Of a stretch of 64,000 nucleotides of DNA, positions 1-64,000 are shown piece by piece; the stretch's first letter is position 1, and every line of letters begins with the position of its first letter. This DNA comes from Octopus sinensis (Eukaryota), in NCBI RefSeq assembly GCF_006345805.1, contig NC_043005.1, positions 89,528,001 through 89,592,000 of the forward strand, read 5' to 3'. The notes beneath the pieces are model-generated. The model was not told the origin of the DNA. It searched no databases and worked only from the letters and a program-made list of their open reading frames with translations. The position numbers and the translations under genes are program-made.

Positions 1-1014
1 TCCTTTTTCTTTCCTTTTTTGTTATGACCCATTTTATCTTGCGATCCACTGAAGGGTTGGGACCCGTAGTTTGCAAAATACTGGTTTAGAGGATGCCATT
101 TGACAGATTTAGCTGCTGTTTCTTGAAGGCCAAGCAACTATGCAGGTGTTTACTTGGTGGCTCAGATGAAATATATAGGTTCCACACTCACTCAATTCAC
201 AGTCGAATGGTTAACGTCGTGTGTGTGTGAGGCAAGTAAATACCCAAGGGCTTGGATATGAAGCTTGCCAGATTCGGAGTTACGTGTTTATCTTATGCTT
301 ACTGAAATAGTTTTCTAAAGTTGACGATGGGGGGTAGTGGCTGCTTAAATCGTCATATCTTTCCTTTTCCTCACAGCAAAGAAATATCTAAAAAGGCTGT
401 TTATTATCATCAGAAAACAGAATTAAGAAAACACAATATTAAACCTCCTTTTTAATTTTGTTCTGTGTCGTCTTTATCTTGCAAACATTGTCTTCAGTCT
501 TTCCCTTTTGTTAAGATTATCAGGCTTGTCAACAACAACAATAATAATAATGATAATGATAATAATAAAAAGTATGCCTCATGCTAGGTGTTAAATCATT
601 GACAATAACTGAATTAGGAATTTCCTTTCTAATTAACCAGCTATAATTAACTGTCAGCTTCCCTGTGTTATATTGTCAACGAAGGTTTCTTTTGTTAAAT
701 GAGGGTCTCCTCACTGGAACAGGACACCATGTTTTTCAGAATTTTTTAAAACATTGTTTCAGAGTTTCTTTCATAAGAGAAGCAGTCTTTCCTGACAAAT
801 GATTCATGTCTGGTTAACATTTTTGTATTTAATGAGGGTGGTGAGGGTAGAGTTAATATCTTTTAAAGGGTTTTTTTTTTTTTGGTTTTGATGAAAATTA
901 CAGATTTACTTTATTGGGAATTAAATAAAAGTGAATTTTGAAGAGATATAGGTATTTTAAAGACCCTTTTACATGCCTTATTGTCAAGCATTAGGAATAG
1001 ATATATGCATGCAT

Positions 1015-1406
1015 AGGCATAGACATGGCTGTGTGGTAAGAAGCTTGCTTCCCAATCACACAGTTTCCAGGTTCTGTCCCACTGTGTGACATCTTGGCAG
1101 ATGGCTTCTATTGTAGCCTCGGGCTGACCAAAGCCTTGTGAGTGGACTTGGCAGACGGAAACTGGAAGAAGCCTATAGTATAAATGTGTGTGTCTGTGTT
1201 TGTGTCCCACCATCACTTGATAACTGGTATTGGTGTGTTTACATCCCTGTAACTTAGCAGTTTGGCAAAAGAAACTGATAGAATAAGTACAGGCTTAGAA
1301 TAAAAAAAATATGTTCTAGTCAATTCTTTCAGCTAAAAATTGGGGATGGGGGACAGTGCCCCAGCATGGCCATAGTGTAATGACTCAAACAAGTAAAAGA
1401 TAAAAA
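1015..1406 (+). mobile_element. tRNA-derived SINE family A, full length
   Basis: A-box TGGCTGTGTGG, B-box-like GGTTCTGTCC, CORE-like segment, internal (TA/TG)n, tail GTGCCCCAGCATGGCC...AAACAAGTAAAAGA. Confidence 0.85.
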
Positions 1407-1867
1407 GTGTGTGTGTGTATTTCACATTCATTTTTAATGCTAGCATGGGAGTGGGTGGGTGGGTTGGAGCAATTGTTTTTACAGCTGGTTGCTTTTACCT
1501 GCTGTGAACCACTTGAACCACACACACACATGCGTTAAGCTGGTGTCACACCATTATTTGCAGACAGACTGTTTTTACTTCCAATAAGAAGTTTGAGGAG
1601 TGGTTGCCCATAACTTTTATAGGTTTCTTTTCCAGACTGGTGAATTTGATTCCTCTGATAAAACCAGTCCAAACATCTGCAGGCCAGTGTCTGCAGGAAA
1701 ATTATGGCTTCGGAGAAAATGGGCGAAAGCCTGAGCAGAAGAATTTTTTTAAAGACTCGCCATTACTAAAGGATGGTGTTCAACAGGGAAAGGCATTCGG
1801 CCTTAAGTGGTGATGTAGAGTTTGTAGGTTAATATTCCTGACTCTTCATGTATATCCAGTGTGTATA

Positions 1868-2093
1868 GGCGCAGGAGTGGCTGTGTGGTAAGTAGCTTGC
1901 CTACCAACTACATGGTTCTGGGTTCAGTCCCACTGCGTGACACCTTGGGCAAGTGTCTTCTACTATAGCCTCGGGCTGACCAATGCCTTGTGAGTGGATT
2001 TGGTAGACGGAAACTGAAAGAAGCCTGTCGTATATATGTATCATCATCATCGTTTAACGTCCGCTTTCCATGCTAGCATGGGTTGGACGGTTA

Positions 2094-2171
<78 letters not shown>

Positions 2172-2387
2172 GTGTGTGTGTTTGTATGTCTGTGTTTGTC
2201 CCCCTAGCATTGCTTGACAACCAATGCTGGTGTGTTTACGTCCCCGTCACTTAGCGGTTCGGCAAAAGAGACCGATAGAATAAGTACTGGGCTTACAAAG
2301 AATAAGCCCCGGGGTCGATTTGCTCAACTAAAGGTGGTGCTCCAGCATGGCCGCAGTCAAATGACTGAAACAAGTAAAAAAAAAAAA
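1868..2387 (+). mobile_element. SINE family A with a ~55-bp family C tail (minus) inserted in its (TA)n tract
   Basis: Same consensus as 1015-1406; insert catcatcatcgtttaacgtccgc...ggacgg at ~2041-2095. Confidence 0.88.
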
Positions 2388-2764
2388 GAGTGTGTGCATG
2401 CGTATGTAGGCAGGCATGTGGCTTGGTGGTTAGGGCATTTGGCTGCTCACAATTGTAAGGTGGTAGGTTCATTTCTTGGACCAAATGCCACATTGCCCCT
2501 TAAATAAATGGACATTTCCTATTGTTCCAGTTTGCTCAGCTAACTGCTGCTAGTGTAACTCTCTCTCTGTCTCTCCCTCCCTCCAGCAAGCATGAGAGGG
2601 TTACGATGGTTGTAATGCATGTGCCTGGTGTACCCTTATCAGACGGGTAGTCATGATGGGTATATTGGACTTCATAGATTTGTACCCCTCCCCTGTGTCA
2701 CTTTGATGGTGTGTATTGCTCTCTCTCTCTAATTATAATAATAATAATGATGATGATTATAGTA

Positions 2765-3830
2765 ATGGTTTCAAATTTTGCTCCAAGGGCAGCAATTTTT
2801 TGGTGGAAGGGATGAGTCAATTACATTGACCCATAGTGTTCAACTGGTACTTATTTTATCGACCCTGAAAGAATGAAAGGTAAAGTTGACCTTGGCAGAA
2901 TTTTAATAATAATATCAGCATGTGCAGCAGGTATGGCAGCGGAAATTTCCACGAAACTATTGTCAAATAATAATAATTCTTTGTGATTTTGGTACAGAGC
3001 CAACACGTTTGAGGGAAGGGGCTTAATTGATTACATCAACCCCAGTGCTTAACTGGGTCACAAAAAGGATAAAAGGCAAAATCGACCTCAGCAGAATTTG
3101 AACTCAGAATGTAAAGAGCTGGAAGGAAATGCTGCTAAGCATTTTGTCTGCTGCGCTACCAGTTCTATCAGCTTACCTCGTTAATAACTTTTTTTTTTTG
3201 TAATTTTGACTGTAGGCCAATAATTTTAGTGGCCAAGTGATTAGTTGATTGCATCAACCTCAGTGCTCAATTTTATCAACCCTGAAAGGATGAAAGGCAA
3301 AGTCGATTTCGGTAGTATTTGAACTCAAACATAATGTGCTGAAAGAAATGCTGCCAAGTGTTTTGTCTGGCACACTAAACAATTCTGCTAAGTCAACACC
3401 TTAATAATAATCCTTTCTACTCTAGGCACAAAGCCTGGAAAATTTGGGGTGATGGGGCAGGTGCTCCAGTGCACAACTGGTATTCTATTGACCCTGAAAA
3501 GATGAAGGGCAAAGTCAACCGTAGTGGAATTTGAACTCACAACATAGAAACAAAGCTAAGCATTTTGCCCAGTGTGCAAATGATTCTGCCAACTTGCCAC
3601 CTTTATAATAATAATAATAATAATAATTTCTAATATAGGCACAGGGCTTGAAATTTGGAGGGAGGGGCTAAGTTGATTACATTAACCCCAGTTCATAACT
3701 GGTACTTATTTCATCAACCCTGAAAGGCAAAGTTGACCTTGGTGGAGTTTGAACTCAGAATGTAGCAATGAGCAAAATACTGCTAAGCATAATGATTCTG
3801 CCAGCTTGCCTAATAATAATAATAATAATA
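2765..3830 (-). mobile_element. Head-to-tail array of ~5 SINE family B copies separated by (AAT)n
   Basis: Repeated block actggtacttattttatcgaccctgaaaggatgaaaggcaaagtcgacc...aatttgaactcagaa...ctaagcattt...gccagc..ccttaataat. Confidence 0.88.
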
Positions 3831-5193
3831 ATAAAGGAAAAATTACACAAGTGCTACGATTATTTGTTTCCTCGGCCACTATAATAAAAACTTCATTTTC
3901 TCAAGCACCCTCTAGAGGTGAGTGTGGTTTAAGCGCTAGGCTCTGTAACGGTCATGGCAAAATTCTCTCCCACCCACATACAATTTCTTCATTAGAATAA
4001 ATTTTTGATTTCAACTAATACTTGGAATTTTAATGATCTGAAGTTAACTTCTAATTAACAACAATGTATTTTTAAAGAATTTGAAAAAAAAAAGCAAAAC
4101 AATCCAAATTCATAAGAGGAACCATTTTTGTTTTAAACCAGTCATTCCTTGACAGGCTTGGGGTGAGCAGGGGAAAAAAAACGGCAAAATGGTTTTAATG
4201 ACCTATATAAAAATACCACTTGTCACTAACTGCTCATTTTTTTGTTGCATTTCAACATCTCTCTCTTTCTCTCTTTTCACTTTTCTATTTTTTCTTTCTT
4301 CTTCTGTCCCTAAAACCTGCCTTGTCTACAGTTCCTCTTAGCTAGCTAGTGTGTGCATGCATGCATGCGTGTGTGTGTGTGTGTGCTCGTGTAGTTCTAT
4401 TTAGCAGCAGCTACCATTATTCTGTGTCAACTCTTGTCTGACACATGACAAGAGTATGTTGGACTGTGTTACTGCATCACTCTCAAACTCCACACCCAAG
4501 CCAACAATATTTTGTCTGTGAATGTATATACAATGTACATCCTACCAATATGTGTGTGTGTGCATATAATATATATATACACACACACATGCACGCACAC
4601 AAAACGTTTATGAAACTGGGATAGCAATATAGTTTAAATATTTTTTTCTCTCATATTCAAAACTTTTTACTGTTTGTTGCATTTTCAATAATTATGTCAA
4701 TATATATATAATAGCAAGAAGGGTTGAAAAAGTTAAATGTATTTAAAATGATGAGGATAATAACGTTAATTGAAGTTGAAGGAACTCTGTATTTCTTCTG
4801 TAACAATGGACCTGAGCAAAGTTCTCTGACTCATTTCAATTCACAACCGCCTTTATATAAACAGAAGACAGTTTGGCCAACTGTGTTAGTCATTAGCAAA
4901 TTTCTACACTTGTACTAAAGGCTCTCTTTTCTTTTCTTTTTCCATTTTGTTTTTGTGGGTGGGTAAAGTTTGTTGGCACTTTTCTTTCAGTAGATAATTC
5001 TTTAATTAATATCAGTACAGTAGGTTATTCTTAACTAATCAGACTATGTATTCTAAACGATGGTACCACAGCAAAGGAACTGTTGTACCCAAAGCTGTTT
5101 GGTTTAAACATTAGCACCCAAAGCAACATTAATAAGTTTACCATAACCAGTTTTAAAGTTAAGATGGAAATTAAATATTATTATGAGGGGAAA

Positions 5194-5247
<54 letters not shown>

Positions 5248-6869
5248 GTGTGTGTGTGTGCTTCATTTTTGTATCTGGTTTGCAAGATTCTTTTTGTGAA
5301 TTTGTGTGTTGAAACATTTTGTGTCTGGGGAAAGTTATTGTGCTGATATTATTAACACATGCATTTGTTCAATTAGTCTTTTAACTATGGCCATGCTGGG
5401 GTACCACCTTGAAGTGTGATGAATTGTAGGGAAAAATAAAAGAAGCAAAATGTGCAGTAATTTTATATTGGACAATGTATATATATATTTATGAAATAAA
5501 ATATTTGCATAGTCAACTGGTTTCACTTGTGCTAATCATGACTAAGAAGTTAGCGATAATATTACAAGTTAGCGATAATATTACAACTGTGAAAGGCTAA
5601 AACAATGTGATGTGCATTGTGACCAGTGATGTATAACTCCATCCAGTAGTCTGGTTGATACTGTACACATGTCTATGTAGTTAAGATGGAAGAGCTCTGT
5701 ATGGTCATCATCATTTAACATTGTTCTTCCATACAGCCATGGGTGGAATGGCTCAACAGTATCCAATGCATCAAGGTGCTGTCAAGTGCCAGTATTTGCT
5801 TTGGTGTGGTTCCTGCAGTTGGATGCCCTTCATAACACCTGAAAGAGTATGTACTGGGTGCTTTTTCATGGCACCTGCACCAGAAAGGTTTGCAAATAAC
5901 TTGCAAGAAAAAAGAAAAAGAAAAGCCCTTAGTGCTGAGGTGGTGGTGGCATTGTGCCAGGTGATGAGAATTCAAATTATGATAGAGGAGCAGGAACAGG
6001 TGTTTTGCTGTTGGAGATACAATGCTACCTTGCATTATATAAGGGTGGGTTAAAGTAGCTGGAAAGATCTATATCTTTTATCTTTCTTTTACTTGTTTTT
6101 TAACTTTTTTAACAAACATAACTTCCTCACAGTTTCTGTCTACCAAATTCATTCACAAGGCATTGGTCAGCCTAGGGCTATAATAGAAGACACATACCAA
6201 AGGTGCTGTGCAGTGGGACTGAACCCCAAACCACAAGGTTGTGAAGCAAGCTTCTTAAACTTTTAGTTGTGCATGTGCCTTATATCTATAACCCTACTCA
6301 CATAAATTTATCTTGAAATTACTGATGGTGAGATGGAGTGAATCATTAAGTTACTGGCTGAAATATAACAGACTAGTTTCTAAATAGAATCAACTTGAGG
6401 TCCTTCCAGAATGGCTTTGTCTTTCATCTTTCTACTACTGACCAAAATCAATGATCTGTAATGGTATCCATGTTATTGATTAGATTCCATTCATTCAGTC
6501 ATTGATGTTGCATCTGTTTATGAAGACTTCTGTTTATTATTTATATTTATTATAAGAGAGAGAAATGAGACCATTTAATGAGATGAAATGAGTACCAGTT
6601 AAGCACTGGGGTCGATGTAATCAACTTGCCCCATTCCCTTGAAAAATTTCAGGCGTTGTGCTTTTTGTAGAAAGGATTATTATGAGGGCTGAATTATTCA
6701 ATTGTTGGTAAAAATATCTTATGGCACTTTACGTTTTGTGTTGAAATCTCACCAAAGTAAGCTTACTTTTAATCTTAAACTGGGTTGATAAAATAAGTAC
6801 CAATCAAATACTGGGGTTAGTATAAATCACTCCACTCTCTCAGATTTCTGGGTTTGTGCCTAAGAAAGA

Positions 6870-7100
6870 AATCCAGAGATTGACCAACTCGATTGCACTA
6901 CCCGAAAGACAATGACATTGCATGGTACCATCCACCCTAAGGTAAATGTACACAGGCTCTACAAGAAGAGTGGTAAAGGTGGACGTGGACTGATTAGTGT
7001 ACAGGAGTGCATCAATAATGAGAAACATGGCAGAATATTTGGTAAACAGCAAACAAGACACACTACAGTATGCTGCTGGTGCAGAAGGAGTTAACAAAAA
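6870..7100 (+). mobile_element. R4/Dong-type non-LTR retrotransposon ORF fragment
   Basis: QLDCTTRKTMTLHGTIHPKVNVHRLYKKSGKGGRGLISVQE resembles the HPKxxVxRLYLPRxxGGRGL post-RT motif of RLE-clade LINEs. Confidence 0.7.
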
Positions 7101-9707
7101 TAGACTTAAGAGTGCTCATGAAATCCCTTAGTCTTGGGTTCCTCTATATGTTTGCTCTAGCTTTCCCCTATATCAATTCTCAGCAGTCTAGAAGCCCTGC
7201 AATTGTCATACTTGCTACTCCTTTTCTTGCATGGTTTAATTCCTGTCCAAATTGTTGGTAACGAAAGCTTTGGAATTCTAAACAGTAACAGGATGTCTTT
7301 TTGTGTGTGATAAACTCTTTGACTAGTGGTGTTTATAGATGGTTTGATGTTTTGTGGTATGATATATATTTAACAAATCCACTTATGATGTCATGGTCAG
7401 CCCAAGGCTATAGCATTTGCCTAAGGTGCCACTCAGTGGGACTTGAACCTGAAACTGTGTGGTTGGGACACATACTCCTCACCACACAACCATACCTGTG
7501 CCTGATATCAGTGCATTTCAAAATTATTCAAATGTTCTTAATTCCCACTGCTGTGCACACGGTTGCATTAGTTTCTGTATGAGGTACTTTACATATATAT
7601 ATATATATTCATTCCACTTGTTGGTCTGGTGGGTACCGGAGTAAATATTCATATATATTTCTGTGCTCTGTTCAGGGTATTACTCAGTAAAGAAAGAGAT
7701 CTTAGATCAACTTCCTTCATCTAACCATCCCCACTGCTGCCATCAAAGACCTCACCACACTGCAATCAACACTGAGTTCACACTCCCATTAGCACACTTA
7801 ATCCTGCCTCTGCTCATCCTCACCCCACTCCTCTCATCTGCCGTTTCTACCTCTCCCCACCATCTACAGTTTCTGCATCACTACGGCAATCATGGTTCCT
7901 TTCACCTTGGTGGTGGTAGTTGAATCGAGGATAAATTTATGAGGATTCAGTTTCTGAAGGTATTGAGAATAAACTGAAGTTTTGTCTTTAGTCATAGGTT
8001 AATCTTTGAACAAACAGTTGTAGTAGCTGCTGCTGCTGCCACTACCACTACTACTGTTATTTCTCAAACGATTGAGATGGCTGATTAGGGAGGGTGTCTG
8101 AGGGGGTTGGGAGTGGATGCAAAGAAATTGAATAATCTTTTGCACACTTAGAAAAAAAGGGGGTGGGTGGGTAGGCTTAAATTCTTCATAGTTTTAATTT
8201 TAACATTTTAATATTTTTTTTTTTCAGTATTGACTTTTCGCATTCATTATTTTTTTTTTCCTCAGTAAATTAAATTCAGCGTCATTGGCAGGGAAGATAG
8301 TATTACCTTCTGTGATGTCATCTGCAAAGAATTCAGTCTGAACTCCCTCATCCCCCTCTTTTTATTTTCAGAAAAGAAAAAAGGAAAATGATCAAAAGTT
8401 TTCTAAATTCAATACATTGAGTCTTTTTCGGCACTTTTTCTCTTTTCTTCCATTTTTGTTCTTATTTTGTATTGCTTTAGCAAACATTAGCAGTGCGACT
8501 GTAAGTTTTTGTAAGAAGCAAGTTTGTAGTGCCCCCCCCCTCAGTTATCCGGTTAGTGTAGCAGTACATATTTTGCTAATGTCTTCTTATTAGTAAGGGC
8601 ATAAACACTACAAATCCCCATGTTATCACTTGAGAACATATTTGAAGCTGCAATATTACTTCAATAGCTCAATTGTCTCAGAAAATACTTTCTCAATTCC
8701 TGCCAGAAATTCCTTAATTTACTTTGCTATATTCTGTTGTGCCATTTGCAAATGTATGGATTTTGCAACTTCCCTTTAAAAACTTTAATTTGAAATTGAA
8801 TTAAAAAAGGAAAAAAATTAGCAGTATCATGGTAATTGTTGTTGAGGGTGTATTTACCATCTTTCATCTTCATCATTTAACATCTGTTTTCCATACCGAC
8901 ATGGGATGGAGGATTTGACAGCAGCTGGCAAGGCCAGGAGTCACACTAGGTTTCATAGTCTGTTCTGGCATGGTTTCTACAGCTTGATGCCCTTCCTAAT
9001 GCCAACCACTTTACAGAATGTACCGGGTGCTTATGCGGCACTATCACTAGTGCTTTTTACATGGCACCAGCATTAATGCTTTTCAAACATGGCACCATCA
9101 CCAGTGCCTTTTATGTGGTACCATCACCAGTGCCTTTTTTTACAGGGGACCAATTATATATTAGAGTGTTGTTTGATATCATTATAATCTACCATGGGGA
9201 CATGGTGGAGAGCTTTTGGCTTTCATTGGTTACTGCCTAACAATATATTGTGACAAAGTATCTCAGCGAGCAGAGAGTTGCTCCGGGTTGAGCTGCTACT
9301 TCTCTGCTTTGAAAGGTCACAGCTTTGTTAGTACAGGCAGAGCGACAGCTAAACTACTAGATCAATGAAAAATGAGGTTTGATAATATCCATAGTCTCAA
9401 TTGGTCAAACTTAATCTAGCTGGAAACTTATGACGTTTGCTTCTGATTGAATGTTATGGAGGCAGTGCCTGAGGTCTCTGTCCTCAGAAATAGTGGGCGG
9501 AGAAGATGGATGGACATATTGGGTAAAGATTGTTTGCCAACATAACATGGCAGTCCTGGTATAGGACTAATGTTGCTGTAATTTAGCCCTAGGAGACATC
9601 GTCTCCAGCTGGCTATACAACACGATCTGTTGGTGAATATCTCATGTGAGAATTAAAATTAGTAATTTTCAGATATATTGGAGTTTTGTAAGCTTGGTCA
9701 CGCACAC

Positions 9708-9746
<39 letters not shown>

Positions 9747-10944
9747 AAGGAATAGGGATTTAGAATACAAGAAGGTACCCTATTAGTACTCTGATATGAT
9801 CCAGATCTCGCCAACCACATTGAATGATAGGGAACTTACAGAATATCGTACTTCATCGATAGGTAAATCCAGAGTTTGCTTCATTGGATTTCATATATAT
9901 ATATATATATATATATTTTCAAAGGTTAGACAGAAAAGGGAAAAATAGACGAGAAATGGGTGAAAACATAACGAACAGTAAAAGGAGACAAAAATGTGAA
10001 AGAAGGAACATTTGCAGCTGATTTTCTCATCAGTTGGTTTCCAAGACATCTTAGTGGTTTCGCACCTGTTGCTGTGTGATGATGTCTTGGTTTGCCTATG
10101 AAATCTCTTAGAGAACTTTCTTCTTTGACATCTTGTCTGGAATACGCATATTGATTTCACTAAAGCTAGTTCCTTAAAACTTAGTATTCTAGGCACATTT
10201 TATTGCTGATGGGTTGACTTTAGTATTGATTTTTTTTTTTGTTTCAAATTGCTTTTTTTTATTTGCAATATTTGTGTCATCATGCTGGTTGTTAGGCTGT
10301 AATGTCAGGACATGGATTTGTTATCAGCAGGCATCATATCAATGATTGTGTCATTGAAATCCCTCACATGTCAGCTGAGTCTTTTAATCCCTCTGGGATT
10401 GGTTAGAAAAAAGGTGGAGTGATTGGACTGTTATTTATTGAATTAACCACAGGTATGATGTCTGTAGTTTTGAGACCTGACAACCATCATATATTCATTC
10501 ATTCATTGTTTAATGTCTGTTTGTCTATACAAGTGTAGGTTTCAACAGGGAGTTATTTGAGGCAGGATGTCCATGGTTGGATGCTTCTGTCAACAACTCT
10601 GACTTGTTTTCAAATAAGGGATTTTTATTCGAGAAGTCTTCAAACGCACAGAGTGACTGGTCATAATGTGGGACACCAACATTCATGAATGTGTGCACAC
10701 AGTGTATGAATGTCATAAAATCCATCTGCAATATTTAAAGGCTTTGTAATTAACACATTTATTAAACTCCAATACATTATTACAACACAACAGATACTAG
10801 TTTCAAATTTTGACACAAGGCCAGCAACTTTGGGGGTCACGTTTTCTTTGAACCCTTACAATCCTGTTCTGTTCAGCAACTCTGTTGGTACTGCTTCCCT
10901 TAGCAGAGCAGTCTTGTGCTTGAGTCCCCCAACTCCTACATGTA

Positions 10945-11167
10945 TTCTTTTCTACTCTAGGCACAAGGCCCAAAACTTTTGGGGAGGGGAGAGTGCCAGT
11001 CGATTAGATCGACCTCAGTACGCAACTAGTACTTAATTTATCGACCCCAAAAGGATGAAAGGCAAAGTCGACCTTGGCGGAATTTGAACTCAGAACATAA
11101 AGGCAGATGAAATACCGCTAAGCATTTCGCCCAGTTTGCTAAAGTTTCTGCCAGCTCACCACCTTAA
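10945..11167 (-). mobile_element. SINE family B single copy (others at ~6585-6870, 45760-45960, 48810-49026, 56612-56842, 62270-62505)
   Basis: tRNA-like head GGTGAGCTGGCAGAA...GAGTTCAAATTCC on the minus strand; central GTCGACTTTGCCTTTCATCCTTT domain; TTGTGCCTAGAGTAGAAA tail. Confidence 0.85.
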
Positions 11168-11589
11168 ATACATATATTATGCTTGTTTGTTTAACATTTT
11201 TTTTTTTTCTGTGGTTGCATGGATTTAGATGATGTATTTGAGGCAGGATTTTACAGCAAGATGCTCCTCCTGTCACCGACCCTTACCAAGTAAGGGATAT
11301 CTCTATTTCACATGTCTTTGAAAGTGCAAAGAAATCAGTCACAACCTCAACAGTGGATGTTGATATCAACACTGTATTGCTCTGGTGGCAACAACTTGGA
11401 ATATATCAGCATTGATGCACTCACATATTCTCTTCATCAACTTCCCAAACATGGCATTGCTTGGCCTGGGAATATAGTAGAAGATATTTACCCAAAATGT
11501 TGTGCAGTGCAATTGAATCTGAAAACACATGGTTGCAAAGCAAGCTTCTTAATTACCACGGCCATGTGTGTGCCTATAGAACTGTGAGC

Positions 11590-11647
11590 CTCTCTGGTTT
11601 TCTGCATGTCAGGCGGAGAGCATACTTACCACTGTACTAGAGAAACC
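11590..11647 (-). pseudogene. tRNA-Val-like 5' fragment (tRNA pseudogene or SINE head)
   Basis: Minus strand GTTTCTCTAGTACAGTGGTAAGTATGCTCTCCGCCTGACATGCAG resembles a tRNA-Val 5' half; no T-arm or 3' acceptor strand. Confidence 0.4.
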
Positions 11648-11730
11648 CTCTCCCCCTCTTTCTCCCTCTCTCTCTCTTTATATATATATACACACACACA
11701 CACACAACACACATGGTGCTCACATGCACA

Positions 11731-13315
11731 CACTGGTGTTCATAAGTATTCATAATGTCTAGAATAAAATTGATTTTTTAAAAAATATTCCTCTTATCAC
11801 TAATTGGTTTGTAATATCTTTTGTATATTATTTATACTTTATTAATATACACAGTTTCATTTAATTATTAATTTATTTTTACTAAGGATAACAATCAAAA
11901 TTCACAAAATTATAGGATGACGTGTGTGCAAAATTATTCGTTAACATTTTGTTTAATAGCTAATTGTGAAGCCTTTATTATTAATAATCATATTTGATCT
12001 TTTTGTATAACTAGAAAACTAACTTAACACAAATTTTTTTTTATCAATTTGCCCATTCCTCATTGGCAGTCGTCTCTAAAATGTTCAAATTTTTTTGCAT
12101 CTTTTCTGAATCTGAGCTTTGAAGTGGTACCAAAGGTTTCCATTTGGATCCATGTCTGGTGTTAATATCCTTTTCACTGAGCCATGCAATCACTAATTCC
12201 AACATCTGCTTTGCATCATTATCTTGTTGAAAGATCCAATTGTTTCCAAGTGTCAACTCTTCTGCTGGCACTTGAAGATTTTCATCTAATATTTTGACAT
12301 AATCCTTTATTTTTTTTCATCTGGTCTTTGAAGCAACTAGTCATCCTGGGTTGGTTGCTGAAAAATATTCCCCAAAACATTGTTTCCACCACCATGCTTC
12401 ACAGTAGAAATGGAGTTTGGGGGTTGAAAAGTTTGCCCAGATTTCTCTCAAAATGTGGGTGTTCTTGATATGGCCCAAAAGTTCAATTCTGATCTCATCA
12501 AACCTCAGTGCCTTTGACCAAAACTGAGCAGCTTTCTTTAACATGCTTTTTTGCATAGTTTAGCTGAGCCTTATTGTAGCTGGGCTTGAGCAGGGTTTTT
12601 GATTCTTCTTGCTTTGTCACATGCAGAGCCAAATGTCCACAATGCCCTCCTTGTAGCTGCCCAAACTGATTGATGACCTTTTTTGCTGTTGCCCTTAGTC
12701 CACACTCCATTCATCTCACCAGCCTTTGCATGAGTTCATCTTACCACTTTCGTTTTCTTCTCATCCTTTCTCTATTTGTCACACAATCGATGGTTTGATA
12801 TTTCTTAACAATTGATTGCATAGTTAGTATTTTGACAGAAAACCATTTAGAAATCTTCCTGTATCCATTGCCAGACATGTGAGCTCTTACAGTCTTTTTC
12901 TCTCAGGTCAACATTGCTCTCTGTTTTTGCTTCTGCAGTTTTTATATACTAATTGAAATCACAAGAAAAAATGTCAATAGTATTGATATGTGTAAGGTTT
13001 TATTAATAATTATTAATAATAATATATTTGATATTTTTAATTTTTAATAGTTTTGTATCATTTTAAATCAATTTTTAAACAAAAATAGTTATTAAACAAA
13101 ATGTTATAAATAATTTTGCACACGTGTCGTCCTATAATTTTTTGAATTGTGTTAAATTCGTTATCTGTTGCAAAAATAGATTAATATACACAATCTCATT
13201 TAATTATTAAACTATATACAAAATAATATTAAAAAAAAATATTGTAAACCTATTGGTGACAGGAAGAGTATATTTTTAAATAAAATCAATTTTATTCTAA
13301 GTGTTTTGAGCACTG
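11731..13315 (-). mobile_element. Tc1-like (IR/DR, Sleeping Beauty-type) fossil, ~1.6 kb
   Basis: Long imperfect inverted termini (~11731-11965 vs ~13085-13315, sharing tagaataaaattgatttt and gtgtgcaaaattatt). Minus-strand remnants HMSGNGYRKISK, FWSKALRFDE, TVKHGGG and WIFQQDNDAKQ. Confidence 0.88.
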
Positions 13316-13592
13316 CTACTACTATACACACGAGAAAAACAAGAACCTGTATGCAGCTAGTATAGATGAGAAAAAGTGGCCAATATATGATGAAATGTGT
13401 TTGTTGACATAGTTCGGCTATTTTTGACAATTCATTTGTTCATCTCCACACAACAATATAAACAACTTCTAGGTTACTTGGTCCTGAAGATTAACTCACC
13501 TGGTTCTGTGTATATAACTAGCATTGCTATGAAATGGTTGTAGTCCATGTTTTAGCTGTTCCATTACTTACTTTCTTGGATATATATATATA

Positions 13593-14153
13593 CTAGCAGC
13601 ATAGCCCGGCGTTGCCCGGTTATGTAAGAGCCCCTAGTAGGCAACGACTAATCCCTATCTAGTCCTTTCCCTCTAGGGAACGAAGGCGCATGTGTAGGTT
13701 GCAATGTCTTCTCTTCACTCGAATGCTTCTGTGTATACGATGTTCCTAGCTGTTCCTTTGGGCGAAAACATGAAAACATCATTGCGCCTCCCAACGCGTG
13801 AACAGCCCACGTAGAGTTGACCGTGGGCGAAGCACTGTTCGCCCAACTGTAACCCAGCGACTTGTAGCGTTTGGCCTTGGGATTTATTGATGGAGTTGAG
13901 AGTTAAAAAGGTTGAGTTGCGTCCCCTAGACAGTCTGTGGTTTATGTTTCTGATTCTCGACCCCATGTCGAATTTATCAATTTTTTTCAGAACTGGGGCA
14001 ACTTTTCAAAATTTTCGCTGCATTAGTTTTTAATTATGACATTGGGCTATGTGTGTGTCAAGTTTCATCAGAATCGGTTGAAAGCCGTGGTCAAGGTGAG
14101 GGTACAACCTGACAGACACACAGACACACAGACAGACAAACTGCCGTTTATAT

Positions 14154-14158
<5 letters not shown>
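13593..14158 (-). mobile_element. Non-autonomous Helitron retaining the C-terminus of the PIF1-type helicase
   Basis: Minus strand: A|TCTCTATATAAACGG 5' end, (CTGT)-like repeat, 3' hairpin CCGGGCAACGCCGGG then CTAG|T. ORF 13715-13966 has INKSQGQTL...CFAHGQLYVGCSRV...NIVY. Confidence 0.9.
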
Positions 14159-14191
<33 letters not shown>

Positions 14192-15458
14192 TCATCATCG
14201 TTTAAGGTCCACTTCTCATGCTAGCTTGGGTTGGATGATTTGACTGAGGTCTGGCGAACCAGATGGCTGCTCTAGACTCCAATCTGATCTGGCAGAATTT
14301 CTACAGCTGGATGCCCTTCTTAATGCCAACCACTCCGAGAGTGTAGTGGGTGCTTTTACATGCCACTGGCATGAAGGCCAGTCAGGCAGTACTGGCAACG
14401 GCCACACTCAAATGGTGCTTTTTAAGTGCACAGGAGCCAGTCCAGCAGCACTGGCAACGACCTTGCTCGAATGTTTTTTTCATGTGCCAGAATTTGTTAT
14501 TGATTTTTCAAAACTAGAAAAGTTTGGTTCTGTGGCAGAGTATCAGTTCAAGGTTTGAATAGAATCAAAAGAATTTGATTTTTGCTTGCCATGAGGTGTG
14601 AGGACCTCCCCCTCCAAAAACTGAAAATAAACTAATCCTTTTTAAAATATTGGCTGATGCCAACTCTTTAATTACTCAGATCTATTTACATCAGATTACA
14701 CCAGCTTACGTTACTTTGTCTTTTGCTAAGCCTGTGCACCTTTCCACAAGTTTTTCTTTGCAGCTACTCACTGCTCTTACTCTTCTAACTACCATTAGTC
14801 GCTGCATGAAAATATTTAGTCTGTAAACAAAACTAGTAACATGCAGAGGAGGTAGGCGTCTGCATAGACTGCTAAAACTATTTTGGGGCAACATCCCCCT
14901 CGCCCAAATTTGTATTAGCTACCTTTTATTAAGGGGTTGAGTAAAGGTGTTGCTATTACCTTTTGTTAAAGGAACTGTTAGAGGTGTTAACGTTTAGCTT
15001 TTGGTTTTAAGGGAATTACTGTAGGAGATATGACATGTTGAAATAGAGATCTTTGTTAGTTGACTAAGAGATGAGTTGTTAACAAAAATCATTCTGGGTT
15101 TCTGTGTTGTGATTTATCATTCTATGAGTGTGTGTGTGTGTGGGGGGTCATTGCTTTTGTTTATCTCCAAGTCAGCCCTGATTGAGCACATCTATGGTCA
15201 AAGACATGACAACTCTGCTCATTTCATATTTTCTTTATAAAATCCACAGTATACCGAAGACCACAAATTCAAATGTGTTATTTTTAACTCTGTAGGGTGT
15301 CATTCAAGAGGAATTTGTGTGCTCTTTCTGGTCATTGCCTGTTTTTCTGTGGTTTCTATGGCTGGATGCCCTTCCTAACACTAACCACTTTAGAGAGTGT
15401 ACTGGGTGCTTTTTATGTGGTACCATCACCAGTGCTTTTTACCTGGCATCATAAATAT

Positions 15459-15494
<36 letters not shown>

Positions 15495-15553
15495 CTATAT
15501 ATATATATATATATATATATCTATATATATATATATATATATATCTCTATATA

Positions 15554-16790
15554 CGAGGGGCGTTCAATAAGTAATGCCCCTGACCCACTTCCCATAGCAG
15601 TAGAGCAACGACACTTGGCACAGAGTTATGCATTTCTCCCATCGTTTGATACAGCTCTGGGAACCGTTTTTGTAGAAGACCCCAGCTTGGTCCTCCAACC
15701 ATGACGTGACTTCAGAAATCAAGGCTGCATCATCTGGGAAACGCTTTCCTTTCAAAATCAACTTCATGGCTGGGAAGAGGTGAAAATCAGAGGGTGCAAG
15801 GGGAGGAGTTCATAGCTGCACGCCTGTGCTTCTGATCTGGCGACACGCGAGTTGTGGGCCGGAGCGTTGTCCTGCAGGAGGAGGATGCCTTTGCTGATCT
15901 TGCCCCGCCTCTTGATTTTGATAGCTTCTCTTAATTTCCTCAAAAGTGAAGCATAATAGGCTCCTGTAATTGTGGTACCCATTGCCAGGAAATCTGTCAT
16001 CACTACTCCGTCCTGGTCCCAGAAGACTGTGAGCATAACCTTGTCAGCGGAGGGCTGCACCCTTGCCTTCTTTGGAGGAGGTGAGTCACGGTGCTTTCAC
16101 TGCATTGACTGGGCTTTGGTCTATGGATCATAGTGATGGACCCAGGTTTTATCCTGTGTGATCAGTCTTTTGAAAAATTTTGACTCATCTTCTTGGCACA
16201 TCTCCAAATTCATCCTCGAGCACTCAACGCATTCTTGCTTCTGGAAAGGTGTGAGCAACCTGGAAATCCATCTGGCAGACACCTTTTGCATATGCAAATG
16301 GTCATGAATGATAGTTTCCGCAGACCCGGTACTAATCTTGACCTTATGGGCTATTTGGCGAATAGTTATGCGTTGACCTTCCAAAATGGCAGCCTCAACT
16401 TGACGGACAGACGTCTCATCAACGGCAGAAGGGGGCGACCAGATCTGGGAGCTGTTTCCACAGAGTTCCGACTATGTTTGAATTCACAATGCCAGCGTTT
16501 TACAAGGCCATATGATGGGGCATCATCACCATAAGATACTTTTATTTCATCAAAAGTCTCCCGTGGTGTGCGTCCTTTCAAATACAAAAACCAGATCACT
16601 GCTCGACACTCAACAGGCTCCATTTCACACTTGACTCAGTTCAAACACCTGTAAATCAGAAACCACAATTAGTTCAGAGCTGTAATTCGCCACTTAATCT
16701 ATAGAGGTATAAATAAGTGCACATGCAAAATTTCAGCTAGATCAAACAACTGCAAGTGGGTCAGGGGCATTACTTATTGAACGCCCCTCG
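15554..16790 (-). mobile_element. Mariner (DD34D, irritans-like) transposon, TIR-complete, transposase frameshifted
   Basis: Perfect 37-bp TIRs (CGAGGGGCGTTCAATAAGTAATGCCCCTGACCCACTT), TA on both sides. ORF pieces 16366-16623, 16121-16384, 15764-16060, 15564-15767 carry PRSGRP, QDKTWVHHYDP, KVMLTVFWD and LLQDNAPAH. The YSPDL segment present in the second copy is deleted here. Confidence 0.96.
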
Positions 16791-17105
16791 TATTTATATA
16801 TATATATATACATACACATTCCTGAGACTGGTCTCGTGATGCTGAATTCCTGTAACTTGGTAAATGGTGATACCTAACGGGCACTGCATGAAGAATACAT
16901 CTTTTCACTTGTTTGAAGTTTTATTATTCTTAGATTTAATCTCAATATGTGTCTTCTCTCTAATGGTGTTAATAAAACAATTATGTTATTTTGGCTGGCT
17001 ACACTACAAAATTACCACATTATTACAAAAATCCTTTAAAATACATCAATTATTATTTTCCAATATTGATTGTTGTTTTTTTAAACAATTTTTTCTTTCT
17101 TTCAG

Positions 17106-17189
17106 GCTTCGATGGATCTACCTCCTGACAAAGCCAAAGTACTCAAAGGTTACGACGATGAGAAAAAATGGGACCTTATCTGTGATCAG
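17106..17189 (+). CDS. FMNL: Formin-like (FMNL/FRL) internal exon, GTPase-binding region: [28 protein letters not shown]
   Basis: Polypyrimidine tract + ttcag acceptor ending 17105; 84 nt (28 codons); CAG|gtaatt donor at 17190. Peptide matches the FMNL motif M[DN]LPPDKAxxLxxYDxEKKW[DE]LICDQ. Confidence 0.95.
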
Positions 17190-19639
17190 GTAATTTCTTC
17201 AAGTCATATATGTTTGTTTTTATCATTGTTTATTCTCTTTTTTTTCCATTGCTCTTTTATGATGAAAGTAACAGAAATTAGTTGTGGTTGTTTTTTGGCA
17301 AAATGAAATGTTTGGTGGATAAAGCTTGTAGCCTTTTTGTCACCAACCCATTTCTGACTGTTCCTGCTTCTATGATAGACATTTCATGTTCCAACTGCCC
17401 AGATCTAGCCTTTCACACCTAACCTTCAATGTCATACTAAAAATAGTCACGTCAAAATCCCAAAGCTATAAGGTAATTCCATAATTAATTCAAAGCAATG
17501 TGAATAAATATGCCAATGGGTTAGAGTTAAGATAATCTGAATGCTAAAGAGTTAAGTCAAAAGTGTCCATTAAAATTTTAAGTTCATTTATGTTCCAAAC
17601 ACCAGTTTTAATAATTTCAATAGTGTTTCACTAAATTTGGTGAAATAAACTCTAGCAATGTTTTGCCCCATGCAGAAAGTGCAGGAGCCACTCACGGGTT
17701 TCACAAGCTCTTCTAAATCCATTGCAATGTTGGAAACCCTTCCCTGTTGTCAGCAGGTAAGTCAGGGTCACTAGCGGTTCGCCCTTTAGCCTGTGCACTT
17801 CACCTGAGTGGGGCAGCGACGACTGAGCTAGTCTACAAAAGAGTTCCACATGTGGTCTCTTATTCTTCATTATTTTCAAAGTTAATTGAGAAAATAGCTA
17901 TGTGTTTCAATAGAAATATGGTAGTGAAAGCGTTAAAATACTTCTTTCCTAAGCGGAAGATGATAATTAAAAGCTCTGTTTCGCAGATACTAGTTTCTCT
18001 ATCTTTTGAAACCAGACTTGATGGCTCTGCACTTAACAACAGTGAGCTTGTGTGTCAGATGGTACAGTCTGCTAATGAAATCCTATTTTTGTCATCCCCT
18101 TTGTACATGCTTAAAGTTGAGGGGTTCAATTTATGAAAGAATTATTTCATATAAAATCTTCCTGAAAAAAAGAAAGAAAAAAGTGTTTTGTTACTTTTCC
18201 CCTACCTATGTTTCTTTATTTTTTCTTTTTTTTCTCTCCGTTGAGCCTGTTTTAATATTTATATAATACAAATGCTGATTATGTTTCATAGATGGCATTT
18301 AGCTAGACATTTTCAAAAACCCGCTGAAGCTCTAATCCTTGTTAATGGCCTTAACTAGATTACATCTATTCTACTCACTCAGTTTGAAGCTGTTGTCTAC
18401 TTTTTTTTTTTTCATCCTCTTGCCTGTTGTTTCATCTCATAAATGTTTCATTCATTGATAGCAGCAGCTCACACTCAGTGGAGTGTGGCTATCTGTGTCA
18501 CCAGTGGAGACTACTTCAAATATGCATATAGTTCGTTATCTTTTAACTGTTGTTAAGCCCCCACCTCTGGTCCCCACCATAAAAAATGAATTTCATGGCG
18601 ACCACCCTATCTAATTAGTTCTTAATGACTGGGTTTGTCTCCATTGTAAATGAAATTTGCATTTTATCTGGCGTTTCTAGCAGCATTGTTTCCATGACCT
18701 CTGACCCTATACAGTTGCTAACTCTGTATCAACTTACCTGCTTGCTTTATTTCAGCTTAAAAGCAATCATGCTTACAGTGTTCAGAGGAAGATATTATCT
18801 GGATATAACATCATCCTAAATAAATAGAAGTTGGGTTTTTTGTGATCTGAGATATCCTTTAACATGTGTTCAGCTATAACAACTTCAAGGAGAGAACATA
18901 TGAGCTGTGAATTTCATGCCTTTACCAAGAATATATTAGTGTAATAAGGAATTGAACCTGCCATGCAGATTTTACATGTTGAAAGCTTACCACATTTGCT
19001 ATGGCATTTACCTCTCTACATTCACCCTGTACTAGAATATCATTCATACACCTGGTACAATGCACTTTTCGTATATTTATGCATTCTAGAGATTGCATCA
19101 GAAGTAACTATTCACTGATAAGCTAAACCTTAATCACCAACACTTCTTTTAGCTCTAAGAACCCAATCAATCTGTGGCTCTATTCTACAGCAGCTTTATA
19201 GCTTCCATGTGATGTAGCCTCTTGCTACCATCTTCTCTGTGTCTCGTGAAACACAAAATTAATCTCTTTTCCTAATCCTTTCTATCAAAACATAAGCTGT
19301 TTAGAAGTCCCTCTTTGTCTCTCTATATTCCTCTTTGTCTCTCTATTCTTTTGGTCGATATTCTCCACTAACTTCTTTCCAATATAAGTTACACATCAAC
19401 TCTACTGACCTCATCCAGTCATAGTGAATTGAACAAACAAGGACAGCCTAAAAGAAGACTATAAGGGCTTCTGCAAAGGCACCCAACCCTAAAACTTTGT
19501 GTGTGCATAAAATTCAATGAACTCCTGTTTTCATTAAATTATATTCTACTCCCACTCAATTAGTGCTCCTTATTGCTGATCAACAAACAAACAGGACTAT
19601 ATATCACTTTTTAGAGTTCTCTCTACAGATTTTCTATGA

Positions 19640-19751
19640 AATTTAGAACCAGCCCTGAAAGTTGTGAGGTTTCATATACGCATACATTACATTGTTTACA
19701 TAGACGTATTCATAGATGAAACCTCATGAATTTCAGTGTTGGTTCTAAATT
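19640..19751 (+). other. Long hairpin (36-bp stem)
   Basis: aatttagaaccagccctgaaagttgtgaggtttcat / atgaaacctcatgaatttcagtgttggttctaaatt. Confidence 0.8.
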
Positions 19752-20761
19752 ATGACCTTTGAACCTCAAAGATATGCCCTGGCACTTGCCTCCATCTATA
19801 TCTCTCTCTTCTTTTACTCAACCATTCCATTTATATTCTGATCCCTGTCCCTTGTGAGTATGCTCGGCACTTTGCTACCATCTCTATCCTGCTGTCTCCC
19901 ATTCTCTCTCTCTCCTCCTCCTGCACCTCCCTCAGGTTGGGTAACCATGTATTTCCTTTGCGGCAATGCACCTGTTTCTGTCCTCATTCCTAATCCATCT
20001 GTCTGTCTGTCTGTCTCTCTCTCTGGCCAGGTAACCTTGTACCTCCTCTACAGCAAGACACCAGTTTCTCTCTCACTATAACCTTTCATCATCTGACACC
20101 AGATCACCTCCTCCAATGCCCCCTCCCCTCTCAAAGGACCTTTGTCTTTCAAGTTACTTGATGACCCTGTCAATGCAGGTGTCACTTAAACATCCAGTCC
20201 ACACTGTAAAGTGGTTGGCATTTGGAAGAGCATCCAGCTGTAAAAACCATACCAAAACTGACCTCACCTGTGTTCGTACCATGTAAAAAGCACCGAGTCC
20301 ACTTTGCTGGGTGGTTGGTGTTAGGAAGGAGATCCAGCTGTAAAAATCCTGCCAAAACAGTCACAGAAGTCAGGTGCAGGCTTCTGCCTGGCTGGTTCCT
20401 GTCAAACGGTCCCACCCAAATGATGATCTATAGAGATAACTTAAGAGTGATCTTATCGCTCTGCTATCACAGGTAGGACACAGAAATAACTTATAGACCT
20501 TTGATATACTTGGTAGTATATTGCAGTTGCAAGGAAATATGGCATCCCTACCAATAATTAATCTTTGCAACTATGACTGTCCATGGCTTTGGCATGACTT
20601 GATAAGCTTTCTCCATACAGGTCAGTTTTTGGGTTGTGTTTACTATTATGATCAATTCTTTTCAACTTCATATTCCTTTTTGCATGTCTTTCAATCCCTG
20701 TCTAGGTCTTCCATGGTTTCTTTCCCCTTACATTAATAAGCACTATATAAATATATATATA

Positions 20762-21108
20762 GTGGTCGATGCCAGGTCCGCCTAGCTGGCCCCCATGCTG
20801 GTGGCACGTAAAAAGCACTATCCGAATATGGCTGATGCCAGCGCCCCCTGACTGGTTCTTGTGCTGGTGGCACGTAAAAAGCACAATCTGAATGTGATCA
20901 ATGCCAGGGCTGCCTGACTGGCTCCTGTGCTGGTGGCACGTAAAAAGCACCCACTACACTCTTAGAGTGGTTGGCGTTAGGAAGGGAATCCAGCTGTAGA
21001 AACACTGCCAGATCAGATTGGAGCCTGGTGCAGCCTACTGGCTTACCAGACCTCAGTCAAACTGTCCAACCCATACTAGCATGGAAAACGGATGTTAAAC
21101 GATGATGA
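20762..21108 (+). mobile_element. Family C (RTE 3' UTR-derived) with three ~65-bp internal tandem units (other copies at ~5705-6060, 8865-9145, 14189-14490, 19760-20430, 35875-36245, 38104-38270, 49300-49432, 51755-52090)
   Basis: Units ending gctggtggcacgtaaaaagcac; core ggcgttaggaaggg(c/a)atccagctgtagaaa; tail ccatgctagcatgg-like...gttaaacgatgatgat. Confidence 0.85.
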
Positions 21109-21794
21109 TATATATATTCGTCATATATATATATATATGGTGTGTGTATACACATATGTATCAGTGTTAAAATTCTATTTTGAGGAATCATTTTTGAACA
21201 TCTCTGTATCATTTTACATCAACCTGTCCCATTTTCAATGTTACCTTGTCATGGCCATGCTACAACCATTCCTCCCATCCTGGGTATTACTATTCTTGCA
21301 TTGAGGTTCAGAAAGCTGTGCTTCTCATCATGTTGCAAAATATTTTTCATAAGTAAAAATAAATTACAGCCCCTTTTTTTTCTATTCTCCTTAACTACAT
21401 TATTTGAAAGTTATTTAGAAGATGGGGCTTACAGAGGCTGGTTATTGACTCTGCATCTTAATATTGCCTGTGCAGCTTAAAGCAGTAGACTCGCTGCCTT
21501 TTATTATTGCAGAATGTTGAGGAGGAATGTAGAATATAGTTAGACCCATGTCACCAATTATAAAGTTGGTTTACTTACCAAACATGCAACTAAACTAGGA
21601 GCTTCTGGTGGTAACCAAATATAGACTAGAATTTGAAGCCTGGTCGGTAATGTATACCTTATTGTAAAGAGCTCGGATTTCTTTACCTTTTTAATAATTT
21701 TTCTGATTATCTCTGTTACAATGGGTTTGACAATCTTAAAATTGTGGTTAGTTGCTTAGAAATAGGGTAATAATAATAATAATAATAATAATAA

Positions 21795-22304
21795 TTCTTT
21801 CTAATTTTGGTACAAGGCCAACAATTTTGAGGAGGGGGGGTAAGTTGACCCTTTCACTCATAATAATAATAATAATAATAATAAGGATGATGATGATGAT
21901 CCTTTCTAACCTAAGCACAAAGCCTGAAATCTGGGGAAAGGGATTAAGTTGATTACAGCGACCCCAGTGCATAACTGGTACTTATCTAATTGACCCTGAA
22001 AGGATGAAAGGCAAAGTCAACCTCAGTGAAATTTGAACTCAGAACTTACTACTACTACCACTAATACTATTGATATTAACTCTCCTTTCTACTATAGGCA
22101 CAAGGTCTGAAATTATGTGGTGGTGGTGGGGGGGAATAGTTGATTACATTGACCCCAGCGCTTGACTAGTACTCATTGTATTGACCCCGAAAGGATGAAA
22201 CACAAAGTGGACTACGGCAGAATTTGAACTCAGAATGTAAAGGACGGATGGACTGCTGCCAACCATTTTGTATGGCATGCTAACGATTCTGCCAGCTCAT
22301 CACC

Positions 22305-22354
<50 letters not shown>

Positions 22355-22860
22355 TCTACTCTGGGCATAATGGCTTGAAAACTTTTTGCAGAAGGGGGTT
22401 AGTTGATTACATCGACCCCAGTGTGTAACTGGTACTTATTTCATTGACCCTGAAAGGATGAAAGGCAAAATTGACTTCGGCAGAATTTGAACTCAGAATA
22501 TGAAAATGGATGAAATGCTGTTAAACATTTTATTTGGTGTGCTGATGCCTGTGCCAGCTCACAGCCTTAATAATCCTTTCTATTATAGGTACAAGGCCTG
22601 AAATTTTGGAGGAGGGAGCTAGTTAATTTCATCAACCCCCAGTGTTTCACTCCTACATTGACAGTTCGATATTTAAGAGATGAGGAATTATTTACATTTG
22701 ACGGATATTTGTCCTCATCTTGTTTGTTGTTAACGCAATGTTTCTGTTTTGGCTGAGATACCCTCCTACCTTGACCTTGACAGGATTTGAACTAAGAATG
22801 TAGAGCCAAAAGAAATCCTGCTAAGCATTTTTATCAAGTGGGCTAATTGTTTTGCTCTGT
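21795..22860 (-). mobile_element. Second array of ~5-6 SINE family B copies within (AAT)n/(ATT)n tracts
   Basis: Same block as 2765-3830, with AAT/ATT/ACT triplet spacers. Confidence 0.88.
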
Positions 22861-23771
22861 TAATAATAATTGAGGACCTGATGAACATGATAATTATAAA
22901 GACGATAGGAACTCTAGCTGTTGGCTCTTATATGACTATAGTAGTTTTTTTTTTGTCCATTAAAGATGTTTATAGCGTCTCAGTGTCTTAGATGATTATT
23001 CAGCTAAGTCAAAGATTGTGAAACTGCAGGGATCCAGCTCATACTAATGCTTTCAGTAATAAGAGATGTTATTGGGGCCTATTTCTGTAGAGGAAGTTCT
23101 GATCAGTTGCTTAAAAACAACTTTTGGTAAAGGTTAGAGGTTTAGATTATTGTTCTGATGCTTATGCTTCCAATGGGTCAGACGGAATTCATTGAGGTAA
23201 ATTTTCTTCAGCTGGATGCCCTTCCTGTCACCAACCCTCACTTGTTTCCATGTAAGGTAATAGTTTCCCATGGTCAAATATATTTTTCACAGAAGATTAG
23301 AAATCAATGACACCAATTATAAGATTGTGTAACTGTTGTAATCCAATGTCAGACTGTTATAGTGTCTACTCCAGTATAGCAGCATAGTTATTTAGACTAG
23401 TGAGGCATGACTCTCTATGACCGACTTCTTGACCTCCTACTTCACAGTATTTGTAATGACTATCGCATACCGCTCATCATGATAGAGGGGTGTTCCATTC
23501 CATTATTATTATTATCCCCCGTAACAGTAACATCAAAAGGGGACACAGACATATGCATGCACATACATGCACATGCACACCCACCCACCTAGGATGAGTG
23601 GACAAACGAAAGAAAGAGGCATTCAACACATTTAGTAGGAGTCACATATATTATTTTTTTTTTTTAGAAAGGTTTGATTTGGCCGCATGGGATTTAGTTT
23701 CGTAGGCTTCTTACAGAAACCTGGCTTGTTGGGCTATATTTATATATGTATGTTTATATCTATCTATCTAT

Positions 23772-23843
<72 letters not shown>

Positions 23844-26800
23844 GTAAAATGTTATTATTATAAAGTCATAAATTTGGGGCAAAACAGATCCATCCTGGTA
23901 TTTATTTTGCTCCTCCTCTTCCTCTCGAAAGGGTGAAATGATGAAATACAAAGCTGACAGCAAATGATGGTGGTGTTGCAGGGAGTGGGGTTCTTTGGGC
24001 ACAACTATATTACACAGCAGGACATTTTTTTGCTTCTGTCATATTTCTTGCCCCCCCCCCCTGTATTATTACTATTAGTATAATTATTATTATTATTATC
24101 CTATTTTTAATTTTCTGAGCCTAGTTGTCACGTAGACAGAGCTTAAATATCAGTTTTCATTCTATTAAACAACATCCTGCACAAGAGATACACTTAGCTT
24201 GTATAATAATGATGATGATGATGATGTTTAGTTCCTTAGTAACACTTTTGGTAAGAGTGAAACCTGAGATTGACAATTATCCAATTTATACGTGGGACTG
24301 AATCAATGGTAAATTTATTGTCTAGACTTGAACTAGAAAACTCTAGGCTCTCATACTTCTTACCAACCGTCTGAGCCAGTTTATTTGCCTCAGTGTTCAT
24401 GGATTATATTTGCTGTAGTGTTGTTGTTGTTGTTGTTGTTGAGTGGAAGTCAGTGTAAATGCTGTTCATTAACAGTTCAAGGCTCAAGAAGTTCTCCGAA
24501 ACCCTTTCTGTCGTTGAGATCAATAAACAAGTTCCTGTTACATGATACAATCGTATTGCTTCTCTTTCTAGCTCTCCCTCTCTGTGTCTCTCTCGTCTTT
24601 TTCTCACCTTCTTTCCCCTCTTCACATTCCCCCTCTCTCCCTCTAGCTTACTCTTTTATCTTCTCCCTCCTTTCCTCTCTTTATCTCTCTCTCCCATTTT
24701 CTTATCCTCTGCGTTTTATTCTCTAGCTTCACTCCCTGTTTTTAAGCTGTTGTTGTTGATGATGATGATGATGACATCACTGACGGTGGTGGTGGTGGTG
24801 GTATTTTCCTGTCATTTTCTCACTTAAGTGTTAACTTCTCAATTTCTTATGATGTCCCCCCCTCCCTTGATAATATGTTCTCTGTCATCTTAATTGTTCT
24901 CCTTCCTTTTTCTCTTTTTTTCTTCCTTAACCTCTTATCTCATTTATTGATATAAAAACTTGAAAATTAGATAAAATAAGAACAAGTCTCATTCGAGAGA
25001 TTATTGAGGGTTTTTATTATCTTTCCTGAGCAACTTCCTGGTAATAAATTGAAACCTTGGCCCCCTAACGACTAATTGTTCCATTATTTCTCCTTCAGTG
25101 TCCTTCAGCACTGTAACCAATCCTTCTCAGTAGATGGAGTTGGGGTTTTTTTCTCTCTTTCATCCTAATCATATGACAGGTTTTTTCCCATGCTGCATGA
25201 TCTACAATAATGAATTCTTGAAAATGGCAAAATGGCACACAAATTACGCGTGAAATAGACTGTTTAAATGAGCCTCATGTTATGACTGGTACTTGTTTAG
25301 TTTTGACTCTATTGATCCCCAGAAGAACTGAAAGCAGAATTTGATCAATAAGTCCTTGTGGTTGCAAAGCATGGACTCTGAACAAATCTGAGGAGAACAT
25401 TTGCAACATGGGTGTGTATAGGAGAATGTTCTGAATCCTCTTACAAGGATTCTCAGACGAACGAATGGATGTGAGGAAAGAAGGTGAAAGACAACAACAG
25501 CAGATTGGAAATGGACGCTGCTTACAATTACAACAAGGCAAGGTGATGATAGTAACCCATCAACTGCATGTGTCTCTGTATACTTCCATTATCTCAATCA
25601 CATATACAACGTACATGTATGTATATGTCTGCTTTCATTATCTTTAACAATCATCACAAGACTAGTCACTTCCTGCGTAAACTCCTACCCCCATCTCAAC
25701 ATTAAAATGTGATTTGATTAAGTTTAAGCTGCCATATGTTCAATTAGGAAGTTTCAAGTTTTTTGTCTACTTCAGTGTTTTAATCCTCTTCTGTTGCAAA
25801 TGACTATCAAAGCTGCCATACATGAGTCAGCCCCCCCCCCCCGGTGGGGGGGGGGAGGCATTTCCTCTCAGTTGTTGCACCATTGCTATACCACCACCAA
25901 CCCTACCATCACAAAACCCACCACCACTGGTTTTGTCACACCACCATCTTTCTTATTTTTCTGTCCACAGACTATTAAGATAATTTGACTTGCTGGAAAT
26001 AGCAACCAAATCTCTCCCTCAAATTACACCTATTTCAGAAAGGTATAACATAGTAGATAATGTAATACTAAATACACTACATTTGAGCTTTAATAAAACA
26101 GGTGGTCATGGTTGGAACCACTTGTTTTAAATCTGTTGAATCAGAATTGATTTGAGGCTGAGTGATGGCAAGGACACTTCCCTCCAGATGTCACATCACC
26201 ACTCCCACTATTATCACAGACAATACCTTTGCACTGTCAAATCACCACTATCACCACCACCACCACCACACTTCTCTCATCACAAATAAAAATTTCTTTG
26301 CATCATCATCAATGGATTACTTGACCTGTTCAATGCTACAGCCACATCTCTGTCAACAAGTCCCCCCCCTTTTTTTATATAAATGAAGGTCATATGATTC
26401 AATAACACTCAAACAGGATGGCCATCACTAAAGCTAACAGCTTAATCCTTTTGCAGATCACAAGGATATAAAGAGCTGATACTTATCTCTAGATTTTCTG
26501 TAGTGTTAAGTGGATAAAACATTTAGTTCCTTCTAAATGTAACACTGTGTGTAGCTCTTCTTGCTCAGGGAATTGAACTCAATATTATAAAAGCTAATGG
26601 AAGGCCCATTAACATCACAGTATTGTTTAGGGCTAGGAGGACTCTCCCATTGAGGACCAGTTGTTTTAACCATGGACACAATGCACTACTGTTGCTAGGA
26701 TATGAACTCTTTACTTTTTGGTCTGTTATACAATACCTTATTGTCTCACAACTATAAGTGGTACACAAATACTTCATAAGGTCAGTTACTGTCATCCCAT

Positions 26801-27449
26801 CAGCTTCAGCCTGACAAGCAAATAACTTTATTTTCTAATATTTTCTGAGCCATCTTCAGAGATATTCCACCTGGCAGACTTTTTCTGGTTTTAAGATGAA
26901 CATCAACCTTTCTTACTCTTCTGACAACTTTGGTAAAAGTTGTACTATTGCCTTCAATGTAAAACCACAGTCTGCTGTGAGAATCTTCAAGCAAAATGGT
27001 GCAAGAATTTTCTAGCAAAATAATCCACAAATGGGCTGCAACTTTTTCTTGGATTGTTTCCTGTTAGACTGCACCATCCAAATCAGCTGTGCCCTTGGTT
27101 TTACACATGACTACAGATTCATTGAGAAACCATTCTTTGCCCCATATACAACGAGATCTGGAGTGACTATCTGCACAGTTATTCTTCACCTGTCTGGGCA
27201 GGTTCAGACATAAAATATGCTGCTTACTTACCGTAGTGTATGCCATAGGAGAAAAACTTCTCTTTCTTGATACCTGTGTATTCAACACATCTGGTTCCTT
27301 GGTGCACTTACATTCTGGGACATGGTTATTTCAACATGTCTCATGAACCAGACGTAGCTGGGAATCTTGAGCCAAGACAGTTTTGGTGTGGAAGAAAAGG
27401 CTTTGCTTGTGGCTTGTCGCAAGCATTGTAAGACAGGTGGCATTCATGC

Positions 27450-28650
27450 CATTAACGTTCGTCTTGAACAGTTGCAAGTTATCTGCAGGAAAAAAATTGT
27501 AAAGGGAAGGAATTTAAGAGATGTGGTGTTCTAGAGAAGAGGGACTGGGTGTAGTAGTTAGTGCAAAACCTGGGTGGGTTAAGCATTTAGTATGGGTGCT
27601 GAGTAGAGGTGGCATGAAATGGGCCAGCTTTGATGAGCAGAGGCCACTGTAGTAGTGGTAAACAAAACAGAGAGAGAAGACATGGCATATTCATGGGAAG
27701 GAGATTGGAGTGACTCCATGCCAGCCAGTCTTTTGTGAGTTTGTGATCCACTGACAGTGTTTTATGAGGGGCTTGAGTCAAGTGGCTTTTCTTCGAATAC
27801 AGTCTCCCACGTGTGTGTGTGCTGCAGCAGCAGCAACACTGTCCTAGATGTGAGAACAATACTTTGTTATGTGTCTCACTGAAGCTTTGTAAAGAATTTG
27901 TAGTTATTATTGAGGGCGGAAATAATTTCTAGTTCTGAAGAGGAAGGTCAGTCATAGAGATAAAACCTTTGTTATATTGATGTGTGTTTGCCAGCAGAGA
28001 TCTTTAGTAATGGTGAGGACTGTGTTTGAAACACTTGTGAGGGTTCTACTTGGGTGGAGTAGGGGTAAGTTATGACAAGGTTTTCTTTATATCCAGTGAC
28101 TGTTTCTTTTTGCTGTAGAAGGGGGACGCGATTGGTTCTCTGTCTTGAGATCTGTGATCCCGAGTCAGTGAAGGCATTTAGGTTGTGTGTGGATGATGCT
28201 TAAGTGGGCCAAGATTAGGGAGGAATGAAGGATGGTGTCATTTGTATAGGAGTGAGCCCTTTTGGAAGGGATAGCAAGTCAAGGAGAAGGATGAGTGTGG
28301 AGTGCAAAACCAGACTGAGTATGGTACATCAGAGTTGGTTATTGTGGGTGAGAGAGGGCTCTATGCTATGAGAGCGCAGCCTGACAGGAAACCACAAGGG
28401 ATTTGCTTGTGAAAAATGGCCAAAAGCTTTGTTGATGTCCAGGAGGCATTGAAGGAAGGATTTGGCTTTCATCAGATTCCTCGATGGCCTCTTTGAAAAG
28501 TGGTAGAAAGGAGACTTCTATAGAATTGATTGGGACCCTTTTAGCAAGAGACTGTAGTTCAGGAGGTGGGAGAATGTGTGTGCTGTGTAATGTAGTGAGA
28601 TCCATTTATTTAGATGAAGGTTTTGCTGGAGTTGTGGTGCTGGGTAAGAG
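27450..28650 (-). mobile_element. Decayed CR1/L2-group LINE RT and C-terminal region
   Basis: Minus-strand relics in correct order: LDINKAF (~28430), GVPQGSVL-like (~28330), HSYTNDT (YADD-like, ~28245), LYKASVR..KYCSHI (~27870), NSLP...LQLFKTNV-like (~27470-27510). Confidence 0.75.
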
Positions 28651-28897
28651 ATCCCCTGACTGTAGGGGGTTGGGGTGATTTTTCTTCAAGCATTGTTGGT
28701 TGTTTTTGCTTCTGCACATTAACCTACTTGTTGTTACTGCTAATAAAGCATCTGTATGGTGACTATTTCATCATCATTGACAAACATAACTCCATTTCTC
28801 ATGAAGTAACTGATTTGTCTGTCTGTGTGTCTGTCTGTCTATCTATTTATCTACTTACCTACCTACCTACCTACCCAAGCAACACACCCATGAGCAT

Positions 28898-28936
<39 letters not shown>

Positions 28937-29626
28937 ATTTATTTGTAATGTGTGACTACTTTTAGCAATGGACAGGGGCCTACGAGTTTGCGTTATGTTC
29001 TGATGTATAAAATGTATTTTACAATTTTCTCAGTCAGTCTTCTGATAGCTTGTGGTGGGGTTTCTGTAGTTGATTCAGCCAACATAGTTCTGAATTCACC
29101 ATGGGCCAGACACAGCCCATGTGACCTACATCTGGCCTGTAGGCTACATATTGTTCAACACTTTATTGGCATATAATAAAAACTAGTGTAAAACCATTAC
29201 ATAACATTGGATTTAAACAAAATAAGGGAAAAAACAAAAATAGAAGCTCACTTAATGTTTCAATAAATTCTTTCTTCCAAAGTAAATTTGACCATTTAAA
29301 GAGACTCTTGTGTTCTTCAAAATTAAAAACAGCATCTTTTTCTGTTTATTCAGGAAATTATTTACTTCTAAAATAATTTTCGAATTCTATATTGAATTTC
29401 GGCTTCAAAATCATGTTAGACCCATTTGTATGCAGTTTTCTTTCTTTTTTGTTTTGTTTCCACTAATAAACTAGTCTCCTTGATTCACAGAGACTCACTT
29501 AGAAGCATTGTTCTGCCCAGCATTGGCGCTTGATGGATGTTTATAGTAGCACTTATCAGTGGCAGAAATTCTTTACCACTTCTCTCAACCCTGCTCCTCT
29601 CTTCACTAATTACACATACACACACA

Positions 29627-29665
<39 letters not shown>

Positions 29666-30590
29666 TCACTCACTCTCTTTCTCAGTCTGTCTGTCTGTCT
29701 GTATCTCTCTGAAATTATTAACATGTCTTGAGAAGGATTGCTGGTACTTTTATACAAACCATTCCTCTAGATCTGTTGCTTAATCTCTTTTGAGTTTTCC
29801 TTTCTCAATAGTGACTCTGTATGAAGAATGAATTTATGACCTATATGGAGGTAATCTGTTTCTCAGTGAACTGCCTGGATGGAAGTACCCTCTTTGTCAA
29901 TGAATCCAAAGTGCTTGATGAAAGTACCTTGTCTGACAGTGAATTCCTGACCTACACTCTGGTTACCCTCTCAGTCAGTGAATTTGAGGTCTAAATGGAA
30001 ATACTCTATCAATGAAGAGAGAGAGAGAGAGAGATTTCTTTTGTGCTGTGTGTGTTTTATATCTTGTGATGAATTAGAAGAGATTAAGTAGATTTGAGGA
30101 TTGGTGGAATACATTAACTTTTCTAGGCTAACTGTAACAGGAAGCAATTTTGGTGACATGTTGATGTGGGGTGGGGGGTCGGATGTGTTAAATGGTGGCA
30201 GTCTAAAGCAACTGTAATTTTTCTTTTTGCTGTGAATAAATTAGGCAGTACAAACAAATATACACATATTTAGATGCTACGGTTAAACTGTGTGTAGAAT
30301 GAATGTTTTAATTCATGATATTGTTGAAATACTTTAAGCACAATTGATTAAATAGACATTAATATATAATGCTAATGAGAATTAGTTTCAAAAATCCACT
30401 GAAATTATTGCTAATTATGCAGTGAAGCCTCTGTGTGTTATTATTGTAAAAATTATAAAACTTAAATGTTTAGTCAGGTTCACACTGGTTCAGATCAATC
30501 TTAGTTGGAGGCTTTTGATTTTCTCGTTTAAATCTCGAGGTGAATGGTGTAGCAGTCTACCTTAATTTAATTGTCCAATGCTTTTATATT

Positions 30591-30970
30591 CTTTTACTTG
30601 TTTCAGTCATTTGATTGTGGCCATGCTGGAGCACTGCCTTTAGTCGAACAAATTGACCCCAGGACTTATTCTTTATAAGACTAGTACTTATTCTGTCGGT
30701 CTCTTTTGCCGAACTGCTAAGTTACGGGGACGTAAACACACCAGCATCAGTTGTCAAGCGATGGTGGGGAGGACAAACACACATTCACACGTACATACAC
30801 ACACACATGATGGGCTTCTTTCAGTTTCTGTCTATCAAATCCACTCACAAGGCTTTGGTTGACCCGAAGCTGTAGTAGAAGACACTTGCCGAAGGTGCCA
30901 TGCATTGGGACTGAACCTGGAACCATGTGGTTGGTAAACAAGCTACTTACCACACAGTCACTCCTGTGCC
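30591..30970 (-). mobile_element. SINE family A, full length
   Basis: Reverse complement of the family A consensus, head to tail. Confidence 0.88.
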
Positions 30971-31168
30971 TATATTGTTAAAATTATTAATCGGTAAACT
31001 AAGAAACAACGCAATGAGCCCACTCTGGTGCAATGAATGGTAGGGCCAGATGGACATTTTAAAAGCAAACTGTTAGTGTTGCTGTTAAGAAAATCCAGGT
31101 CAGCCGTAACCCAGTAGCCTTATAATTGCAGACATTCCATTGATGACCATCTTACCTTTTATTTACTC

Positions 31169-31357
31169 TTACCGGAGAAACACATAACCAAAGATAAACC
31201 TCTGTACTTGGTTTTTGTTGACATGGAGAAAGCCTTTGACAGGATTTCCTGATCCCTAATTTGGTGGTTAATGTGGAAACTAGGGATAGACCCATGTCAG
31301 CATGAACAATGGATAGACCCATGCCAGCATGGACAATGAATGTTAAATGATGATGAT
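31169..31357 (+). mobile_element. RTE LINE RT fragment fused directly to the family C 3' tail
   Basis: EKHITKDKPLYLVFVDMEKAFDRI..LIWW..KLGI, then CCATGCCAGCATGG...TTAAATGATGATGA tail. Confidence 0.8.
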
Positions 31358-31399
31358 TGTCTGTATAGGACTACAGGACTTATGTGTGTTTGTGTGTGT

Positions 31400-31870
31400 G
31401 TGGTCTGATCCAGATAGTTGCCATAGTAATGAAGCTAAAGCATGCAGAGTGAAGCTGCTTGGTACAAGTTCACCTTGAACTCTGCTGTGCATGTGCACTA
31501 AATTTTAATGTTCTAGCTCACTTCCACTGTTTACAGCAGTGCTTGGAAGGAACATGTGTAGTGTGTGATCATTGCATTAACCACAACAGAGAAAGTTGAG
31601 CTGAGAATCTGCATCAAATTTTGTGAAAAGCTTGGTGATACCTGTTCAGAGGCCTACACAAAGTTGTAGTAAGTGTATGGAGAGGAGTATACGAGCTGCA
31701 CACAAGTGTATGAGTGGTTCAAACGTTTCCAAGGTGGCCAAAAAAATGTTGATAGTGATGAATGTTCTGGAAGACTAACCAGTGGAATTGGTGCAGCTGT
31801 GATGAGAAATCATCAAATCACCATCTGTGAGTTATCAGAGGATGTGCAGATTAGTTACAGTTCAGTTCAG
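31400..31870 (+). mobile_element. Degenerate mariner 5' fragment (different family)
   Basis: Translates as VELRICIKFCEKLG...YGEE..SCTQVYEWFKRFQGG..NVDSDECSGR..ITICELSE, a mariner N-terminal HTH region, with stops. Confidence 0.8.
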
Positions 31871-32019
31871 TTCAGAGCCAACCAAAGCTTTGTGATTGAA
31901 TTTGGTAGGCGCAAGTTACTGCCTTGTGTGTATATGTGCTCGTGCCTCTCTGAGACAGAGAGAGTGGATGATGATGATGATATATATATATGCTATATAA
32001 TCCAAAGGGGTTTTCTTAT

Positions 32020-32480
32020 GATGGTAGGATGTAATTTGAGGGAGACTTGACTGTCATTGCTAGTGACTACATTGAGGTTCCTATATTGGCATGAAACAAC
32101 TATTTTCCATCTCTCTGGAAGCAAGGAGCATGAATGAAATTTGGCCATTGTCCTTATAAAACACTTGAAGATGAGGAAGTCAATGGAGAAAATCTGCAAT
32201 CAGTTGGCTCTTTAAGAGTAGAACTTCAAAAGATGTATTGTTAAATATTTGTTGTGAAGATGAAGGGGGAAATTTATGAAGTGTTGGGAGGTAGGGTTGT
32301 GATATACAGTTTTTAAAGGGACTTGGAAGGTAATTATGGAGATGAAGCAAGAATGGTAATGGCTTTTTAATAGAGATGAAGATTTGGAACAATTTTCCAG
32401 TGGCTTTTATTACAGCTAGTTTAGTGGACCCCAGTGTCTGACCCAAGCTCTCGTTTGAAATGTTACTCTCCTCTGTTGGT
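32020..32480 (-). mobile_element. Possible highly decayed LINE ORF2 fragment
   Basis: LLPERWKIVV resembles the PxxWKxAxV motif preceding RT; otherwise degenerate. Confidence 0.35.
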
Positions 32481-32691
32481 ATGCAAACTGCTTCTCCCTT
32501 TTATCTTTTTTTACTCATTTCACTCATTAGCTGGTGGCCATGCTGGGGCACTGCTATGAAGAATTTTAGTCAATTGTATCAACCCCAATACGTTTTTATG
32601 TCTGGTACTTATTCTATCAGTGCCTTTTGCTGAACTGCGAAGTCATGCAGGTGTAAACACACCAACACCGGTTGTCAAGTGGTGGTGGGGG

Positions 32692-33218
32692 TGAAGCTGC
32701 ATGGTAGTGCTGTGAAGAACATGCGAAGGCTGGAGAGGAACAAAGCTGGTGTGTTCTGCTGGATGTGCAATGTGCATGTGTGACAGTATTGGTGTATTGA
32801 GCATCAGAGGAATTGTATGCAGTGAGGGGACTGTGTTGGTTTGGTCATGTGATGTGGATGGATGGGGACAGTTGCATAAAGAAGTGCCAATCATTTACAG
32901 TGGGCGGGGGGCGATGTTGTGGAAGAGGGAGACCCAGGAAGACTTGAGACAAAGTATTAAGGGCCGATCTCAAACCGCTGAACCTTACAAAGGAGATGAC
33001 AGGACCAAAATATGTGGTGCATTGCTGTGTTCAAGAAGACCTGCCCACCACAACAGAATTGAGATCCTAAAACCAAGGTGCCATGTAAAAAGTACCCAGT
33101 GCACTCTGTAAAGTGGTTAACATTAGGAAGAACATCCAGCCATAGAAACTAAACCAAAATATACTATCGAACCGTCCAACCCATGCCAGCATGGAAAACA
33201 GACATTAAATGTTGTTGA
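32692..33218 (+). mobile_element. 5'-truncated RTE LINE (ORF C-terminus + family C 3' UTR) nested in a minus-strand SINE A
   Basis: Relics LHGS, WMCNV, WFGHV, GRGRPRKT-like, followed by the family C tail; SINE A halves at ~32510-32690 and ~33222-33395. Confidence 0.8.
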
Positions 33219-34499
33219 GGAGGAGAACACATAGATACATACATATATACGATGAACTTCTTTCAGTTTCCCCATACCAGATACACTCACAAGGTTCTGA
33301 TTGGCCCAGGGCTATAATAGAAGACAATTGCCCAAAGTGCTATGCAACTGGATTGAACCTGGTTGGGAACAAAACTTTTGACCACAGCCATGTCTTTTAG
33401 CTGATATATGGCAAGAGAGACCCTAGTTATCTAACCAGCTTCAGGAGTTATAATTTAAAAATGAGTTTGTGGTAACAATGTCACTACAGTTTCTATTGAC
33501 CGAAGTGTATCTAGGAGTTACTCTCAGGGACTACAATTTCACTGCCTGTCAAAAAGTTTATTGTCTAATGATAATATGGTCCTCCGAAGTTGGAAGAGAG
33601 AAAAAGTATGAAAATTTTGAAACTGTTTTTGTTGTGAGTGATACTGCTATTGATTTGTGAGGAGAGCAAATGTCTGTTTCCTAAGATGAGTAATTGAATA
33701 TATTGTGACTGTTGGTTCACCTGATTATCCTCCCCAGCTGTCAACATAGCTTCTTGCGTATCAATTAGTCCTGCTCAGTGTCTGACGTAAGAGGGAGTCC
33801 CACGTCTTTCACTGTCATCACACCAGGAATCTTGTGAAAGACTTCTCATAAAGTGATGTCAAGTGCTTCAGAGTAGAATATGAGTAAAACAAATATTCAC
33901 TGACTGAAATTCTATCCCTTTCGAAGTGGAGTCATGTCAGGGCTGTTTTATTTTGTATTATTTTACAGTTTAAGACTGAATTTAAAAAATAAGTCCAACA
34001 TATTCTAAATGTTTTGTTTCTTAGTTTTTAGGAGTGTTAGCCTCATTCCCTTTTGTCATAAAAACCCACAAACAAAACACTTCAACTTCTACCATCAACA
34101 ACAATTGTCTTCATTTGGATACAGTCATTCACTGTAAATAATCCTAATATAACACAGTGTTTATATTCAGTGTGTCCTACAATTAATTATTTCAGTGAAA
34201 TTGGGCAAATTTTAAAAAAAAGGCAAAAAAAAAAAAAAACCGACAGAATTTTCAGTTTATGATACCGAAACAAATAGATTTATAAATCTTATCTCAAAAC
34301 TTTATTGAACATTTTCAACATGTGCTCTGCCTGTATCTCCACAAATTTTTAATCTATCCCGTAGCATTGTGAAACACATTTTGAAGGATTTCAAGAGTTC
34401 TCTCCTGCACTGCTAACTGAATATGTTAAGTTCAGCTAAATTATTGCTTCATCCTGGAGATGGCGGTAGGGAAAATGATTGCAGCCCAATTGAAAAAAA

Positions 34500-34845
34500 A
34501 AAGCTCTCTTTGCAACCACATGGTTTCTGGTTCAATCCCATGACATGGCACCTTGGACAAGTGTCTTCTATTATAGCCTCTGGCCAACCAAAGCCTTTTG
34601 AGTGAATATGGTCAATAAAAACTGTGTGGAAGCTTGTCATTTATTTGTGCGTGCCTTTGTACCTGTGTTTGCCAACTGCTTCATAACCAGTGTTTGTTTG
34701 TTTACATCCTCCTTAACTTAATGATTTGGCAACAGAGACTGATAAAGTAAGTACTGGGGTTGATGTGTTCAGCTAAAGCCCTTCAAGGTGGTGCTCCAGC
34801 ATGGCTGCAATCTGATGACTGAAACAAGTGGAAGATAGAAGATAT
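34500..34845 (+). mobile_element. SINE family A (other partial/diverged copies at ~6075-6280, 7370-7502, 11420-11577, 39261-39610, 43635-43995, 48217-48530, 51005-51185, 61540-61760)
   Basis: Shared motifs ccacatggtt, accttgg(g/a)caagtgtcttcta, accaaagcctt, aagtact and ccagcatggc. Confidence 0.8.
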
Positions 34846-35486
34846 GACTCACTCAGAACCTCCTGAATTTCTCAGAAGTAAACTATTAACCAGGCCACTT
34901 TGCTGTGGATCATATCAAGTCTCCTACCACCGCCACCACTACCTCCACCACCACTTCCCAACACACACAACATAAATGGGTGATAGATTTGGAGTGCACT
35001 CGTCTACTGTTTATTTATGAACATGAAACAAATAACTCTAATCCTACCGCCTCTCTTAATATTTCTGTACTTAAGAGAAATAAGCAGCTTGGAATGAATT
35101 CCACACTCTTGGCATTTTGATTGTTATGATTATTAATTATGAGTAATTTAGTGTTGAAGCTGGGGAAGATATTAGCAAGAGGCTCTCAACAGAAAATCTC
35201 TAGTTTTTCTGATGTTAATAGAACTGGAGAGGCTAATGGTCATGTTGTTTCATTTTAAGCTACTTTAGTCCGAGCTAAAACTTTCAAGTGAAATGACAGC
35301 CAATGGGTCTGCAGTTTATTAACAACTGCAAAGGGCAGGTGTGGTCGCAGGGTTAAGTAACTTGCTTCGCAATCACATGGTTTCTAGTTCAGTACTTATG
35401 TGACTAGATTTTATTAGCAGAAAATGAGAGAAGTTTGTCGTGCGTGTGAGTGTTTCGATCTTTTTCCAAGTACTGTTGAGCTACAG

Positions 35487-35862
35487 GGTGGCGAGCTGGC
35501 AGAAATGTTAGCACGCCGGGCGGAATGCGTAGCCGTCGACTTTGCCTTTCATCCTTTCGGGGTCGATAAATTAAGTACCATTTGCATACTGGGGTCAATC
35601 TAATCGACTTAATCCATTTGTCTGTCCTTGTTTGTCCTCTCTGTGTTTAGCCCCTTGTGGGTAGTAAAGAAATGGGTATTTCGTCTGCCATTACGTTCTG
35701 AGTTTAAATTCTACTGAGGTCGACTTTGCCTTTCATCCTTTCGGGGTCGATAAATTAAGTACCAGTTACACACTGGGGGTCAGTGTAATCGACTTAATCC
35801 ATTTGTCTGTCCTTGTCTGTCCTCTCTGCGTTTAGCCCCTTGTGGGTAGTAAAGAAATAGGT
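35487..35862 (+). mobile_element. Dimeric SINE B variant with a different 3' tail
   Basis: Family B head and core, but tail gccccttgtgggtagtaaagaaat; core+tail present twice (~35535-35675, ~35719-35860). Confidence 0.8.
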
Positions 35863-38800
35863 AACTGTATTGCAGTTTCTCATGCCAGTGCCGTCTGACT
35901 GACATCCGTACCGGTGACACATAAAGAGCACCATTTGAGCGTTGGGCCTTAAGGAGGCAGTGGCAGGTGACCAAAACCTTTGGCGATATACCATGATTGT
36001 GTCGATCTGTGAGATCGTAGTTGTGGCTGATGCTGGTGTCAAGTCATTGGCATCCGTTCCAGTGTCACTTAAAAGACACCCGCCACACTCTTGGAATGGT
36101 TGGCATTAGGAAGGGCATCCAGCCATAGAAATGTTGCCAAATCAGATCAGAACCTGGTGCAGACCCACCCCGCCCTCGGCTTATCAGTTTTCAGTCAATC
36201 CATCCAAGCCATGCCAGCATGGACAACGGACATTAAATGATGATCTGTGTACTCTTGTACAGAATCTGGTCTGTATTTGTTGAATGACTTAAATCAGCTG
36301 AAAGACACTTTGTTTCAAGTAATTTTGAAAATAACGAAGAATTTAATAAAATGACCATCATTATTAAGCTGGAGTTTGGAACATAGCGTGAAATTAGGAA
36401 ATTTTGATAGGTTTTAATTTATATATATATATCGGTCCTACATTGATTGAGATATATGTATGTATGTGTGTGTGTGGCCACATCTGGTCAAAATGTTCCA
36501 CCTATTTTATGTTTCAAACAAGCTAGATTTGGCCTCTCGCACCTATCCTACAATGTCATTCTAAAAGTAAACAATTGGATCATAGAAATCTCAGAGCTAT
36601 GAGATAATCCATGATTAATTCAAAGTGATATGAATAAATACGCATCACATTCGACAGAATAATCTGAATGCTAAAGGGTTAATAAAGGTCTGTATGTGGT
36701 TGATCAATCTGCTAGATATAGCAGCCACATTACACTCACATCACACCAAAACCATCTTAAAGAATATTGGACAGTTTTAGATCAGCCCTTGAAATGATGG
36801 TCACGACTGGAATGCCTTTGATCAAAAGACTGCTTAATCAGGATTGACTTAGGGCTAAACTAAACCAACCTTTTGGTCTCTAAAATTAAACACCATTAAT
36901 ATACTTGTGACTTTACCATTCTCCAACAGAAAAATGGCCTCTTGTGTGCTTATGTGAGAAGAGAAACCTGTTTAAGGCTGACATCTTAACTGTAGGTTTA
37001 TATCATATCTTGCTGTTCAGGTAAATTGATAGCAGCAATGTACCTGAGCCAAAGCCAGTGTATTTAAAAATACCATATTGATACTAGTTCAAGAACCACC
37101 ACCACATGCTTTCCTCTTAGAAGTTGGTCTCCTTTGATTCTGTGTACTTTTGCAAATTCTAACTCCTGTGTGTGTGTGTGAAACAGAAACCTCTTGTCAC
37201 CTTGTTCTTTTTTTGTTTTTGTTGGTGTTTTTTGGTGCTACCATCAAAGGCTTCATCTTTATGCAGTGTGTCAGTGCCAAGTTTGGCACATCTTGGTGCC
37301 ATTCCACTCACATTGACTGTGACCAAAACCACCACCCATTTTCTCTGCTATCCACCACCACCACCACCACCTTCTCATGTTTCTCCTTCTTCCCTTACTC
37401 ATTCTTGATCTCTATCCTCCTCCGTGTCCCCCTCACTCTCTCTTTGATATTCCCTCTTCTATATCTGTATCTCCTCCTCCTCCTATCATGTTACATGTAC
37501 TCTACTAAGTCCACCAACAATCACCATGTCACTCTCTATCATCTCCATTCTCTCTCTCTCAGCCGCTTCTCTCTGCTCACACACACACACACAGGTGGGT
37601 TAACAAGGCTACCATTAGTTTCATGCTGAGAGAAATCTTTCAGCAATTACCAAGCCTGCTACATGGAATGTTGGTCCCCATCCCTGTCTTGGATGAAATA
37701 ACAACTTCCCTCACATAAATACACAATATTTGCATGTGGTGTGTGTGTGTGTGTGTGTGATATATATACACACATACACATCACCTTGGTACTTTTCTAC
37801 TCCTTGTTCTAGTCCTAACCAGAGTGATAGGAAGAGGATGCTAAAGGAGAAAGGGTGATAGTCTGCTACAGGATGGTTACTGTTAAATTGAATAGCAGCC
37901 AAAAGAGTTTTCCTGGGGTTAAGACAACTTGTCCAGTGTTGCTGCTGTGATAAAATCCACCCAGTCCACTCTGTAAAGTGGTTGGTATTAGGAAGCGGGG
38001 CATCCAGAAACAGTGTACTCGGAGTTTACCATGATTCTGAACAACTTTATTGCTTATGTTCTCTCTCCCTTGTGGTCGTACCTATATATAGTATGTATAT
38101 TGTCATCATTTAATGTCTGCTTTCCATGCTGGCATGGGTTGGATGGTTTGACTGAGGACTGGCAAGCCAGAAGGCTGCACTAGGCTCTAATCTGATCTGG
38201 CAAAGTTTCTACAGCTGGATGCCCTTCCTAATGCCAACCACTCTGAGAATATAGTAGGTGCTTTTTACGTGTGTGTATATATATGTTTGTGTATATTGTC
38301 TGTATGATTTATTCATTTTTGCCTGTTTTTCCTTGCCAGTATGGTTTACATAAATACTTATTATTGTGGCTTTCTCTTACAGCCAGATGCTCTTCCTGTC
38401 ACTAACCCTTACCGACCTGCTTTTCAGTCAAGGGATTTTAATTTCACACTTTGAAAGTGCAGAGAAATTAGATGACCTATTGATAGGGAATTGACTAAAA
38501 ATTCCTCAAGATGGTGCCCCAGCATGGCTGTAGTCAAATGATGAAACAAAATAAAATAATAATTTTAAAAAACCCCAATAATTGCAGGGGTTGCTTAGAT
38601 GTACAGTCCATCAGTCTTCTGTCTCTCCCACTCTGGTTGTTTCCTGTGTACAGTTTGTTGTTCTCAGGTCAGCTGTGACCACATCTTTATAGGTCATCCT
38701 TGATCTACCTCTTAATTATGGACCATATTCAGTCTCAATTTCAAGATACTTTTTCTCTGGCCACACTCTATTGCACTAAAACTTCAGTGTCACTTTGCTA

Positions 38801-39692
38801 ATTTCTGTGATGTTGTGAGTCAGCCATGTTTATCATTGACACCGGGATTGCAGAAGTTTCCTTTCAACTTTCAGGTTCTTTGCCACCCTCTTACTTTTCT
38901 CTCTCTCTTCTTCTGCACTCTCAGACAGAGGGCAAGCCCTCACTTTAAATTCTACACTCTTCACATTTGAACTTAGTCATACCCAGTCTGGGACGACTGT
39001 TGCTGACTCATGAGTTTTCTTAGATTTTAGACTTATTTTTAAGTGCGCGCATGCACACACACATACACGCACACACACAGTTTTTTTTTTTTAATATTGG
39101 ATCTTAAAGTACATCACAAAGCTATGTATTCTGTGATGTACTTCATTCCCCTAAGATAATTTCACATTCTCATAAGTTTATAAAATTCTTATGTCAACAA
39201 TATATATATATATATATATATGTGTGTATACATATATATGTGTATATAATTTGTATTGTAAGGTGCAGGTGTGGCTGTGTCATAAGTAGCTTGCTTTCCA
39301 ACACATGGTTCTGGGTTCAGTCCCATTGTGTGGTACTTTGGGCAAGTGTCTTCTATTATAGCCTCTGGCCGACCAAAGCCTTGTGAGTGGGAATGGTATA
39401 TATATATATGTATATGTATGTATGTATGTGTGTGTGTGTGTCTGTGTTTATCACCCACCACCAATTGGTAACTGGTGTTGGTTTGTTTATGTCCCCATAC
39501 CTTATCTTATTTGTTACATTAGACCTTCTTGAAGAATTTTTGCTGAACAAATCAACTCCAGTACTTTTTGTTAAGCCTGGCAATTATTCTATTCGTCTCT
39601 TTGTTGAAAGGCTAAGGTTTGAATGAAATTTTCCATTGTGTTTCAATACTCATTTATACACATGCATGTATGTATATATATATATATATATA

Positions 39693-40851
39693 TCATCCTC
39701 ATTTAACGTCCGCTTTCCATGGTAGCATGGGTTGGACGGTTCAACTGGAGTCTGGGGAGCCCGAAGGCTGCACCAGGCCAGTCAGATCTGGCAGTGTTTC
39801 TACAGCTGGATGCCCTTCCTAACGCCAACCACTCCGAGAGTGTAGTGGGTGATTTTATGTGCCACCGACACAGGTGCCAGACGAGGCTGGCGAACGGCCA
39901 CGCTCGGATGGTGTTTTTTGCTTGTTACGTGCCCACAGCACGGAGGCCAGTCGATGCGGTACTGGCTACGGCCACGTTCGGATGGTTTTCTTGTGTGCCA
40001 CCGGCACTGGTACCACAAAGATACAAATTCCATTGATGTTCATCTATTTTGATTTGGTTTGATTTTCACTTGCCTCAACAGGTCTTCACAACTGTCACAC
40101 ACTTGCCTCAACAGGTCTTCACAAGTGTCACATACTTGCCTCAACAGGTCTTCACAAGTGTCATAAGAAGGAAGGTATGCACAGGTGGACTGACTACGTC
40201 CCAGGTAGGGGCCACGGGTTATGGCCTGACTAGTCTTGCCGGGTCTTTGGATGGTGTTTTTATGTGCCACCAACACAGGTGCCAGATGAGGCTGGCGAAC
40301 GGCCACGATCGGATGGTGTTTGTTACGTGCCCACAGCACGGAGGCCAGTCGATGTGGTACTGGCTACCGCCATGTTCGGATGGTTTTCTTGTGTGCCACC
40401 GGCATTGGTACCACAAAGATACAAATTCCATTGATGTTCATCTATTTTGATTTGTTTTGATTTGATTTGATTATGATTATTATTATTATTATTATTATTA
40501 ATTATCACTTGCCTCAACAGGCCTTCACAAGTGTCATTTGATTTGATTAGCACTTGCCTCAACAGGTCTTCACAAGTGTCATAAGAAGGAAGGTATGCAC
40601 AGGTGGACTGACTACGTCCCAGGAAAGGGCCACGGGCTATGGTCTGACTAGTCTTGCCGGGTCTTCGGACAGGTGCCAGATGAGGCTGGCGAACGGCCAC
40701 GATCGGATGGCGTTTGTTATGTGCCCACAGCACGGAGGCCAGTCGATGCGGTACTGGCTACAGCCACGTTCGGATGGTTTTCTTGTGTGCCACCGGCACT
40801 GGTACCACAGAGATACAGATTCCATTGATGTTCATCTATTTTGATTTGTTT

Positions 40852-40855
<4 letters not shown>
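39693..40855 (-). mobile_element. Young family C/RTE 3' end with triplicated UTR segment
   Basis: Three near-identical ~185-bp units starting ~39869, ~40276, ~40669, plus 33-bp subrepeats cacttgcctcaacaggtcttcacaagtgtcata. Confidence 0.85.
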
Positions 40856-40882
<27 letters not shown>

Positions 40883-40887
<5 letters not shown>

Positions 40888-41075
40888 GGAAAGTTTACAA
40901 AAATAAACAAAAGACGAAGGCAGGTGGTGTACAAACAAACAGATGTATTAGTATAGCGCTCAGGAATAGAAAAAGTCTTTTACGTTTTGAGCCTATGCTC
41001 TTCTATAGAAAGATACACAGAAAAAAACAAGGAGAGAAAAAAAATGTGTGTAGTACCTAACGATCTATCATGGCG
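40883..41075 (-). mobile_element. Inverted sister copy of the 42284-42436 repeat
   Basis: Reverse complement reads ttttctctcc...ctttctatagaagagcataggctcaaaacgtaaaagac...ctaatacatctgtt...ttcgtcttttg. Confidence 0.7.
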
Positions 41076-41239
41076 TCTGACTTCGGACAAAATATATATA
41101 TATGTATGGATTGAAAAGTTGTTTTCTGATATAGTGTGAGTGATTTTCAATTTAAATAAAATTTCAAAGACCTTTTTAGAATTTCAGCTTTTTTCCTTAA
41201 AATTGTTTTTTTAAAAATATTTTCTTTCTTATTTTCCAG

Positions 41240-41341
41240 GAACGAGTCCATGCTAAAGATCCCCCTAATGTCTACCTTAACAAACTCCGAACTTACTTGG
41301 ATCCACGTGCCAGTCGGAATCACAGAGTTCGAACACTATAT
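41240..41341 (+). CDS. FMNL: FMNL next exon: [29 protein letters not shown](VRTLY)
   Basis: tttctttcttattttccag acceptor ending 41239; in frame with the 17106-17189 exon (ICDQ|ERV); matches the FMNL/FRL KxPPxxYxxKLxxYLDP motif. gtaagt donor at 41342; alternative in-frame GT at 41327. Not in the ORF track. Confidence 0.93.
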
Positions 41342-41545
41342 GTAAGTAGTTTAAAAACCTATCAAAGTTGCATCAAAAATGGTGGACTTTTCTTTTTCCA
41401 GGAAAAAGGTTCAAAATGCATATTTTCTAATCATTTACAACTGAAAACCTGGATAGGGTTCCCAACATATTAATTACTCTTGTTTGATTACAAACACAGC
41501 AAAATTGTTGATCTCATTGAGAAATCTCTGAAGGAATCTCTGAGT

Positions 41546-41811
41546 CAGTTGTTCTCAACTGGGGTCCATATAAGATTTTTGGGATTCCATACAAGCAAAA
41601 TATTGAATTAGGGACCCACAATAGAATATTAAGAGTCCATGAAAAAAATTTTGTTTTAGATGTATTCATTGCAAGAAACAGGTTTTAAATTTGTGAAAAT
41701 CAAAATAGGAATTTTGAAAGAAGTATCTATAAAACAGGTTTTTAAACGACAGATAGTAATCAAAGACGGTCCAGAGGTAAAGAAAAAAAAAAAAAAGGTT
41801 GAAAACCACTA
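41546..41811. mobile_element. hAT (Charlie-like) MITE; related partial copy ~42915-43090
   Basis: Termini CAGTTGTTCTCAAC / GTTGAAAACCACTA; degenerate 8-bp flanks ctctgagt / ctcaaaat. Confidence 0.65.
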
Positions 41812-42283
41812 CTCAAAATGATTGGTTTATTTTGTTAGAAATAATAATCAAATCTTCCTCAGATCACATCCTGTCGGCTTCAGAAACAGAAGGGCGCGTG
41901 AGATAGTGTAACCTTACGTACATTATCTGAATGAAAGATAAAATGATTATGACCAGAATGCCTTTAATCACAGGTCCACTGGATCAGAACTGACTTTGGG
42001 TTAAAAAAACAACTTCCATTTCCACCTTCACAATATGAATGCATTAAAAAGCTGGTTTTCTCTTTTACTGATACAACTATTATGCCTTGTCTTACTGTGA
42101 ACTTTGCTAACTCTGTGTTATCTCCATCTAAACCTATTTATTACATTCCTCTTTCTTGTTCTCATAATCTTCTCTGACTCGTGTTTATCATCTCACAATA
42201 GTCACCCTAACTCTCTCTCTCTCTCTCTCATGTCATTTCTCCAAACATACTAATATTCAACAATCCATATAAACCTTTTTGTA

Positions 42284-42436
42284 TTTTCTCTCCCTGTTTC
42301 TTTCTGTGTTCCTTTCTGTTGAAGAGCATAGGCTCGAAATGTAAAAGACTTTCTCACTTCTCGAACGTTAAACTAATACATCTGTTGTTTACACACCCAT
42401 CTTCGTCTTTTGCATTTTTGTAAATTCTCACCATAT
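42284..42436 (+). mobile_element. Penelope-like terminal-repeat family with a variant hammerhead fold
   Basis: CTTT-CTGTTGA-A-GAGC-atag-GCTC-GAAA-TGTA-AAAG at 42312-42347; homologous to 40883-41075 in opposite orientation. Confidence 0.6.
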
Positions 42437-43099
42437 AAAATGTTGGTTTTCTAATTTCTATCAACCTCTAATCAAAGATCAGGAGCATATTCCCTTCCTC
42501 CAGCACAATTTTATTATATGAAATAAAAGACTATGGATGCTGTATATCTTTTAATTGTTGTTTTCCAGTTGGATTCCATATTCAGTGTGTGTCTCCATCA
42601 TTTGCTAATGTGCAACAATTCAAACTGCCTAAAACCTCTCTGTCCTTCTAATTCTCAGGTCTCATGATGAGAACTGACTGAGTTGTTTGGAAGAAACTTG
42701 TTGCTATTTAGCTCCCGGTCAGACCTCACTGGGCAAACCTTTGATAAATGTTTTAGGCCTTCCTCTTTAAAGCTGCTACAATGTAATTTGAGAGAGATTA
42801 AACTGCTAGTTCTAGTAGGTCAAGCATACCTGTTCCCTTATTGGCTTGTAAGATGTAGTGTGTTGAGGCTAAGTGTAACTACTTGATCCCCTCTAAACCA
42901 GCAAGGGGACACATCACTGGGTGGCCTCAACTGGAGCCCATATGGCCCTTGGGGGTCCATATCAGATTTTGTTGTTAAAATTTATCTCTGATAAATTGCT
43001 TATACTTCTAAAAAAAAAATATTTAAAGAATTTTTTTAATACAATTTCTGATAATATTTAATTATAAAAATACGTTAGGGTCTTTTCAACATTGATGCT

Positions 43100-43245
43100 G
43101 GTACATTATTTACATTTGATGGATATTTGTCCTCATCTTGTTTGTTGTTAACACATTTCGGCTGATATACCCTCCAGCCTTCATCAGGTGTCTTGGGGAA
43201 ATTTCAAACCAGGGTTCTCATTCCTAAGGTATTTTTCTATTATTA
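43100..43245 (-). mobile_element. Penelope-like terminal-repeat fragment with a type I hammerhead motif (partial sister copy ~22680-22770)
   Basis: Minus strand GACAC-CTGATGA-A-GGCTG-gagggtatat-CAGCC-GAAA-T-GTGTT at ~43149-43192. Confidence 0.7.
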
Positions 43246-44299
43246 TTATACTACCAAGAATCGAACTCAGTCTCACATTCATGAGCTGAATACTCTAACC
43301 ATCAACCCACATGTTTTATTTTCTGTCTCCACTTTGTCTAAGCTTTAACTGACAAATAACCGAATTAAACAAGGGGAAAATAATTGTTTCCTTGAAAGTG
43401 GTATTTCCTTTCCATAGATTCCTTATCTCTTCTCATTTCCCCCATAATCTGTTTTAATCTCTTCTAATTCCATCCTATCCCTGCTGTTCTAATTACACAC
43501 AGCCGTCTTGTTGTTGTTGCAAAGAGTTTTATGTTTCTCTCTCTCTCCGTCTCTTTCTCCCCTTTTTATTGTTTGTTTGTTTTTCATTGTTTTTCTCCTC
43601 TATAATTTAATGTTATCAAATTTTGTTACATCACAGCATGGCTGTGTGGTTAAGGAACTTGGTTGCAACCTTGTTTTGGGTTCAGTTCCACTGCATGGCA
43701 CCTTGGGCAGGTGTCTTCTTCTTTAGCCCCTGAGCCAGCCAAAGCCTTAGAAATGAATTTGATACACAGAAACTGTTTAGTAGTCTGTTTTGTGTGTATA
43801 ATATGTGTTTGTCTCCCATTCTCCATCTGACAACTAGTGTTGGTTTGTTTATGTCCTTGTATTTTAATAGTTCAACAAAAGTGACTGATAGAATTGATAG
43901 AATAAGTACTAAACTAAAACCAAAAAAAACCCATAAATCTTGGTGTTGATTTGTTTGACTAAAACCTCCAAGGTGGTGCCCCAGCCTGGCCAGGGTCCAG
44001 GGTACTGGATAATTATAGATTTGGAGTTTCCTACTTTGTGATTGTGTGTTCTTCAGAACCAGCAGGACATTCTCAGTGCAGTCTCTTGACTCTTGACGCC
44101 ATCACTTCCAGAATTTCTCTTCACTCAAGAGTAAAAAGTGATGTGATTCTTCATCTGTATCTTTGACTGTGTGGTTCTTCAAGTGATTCAGACCATTTAT
44201 GACTGCCCATGTGGATCTGTGTAGGGTTGTGTGTACGGATATATGTGCACGAGTATGTATGTGTATATGCACACAAACACACACACACACACATTAAAA

Positions 44300-44840
44300 T
44301 TGCAGCTGTGGCAGATACCGGTGTCATTTAAATGGCACTTGTGCTGGTGGAATGTAAAAGCATCCATTACACACTTGGAATGGTTGGTGTTAGGAAGAAC
44401 ATCCAGCCATAGAAAACCATGCCAAATTAGACTGGGGTCTGGTGGAGTGCTTCAGGTTGCCAGTCCTGGTCAAACCATCCAACCCATGCCAGCATGGACA
44501 ATGGACACTAAATGATGAGGATACACATGCACCCGCATGTGCGGACACACACACACACCATTTAATGTCCATTTTCCATGCTGGCATGGGTTGGCTGGTT
44601 TGACAGGAGCTGGCAAGGCTGGAGAGCTGCACCAGGCTCCAATTATCTGTTTTGGCACTGTTTCTACAGCTGGATGCCCTTCCTGATGCAAACCATTTTA
44701 CAGAGTGGACTGGGTGCTTTCTATGTGGTTCCAGCATGGAAACTCTATATGTGGCACCAGCCCAGATGCTTCTTACATGGTGCCAGCATGGGTGCTTTTC
44801 AGGTGACACCAGCATGGGGGCTTTTTACATGGCATCTGCA
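44300..44840. repeat. Tail-to-tail inverted pair of family C elements
   Basis: + copy ends ~44518 (ccatgccagcatgg...aaatgatga); - copy starts ~44558 (catttaatgtcc...ccatgctggcatgg). Confidence 0.85.
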
Positions 44841-45217
44841 CGTGTGTGTGTGTGTATATGTGTGTATCCACATACATTTATTTATCCTGTACTTGGTGGC
44901 ACATAATGTGCACATTTCCACTCAAAACCTTATTTAAAAAATATTGCCCTGAGACCTATATGTGAAGTTGCTTTAAATATTATATACTTTACTGCTTTAA
45001 AGACTTTGTTCCTGAATATGTGCTGCCGAAATTGGGGTGCGCCTAATATGGTGGCCATGCATCTTTTATGCCATTAAAAACACGATGTAATACATATGTG
45101 TGTGTGTGTGTGTTTATATAGTTTTGTTTAACGTGTATTTTTCCTAGCTAACATAGCCTAGACAGGAGGTAATTGAAGCAAGATTTTTACGCCTAGATGC
45201 TCTTCCTCTCCGTCTTT

Positions 45218-45266
<49 letters not shown>

Positions 45267-46959
45267 ATAGACGTGTGTGTGTTTATTGATAGTCTGGTCC
45301 TGACTGTTTTAGCAAAAATGGTGGGTATTTTCTATTTGCCATGTAAGTTGTTCCCATTACATGTTGGTGACATAAGTTATTTCTTTACTGTAGAATGAAA
45401 CCCCTTCTTGCATTGTCTTCCCTCTTTCCCCCTCCTTATTCACTCTTTGCTCTAATTATACAAATTGTTTCTGTTTCTCACTGTCTGCTCTTCTCCATTT
45501 CAAAGCATCAGTGTTTCCAACTCGTGTGATGTATTTAACTCTTTTGATCCCAACCTGTCCGAGACCACTTCATGCTCCATGATACTGACTCCCTTTTTTT
45601 TAAACACTATATAAATTAAAACTGTCAGAATTATATTTTATGTTCCAAACACCAGTTTAATAATGACCAAGTTATTTTACTAAATTCTACATTATTTTCA
45701 AAATGAATTTTAACAGAAATATGGTAACCAAATGTTGAACTTGATGTGAATGAGGGTAGATCGACATAATTGGTTGGGAATTGAATAAAATATCGTGCTT
45801 TTTAGTTAGGTCTTCTAATACTCTAATTTTGATCTTAGCAGAGTTGGCTTTTGTCTTTCATCCTTTCCTAGCCATGAAAATAAAGTACAAGTGAGGTACT
45901 GGGTCAATATGTTTAGCTCCTCCAAATTTGGGTAGTTTTATGTCTTTGCTAGAAATCCTACATTTTTGTTTTATTTAATTTTAAGCATTATGTCATTACC
46001 CCTTCTCCACCTAAAAGCCCACACCCTGAATATTTTAAGAATGAAACCTCATAGCTGTAGGGAAGCATGTGCTGCGATGTTCATGCCTTCCCTAAAGGAG
46101 TTAACGACTAATCTGAAGTGGTTCCAAGTGGTGTCATTAACACAGACGAATGAAATTTTTCATAGCCAGAACTATTGGATTGCCATGAGTGTACAAGTGG
46201 CTACGTGTCTGTGTGTGTATACGAGAAAGATAGTATAGTGTCATGTATGTGACTCATTTTTAAAACTAGTAGTCATTCTTCTGAATTGGCTGGTTAATTA
46301 TTTACTGCTGTATCAAGTAGTGTCCCGCAGTAAATGTCTGGGATAGGCTATCCAATTGGTGTCACAGAATCTAAAAACAACAGCAAATATAATTAGAATT
46401 TAAAAGATAGTATTGGTAATTTCTAATTTAGACTCATGTGTTTATAGAATCTCTTAAATATTTGTAACAACAACTGTATTGTTGTGTTGTAATATTTTTG
46501 GTAAAGATAGGGACAGTCACACTTTCTTATCTTCTCCCTCTGAGGCACCATGCTCTTGATGAAAGCTGTTAATGCGGTTGTCTAAAAAAAAATGTGTTGC
46601 TGCAATAGAAGGAAAAATCATTAACTCTTAGTTTTGATAATTAAAATAACATTTGTTACAAATATTGGATTATTAAATATTCATGTAAATGTCAGAATTG
46701 GTCGGTTGTTGGACAAATATGCATTGCAAGTATTTAGCTTTCTATTCTGCATTCAAATCTTGCTGTTGCTCACTGGTTTCGTTTCCAACATTGATAAAAC
46801 AGCAGGCAAAATATTTTGGGGAATCAACTCTAGTCATTCCCACCAAAATATGGAACCAATATTAGACATGGCTGTTGTTATTGTAGCAAGAAATCTTGAA
46901 CTAAATGGTTGTTCTTGTAATGGTAAAGCCACTAATGTACCCACATCTACTTGCAGTGG

Positions 46960-47320
46960 CATTCACCTGGGGTGGATTCAGCTTGCTCCAGCCGAGTTCA
47001 CCACATCCATCATGAATGCTGACCACATCTGATTGCCAGCCACAGTTGAGACTGGAATGGACACCCTCTCCCAGTTCCACTGATGAAGACTATAGTCATG
47101 GGGCCTAAGTTGTTCATCTCTGACAGCCTTTACTGTTACCAACCACCTCTTCAGTTGTCCTCCAGCTTGTTTGTGTCAACCTGGGAGGGGAGCTGGGTTA
47201 GCCATCTTGCAAATGAATTTCCCCGGAGGCTGATGGAGAGTATGGCCAAGCCATCTTGGATCTCTTTTGAGTAGAGCTTGATGCAGCAGCAGCGTTGTCC
47301 TATTTCAGGGTTCAAAATGA
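46960..47320 (-). mobile_element. RTE-clade LINE 3' ORF fragment (second family)
   Basis: Minus strand RWLGHTLHQP...GGQLKRWLVTVK, like the RTE C-terminal RWLGHVLR...GGQxKTW motif. Confidence 0.65.
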
Positions 47321-50065
47321 AGGCACTAATGTGATAAGAATTATAAAGTCCTCAACTAGATGGTTGTTATTGATAAAGTAGCGATGTTGTTCTTGTTATT
47401 GTTGAAGTAATGATGTGGCAAGAATTATGAAGTGTCACTGTATTTAGTTTTGCCCCATTTCCTTTTCGGTTCAGATTCTGTTGAGCCTTTTTTGCTTTCA
47501 TCATTCCTGTGTTGATCAAATAAGTGAAGACATATACAGGCATCAACTCAACTGACTGGCTCCCAACCCTTGTCCACAAATATTTCTCACTCTGCAGCAA
47601 AGTTAGTAATTATATATAAGAAACCCTTAATTTTTGTTGTTTTTATTGATATTGTGTTTCACCCTTCCAGGGTCCAATAAAACCAGATTAGTCAAATCTG
47701 GGGTTGGTTTAATTTTTGGTAGAACCCTTTCCCCAGATTTTCTCATGTACCTTTGTTAGAAACCATTATTATTTTATTAAGTTTTATAAACTTCATTTCT
47801 GGCATTAATCCATCCAGGCTTTTAATTTTGAATGATGCGTTTCATTGTCGACTAATGACACGACTGACTGACTTGTTGTATTTGAATGACTACCAAAGGG
47901 CTACAGACAGTGTGCAGTGAAAATATTCCTCTCAGAAGCCACTATAAAGACAGCTTTGTAATGTTGGGTTATATACCTAAGGTGTATATAGTACATAGTT
48001 TATATATGAGATGGAAATAAAACCACAGTTTCAATTCAGGAGAACATATTTAGCTTAAAACAGGACGTTCAATCATAAAGTGTTGCTTTATGTAAATGTT
48101 TTTGATTGCATTTACACTTTGAATTGGCACAGGCAACAGGTAGGAAATGTCTTGTGTTCATGCTGGTTACTTTTTGTGTCAGCATTATGGTTGATGAAAT
48201 AATTACTAATGATACAGGCTCAGGCATGGTTGTATGGTCAGAAGTTTGCTTCTCAACCGCATGGTTCTGGGCAAGTGTCTTCTACTATAGCCTTGTGAGT
48301 GGAATTGGTACATGGAAACTGAAAGCCTATCGTATGTATGTCTCTGTGTCCATGTCTGTCCCCTACTAGTGTTGGTGTGTATGTCAGTAGCTTAATGGTT
48401 TGGCAAAAGAGACCAACAGAATAAATACTGGGCTTAAAAAATAAGCTCTGAGGTTGATTTAGCTAAATGCTCTTCAAGGCAGTGCCCCAGCATGGCCACT
48501 AATGACTGAAGCAAGTAAAAGCTATAAAGATAATGTACAAGATTTAAGCAAGTATCTACTCCATCTTTTATTATCACTGTCTCCTCTTTCTGCTGTAACA
48601 GCCTCTGCTCCTCAGAGTTGGTTGCTCTCATGCTACCAAACTCAGACATTCCTGACCCTCTTGTCTTTCTGATCATATCACTTTTAACCTCCCCCCCAGA
48701 CACCTCATCAATCACTCTGCCCTGTCTTTCTTTCTCAGAATATCAATCCTCTGAGCTTCCTCCTAATTCATGTCAGATGTTGACTTACAAAAGTTCAAGA
48801 GGTATAATATTCTTTTCTACTCTAGGCACAAGGCTTGAAATTTTTGGGGATGGGGCCGGTCGATAAGATCAACCTCAGTACGCAACTGGTACTTAATTTA
48901 TCGACCCTAAAAAGATGAAAGGCAAAGTCAACCTTAGCGGAATTTGAACTCAGAACATAGCAGTGTGCGAAATACCGCCAAGCATTTTTTCCGGCATGTT
49001 AATGTTTCCGCCAGCTCGCTGCCTTACAAGAGGAATAGTATTACTCTAGGAATGTTAATGGCATCAATCTCACTGGCTTTAGAGGGACTGCAAAGGCCAT
49101 GAACAGAACACCTTCCTTCAGATCCAACTAGGAAATAAAATAAAACTGAAATTCTCTCATATATTCGACATTTGTGAAAGTTTGTCTACCATATAGAGAT
49201 GATTAATGTAAATAACTGATTTAATTACCAAGAATATGGTAGAACGAAATCAATAATACAATAATACTTACAATGGTTACAGCTCTCTGGGTTTACTAGT
49301 ATGGCATCCAACTGTAGGAACCTTGCCAGATCTGATTGGAGCCTGGTACAGCCTTCTGGCTTGCCAGTCCTTAGTCAAACTGTCCAACCCATGCCAACAT
49401 GGAAAGCAGACGTTGAACAATGATGATGATTGTATTGATATAGCGAGTCACTATACTCGGCAAGCTTCCATCCAAGACCTACTCAGTTAAATCCATCAGA
49501 AGTTTTATTGGGTTCTTTTCCTGTTTTCATTGACCTTTCTGTGGACAAGGGTGTTGTGGTCATACGATTTCAGTCTAAATATTTGTTCCTCTTGCCAAAT
49601 CCTTTGCTTCTCCTGTGTATCACATCTGATGCACAGGACATATTTCCCTGGCATCCATTTATTATATATGATACACACTTTCAATTTATTTCAACTATCA
49701 GAGTAACTCGGGACTTATGAAAGAAAATCTTTATATTACTTAGAAACATTTGAAACCAGGGCTAACCGAAAGTCTGAAAACAAACATGGATATTTAAGGC
49801 AAACTTAGGAAAATACTTTGGACATATAAATGGATTAAGATTAGAGAAACTGTTTATCAATCTATCTTGGCTTGATCTTTACTAATCCACCATCAAAAAT
49901 TGTGATGTTATTTCATTACACTAATATCATTCATTGATGTTTTTCTTTTATGTGGCTAAAAATTAAATAAATAAATAAAAAAATGCCTTGTTGTTTGTGT
50001 GTGTGCTGGTGTCTATGTTAGCTTTGGTCATTTGCCTTTGCGAACTGTTTCATTGCAGCCAATAG

Positions 50066-50083
50066 TTTACCTGGATCTTCCAG
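50066..50083 (+). CDS. FMNL: Candidate 18-nt phase-0 FMNL microexon (FTWIFQ)
   Basis: aatag|TTTACCTGGATCTTCCAG|gtatgt; TGC motifs upstream; TGCATG at 50273; non-repetitive context. A competing AG at 50057-50058 would give a frameshifting 25-nt exon. Confidence 0.45.
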
Positions 50084-53000
50084 GTATGTGCATCTGGTTA
50101 CTGGTCAGTAGACTGTTGATGGGATTGCTGCTGTTCTGCTTCTGGGTTACAACCCAGCTTCTTGTTGTTCGCGTAAACTTCAACATTCTGGTAGGTGCTC
50201 AATCCAGTCCTGCGTAGTCACTAAGTCCTCTCCCCTAATCCAGTTGTTTGTGTAGAGCCATCACAGTGTTTTTGCATGACCCCACCTCTTGTTTCTCTCT
50301 CTTCGTTGCTGTGACATTTTACAAATAAAAACTTCAAAAAATATTGAGCTTGCATTTTGTAATATTTAGGATCTCTCTCTTTCTCTCCTCTTCCCTCTCT
50401 ATCTCTCTCTTTTTCTCTGTCTCTGCCCTGTTTGTGTCTGGTGGTGTTGTGTGTATTTACTTGTTTTTAATAAACATACAATTTAACCCCAATGTGATAA
50501 GTAAACAAAATGACCACACCATGGATGTCATCTCTCTGTGGACAGAAAAAGGGATCAGACTGACTAGTTTCTAGTGCTTTTAGACCTTCCTCAGGGAACC
50601 AATAAACCATTGTCAGTGTATGGAAGAATTAATAGGTTTCTGTAGCTCTTATATGCAATTTCAGACTCATAAAATATGTGGTGTATGCATTTTGTCTATT
50701 TTTTCACTGCAAAGTGTTTATTTAGAAATAAATATTTCAAATTATCAAAACCCTGGTGTATATTAGGAATGATTGAATGCACTCACACCTGCAACCACGC
50801 AAGCATGTGTGGTTGTGATGCTACATTCTTTGAATACCTGGTGTATCATTTGATAAGCTCTCTCTCCATTAATTCAGCCAGATTTGGGGTTTGTAGTAGC
50901 ATCATTGGTTGAATAGAATCTTGAGTAAATAGATCTGTTAATCATTAACTCATTAGTGATAGGGAATGTCAGGAACAGTAATTAAAACAAACTTCTTTTA
51001 TTAGCTTCAGTCACCAGACTGTGGCCATGGATGTAAACACAACACCTGTTGCCAAGCAGTGGTGGGACACACACATGCACACACGATGGGCTTCTTTGAA
51101 TTTCTCTTTGCCAAATTCAATTGTAAAGCTTTGGTTGTCCCAAGGTGCCATACAGTGGGATTGAATCTGGAACCATGTGGTTGGGATTTTATCAACAATT
51201 TGCAGTGGGAAAACCTTGGAATACAAATGATTGGTTGAGAAATCAATAAATAACAAGGCATTGATTGTAATTTTTCTGAGTTCCTGAAGACAATCTGATT
51301 TCTCCACAAGGGATTTCTTGGTTTGGTCTTCTTTGATTGTTTACTTTTTATGAATTTGCAAATGTCTATGGAATATCTTCAAGGAGGCAAGGCGATTGAT
51401 TCTGCATTTGGGGTTAAATAAATGGTGTAACATGGTGGGGTAGGGTGGAATCTTGAGGCAAGCCAAATTTGACATGCACCGAAGAATATTGAGACCATGA
51501 AATTCTGTCCAAGGATAACATCCAGCCTGAGACTGTAGGAACAGGCTGTGGCAGATGTTGGTACATTTTTAGCCTCTTAGATGCCAGCTTCTCATATTCC
51601 TAACTCTGCTTCTGACTGGTTTAAGGACTAAAACATTCTGCTAAAACTGTCAGTGCCTCCACTGTTGACTAAAGATTTCATTGATTGATTGTTAATAACA
51701 ATGAATGTTGAAAACACAATGGGTGTTCCAATGAGACTGAAAATGTAAAAGTTCACCAACCGATCATGGCTGTTGCCAGCCTACCCTGGCACCTGTGCTG
51801 GTGGCACCTAAAAAGCACCATCCGTATGTGGCTGATGCCAGCGCTGCTTTAACTGGCTTCCGTGCCAGTAGCATGTAAAAAGCACTAACCGATCGTGGCC
51901 ATTGCCAGCCTTTCCTGGCACGTAAAAAGCACCAACTACACTCACGGAGTGGTTGGCGTTAGGAAGGGCATCCAGCTGTAAAAGCACTGCCAGATCTGAC
52001 TGGAGCCTGGTGCAGCCTCCTGGCTTCCCAGACCCTGGTCGAACTGTCCAACCCATGCTAGCATGGAAAACGGATGTTGATGATGATGAGATTGTATCAG
52101 GACCTAGTTTATAATGAGACCTCGTTTGGTTTATAATCTGATTTACACACCTGAGGAAAATGTTTCCTTTTTGAAAATTCTTGCAAGATATGACATTTGT
52201 TGCTAGAATTGCCCCCTCCTCAACTACAATAACAATAACAGATCTGTGTACTAATGTATTTATTCAATGACTGATGCTACAATTGTATGTTGAGTTAAAA
52301 TGAGAGAGAGAGAGAGAGAGAGAGCATTTGCTCATAATGTGATCCGTCAATTATTAAAGAGAGAGAGAGAGGGAGAGTGTGTAATCTCCCTTCCCCCATA
52401 TACATGTAGAACCTTTGTCTCTTGTTTTTGCAGTGTATTTTGGTCCCTAATGTATATATTTTTACGGTAGCTTAGTTCTTGCAGGATTTGGTTTGTTCAT
52501 TCAATATCTTAGTGGTTTTCTCCATATCTTCCAAATAACCCATTCTCTCAACATCTAACAACTTACTCTGAATATAACAAAATGGTTTTATAATAATTTG
52601 TGTTTTTTTCATTAGCATATTACATGGTCACATGATGCGTCTAAATAAATGTCTTAATTTGATGCGAATTTCTTCTCAGACCTACAATAGTTGACTCTAA
52701 ATTAATTTCTCTGCTGAAAAGAACTTTGTTTAATCTGACCAATTTACAATAATCATTTCATACTTTCAGGTGTAGTTCAGTTATACAGGTGACAAAAATG
52801 GTAGTTTTGCATTGTTTTTCTCTTTATGAATATTCTTAACTGTATGTGATGCTTGTAAGGATGAAGTTAAACTGAAAAGGGGAGGTTAGGAGGTGGGGTT
52901 AATTCAGTTCATTCAAAGCTTGAAGAGTTTGTGTTTTTAGCAGGAAACAAGGAATTGAAGCTGAGTAGTGAATCAGTCATCAGACTGGAAAATTGGTGTT

Positions 53001-53196
53001 GCACTGCTACTATTAGTCGAACTAATCTATCAATTTGGTTGTTTCAGTTGTTCACACAATTTTCATCATCTCAACCAAAGTATATCCGCTGTTTACAGCA
53101 GTTACACTTCATTATATGTCTCATTACTTGGTTATGCACTTCATTCTCAGTACCACCTTCAATATTTACACATGTAAATTAATATATATATATATA

Positions 53197-53538
53197 CTAG
53201 CACTAGTGTATATTGCCGGGTCATAGTGCTAGTGCATGCATATACAGCTGCGTGCGTGTGCACATACACGCGAGTACTGTCCAAATCTCCGACCAATCAC
53301 ATACAGCTAGCTGGCATTCAATTGGCGTATCAAGTTTCGGGCATTTTGATTGTCACAAAAAAGTCACTTCTATTGATTTTTTAATGGCTTTGCAGGATGA
53401 CTGGGGAAATGAAGATGTGCACGGCCACCCTTGGACGGTTTTGAATGACCATAGAAAGTGCAAGCCCTCTAACTGAAAAATTGTGGATTTGTATAAAGGA
53501 CACACACACAGACATACATTTTGCCGTTTATATATAGA
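53197..53538 (-). mobile_element. Short non-autonomous Helitron
   Basis: 5' TCTATATATAAACGGCA closely matching the 13593-14158 element; 3' inverted repeat ACTAGCACTA/TAGTGCTAGT ending CTAG|T; embedded in (TA)n. Confidence 0.75.
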
Positions 53539-53595
53539 AATATATATATATCTATATAAACCCCCCCCCCTCAACACACACACGACACACACATA

Positions 53596-53810
53596 CCTGG
53601 TTGGCATGTGAAGCAGCATTTGTGAAATAAGCTTTTCAATCGATTTAAATGTTTGAGACCTGTTTGGTCTGTAAAAAGACCTAAAATGAGAATTTTTCTC
53701 TTTGATGAATCATGGTGAAAATGGGCTTTTTTACAGGTTAATTATGTCCAAAATGTATTTGAATTGATTGAAAAGTTTATTTCACAGAACTACTTAACAT
53801 ATCAACCTTG
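53596..53810. mobile_element. Tc1/mariner-type MITE
   Basis: ~50-bp imperfect TIRs (tgtgaaataagcttttcaatc / gattgaaaagtttatttcaca) flanked by TA on both sides. Confidence 0.7.
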
Positions 53811-54835
53811 TATTTTGTTCTAGCAAGCTGTGTGCTGCTTCTGTTCCAATGTGTTTTAATTTGCAACAATTTGGGATGTGCAGTGAAATGCAAAAAGGTA
53901 ATATGAGTATCCGTCAACTGCCACTAGAAGGTATGGGTTTCAAAATACCGTCTGGTTGCCAAAAAAGTCCAGTTCCGTAACCTGAGTAGTTTAATATAGG
54001 TATAGTGGGCTAAAATAAAAAAACATAAAATGGGGGGAAGACAGAAAATTAGGAAAAAAAAAGATTTAGATTGGGATTTGGAACACGATCAGTTATGAAC
54101 ATCCTTTGTGGAAAACAAAAGATTTTTTTTTTATATTCAGTAATGGCAGTAATCTATTTACACTTACAAGATAACAATTATTGTCAATCTGTTGAAAAAA
54201 TCTGGTCGAGTAGAGCAGCAGATTTGAATTATGGAATTTGCATATATTTCCTCTTTTCTAAGTCAGTAGAAAATATCAAAATTATACAGAGGGAATTTCA
54301 TTTGCTATTTGTACTATTTTGTCATAAGATTTATCAAACTAGACACTTTCTTGGAATTTAATGGGGACAAAATGTCTCCCTAGAAAGTAATGTCTTTTTC
54401 ATTTTCGCATTCATGCCAACAACTCCTCTCAGACTAAGTCCTTCTTCTTCAATTCTTGACTCGATAAGCCATTCTGCTCTAATAAACTGACACCTTAATG
54501 AATATTGTCCATTTCCTTTTTTGTAGAGGGAATTTTAAGGTATTTAAGAAGCAGCAACTAATCAGGAGCCAGTGTTTTTAATGCCATAACCAGGAAAATT
54601 GATGCGTGTTTTACCATAAACTCATTTTTACTAGAAAGACAAGTAAGATCTTGGACATGACAGAGATGCTTGAAGATTTATTTCTTGATCTTCTGTGAAG
54701 TTAGTACATACAGATGCCATCTATATATGATGAGCAGGTAGATTGGAGATTATTCTGTAAGATAATTTAATCAATCACTTGTTGAAAACCTACTCCAATG
54801 TCTGTAAGACTAAATGGTAAAAGACAGGTCTTATA

Positions 54836-56192
54836 CGAGGGGCGTTCAATAAGTAATGCCCCTGACCCACTTCCCATAGCAGTAGAGCAACGAAACTTTG
54901 CACAGTTATTAGTCTTTCTCTACATAGGAACCACCCAGAGTTACTCATTTCTCCCATCGTTTGATGCAGCTCTGGAGACCGTATTTTTTAGAAGACCCAG
55001 CTTGGTCCTCCAACCACGACGTGACTTCAGAAATCAAGGCTGCATCATCTGGGAAACGCTTTCCTTTCAAAAACAACTTCATGGCTGGAAAGAGGTGAAA
55101 ATCAGAGGGTGCAAGGTCAGGAGAGTAGGGGAGATGGGGGAGGAGTTCATAGCCGCACGCCTGTGCTTCTGATCTGGCGACAAGCGAGTTGTGGACCGGA
55201 GCGTTGTCCTGCAGGAGGAGGATGTCTTTGCTGATCTTGCCCCGCCTCTTGATTTTGATAGTTTCTCTTAATTTCCTCAAAAGTGAAGCATAATAGGCTC
55301 CTGTAATTGTGGTACCCTTTGCCAAGAAATCTGTTATCAATACTCCGTCCTGGTCCCAGAAGACTGTGAGCATGACCTTGCCAGTGGAGGGCTCACCCTT
55401 GCCTTCTTTGGAGGAGGTGAGTCACGGTGCTTCCATTGCATTGACTGGGCTTTGGTCTCTGGATCATAGTGATGGACCCAGGTTTCATCCTGTGTAATCA
55501 GTCTTTTGAAAAATTTTGACTCATCTTCAAATGGCGGTGCCCCAGCATGGCCACAGCTCATGAGCTGAAACTAGAATCAATCAATCAATCTTCTTGGCAC
55601 ATCTCCAAATTCCTCCTCGAGCACTCGACGCGTTCTTGCTTCTGGAAAGGTGTGAGCAACCTGGGAATCCATCTGGCAGACACCTTTTGCATATGCAAAT
55701 GGTCATGAATAGTTTCCACAGACCCGGTACTAATCTTGACCTCGTGGGCTATTTGGCGAATAGTTATGCGCCGATCTTCCAAAATGGCAGCCTCAACTTG
55801 ACAGACAGATACCTCATCAATTGCAGAAGGGGGGGGGCGACCAGATCTGGGAGCTGTTTCCACCGAGTTCCGACCATGTTTGAATTCACGATGCCAGCGT
55901 TTTACAAGGTCATATGATGGGGCATCATTACCATAAGTTACTTTCATTTCATCAAAAGTCTCTCGTGGTGTGCGTCCTTTCATATACAAAAACCAGATCA
56001 CTGCTCGACACTCAACAGGCTCCATTTCACACTTGACTCAGTTCAAACACCTGTAAATCAGAAACCCCAATTAGTTCAGAGCTGTAATTTACCACCTACT
56101 CTATAGAGATATAAATAATTGCACACGCAAAATTTCAGCTAGATCAAACAGCGGCAAGTGGGTCAGGGGCATTACTTATTGAATGCCCCTCG
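54836..56192 (-). mobile_element. Second copy of the same mariner family, interrupted by a short retroposed insert
   Basis: Same 37-bp TIRs (one mismatch in the right TIR), TA TSDs. ORFs 55585-56025 and 54945-55373 with WIPRLL, DNAPVH and YSPDLAPSDFHLF; QDETWVHHYDPE in ORF 55337-55561. Confidence 0.96.
55529..55587 (+). mobile_element. 59-bp 5'-truncated SINE/LINE 3' end inserted in the mariner
   Basis: Absent from the 15554-16790 copy; flanked by ATCTTC duplication (55523-55528, 55588-55593); GGTGCCCCAGCATGGCC matches the SINE family A tail; ends in (ATCA)n. Confidence 0.9.
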
Positions 56193-57539
56193 TATACTGA
56201 TGCAGTGGTTCAAAGATGTGGATAGTAATTTGAGGATAGTCTTTGATTGCCAATGGTAGTTAATACATACATTTCATATCAACTTTGTTAAAATGTAAAC
56301 ACCGCAATATGATGTATTTTAACTCCTCAATGACAGACACTGGGAAGCCATCAAGAGTTACGACTGATTGATATTTAAAGGAATCAATAATGAGGTAGCT
56401 TGTGTTGGTGCCATTTGAAGAGTCCATGGTAATTTAGTTGGTTCTGTGATGGTTTCATAGATTTGATAGTTTATTTCTTGTCTTATGAATTTTCAGCCAT
56501 CTACAGAATATATTTGAGATGGTGGAGCAATAGATTTTGCAATGGAAGTGAAATTAATGAAAGGTGTAAACAGGTGAAATATTTAAACTTAAATATCACT
56601 GAAGAATATAGGTTTTAAATTTTGGCTCTAGGCCATAAATTTCAGGGGAGGAGATAAGTTGATTACATTGACCCCCCCTCCTCATCCCCCAGTGTTCAAC
56701 TGGTACTTATTTTATCAACCCTGAAAGGATGAAAGGCAAAGTCAACCTTTGCGGAAATTTGAACTCAGAATGTAAAGACGGCCGAAATGCTGCTAAGCAT
56801 TTTGTCTGGTGTGCTAATCATTCTGCCAGCTTACTGTCCTAATCACTGAAGAATATTGAGACATGAAACTCTGTTCAAGAAGTGATTGTGCGACTAACAA
56901 AGATTACTGATTGTATAACTAATGAGGATTGCTGTTTGTACAAGTTTTTAGCAGGCCAAATATCAACCCTTACATATTTTTGTAATTCAGGAACAGTGTC
57001 TTTGAATGGACTACCAATTCTGCACAGAAATACCAACTGTGATAAAGTTATCAGTAGAGTCATTGTCAACTAAAATTTGTATTAATTGATTGTTAATTAC
57101 AATGTTAATGAGTGCACAGAACAAATGATATTCCAATAAAGCTGAAAATAACCTAAAGTTGGTATTGGAGATTGGTTTATTACCATTCTTTATAATGGCA
57201 TCCTGTAGGTTTATTACATGTCTTTCACATTTAGGAAACAAGAAATCATTTCTTCTTCCACTTGTGACACATCTCTTCCTGGACATTTTCAACAATCATC
57301 TTTATACTCTTCACAAAAAATAAATGAAAATAAAAAACCAATTCTGAAAAGCAACAGATAAATTAGCTTTTTGTTCCATGTCCTCTTTTGTAACCGTAAT
57401 AATCCTTACAATGATGTCTTGATAATAAAATGCCAACATCCAATGGAGCCAAGTCTAATTCTCTGGCTTGTGACATAGCAGTTTCCATGTCCATTGTTTC
57501 GTTTTCAAGTAGTCTGAATCTTTATGTTGTTTAAGTGAA

Positions 57540-57880
57540 GATGCATGACTTAAGTGGTTTGGGCATTTGTCTTGTGATTGTAAAGTTGTGGGTTTGAGAC
57601 CCAGCAGTGCATTGTGTAAATCATCCAAGAAGTGATAGAGCAAGGCACTTTATCTCCCGTTGCTGCCCCAGTCCACTCAGCCGGCAAAAATGAGTTGTAC
57701 CAGTAATTCAAAGGGGCCAGACTTGTCACATTCTGTGTTACACTGAATCTCCCTGAGAACAATAAAATGGGTACACATATCTGTGGAGTACTCAGCCACT
57801 TGCACATTAATTTCGTGAGTAGGCTGTTCTGTTGATCAGATCAACTGGAACTCTCGGCATCTTAACCAACAGAGTGCCAC
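57540..57880 (+). mobile_element. CORE-type tRNA SINE (related head ~2410-2560)
   Basis: tRNA-like head then gagcaaggcactttatctc...ccagtccactcagc...aaatgag, resembling the CORE domain. Confidence 0.55.
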
Positions 57881-57882
57881 TA

Positions 57883-58281
57883 GTTATTCAGAACTAACAG
57901 CACCCATTTTGAATCTTTCATATACATTTCAAACAACACTACATGAGAGTTATATTCCTTAGCTATGAGTTTTAAGGCTCGAAGACTTTAATTTAGAGGT
58001 TCTCTTAGCTATTGTTTTTAAGATAGAAGTTTTTGTCATCTCTGGTTTCATGTAGCTAGCCTTCAGGCATGTATTGTGTCGTTATTCCAGAACTAACAGC
58101 CACCCATTTTGAATCTTTCATATACATTTCAAACAACACTACATGAGAGTTATATTCCTTAGCTATGAGTTTTAAGGCTCGAAGACTTTAATTTAGAGGT
58201 TCTCTTAGCTATTGTTTTTAAGATAGAAGTTTATGTCATCTCTGGTTTCATGTAGCTATCCTTCAGGCAGTTTATTGTGTC
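57883..58281. repeat. ~198-bp tandem duplication (2 copies)
   Basis: 57883-58080 repeated at 58081-58281 with a few 1-bp indels and substitutions. Confidence 0.95.
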
Positions 58282-58297
58282 CTTGTAATTATCAAAG

Positions 58298-58436
58298 TTT
58301 ATGGGAATGAGTAAGCCATCAAGGTGAGAAATACTGACAAGAGAATGTCTAGTATGAGGAAGGGCTTTTATGGGAATGAGTAAGCCATCAAGGTGAGAAA
58401 TACTGACAAGAGAATGTCTAGTATGAGGAAGGGCTT
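58298..58436. repeat. Perfect 69-bp tandem duplication
   Basis: tttatgggaatgagtaagcc...tgaggaagggct repeated with period 69. Confidence 0.95.
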
Positions 58437-58547
58437 CCATTTGTTAGAAACCCTGCCAAAGCTGACATTGATGACCAATGCCATTGTCAGGCAAATCAGA
58501 TCCAGTCAAATCATCTAACCTAAACCAGCATGGAAGATGGACATTAA

Positions 58548-58767
58548 CCCTTTAGTGTTCAGATTACTCTGTTAAACGTAATACTTTTTCACTCAAATTG
58601 TTTTCAATTAGTCATGCATTATCTTATAGCTTTGAGTTTTCAATGACATGATTGTTAATTTTTAGAATGTCATTGTAGGTTAGGTGTGAGAGGCTAGAAA
58701 TGGCCAGTTTGAATATAAAACATGTAGAATATTTGGGTCGGATATGGCCGGTTTAAACACTAAAGGG
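58548..58767. mobile_element. piggyBac-type MITE (related partial copies ~17370-17555, ~36475-36678)
   Basis: TTAA|CCCTTTAGTGTT ... AACACTAAAGGG|TTAA; inserted at the TTAA of a family C tail (ggacaTTAA|atgatga). Confidence 0.88.
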
Positions 58768-61700
58768 TTAAATGATGATATGTAACAAGTGTTTGAATTC
58801 CAAAGAGGCTGACACAGATTGTGAAGGAACTGTATAAACTTGTGTAGGGCCATAGCCCTGGTCTTGTTTGATTTGATGAATAAACTGTTATAAAGAAATC
58901 ATGAAAAGGAATCTGTATACTACTAACTTTATTCAATGAATAATGCTACAATTTAACATTCGGCTTGAGCAAGGAAGAGCGCATGTCCTTCACGTGATAC
59001 AGCAATTATCGAAAAAATATAGAATGACAATTTCAATAATTAAAAACTAATTTTATCTTTGCCATTTCTTATTCCAACTTGTAATTTTATCTTTGACAGT
59101 TTTTACCATCTTTCGTTGAAAACACTTCCATCATTTAACTTTTTCACAGACTAAGCAATGGTTCCTTAGTCTTCTACTTAGTCTAAATAAATAAATGAAT
59201 AATTAAATGCACCACATTTTTTTCTTCTTCTTGATAATGAACAATTGGTCCTCTGATTCCTTCCACCCAGCAGTGCATTCTAAAGAAGGTCACACACCAT
59301 ATATGTAAATAGTTTTAATGCATTGAAATAGAATTACAACATTCCATAAATATTCTTTGGGATTGCCACATTTCAAAAAAATACCTCAGTCACTTTGATT
59401 GTATTTCATTAAGTAAAAAAAGTGAAGTTTTATAATACTCTGGCTCACAAATATATTGGAAGTTTAACGATGAACCTATTCTAATTATTTATTTACTTAT
59501 CATCCTTGGCCTTTCTTTGTCTTTGTAAACCCTATGCATATTCTGCTGGTGCTTCTTTCTTTCTTTCTTTCAGTACCATCTTCTTGCTGTCTTAGATCTA
59601 TTTTTTTCCATCTCGGTTTTCTCACCAGTTCATAATGAGTGATCCAAGTAAAATTTATTCTGGCCACTTTGTAGAAGCAGTCTGTCCACTTGATAAACAT
59701 GTCTATGTAATCCACAAAAGTAGACAGCTGTATGTGATGTTTTTCATTTAGTATGGAAGACATAACAAACCTGCAGTATTTAAATAATTCTTGACAAAGA
59801 CGAATATGTAATCCTCTCTTTGTCCTTATATGTAAAATAGAAATAAAATACACTTAAGGGTCAGTGTTTTATCTCTGGTTTGAAGTGGATAAATATCGTC
59901 CTGGGTAGGATAGACAACACTCTCAGATGATCTTGTGTCTATTCTCATCATTTTAGTCAACTGAAGCAATGAAGAATAAAGCATTGTACCCTCAAAATAC
60001 CAGCACCAGCTTTGAAATCATGTCCCAAGAGCGAATAGTCTAAAATATTATCTGCTTTGTCATTAAATTTCTATAAGCCCTTGGTCTCTGTACATCTATA
60101 TCACTTCCAAAAAATGATGACATTCTAAAGACCAGGTTTCCTATTTGGCATTTGAAGGCATTTTAGGATTGATCCATTGTTAATTCCTGATGAAGCTCAA
60201 GAAAGACTTGTAATGGAGGGCCTCTAACATCTCCAGCCATTAACTTGCATGTGATCTCTATCATCTCTTGTCATAACCATGTCTCCCCCTCTGCATTAAT
60301 ATCTCTACCTAAAGGCTGACTTTATGTACTTGTTTCTCTTCTCCCTATTGTCTCTGACCTCCCAGATGCTACATAATCCCACACTAATTGATATCGCCAA
60401 GAATTCTTCTTTAGTCCTGCAACCCCCTGAAATTCCTTCTTTTCCTATATTTTCCCTACAGATATTAACCCACCACAATAGCACCAAACTGAACATCAGC
60501 TACATTGATTTAACCAATCAGAAATATCAGAGGTGAATCCCATCAACCTCTTGCTAATAATTAAAACTAAAAACTAAATTGGTAATGTTTTTATGGTTAA
60601 GGGAAAAATAATTTCTCTCCTCTTTCTGGGTCCTTTGTGTCCTTTTGGTAATGAACTTATCAGAAATCACTTCTCCTACCCAAGCCATCTTCTTCATACC
60701 CTAACTTCTAAAAGTCTGATTTAACCCCTCAACCCCAAGTTATCTAGATTCCATCTTCATACTGTCTACTCTTAAATACTAACAGGCAATATTTTTATAT
60801 CTTTGGTCTCAGTTTGGATTTAGTTTTTAATGTGGATGTCTCATTTGTCTCCTCTTGGTGGCACCTCAGTTCTGTGGTGTCACATGGAAACTGGACAATG
60901 ACATCTTCAAAATCCATTTTTTTCACTAAATTATTGCAATGCTTAGTGTTGCAGTAAAGATTGGAACTGGACATCTTTCATACTTTTTTTTTTTTTTTGA
61001 TAAATACCATGAAATTCATCATATTTTATTTTGGTAGAACTTTATGGTTCTGAGTTCAACTGCTGTTGCTGTTGATTTAGTGACTAGGCAATTGGTAAAA
61101 TATAATACCAATAATTCTCTTGGGGTGTCATGTTTTTAGTCATGTTTTAGTTAGCAGCTGAGGAATGCTGCTTTTTCAGATCATATCTGGAATGCATTGT
61201 TTCAAAGCATAATATCCTGTATGAGTCCTCAAAATAAATAAAGTTAAAAAAAAAGAAACAAAAAAAAAAAGAAACCATGCTGGATAATGGTACAGGCTTG
61301 GCTCTATTTAAGAAGCCTGCTTTGTAACCATCTGGTTTCATGTACATTCCTTTTTTTGTTCACTTGACATTGGGCATATATATATATATATATATTGTTA
61401 TCGCCATATTAATATGGCATTCTTATAGATATAATATGGCGATAACAATTAATTTCCAGTAAACGCTGCCGTAATCTCTTTTATAGAGACTTAGTAATTT
61501 TAATATTTCTATTATATATATATATATATATATATATGTCTGTCTGTCTGTCTCTGCGTGCCTTTGTGTTTGTTTCCCCCACTGCTTGACAACCAGTATT
61601 GGTTTGTTTACATCCTTGTAATTTGGCAAAAGAGACTGGTAGAATTAGGACCAGACTTAAAAAACTAAGTCCTGAGGTCATTTTGTTCAGCTAAACCCTT

Positions 61701-63111
61701 TTGAGGCAATGCCCCAGCATGGCCACCATTCAATGACTGGAATAAGTAAAAGATAAAATATGAAGTTTAATCTGAAAATTTGATCAAATATAAAATGGAA
61801 AGAGTTTACTTCTTTGGCAAGAGGCAAAAACCTGAGAGAATGGGTTGAAGGAGCTGTTCCACTGGAGAGATTTTTTTGGTTTCCATTGTATTTTGTGGAA
61901 GTTTACTTTGGCAAAATGGTAATACAAAGAACCCTCTTTCTGTCACTCTTTACCCTTCCCCTATCTTCTGCTCTCTTCATCCTCTTCTGTTTGTCTTTTC
62001 CTTTCATCTTCTAGTTGCTTACCATACATGTTTTCCATCACCAAATAACCGCCCCCCTCATGGGTTTCCTATGGCTCAGCTGAGGCTAATCTACACTGAC
62101 AAACTCAAGGCCCTAATGGTATTAGCCATGGGGATCTGCTGGTGAAAGTTCTAGAAATATCAAGATGGCTGTTTGTGTAATGGTGGCTCTGTCTCATTCT
62201 GAAGCAGAAGCCAATGTTATGTTGTTGCAGTTGCTAATATGGATGGTGCTGTCGATAATATTATCATTATTAAAAGCAGCAAGCTGGCAGAATCGTTAGC
62301 TGGAGAAAATAATTAGCAGCATTTCACCCGTCTTTACATTGAGAGTTCAAAAAATGCTACCGAGGGTTGACTTTACCTTTCCTTCTGCTGGGGTGGGGGT
62401 TGAGAAAATAATAACCTGTTGAGCACACTGGAGGTAATCTAATGAAGTAACTTCCTTCCCTCCCCAATTTCAGGCCTTGTGCCTATAATAGAAAGGGTTA
62501 TTATGAGTCTTACTATTGGAAGGAGATTGTCCATGAAACTAACCCTACTTATATCATGGCATTCTGACACCATTCTCTGAATAGCTTTGTTGTCATTAAC
62601 ATTGTGATTAATTAATGCTTAATTACATGTCATTTAATTGGGACAAAATAGCTGCTGCTGAATGTGTAAACTGAAAGATATTTATAACAATTATTTTATT
62701 TGATAGGGTTTATGGATGTATGAGTAAGTGATTAAAAGGTTCACAGGGTTTTAGGTTCAATGCTATTGTGGACTACCCACAGGAAGTCTCTTCTGCCATG
62801 GCATTTAGTTGACCAAAGCTGGGTAATTTGGCACTGTAGAAAGTCTTCTGCTGGAACGTACCAGCTTTGTTGTCAATTGAATAGGCTTGAAGATTACCTT
62901 TGGGTAATCCCTCTCCATATATGCTCACACATACACAGATTATCTGGGATTTGAAGTCACAGTTTCATCCTAATGAAGCTACCTTAAGTTAAAAGTTGAA
63001 GTTTCTTTGGCTGACTCAACCAGTTAGACCATAATAAAACTCATGGTTCCATTGACTGACCAACAGGAATCCATACTACTGACCTTTTCATTAATTAGGC
63101 AGAAGCATTAA

Positions 63112-63321
63112 CCCTTTCATTACCAACCTGGCTGAAACCGGCTCTAGCTCCGAGTACAAATGTCTTGTTTTGAATTGAAATCTTCCACCAAACCTTAGTC
63201 ACAATTTATGTTCTTATCACTAGCTTAATGATAACTAAGTTATTTTACTAAATTCTTTGTTATATTTAAAGTAATTGAAAGAAATACTGAGCATCTCAAA
63301 ATAAATACAGTAACGAAAGGG
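63112..63321. mobile_element. piggyBac-type MITE, second family (related fragments ~45535-45720, ~36300-36420, ~17570-17640)
   Basis: TTAA|CCCTTTCATTAC ... GTAACGAAAGGG|TTAA. Confidence 0.85.
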
Positions 63322-64000
63322 TTAAAGCACTAAAAAACCACTCGGGCTTCTGTTGTGTCCCTGTTATGTTCTGAGTTCAATCCCTGTTGGATTTCATTTT
63401 TGTCTTTTACAGTGTCGCAGTTGATAAAACAAGCATCACTTATCAGATTCTGCACAATCAGATTCTACCTGCCATAAAAATTTGTTCTGTGCTCTTGTCA
63501 AAACATTTTATGTCCTTAGTTTAAATCCCACAGGAATTAACTTGACCTTTCACTCTTCCTGGATTAATAAAACAATACTAGTTATATACTGGGATCAATC
63601 TGGGTTAATTATACCTTTTCTCTACAAATTTGTGGTTTTATGCCTATGCCAGAAACCATTATCGGGATAGTTGATTCCGTACCATTGGAGTGAGCTGTAC
63701 AAAATGTTTTGTGGAGATCATTATCTCAAAGTTTTATCTTCAGGACGGAACTGGAAAGAGATAAAAATATAGGTTATACAGTGTCAGAGTGGACCTTAAG
63801 GCAAAAGTTCAGAAGACATGAGTGGAGGGACATAATAAGGAGGTGTGGGTGTGTAGGGGTTGCTAGACAATATTTTTCTTGATATATATATATATGTGTA
63901 TTTGTGGTGAGACAGAACCTCTTGGCAATGTGAGAATATATGTGCATGTATTAGGTGTGGGGCATATATATCACCGTGACCGACCAAGCTATCAGATGTT

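Follow-up and report, generated by a model that had tools for sequence, protein, structure and literature searches.

A microexon-like splice-signal pair, probably unused, in a 27.7-kb FMNL intron of Octopus sinensis

Is an 18-nt stretch deep within an intron of the octopus formin gene FMNL, which a sequence-only reading had proposed as an ancient neural microexon, used as an exon at all? The window examined here is the whole 64,000-nt stretch of Octopus sinensis DNA that was analysed, and its host gene was confirmed as FMNL. The coding features that define the intron are as follows.

17106..17189, + strand: upstream FMNL coding exon in the GTPase-binding domain (100% match to residues 39–66 of protein P0001)
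41240..41341, + strand: FMNL coding exon preceding the intron; the donor used is at 41341 (contig ends in 4 of 4 runs)
41327..41341, + strand: VRTLY extension, 15 nt beyond the ancestral donor position (from contigs and relatives)

The intron after position 41341 is 27,737 nt long and of phase 0, and the next constitutive exon lies outside the 64-kb window, at L014:5079–5158. In relatives lacking an insert, the junction falls at the equivalent of 41326, and the GT at this ancestral position (after 41326) scores −1.2 bits in the octopus. The VRTLY residues, previously bracketed as optional, turned out to be included in all six runs examined. The junction aligns with 93RKKFRRR of FMNL2, that is, with the basic membrane-binding helix beside the Cdc42 site, and the proposal that this position bears on membrane and Cdc42 binding is supported. 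A scan of the genome with the Pfam Drf_GBD profile gave 15 matches, and the FMNL locus was absent among them. Further downstream, the same gene contains a 45-nt exon that is present in P0001 and missing from P0013; the last seven bases of its acceptor are identical to those of the candidate described below, and a TGC also lies upstream of it.

The candidate and the signals around it were located at the following positions.

49443..50371, + strand: non-repetitive island of the intron, by uniqueness and composition
50033..50056, + strand: TGC motifs at 50033, 50039 and 50054, the last being part of a TGCAG acceptor
50066..50083, + strand: candidate frame-preserving microexon of 18 nt encoding FTWIFQ (the acceptor scores 0.2 bits and the donor 10.0 bits; 4 of 4 contig sets skip it)
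50084..50089, + strand: strong donor-like GTATGT
50273..50278, + strand: TGCATG, an Rbfox-type word 190 nt past the donor, one of eight in the intron
50059..50083, + strand: 25-nt candidate exon using the upstream AG, which scores 4.7 bits as an acceptor (would cause a frameshift with a stop in the next exon; in no contig)
50059..50190, + strand: open frame running on from the upstream AG; donor-like sites follow 50103 and 50190, and exons ending there (45 and 132 nt) would keep the frame; no transcript supports them

Most of what had been described at this site was reproduced. The AG at 50064–50065, the FTWIFQ codons, the GTATGT from 50084 and the TGCATG at 50273 were all in place, and the distance from exon 41240–41341, given as about 8.7 kb, was measured as 8,724 nt. 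The surroundings are indeed non-repetitive (49900–50350 matches the genome once, and 49443–50371 has no second copy in 264 kb), and the donor is strong, ranking fourth among the 1673 GT sites of the intron. The competing AG 7 nt upstream (50057–50058) exists and outscores the candidate acceptor, 4.7 versus 0.2 bits. The upstream TGC motifs are present at −12, −27 and −33, but the one at −12 belongs to this rival TGCAG acceptor. TGC occurs in 22% of the 20-nt windows of the intron and precedes 6 of the gene's 25 true acceptors, and TGCATG occurs in 5.7% of its 200-nt windows. Every one of the gene's 25 true acceptors (3.6–17.0 bits) outscores the candidate acceptor; the scoring matrices were built from 25 sites each, and the true-site scores are in-sample. 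None of these 25 acceptors has a second AG within 12 nt upstream. On the upstream side, the closest CTAAT branch-point words are 145 nt (49921) and 184 nt (49882) away, and an AG at 50020 separates them from the candidate. The segment 50040–50289 has 47% G+C (top 7% of windows) and is poor in A (lowest 2%). The candidate ranked 8th of 599 among frame-preserving candidates of ≤30 nt in the intron and 16th of 83 among those of 9–150 nt. Rival candidates in the same intron lie at 42569–42586, 42773–42847, 45313–45342 and 52434–52451. RNA folding of the region gave a z-score of −0.30, and the only Rfam match had an E-value of 0.92.

With thresholds that were the candidate's own, set post hoc, 362 kb of control DNA contained the full signature three times (none in 114 kb of antisense sequence, and one and two on the two strands of 124 kb downstream), corresponding to approximately 0.23 signatures per intron length. 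Simulated introns carried it in 5 of 60 cases. The overall chance expectation is thus about 0.08–0.23 per intron length, which the candidate exceeds, but modestly.

When exon 41240–41341 was used as a query, 24 runs matched, all as contigs and none of them recorded as RNA, and six distinct runs were examined, four at 41150–50400 and four at the next exon. At the former, the contigs of all four runs stopped matching at 41341; at the latter, the loose ends in 4 of 4 runs corresponded to 41312–41341, indicating a direct join that skips the candidate. The runs with the direct join came from four studies under three organism labels, and none of the six contig records at the next exon was a side contig carrying the insert. 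Because the contig sets carry no tissue labels and minor forms drop out of contigs, this skipping counts as weak evidence against inclusion. No contig covered 49802–50110 in four runs, which is uninformative for an 18-nt piece. The FTWIFQ peptide was found in none of 322 stored proteins, of which just two were cephalopod, and no cephalopod FMNL other than P0001 and P0013 appeared among the matches listed (12 of 12; the best 120 of 2088; the best 120 of 214) or in two protein clusters of 10 proteins each. Comparison of the island with 79 metagenome loci yielded chance words only, and molluscan inserts were not found in the six of these loci in which they were sought. The listings of our literature search contained no mention of the exon; the octopus long-read annotation (PMC9699675, data S1) or bioRxiv supplements may list it.

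The proposal of an ancient exon drew on an insert of the fly protein Frl, and that insert is real: LYLFYFLCQ occurs in 10 stored proteins. However, in both ant-like genomic loci (L061 and L062) the corresponding insert, SYRFLMFFQ, is encoded by the 27 nt that close the intron, preceded by an AG, so that it arises from an alternative acceptor, not a cassette exon. Of 10 insect-like loci, 6 have an AG at −27. Every one of the 16 distinct inserts from named insects has Q as its final residue, which would be expected if a pyrimidine tract followed by CAG were translated. Fly inserts probably follow the same acceptor-shift route, judging from their equal length of nine residues, although the shift itself is seen directly in ant-like DNA only. 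Named molluscs have 14 distinct inserts at this junction, none of which starts with V or ends in Q, K or E; on the basis of these end residues, the snail and bivalve inserts are probably cassette exons, and the intron would therefore be a hot spot for inserts. One 6-residue insert is common to three gastropods. Against all 35 inserts compared, FTWIFQ gave background scores (best rank 48 of 985) and is thus unlike the inserts of other animals, and the other candidates in the intron likewise resembled known inserts only at background level.

The most probable reading, in our view, is that the 18-nt stretch represents paired cryptic splice signals that go unused within the 27.7-kb intron (probability roughly 0.6). 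The exon ending at 41341 is joined directly to the next exon in four assemblies; the spliceosome would pass over the site, defining no exon, because the pyrimidine tract is poor, no branch-point word is close and a rival AG intervenes. The likeness of FTWIFQ to the insect insert would then be merely that of another pyrimidine-rich run ending in CAG. Against this stand the rank of the donor, the unique, G+C-rich island, the molluscan insert hot spot, an eMIC-like exon in the octopus genome and the similar acceptor on the gene's own 45-nt exon. An unlikely alternative is a lineage-restricted microexon, included in neurons through the eMIC form of Srrm234 together with Rbfox, that would place six mostly aromatic residues in the basic helix beside the Cdc42 site and thereby modulate membrane targeting. 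Its donor is strong and its island unique, its length falls within the 3–27 nt between AG and GT expected of SRRM3/4 targets, it preserves the frame without a stop, UGC words lie near the acceptor (the nearest within the rival one), TGCATG lies downstream, and a regulator with an eMIC region is encoded in the genome (PF15230 match in L113, 32.6 bits against a cut-off of 27). The match of the junction to FMNL2 93RKKFRRR, the cassette-like molluscan inserts, including the 6-residue gastropod one, and the recurrence of neural exons in the same genes, described as the rule in 10.64898/2026.09.05.749416, agree with such an exon. Its skipping in 4 of 4 contig sets and the failure to find a homologous peptide among the inserts tested or the 322 proteins argue against it, as does the better-scoring AG 7 nt upstream, since eMIC targets have long AG-exclusion zones according to PMC8797185. 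A homologue of the fly insert of bilaterian age, for which the shared junction, the hydrophobic character and the terminal Q had spoken, is largely refuted by the acceptor-shift origin of the ant-like inserts and the matching length of the fly ones, and is extremely improbable. In the fly exon table of PMC8797185, CG32138 has a single entry, a 214-nt exon, and a study of 20 species, an octopus among them, inferred only two exons to be bilaterian-ancestral.

The upstream AG allows further forms. With the strong donor, it would yield a 25-nt poison exon that shifts the frame, triggers nonsense-mediated decay and lowers FMNL levels in neurons, a rather unlikely reading. Its acceptor is within the range of true sites, its combined sites rank 17th of 184 candidates of 3–159 nt and 4th among those of <52 nt, and its stop falls in the next exon, 14 codons past the donor at 41341 and well ahead of the last junction, with over 20 exons remaining; decay would keep such an mRNA out of contigs, and PMC11188260 describes a neuronal poison exon in mouse Fmnl3. 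No transcript supports this form, however, and the intron contains higher-scoring site pairs. Distinctly unlikely is a switch between the two acceptors, 7 nt apart, in which the eMIC would favour the 18-nt form in neurons and the 25-nt form would destroy the mRNA; if true, it would bring aromatic residues into the FMNL basic membrane-binding helix in neurons and be a fourth route to lengthening this helix. Very unlikely is a longer in-frame cassette that would start at the upstream AG and end at the donor following 50103 or 50190, hydrophobic and cysteine-bearing like the 16–22-residue inserts of scallops, mussels, limpets and sea hares. Both frames are open, both donors score about 6 bits, and only four pairs of this kind, these two included, exist in the intron under the thresholds used; however, alignment to the molluscan inserts was no better than background, T/G-rich DNA is free of stops in any case, the segment encloses the stronger donor at 50083, and no contig covers it.

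If the candidate is unused, it is of little importance; should it be real, it would add a further lineage-specific neural exon to a formin family already known for such exons and offer a cephalopod test case for eMIC regulation. A firmer conclusion is that the FMNL basic membrane-binding helix has been lengthened at one junction by different routes across animals: a donor shift in the octopus, an acceptor shift in ants and, judging from end residues, probably cassette exons in other molluscs. These routes make the effect of hydrophobic inserts beside this basic patch on membrane and Cdc42 recruitment testable.

Among known systems, the insect FMNL/Frl insert shares the junction, the aromatic character and the final Q with the candidate, but in ant-like loci it stems from an acceptor lying 27 nt ahead of the next exon, whereas in the octopus gene the 52 nt next to that exon's acceptor are free of AG. 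Gastropod and bivalve inserts lie in the same intron, are probably cassettes and include one of six residues, but their sequences are unlike FTWIFQ, and their genomic form is deduced from end residues. The candidate resembles SRRM3/4 microexons in length, frame, strong donor and weak acceptor with a nearby UGC (weak acceptors with UGC typify SRRM3/4 targets; 10.1101/2024.09.17.613571), and the genome contains an eMIC-like exon; it differs in lacking a long AG-exclusion zone (AGs at 50057 and 50020), a strong pyrimidine tract and a near branch point. The mouse Fmnl3 cassette, also a frame-breaking FMNL exon, has the effect that the 25-nt form would have, but is PTBP1-repressed and validated (PMC11188260), whereas the octopus form is a prediction. 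Vertebrate formins have the neural exons FMNL1-A, described as adjoining the GTPase-binding domain, FMNL2-A and DAAM1-MIC (PMC12056172). These belong to the same family as the octopus gene but are measured events, whereas the candidate is a prediction. FMNL1-A presumably lies in a later loop than this junction. The mouse Fmnl1 neural exon MmuEX0019388, as given in PMC8797185 (table S2), is 18 nt long, exactly the length of the octopus candidate.

The window corresponds to G000:C9:89528001–89592000. The exon at 41240–41341 matches formin-like proteins, as the sequence-only reading had proposed, and is 100% identical to the Octopus bimaculoides model P0001; the gene is therefore an octopus FMNL gene. 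Mapping P0001 onto the window and the 200 kb past it gave the exon chain, in which the following constitutive exon lies past the window end (L014:5079–5158) and the intervening intron is 27,737 nt long and of phase 0. Tandem arrays occur in the FMNL introns at 39848–40855 and 57883–58436 of the window, with periods of 394 (2.5 copies), 200, and 69 (2 copies each). Near-equal Pfam Drf_GBD matches, with three stops inside each, were also found on two different contigs (L002 and L003; G000:C2502 and C12622).

The sequence at 50057–50089 is as previously described: an AG at 50064–50065, 18 nt encoding FTWIFQ, and GTATGT, with a competing AG at 50057–50058 and a TGCATG at 50273. The surrounding island, reported as non-repetitive, is indeed unique in the genome; it is G+C-rich and A-poor and showed no notable RNA fold or RNA family match. 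Splice sites were scored with matrices derived from the 25 acceptor and 25 donor sites of this same gene, a small set that gives in-sample scores. On this scale the donor is strong, as claimed (10.0 bits, rank 4 among the 1673 GT sites of the intron), and the acceptor of the 18-nt form scores 0.2 bits, lower than all 25 true acceptors (3.6–17.0). The upstream AG, which would produce a 25-nt form, scores 4.7 bits; a second AG within 12 nt upstream occurs at none of the 25 true acceptors, and of two close AGs, the first usually wins. The candidate ranked 8th of 599 frame-preserving pairs of ≤30 nt and 16th of 83 pairs of 9–150 nt. TGC occurs in 22% of 20-nt windows and precedes 6 of the 25 true acceptors, the copy closest to the candidate belonging to the rival TGCAG acceptor, and TGCATG occurs in 5.7% of 200-nt windows.

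A signature that demands an upstream TGC and scores at least as high as those of the candidate, with thresholds set after the fact, occurred twice in the FMNL intron (the candidate and one 3-nt case). Across the 114 kb of the gene body it occurred three times in sense and never in antisense; 124 kb of downstream sequence had one and two cases, and 5 of 60 simulated introns contained it. Under these post hoc thresholds, about 0.08–0.23 signatures per intron length are expected by chance. The intron holds six further candidates for small exons that keep the frame and score equally or better (42569–42586, 42773–42847, 45313–45342, 52434–52451, 55360–55416, and 64292–64327, the last past the window end), none with transcript support.

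Six of the 24 listed sequencing runs were compared. In each of X15, X1, X6, and X11 the contig match extends to 41341, which shows that the distal donor is in use, and VRTLY (41327–41341), previously thought optional, was included in 6/6 runs. The ancestral donor position before VRTLY scores -1.2 bits; the octopus gene has shifted its donor 15 nt downstream. Contigs that cover the following exon continue upstream, in 4/4 runs from four studies (X6, X11, X9, and X16; organism labels A, A, C, and D), as an end identical to 41312–41341, and the candidate was therefore skipped in these. It was absent from all six contig records compared there; X1 and X15 were read only at the upstream exon. The skipped form with VRTLY thus exists and dominates in the samples read, which is not proof of the candidate's absence because contigs drop minor forms and the runs carry no tissue labels.

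The junction was readable by pattern in 205 of 322 stored proteins (two of the 322 cephalopod); 86 had no insert and the remainder had 36 distinct inserts. FTWIFQ occurred in none of the 322. The fly insert named in the earlier reading, LYLFYFLCQ, does exist, and Q is the last residue in each of the 16 distinct inserts from named insects. Two metagenome loci (L061 and L062) encode the same peptide as the fire-ant proteins P0115 and P0131; in both, SYRFLMFFQ occupies the final 27 nt of the intron, preceded by an AG and abutting the KRK exon (L061:5380–5406 and L062:728–754), with the upstream exon of L061 1.8 kb away. Because of this position, the insert reads as a translated pyrimidine tract plus CAG, gained via an alternative acceptor, a point settled for this one group. 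An AG at -27 was present in 6 of 10 insect-like loci (L061, L062, L052–L054, and L057; not L039, L055, L056, or L058); such an acceptor, 27 nt ahead of the KRK exon, accounts for the nine-residue inserts with a final Q. The fly insert, of equal length and ending, probably arose by the same route; in the fly exon table of PMC8797185, the sole entry for CG32138 is a 214-nt exon. In the octopus gene, the 52 nt next to the corresponding acceptor contain no AG, and FTWIFQ gave only background scores against 35 inserts. Its likeness to the insect insert is probably no more than a pyrimidine-rich stretch with a terminal CAG would show. We therefore rejected the proposal that the microexon is ancient, and homology with the insect insert is highly improbable; the earlier observations stood, as did part of their interpretation.

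Named snails, limpets, and bivalves contribute 14 distinct inserts, none of which begins with V or has Q, K, or E as its last residue. A simple shift of donor or acceptor therefore cannot account for them; they are probably cassette exons, which makes an octopus cassette in this intron plausible. Several inserts of molluscan FMNL isoforms at this junction span 5–22 residues and are hydrophobic, often cysteine-bearing, and sometimes modular (P0017, P0018, P0293, P0299, P0274, P0224, P0283, P0062, and P0285); IPVPFI (six residues) occurs in three gastropods, alone or joined to a neighbouring piece. Two further octopus exons bear on the candidate:

L113:1501–1635 (G000:C11337), minus strand: exon matching Pfam SRRM_C above the cut-off
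Window start + 105563–105607, past the window, in L018: 45-nt exon, in P0001 and missing from P0013, the other O. bimaculoides model

The former (PF15230, 32.6 bits) is probably the eMIC region of Srrm234. The latter has a weak acceptor with an upstream TGC and shares its last seven acceptor bases with the candidate; unlike the candidate, it has no rival AG within 25 nt of its acceptor, and it is a better-founded alternative exon of the gene.

All odds given here are our own judgement. We favour an unused splice signal, with a probability of roughly 0.6. That the 18 nt form a real neural microexon is doubtful: the molluscan inserts at the same junction, the eMIC-like exon, and the acceptor resemblance to the 45-nt exon speak for it, but several small-exon candidates of the intron compete with it and it was skipped in every run read at the next exon. 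If included, it would put aromatic residues into a basic helix, and membrane targeting might be affected. In the alignment, the junction corresponds to the first basic helix of human FMNL2 (93RKKFRRR), which belongs to a basic patch of 12 residues that lies next to the Cdc42 site and aids membrane binding (PMC4432619, in the part available); in human FMNL1 it coincides with an insert of 10 residues. Somewhat less likely still is a 25-nt poison exon: joining the better-scoring upstream AG to the donor at 50083 leads to a stop codon in the next exon, and the product would be a predicted decay substrate, similar to the decay-type exon of mouse Fmnl3 described in the available part of PMC11188260. 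The upstream AG can also pair, with the frame kept, with two further donor-like sites, one after 50103 and one after 50190; a longer cassette of this kind is improbable.

Among known neural exons, those of vertebrate FMNL genes have already been described (PMC12056172, available part), and a 20-species study including an octopus inferred, in its accessible text, that only two neural exons are bilaterian-ancestral, with much recurrence (10.64898/2026.09.05.749416). Among the results listed, our literature search found no mention of the candidate exon, which supplementary tables may list. The accessible portions of earlier work characterize eMIC-dependent exons by a long AG-exclusion zone (PMC8797185) and a weak acceptor with UGC (10.1101/2024.09.17.613571). 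The candidate shares their length, donor, and UGC, and the genome holds a probable eMIC region of the regulator, but the AG-exclusion zone is lacking; at best, the candidate resembles an eMIC-type neural microexon, short of established membership.
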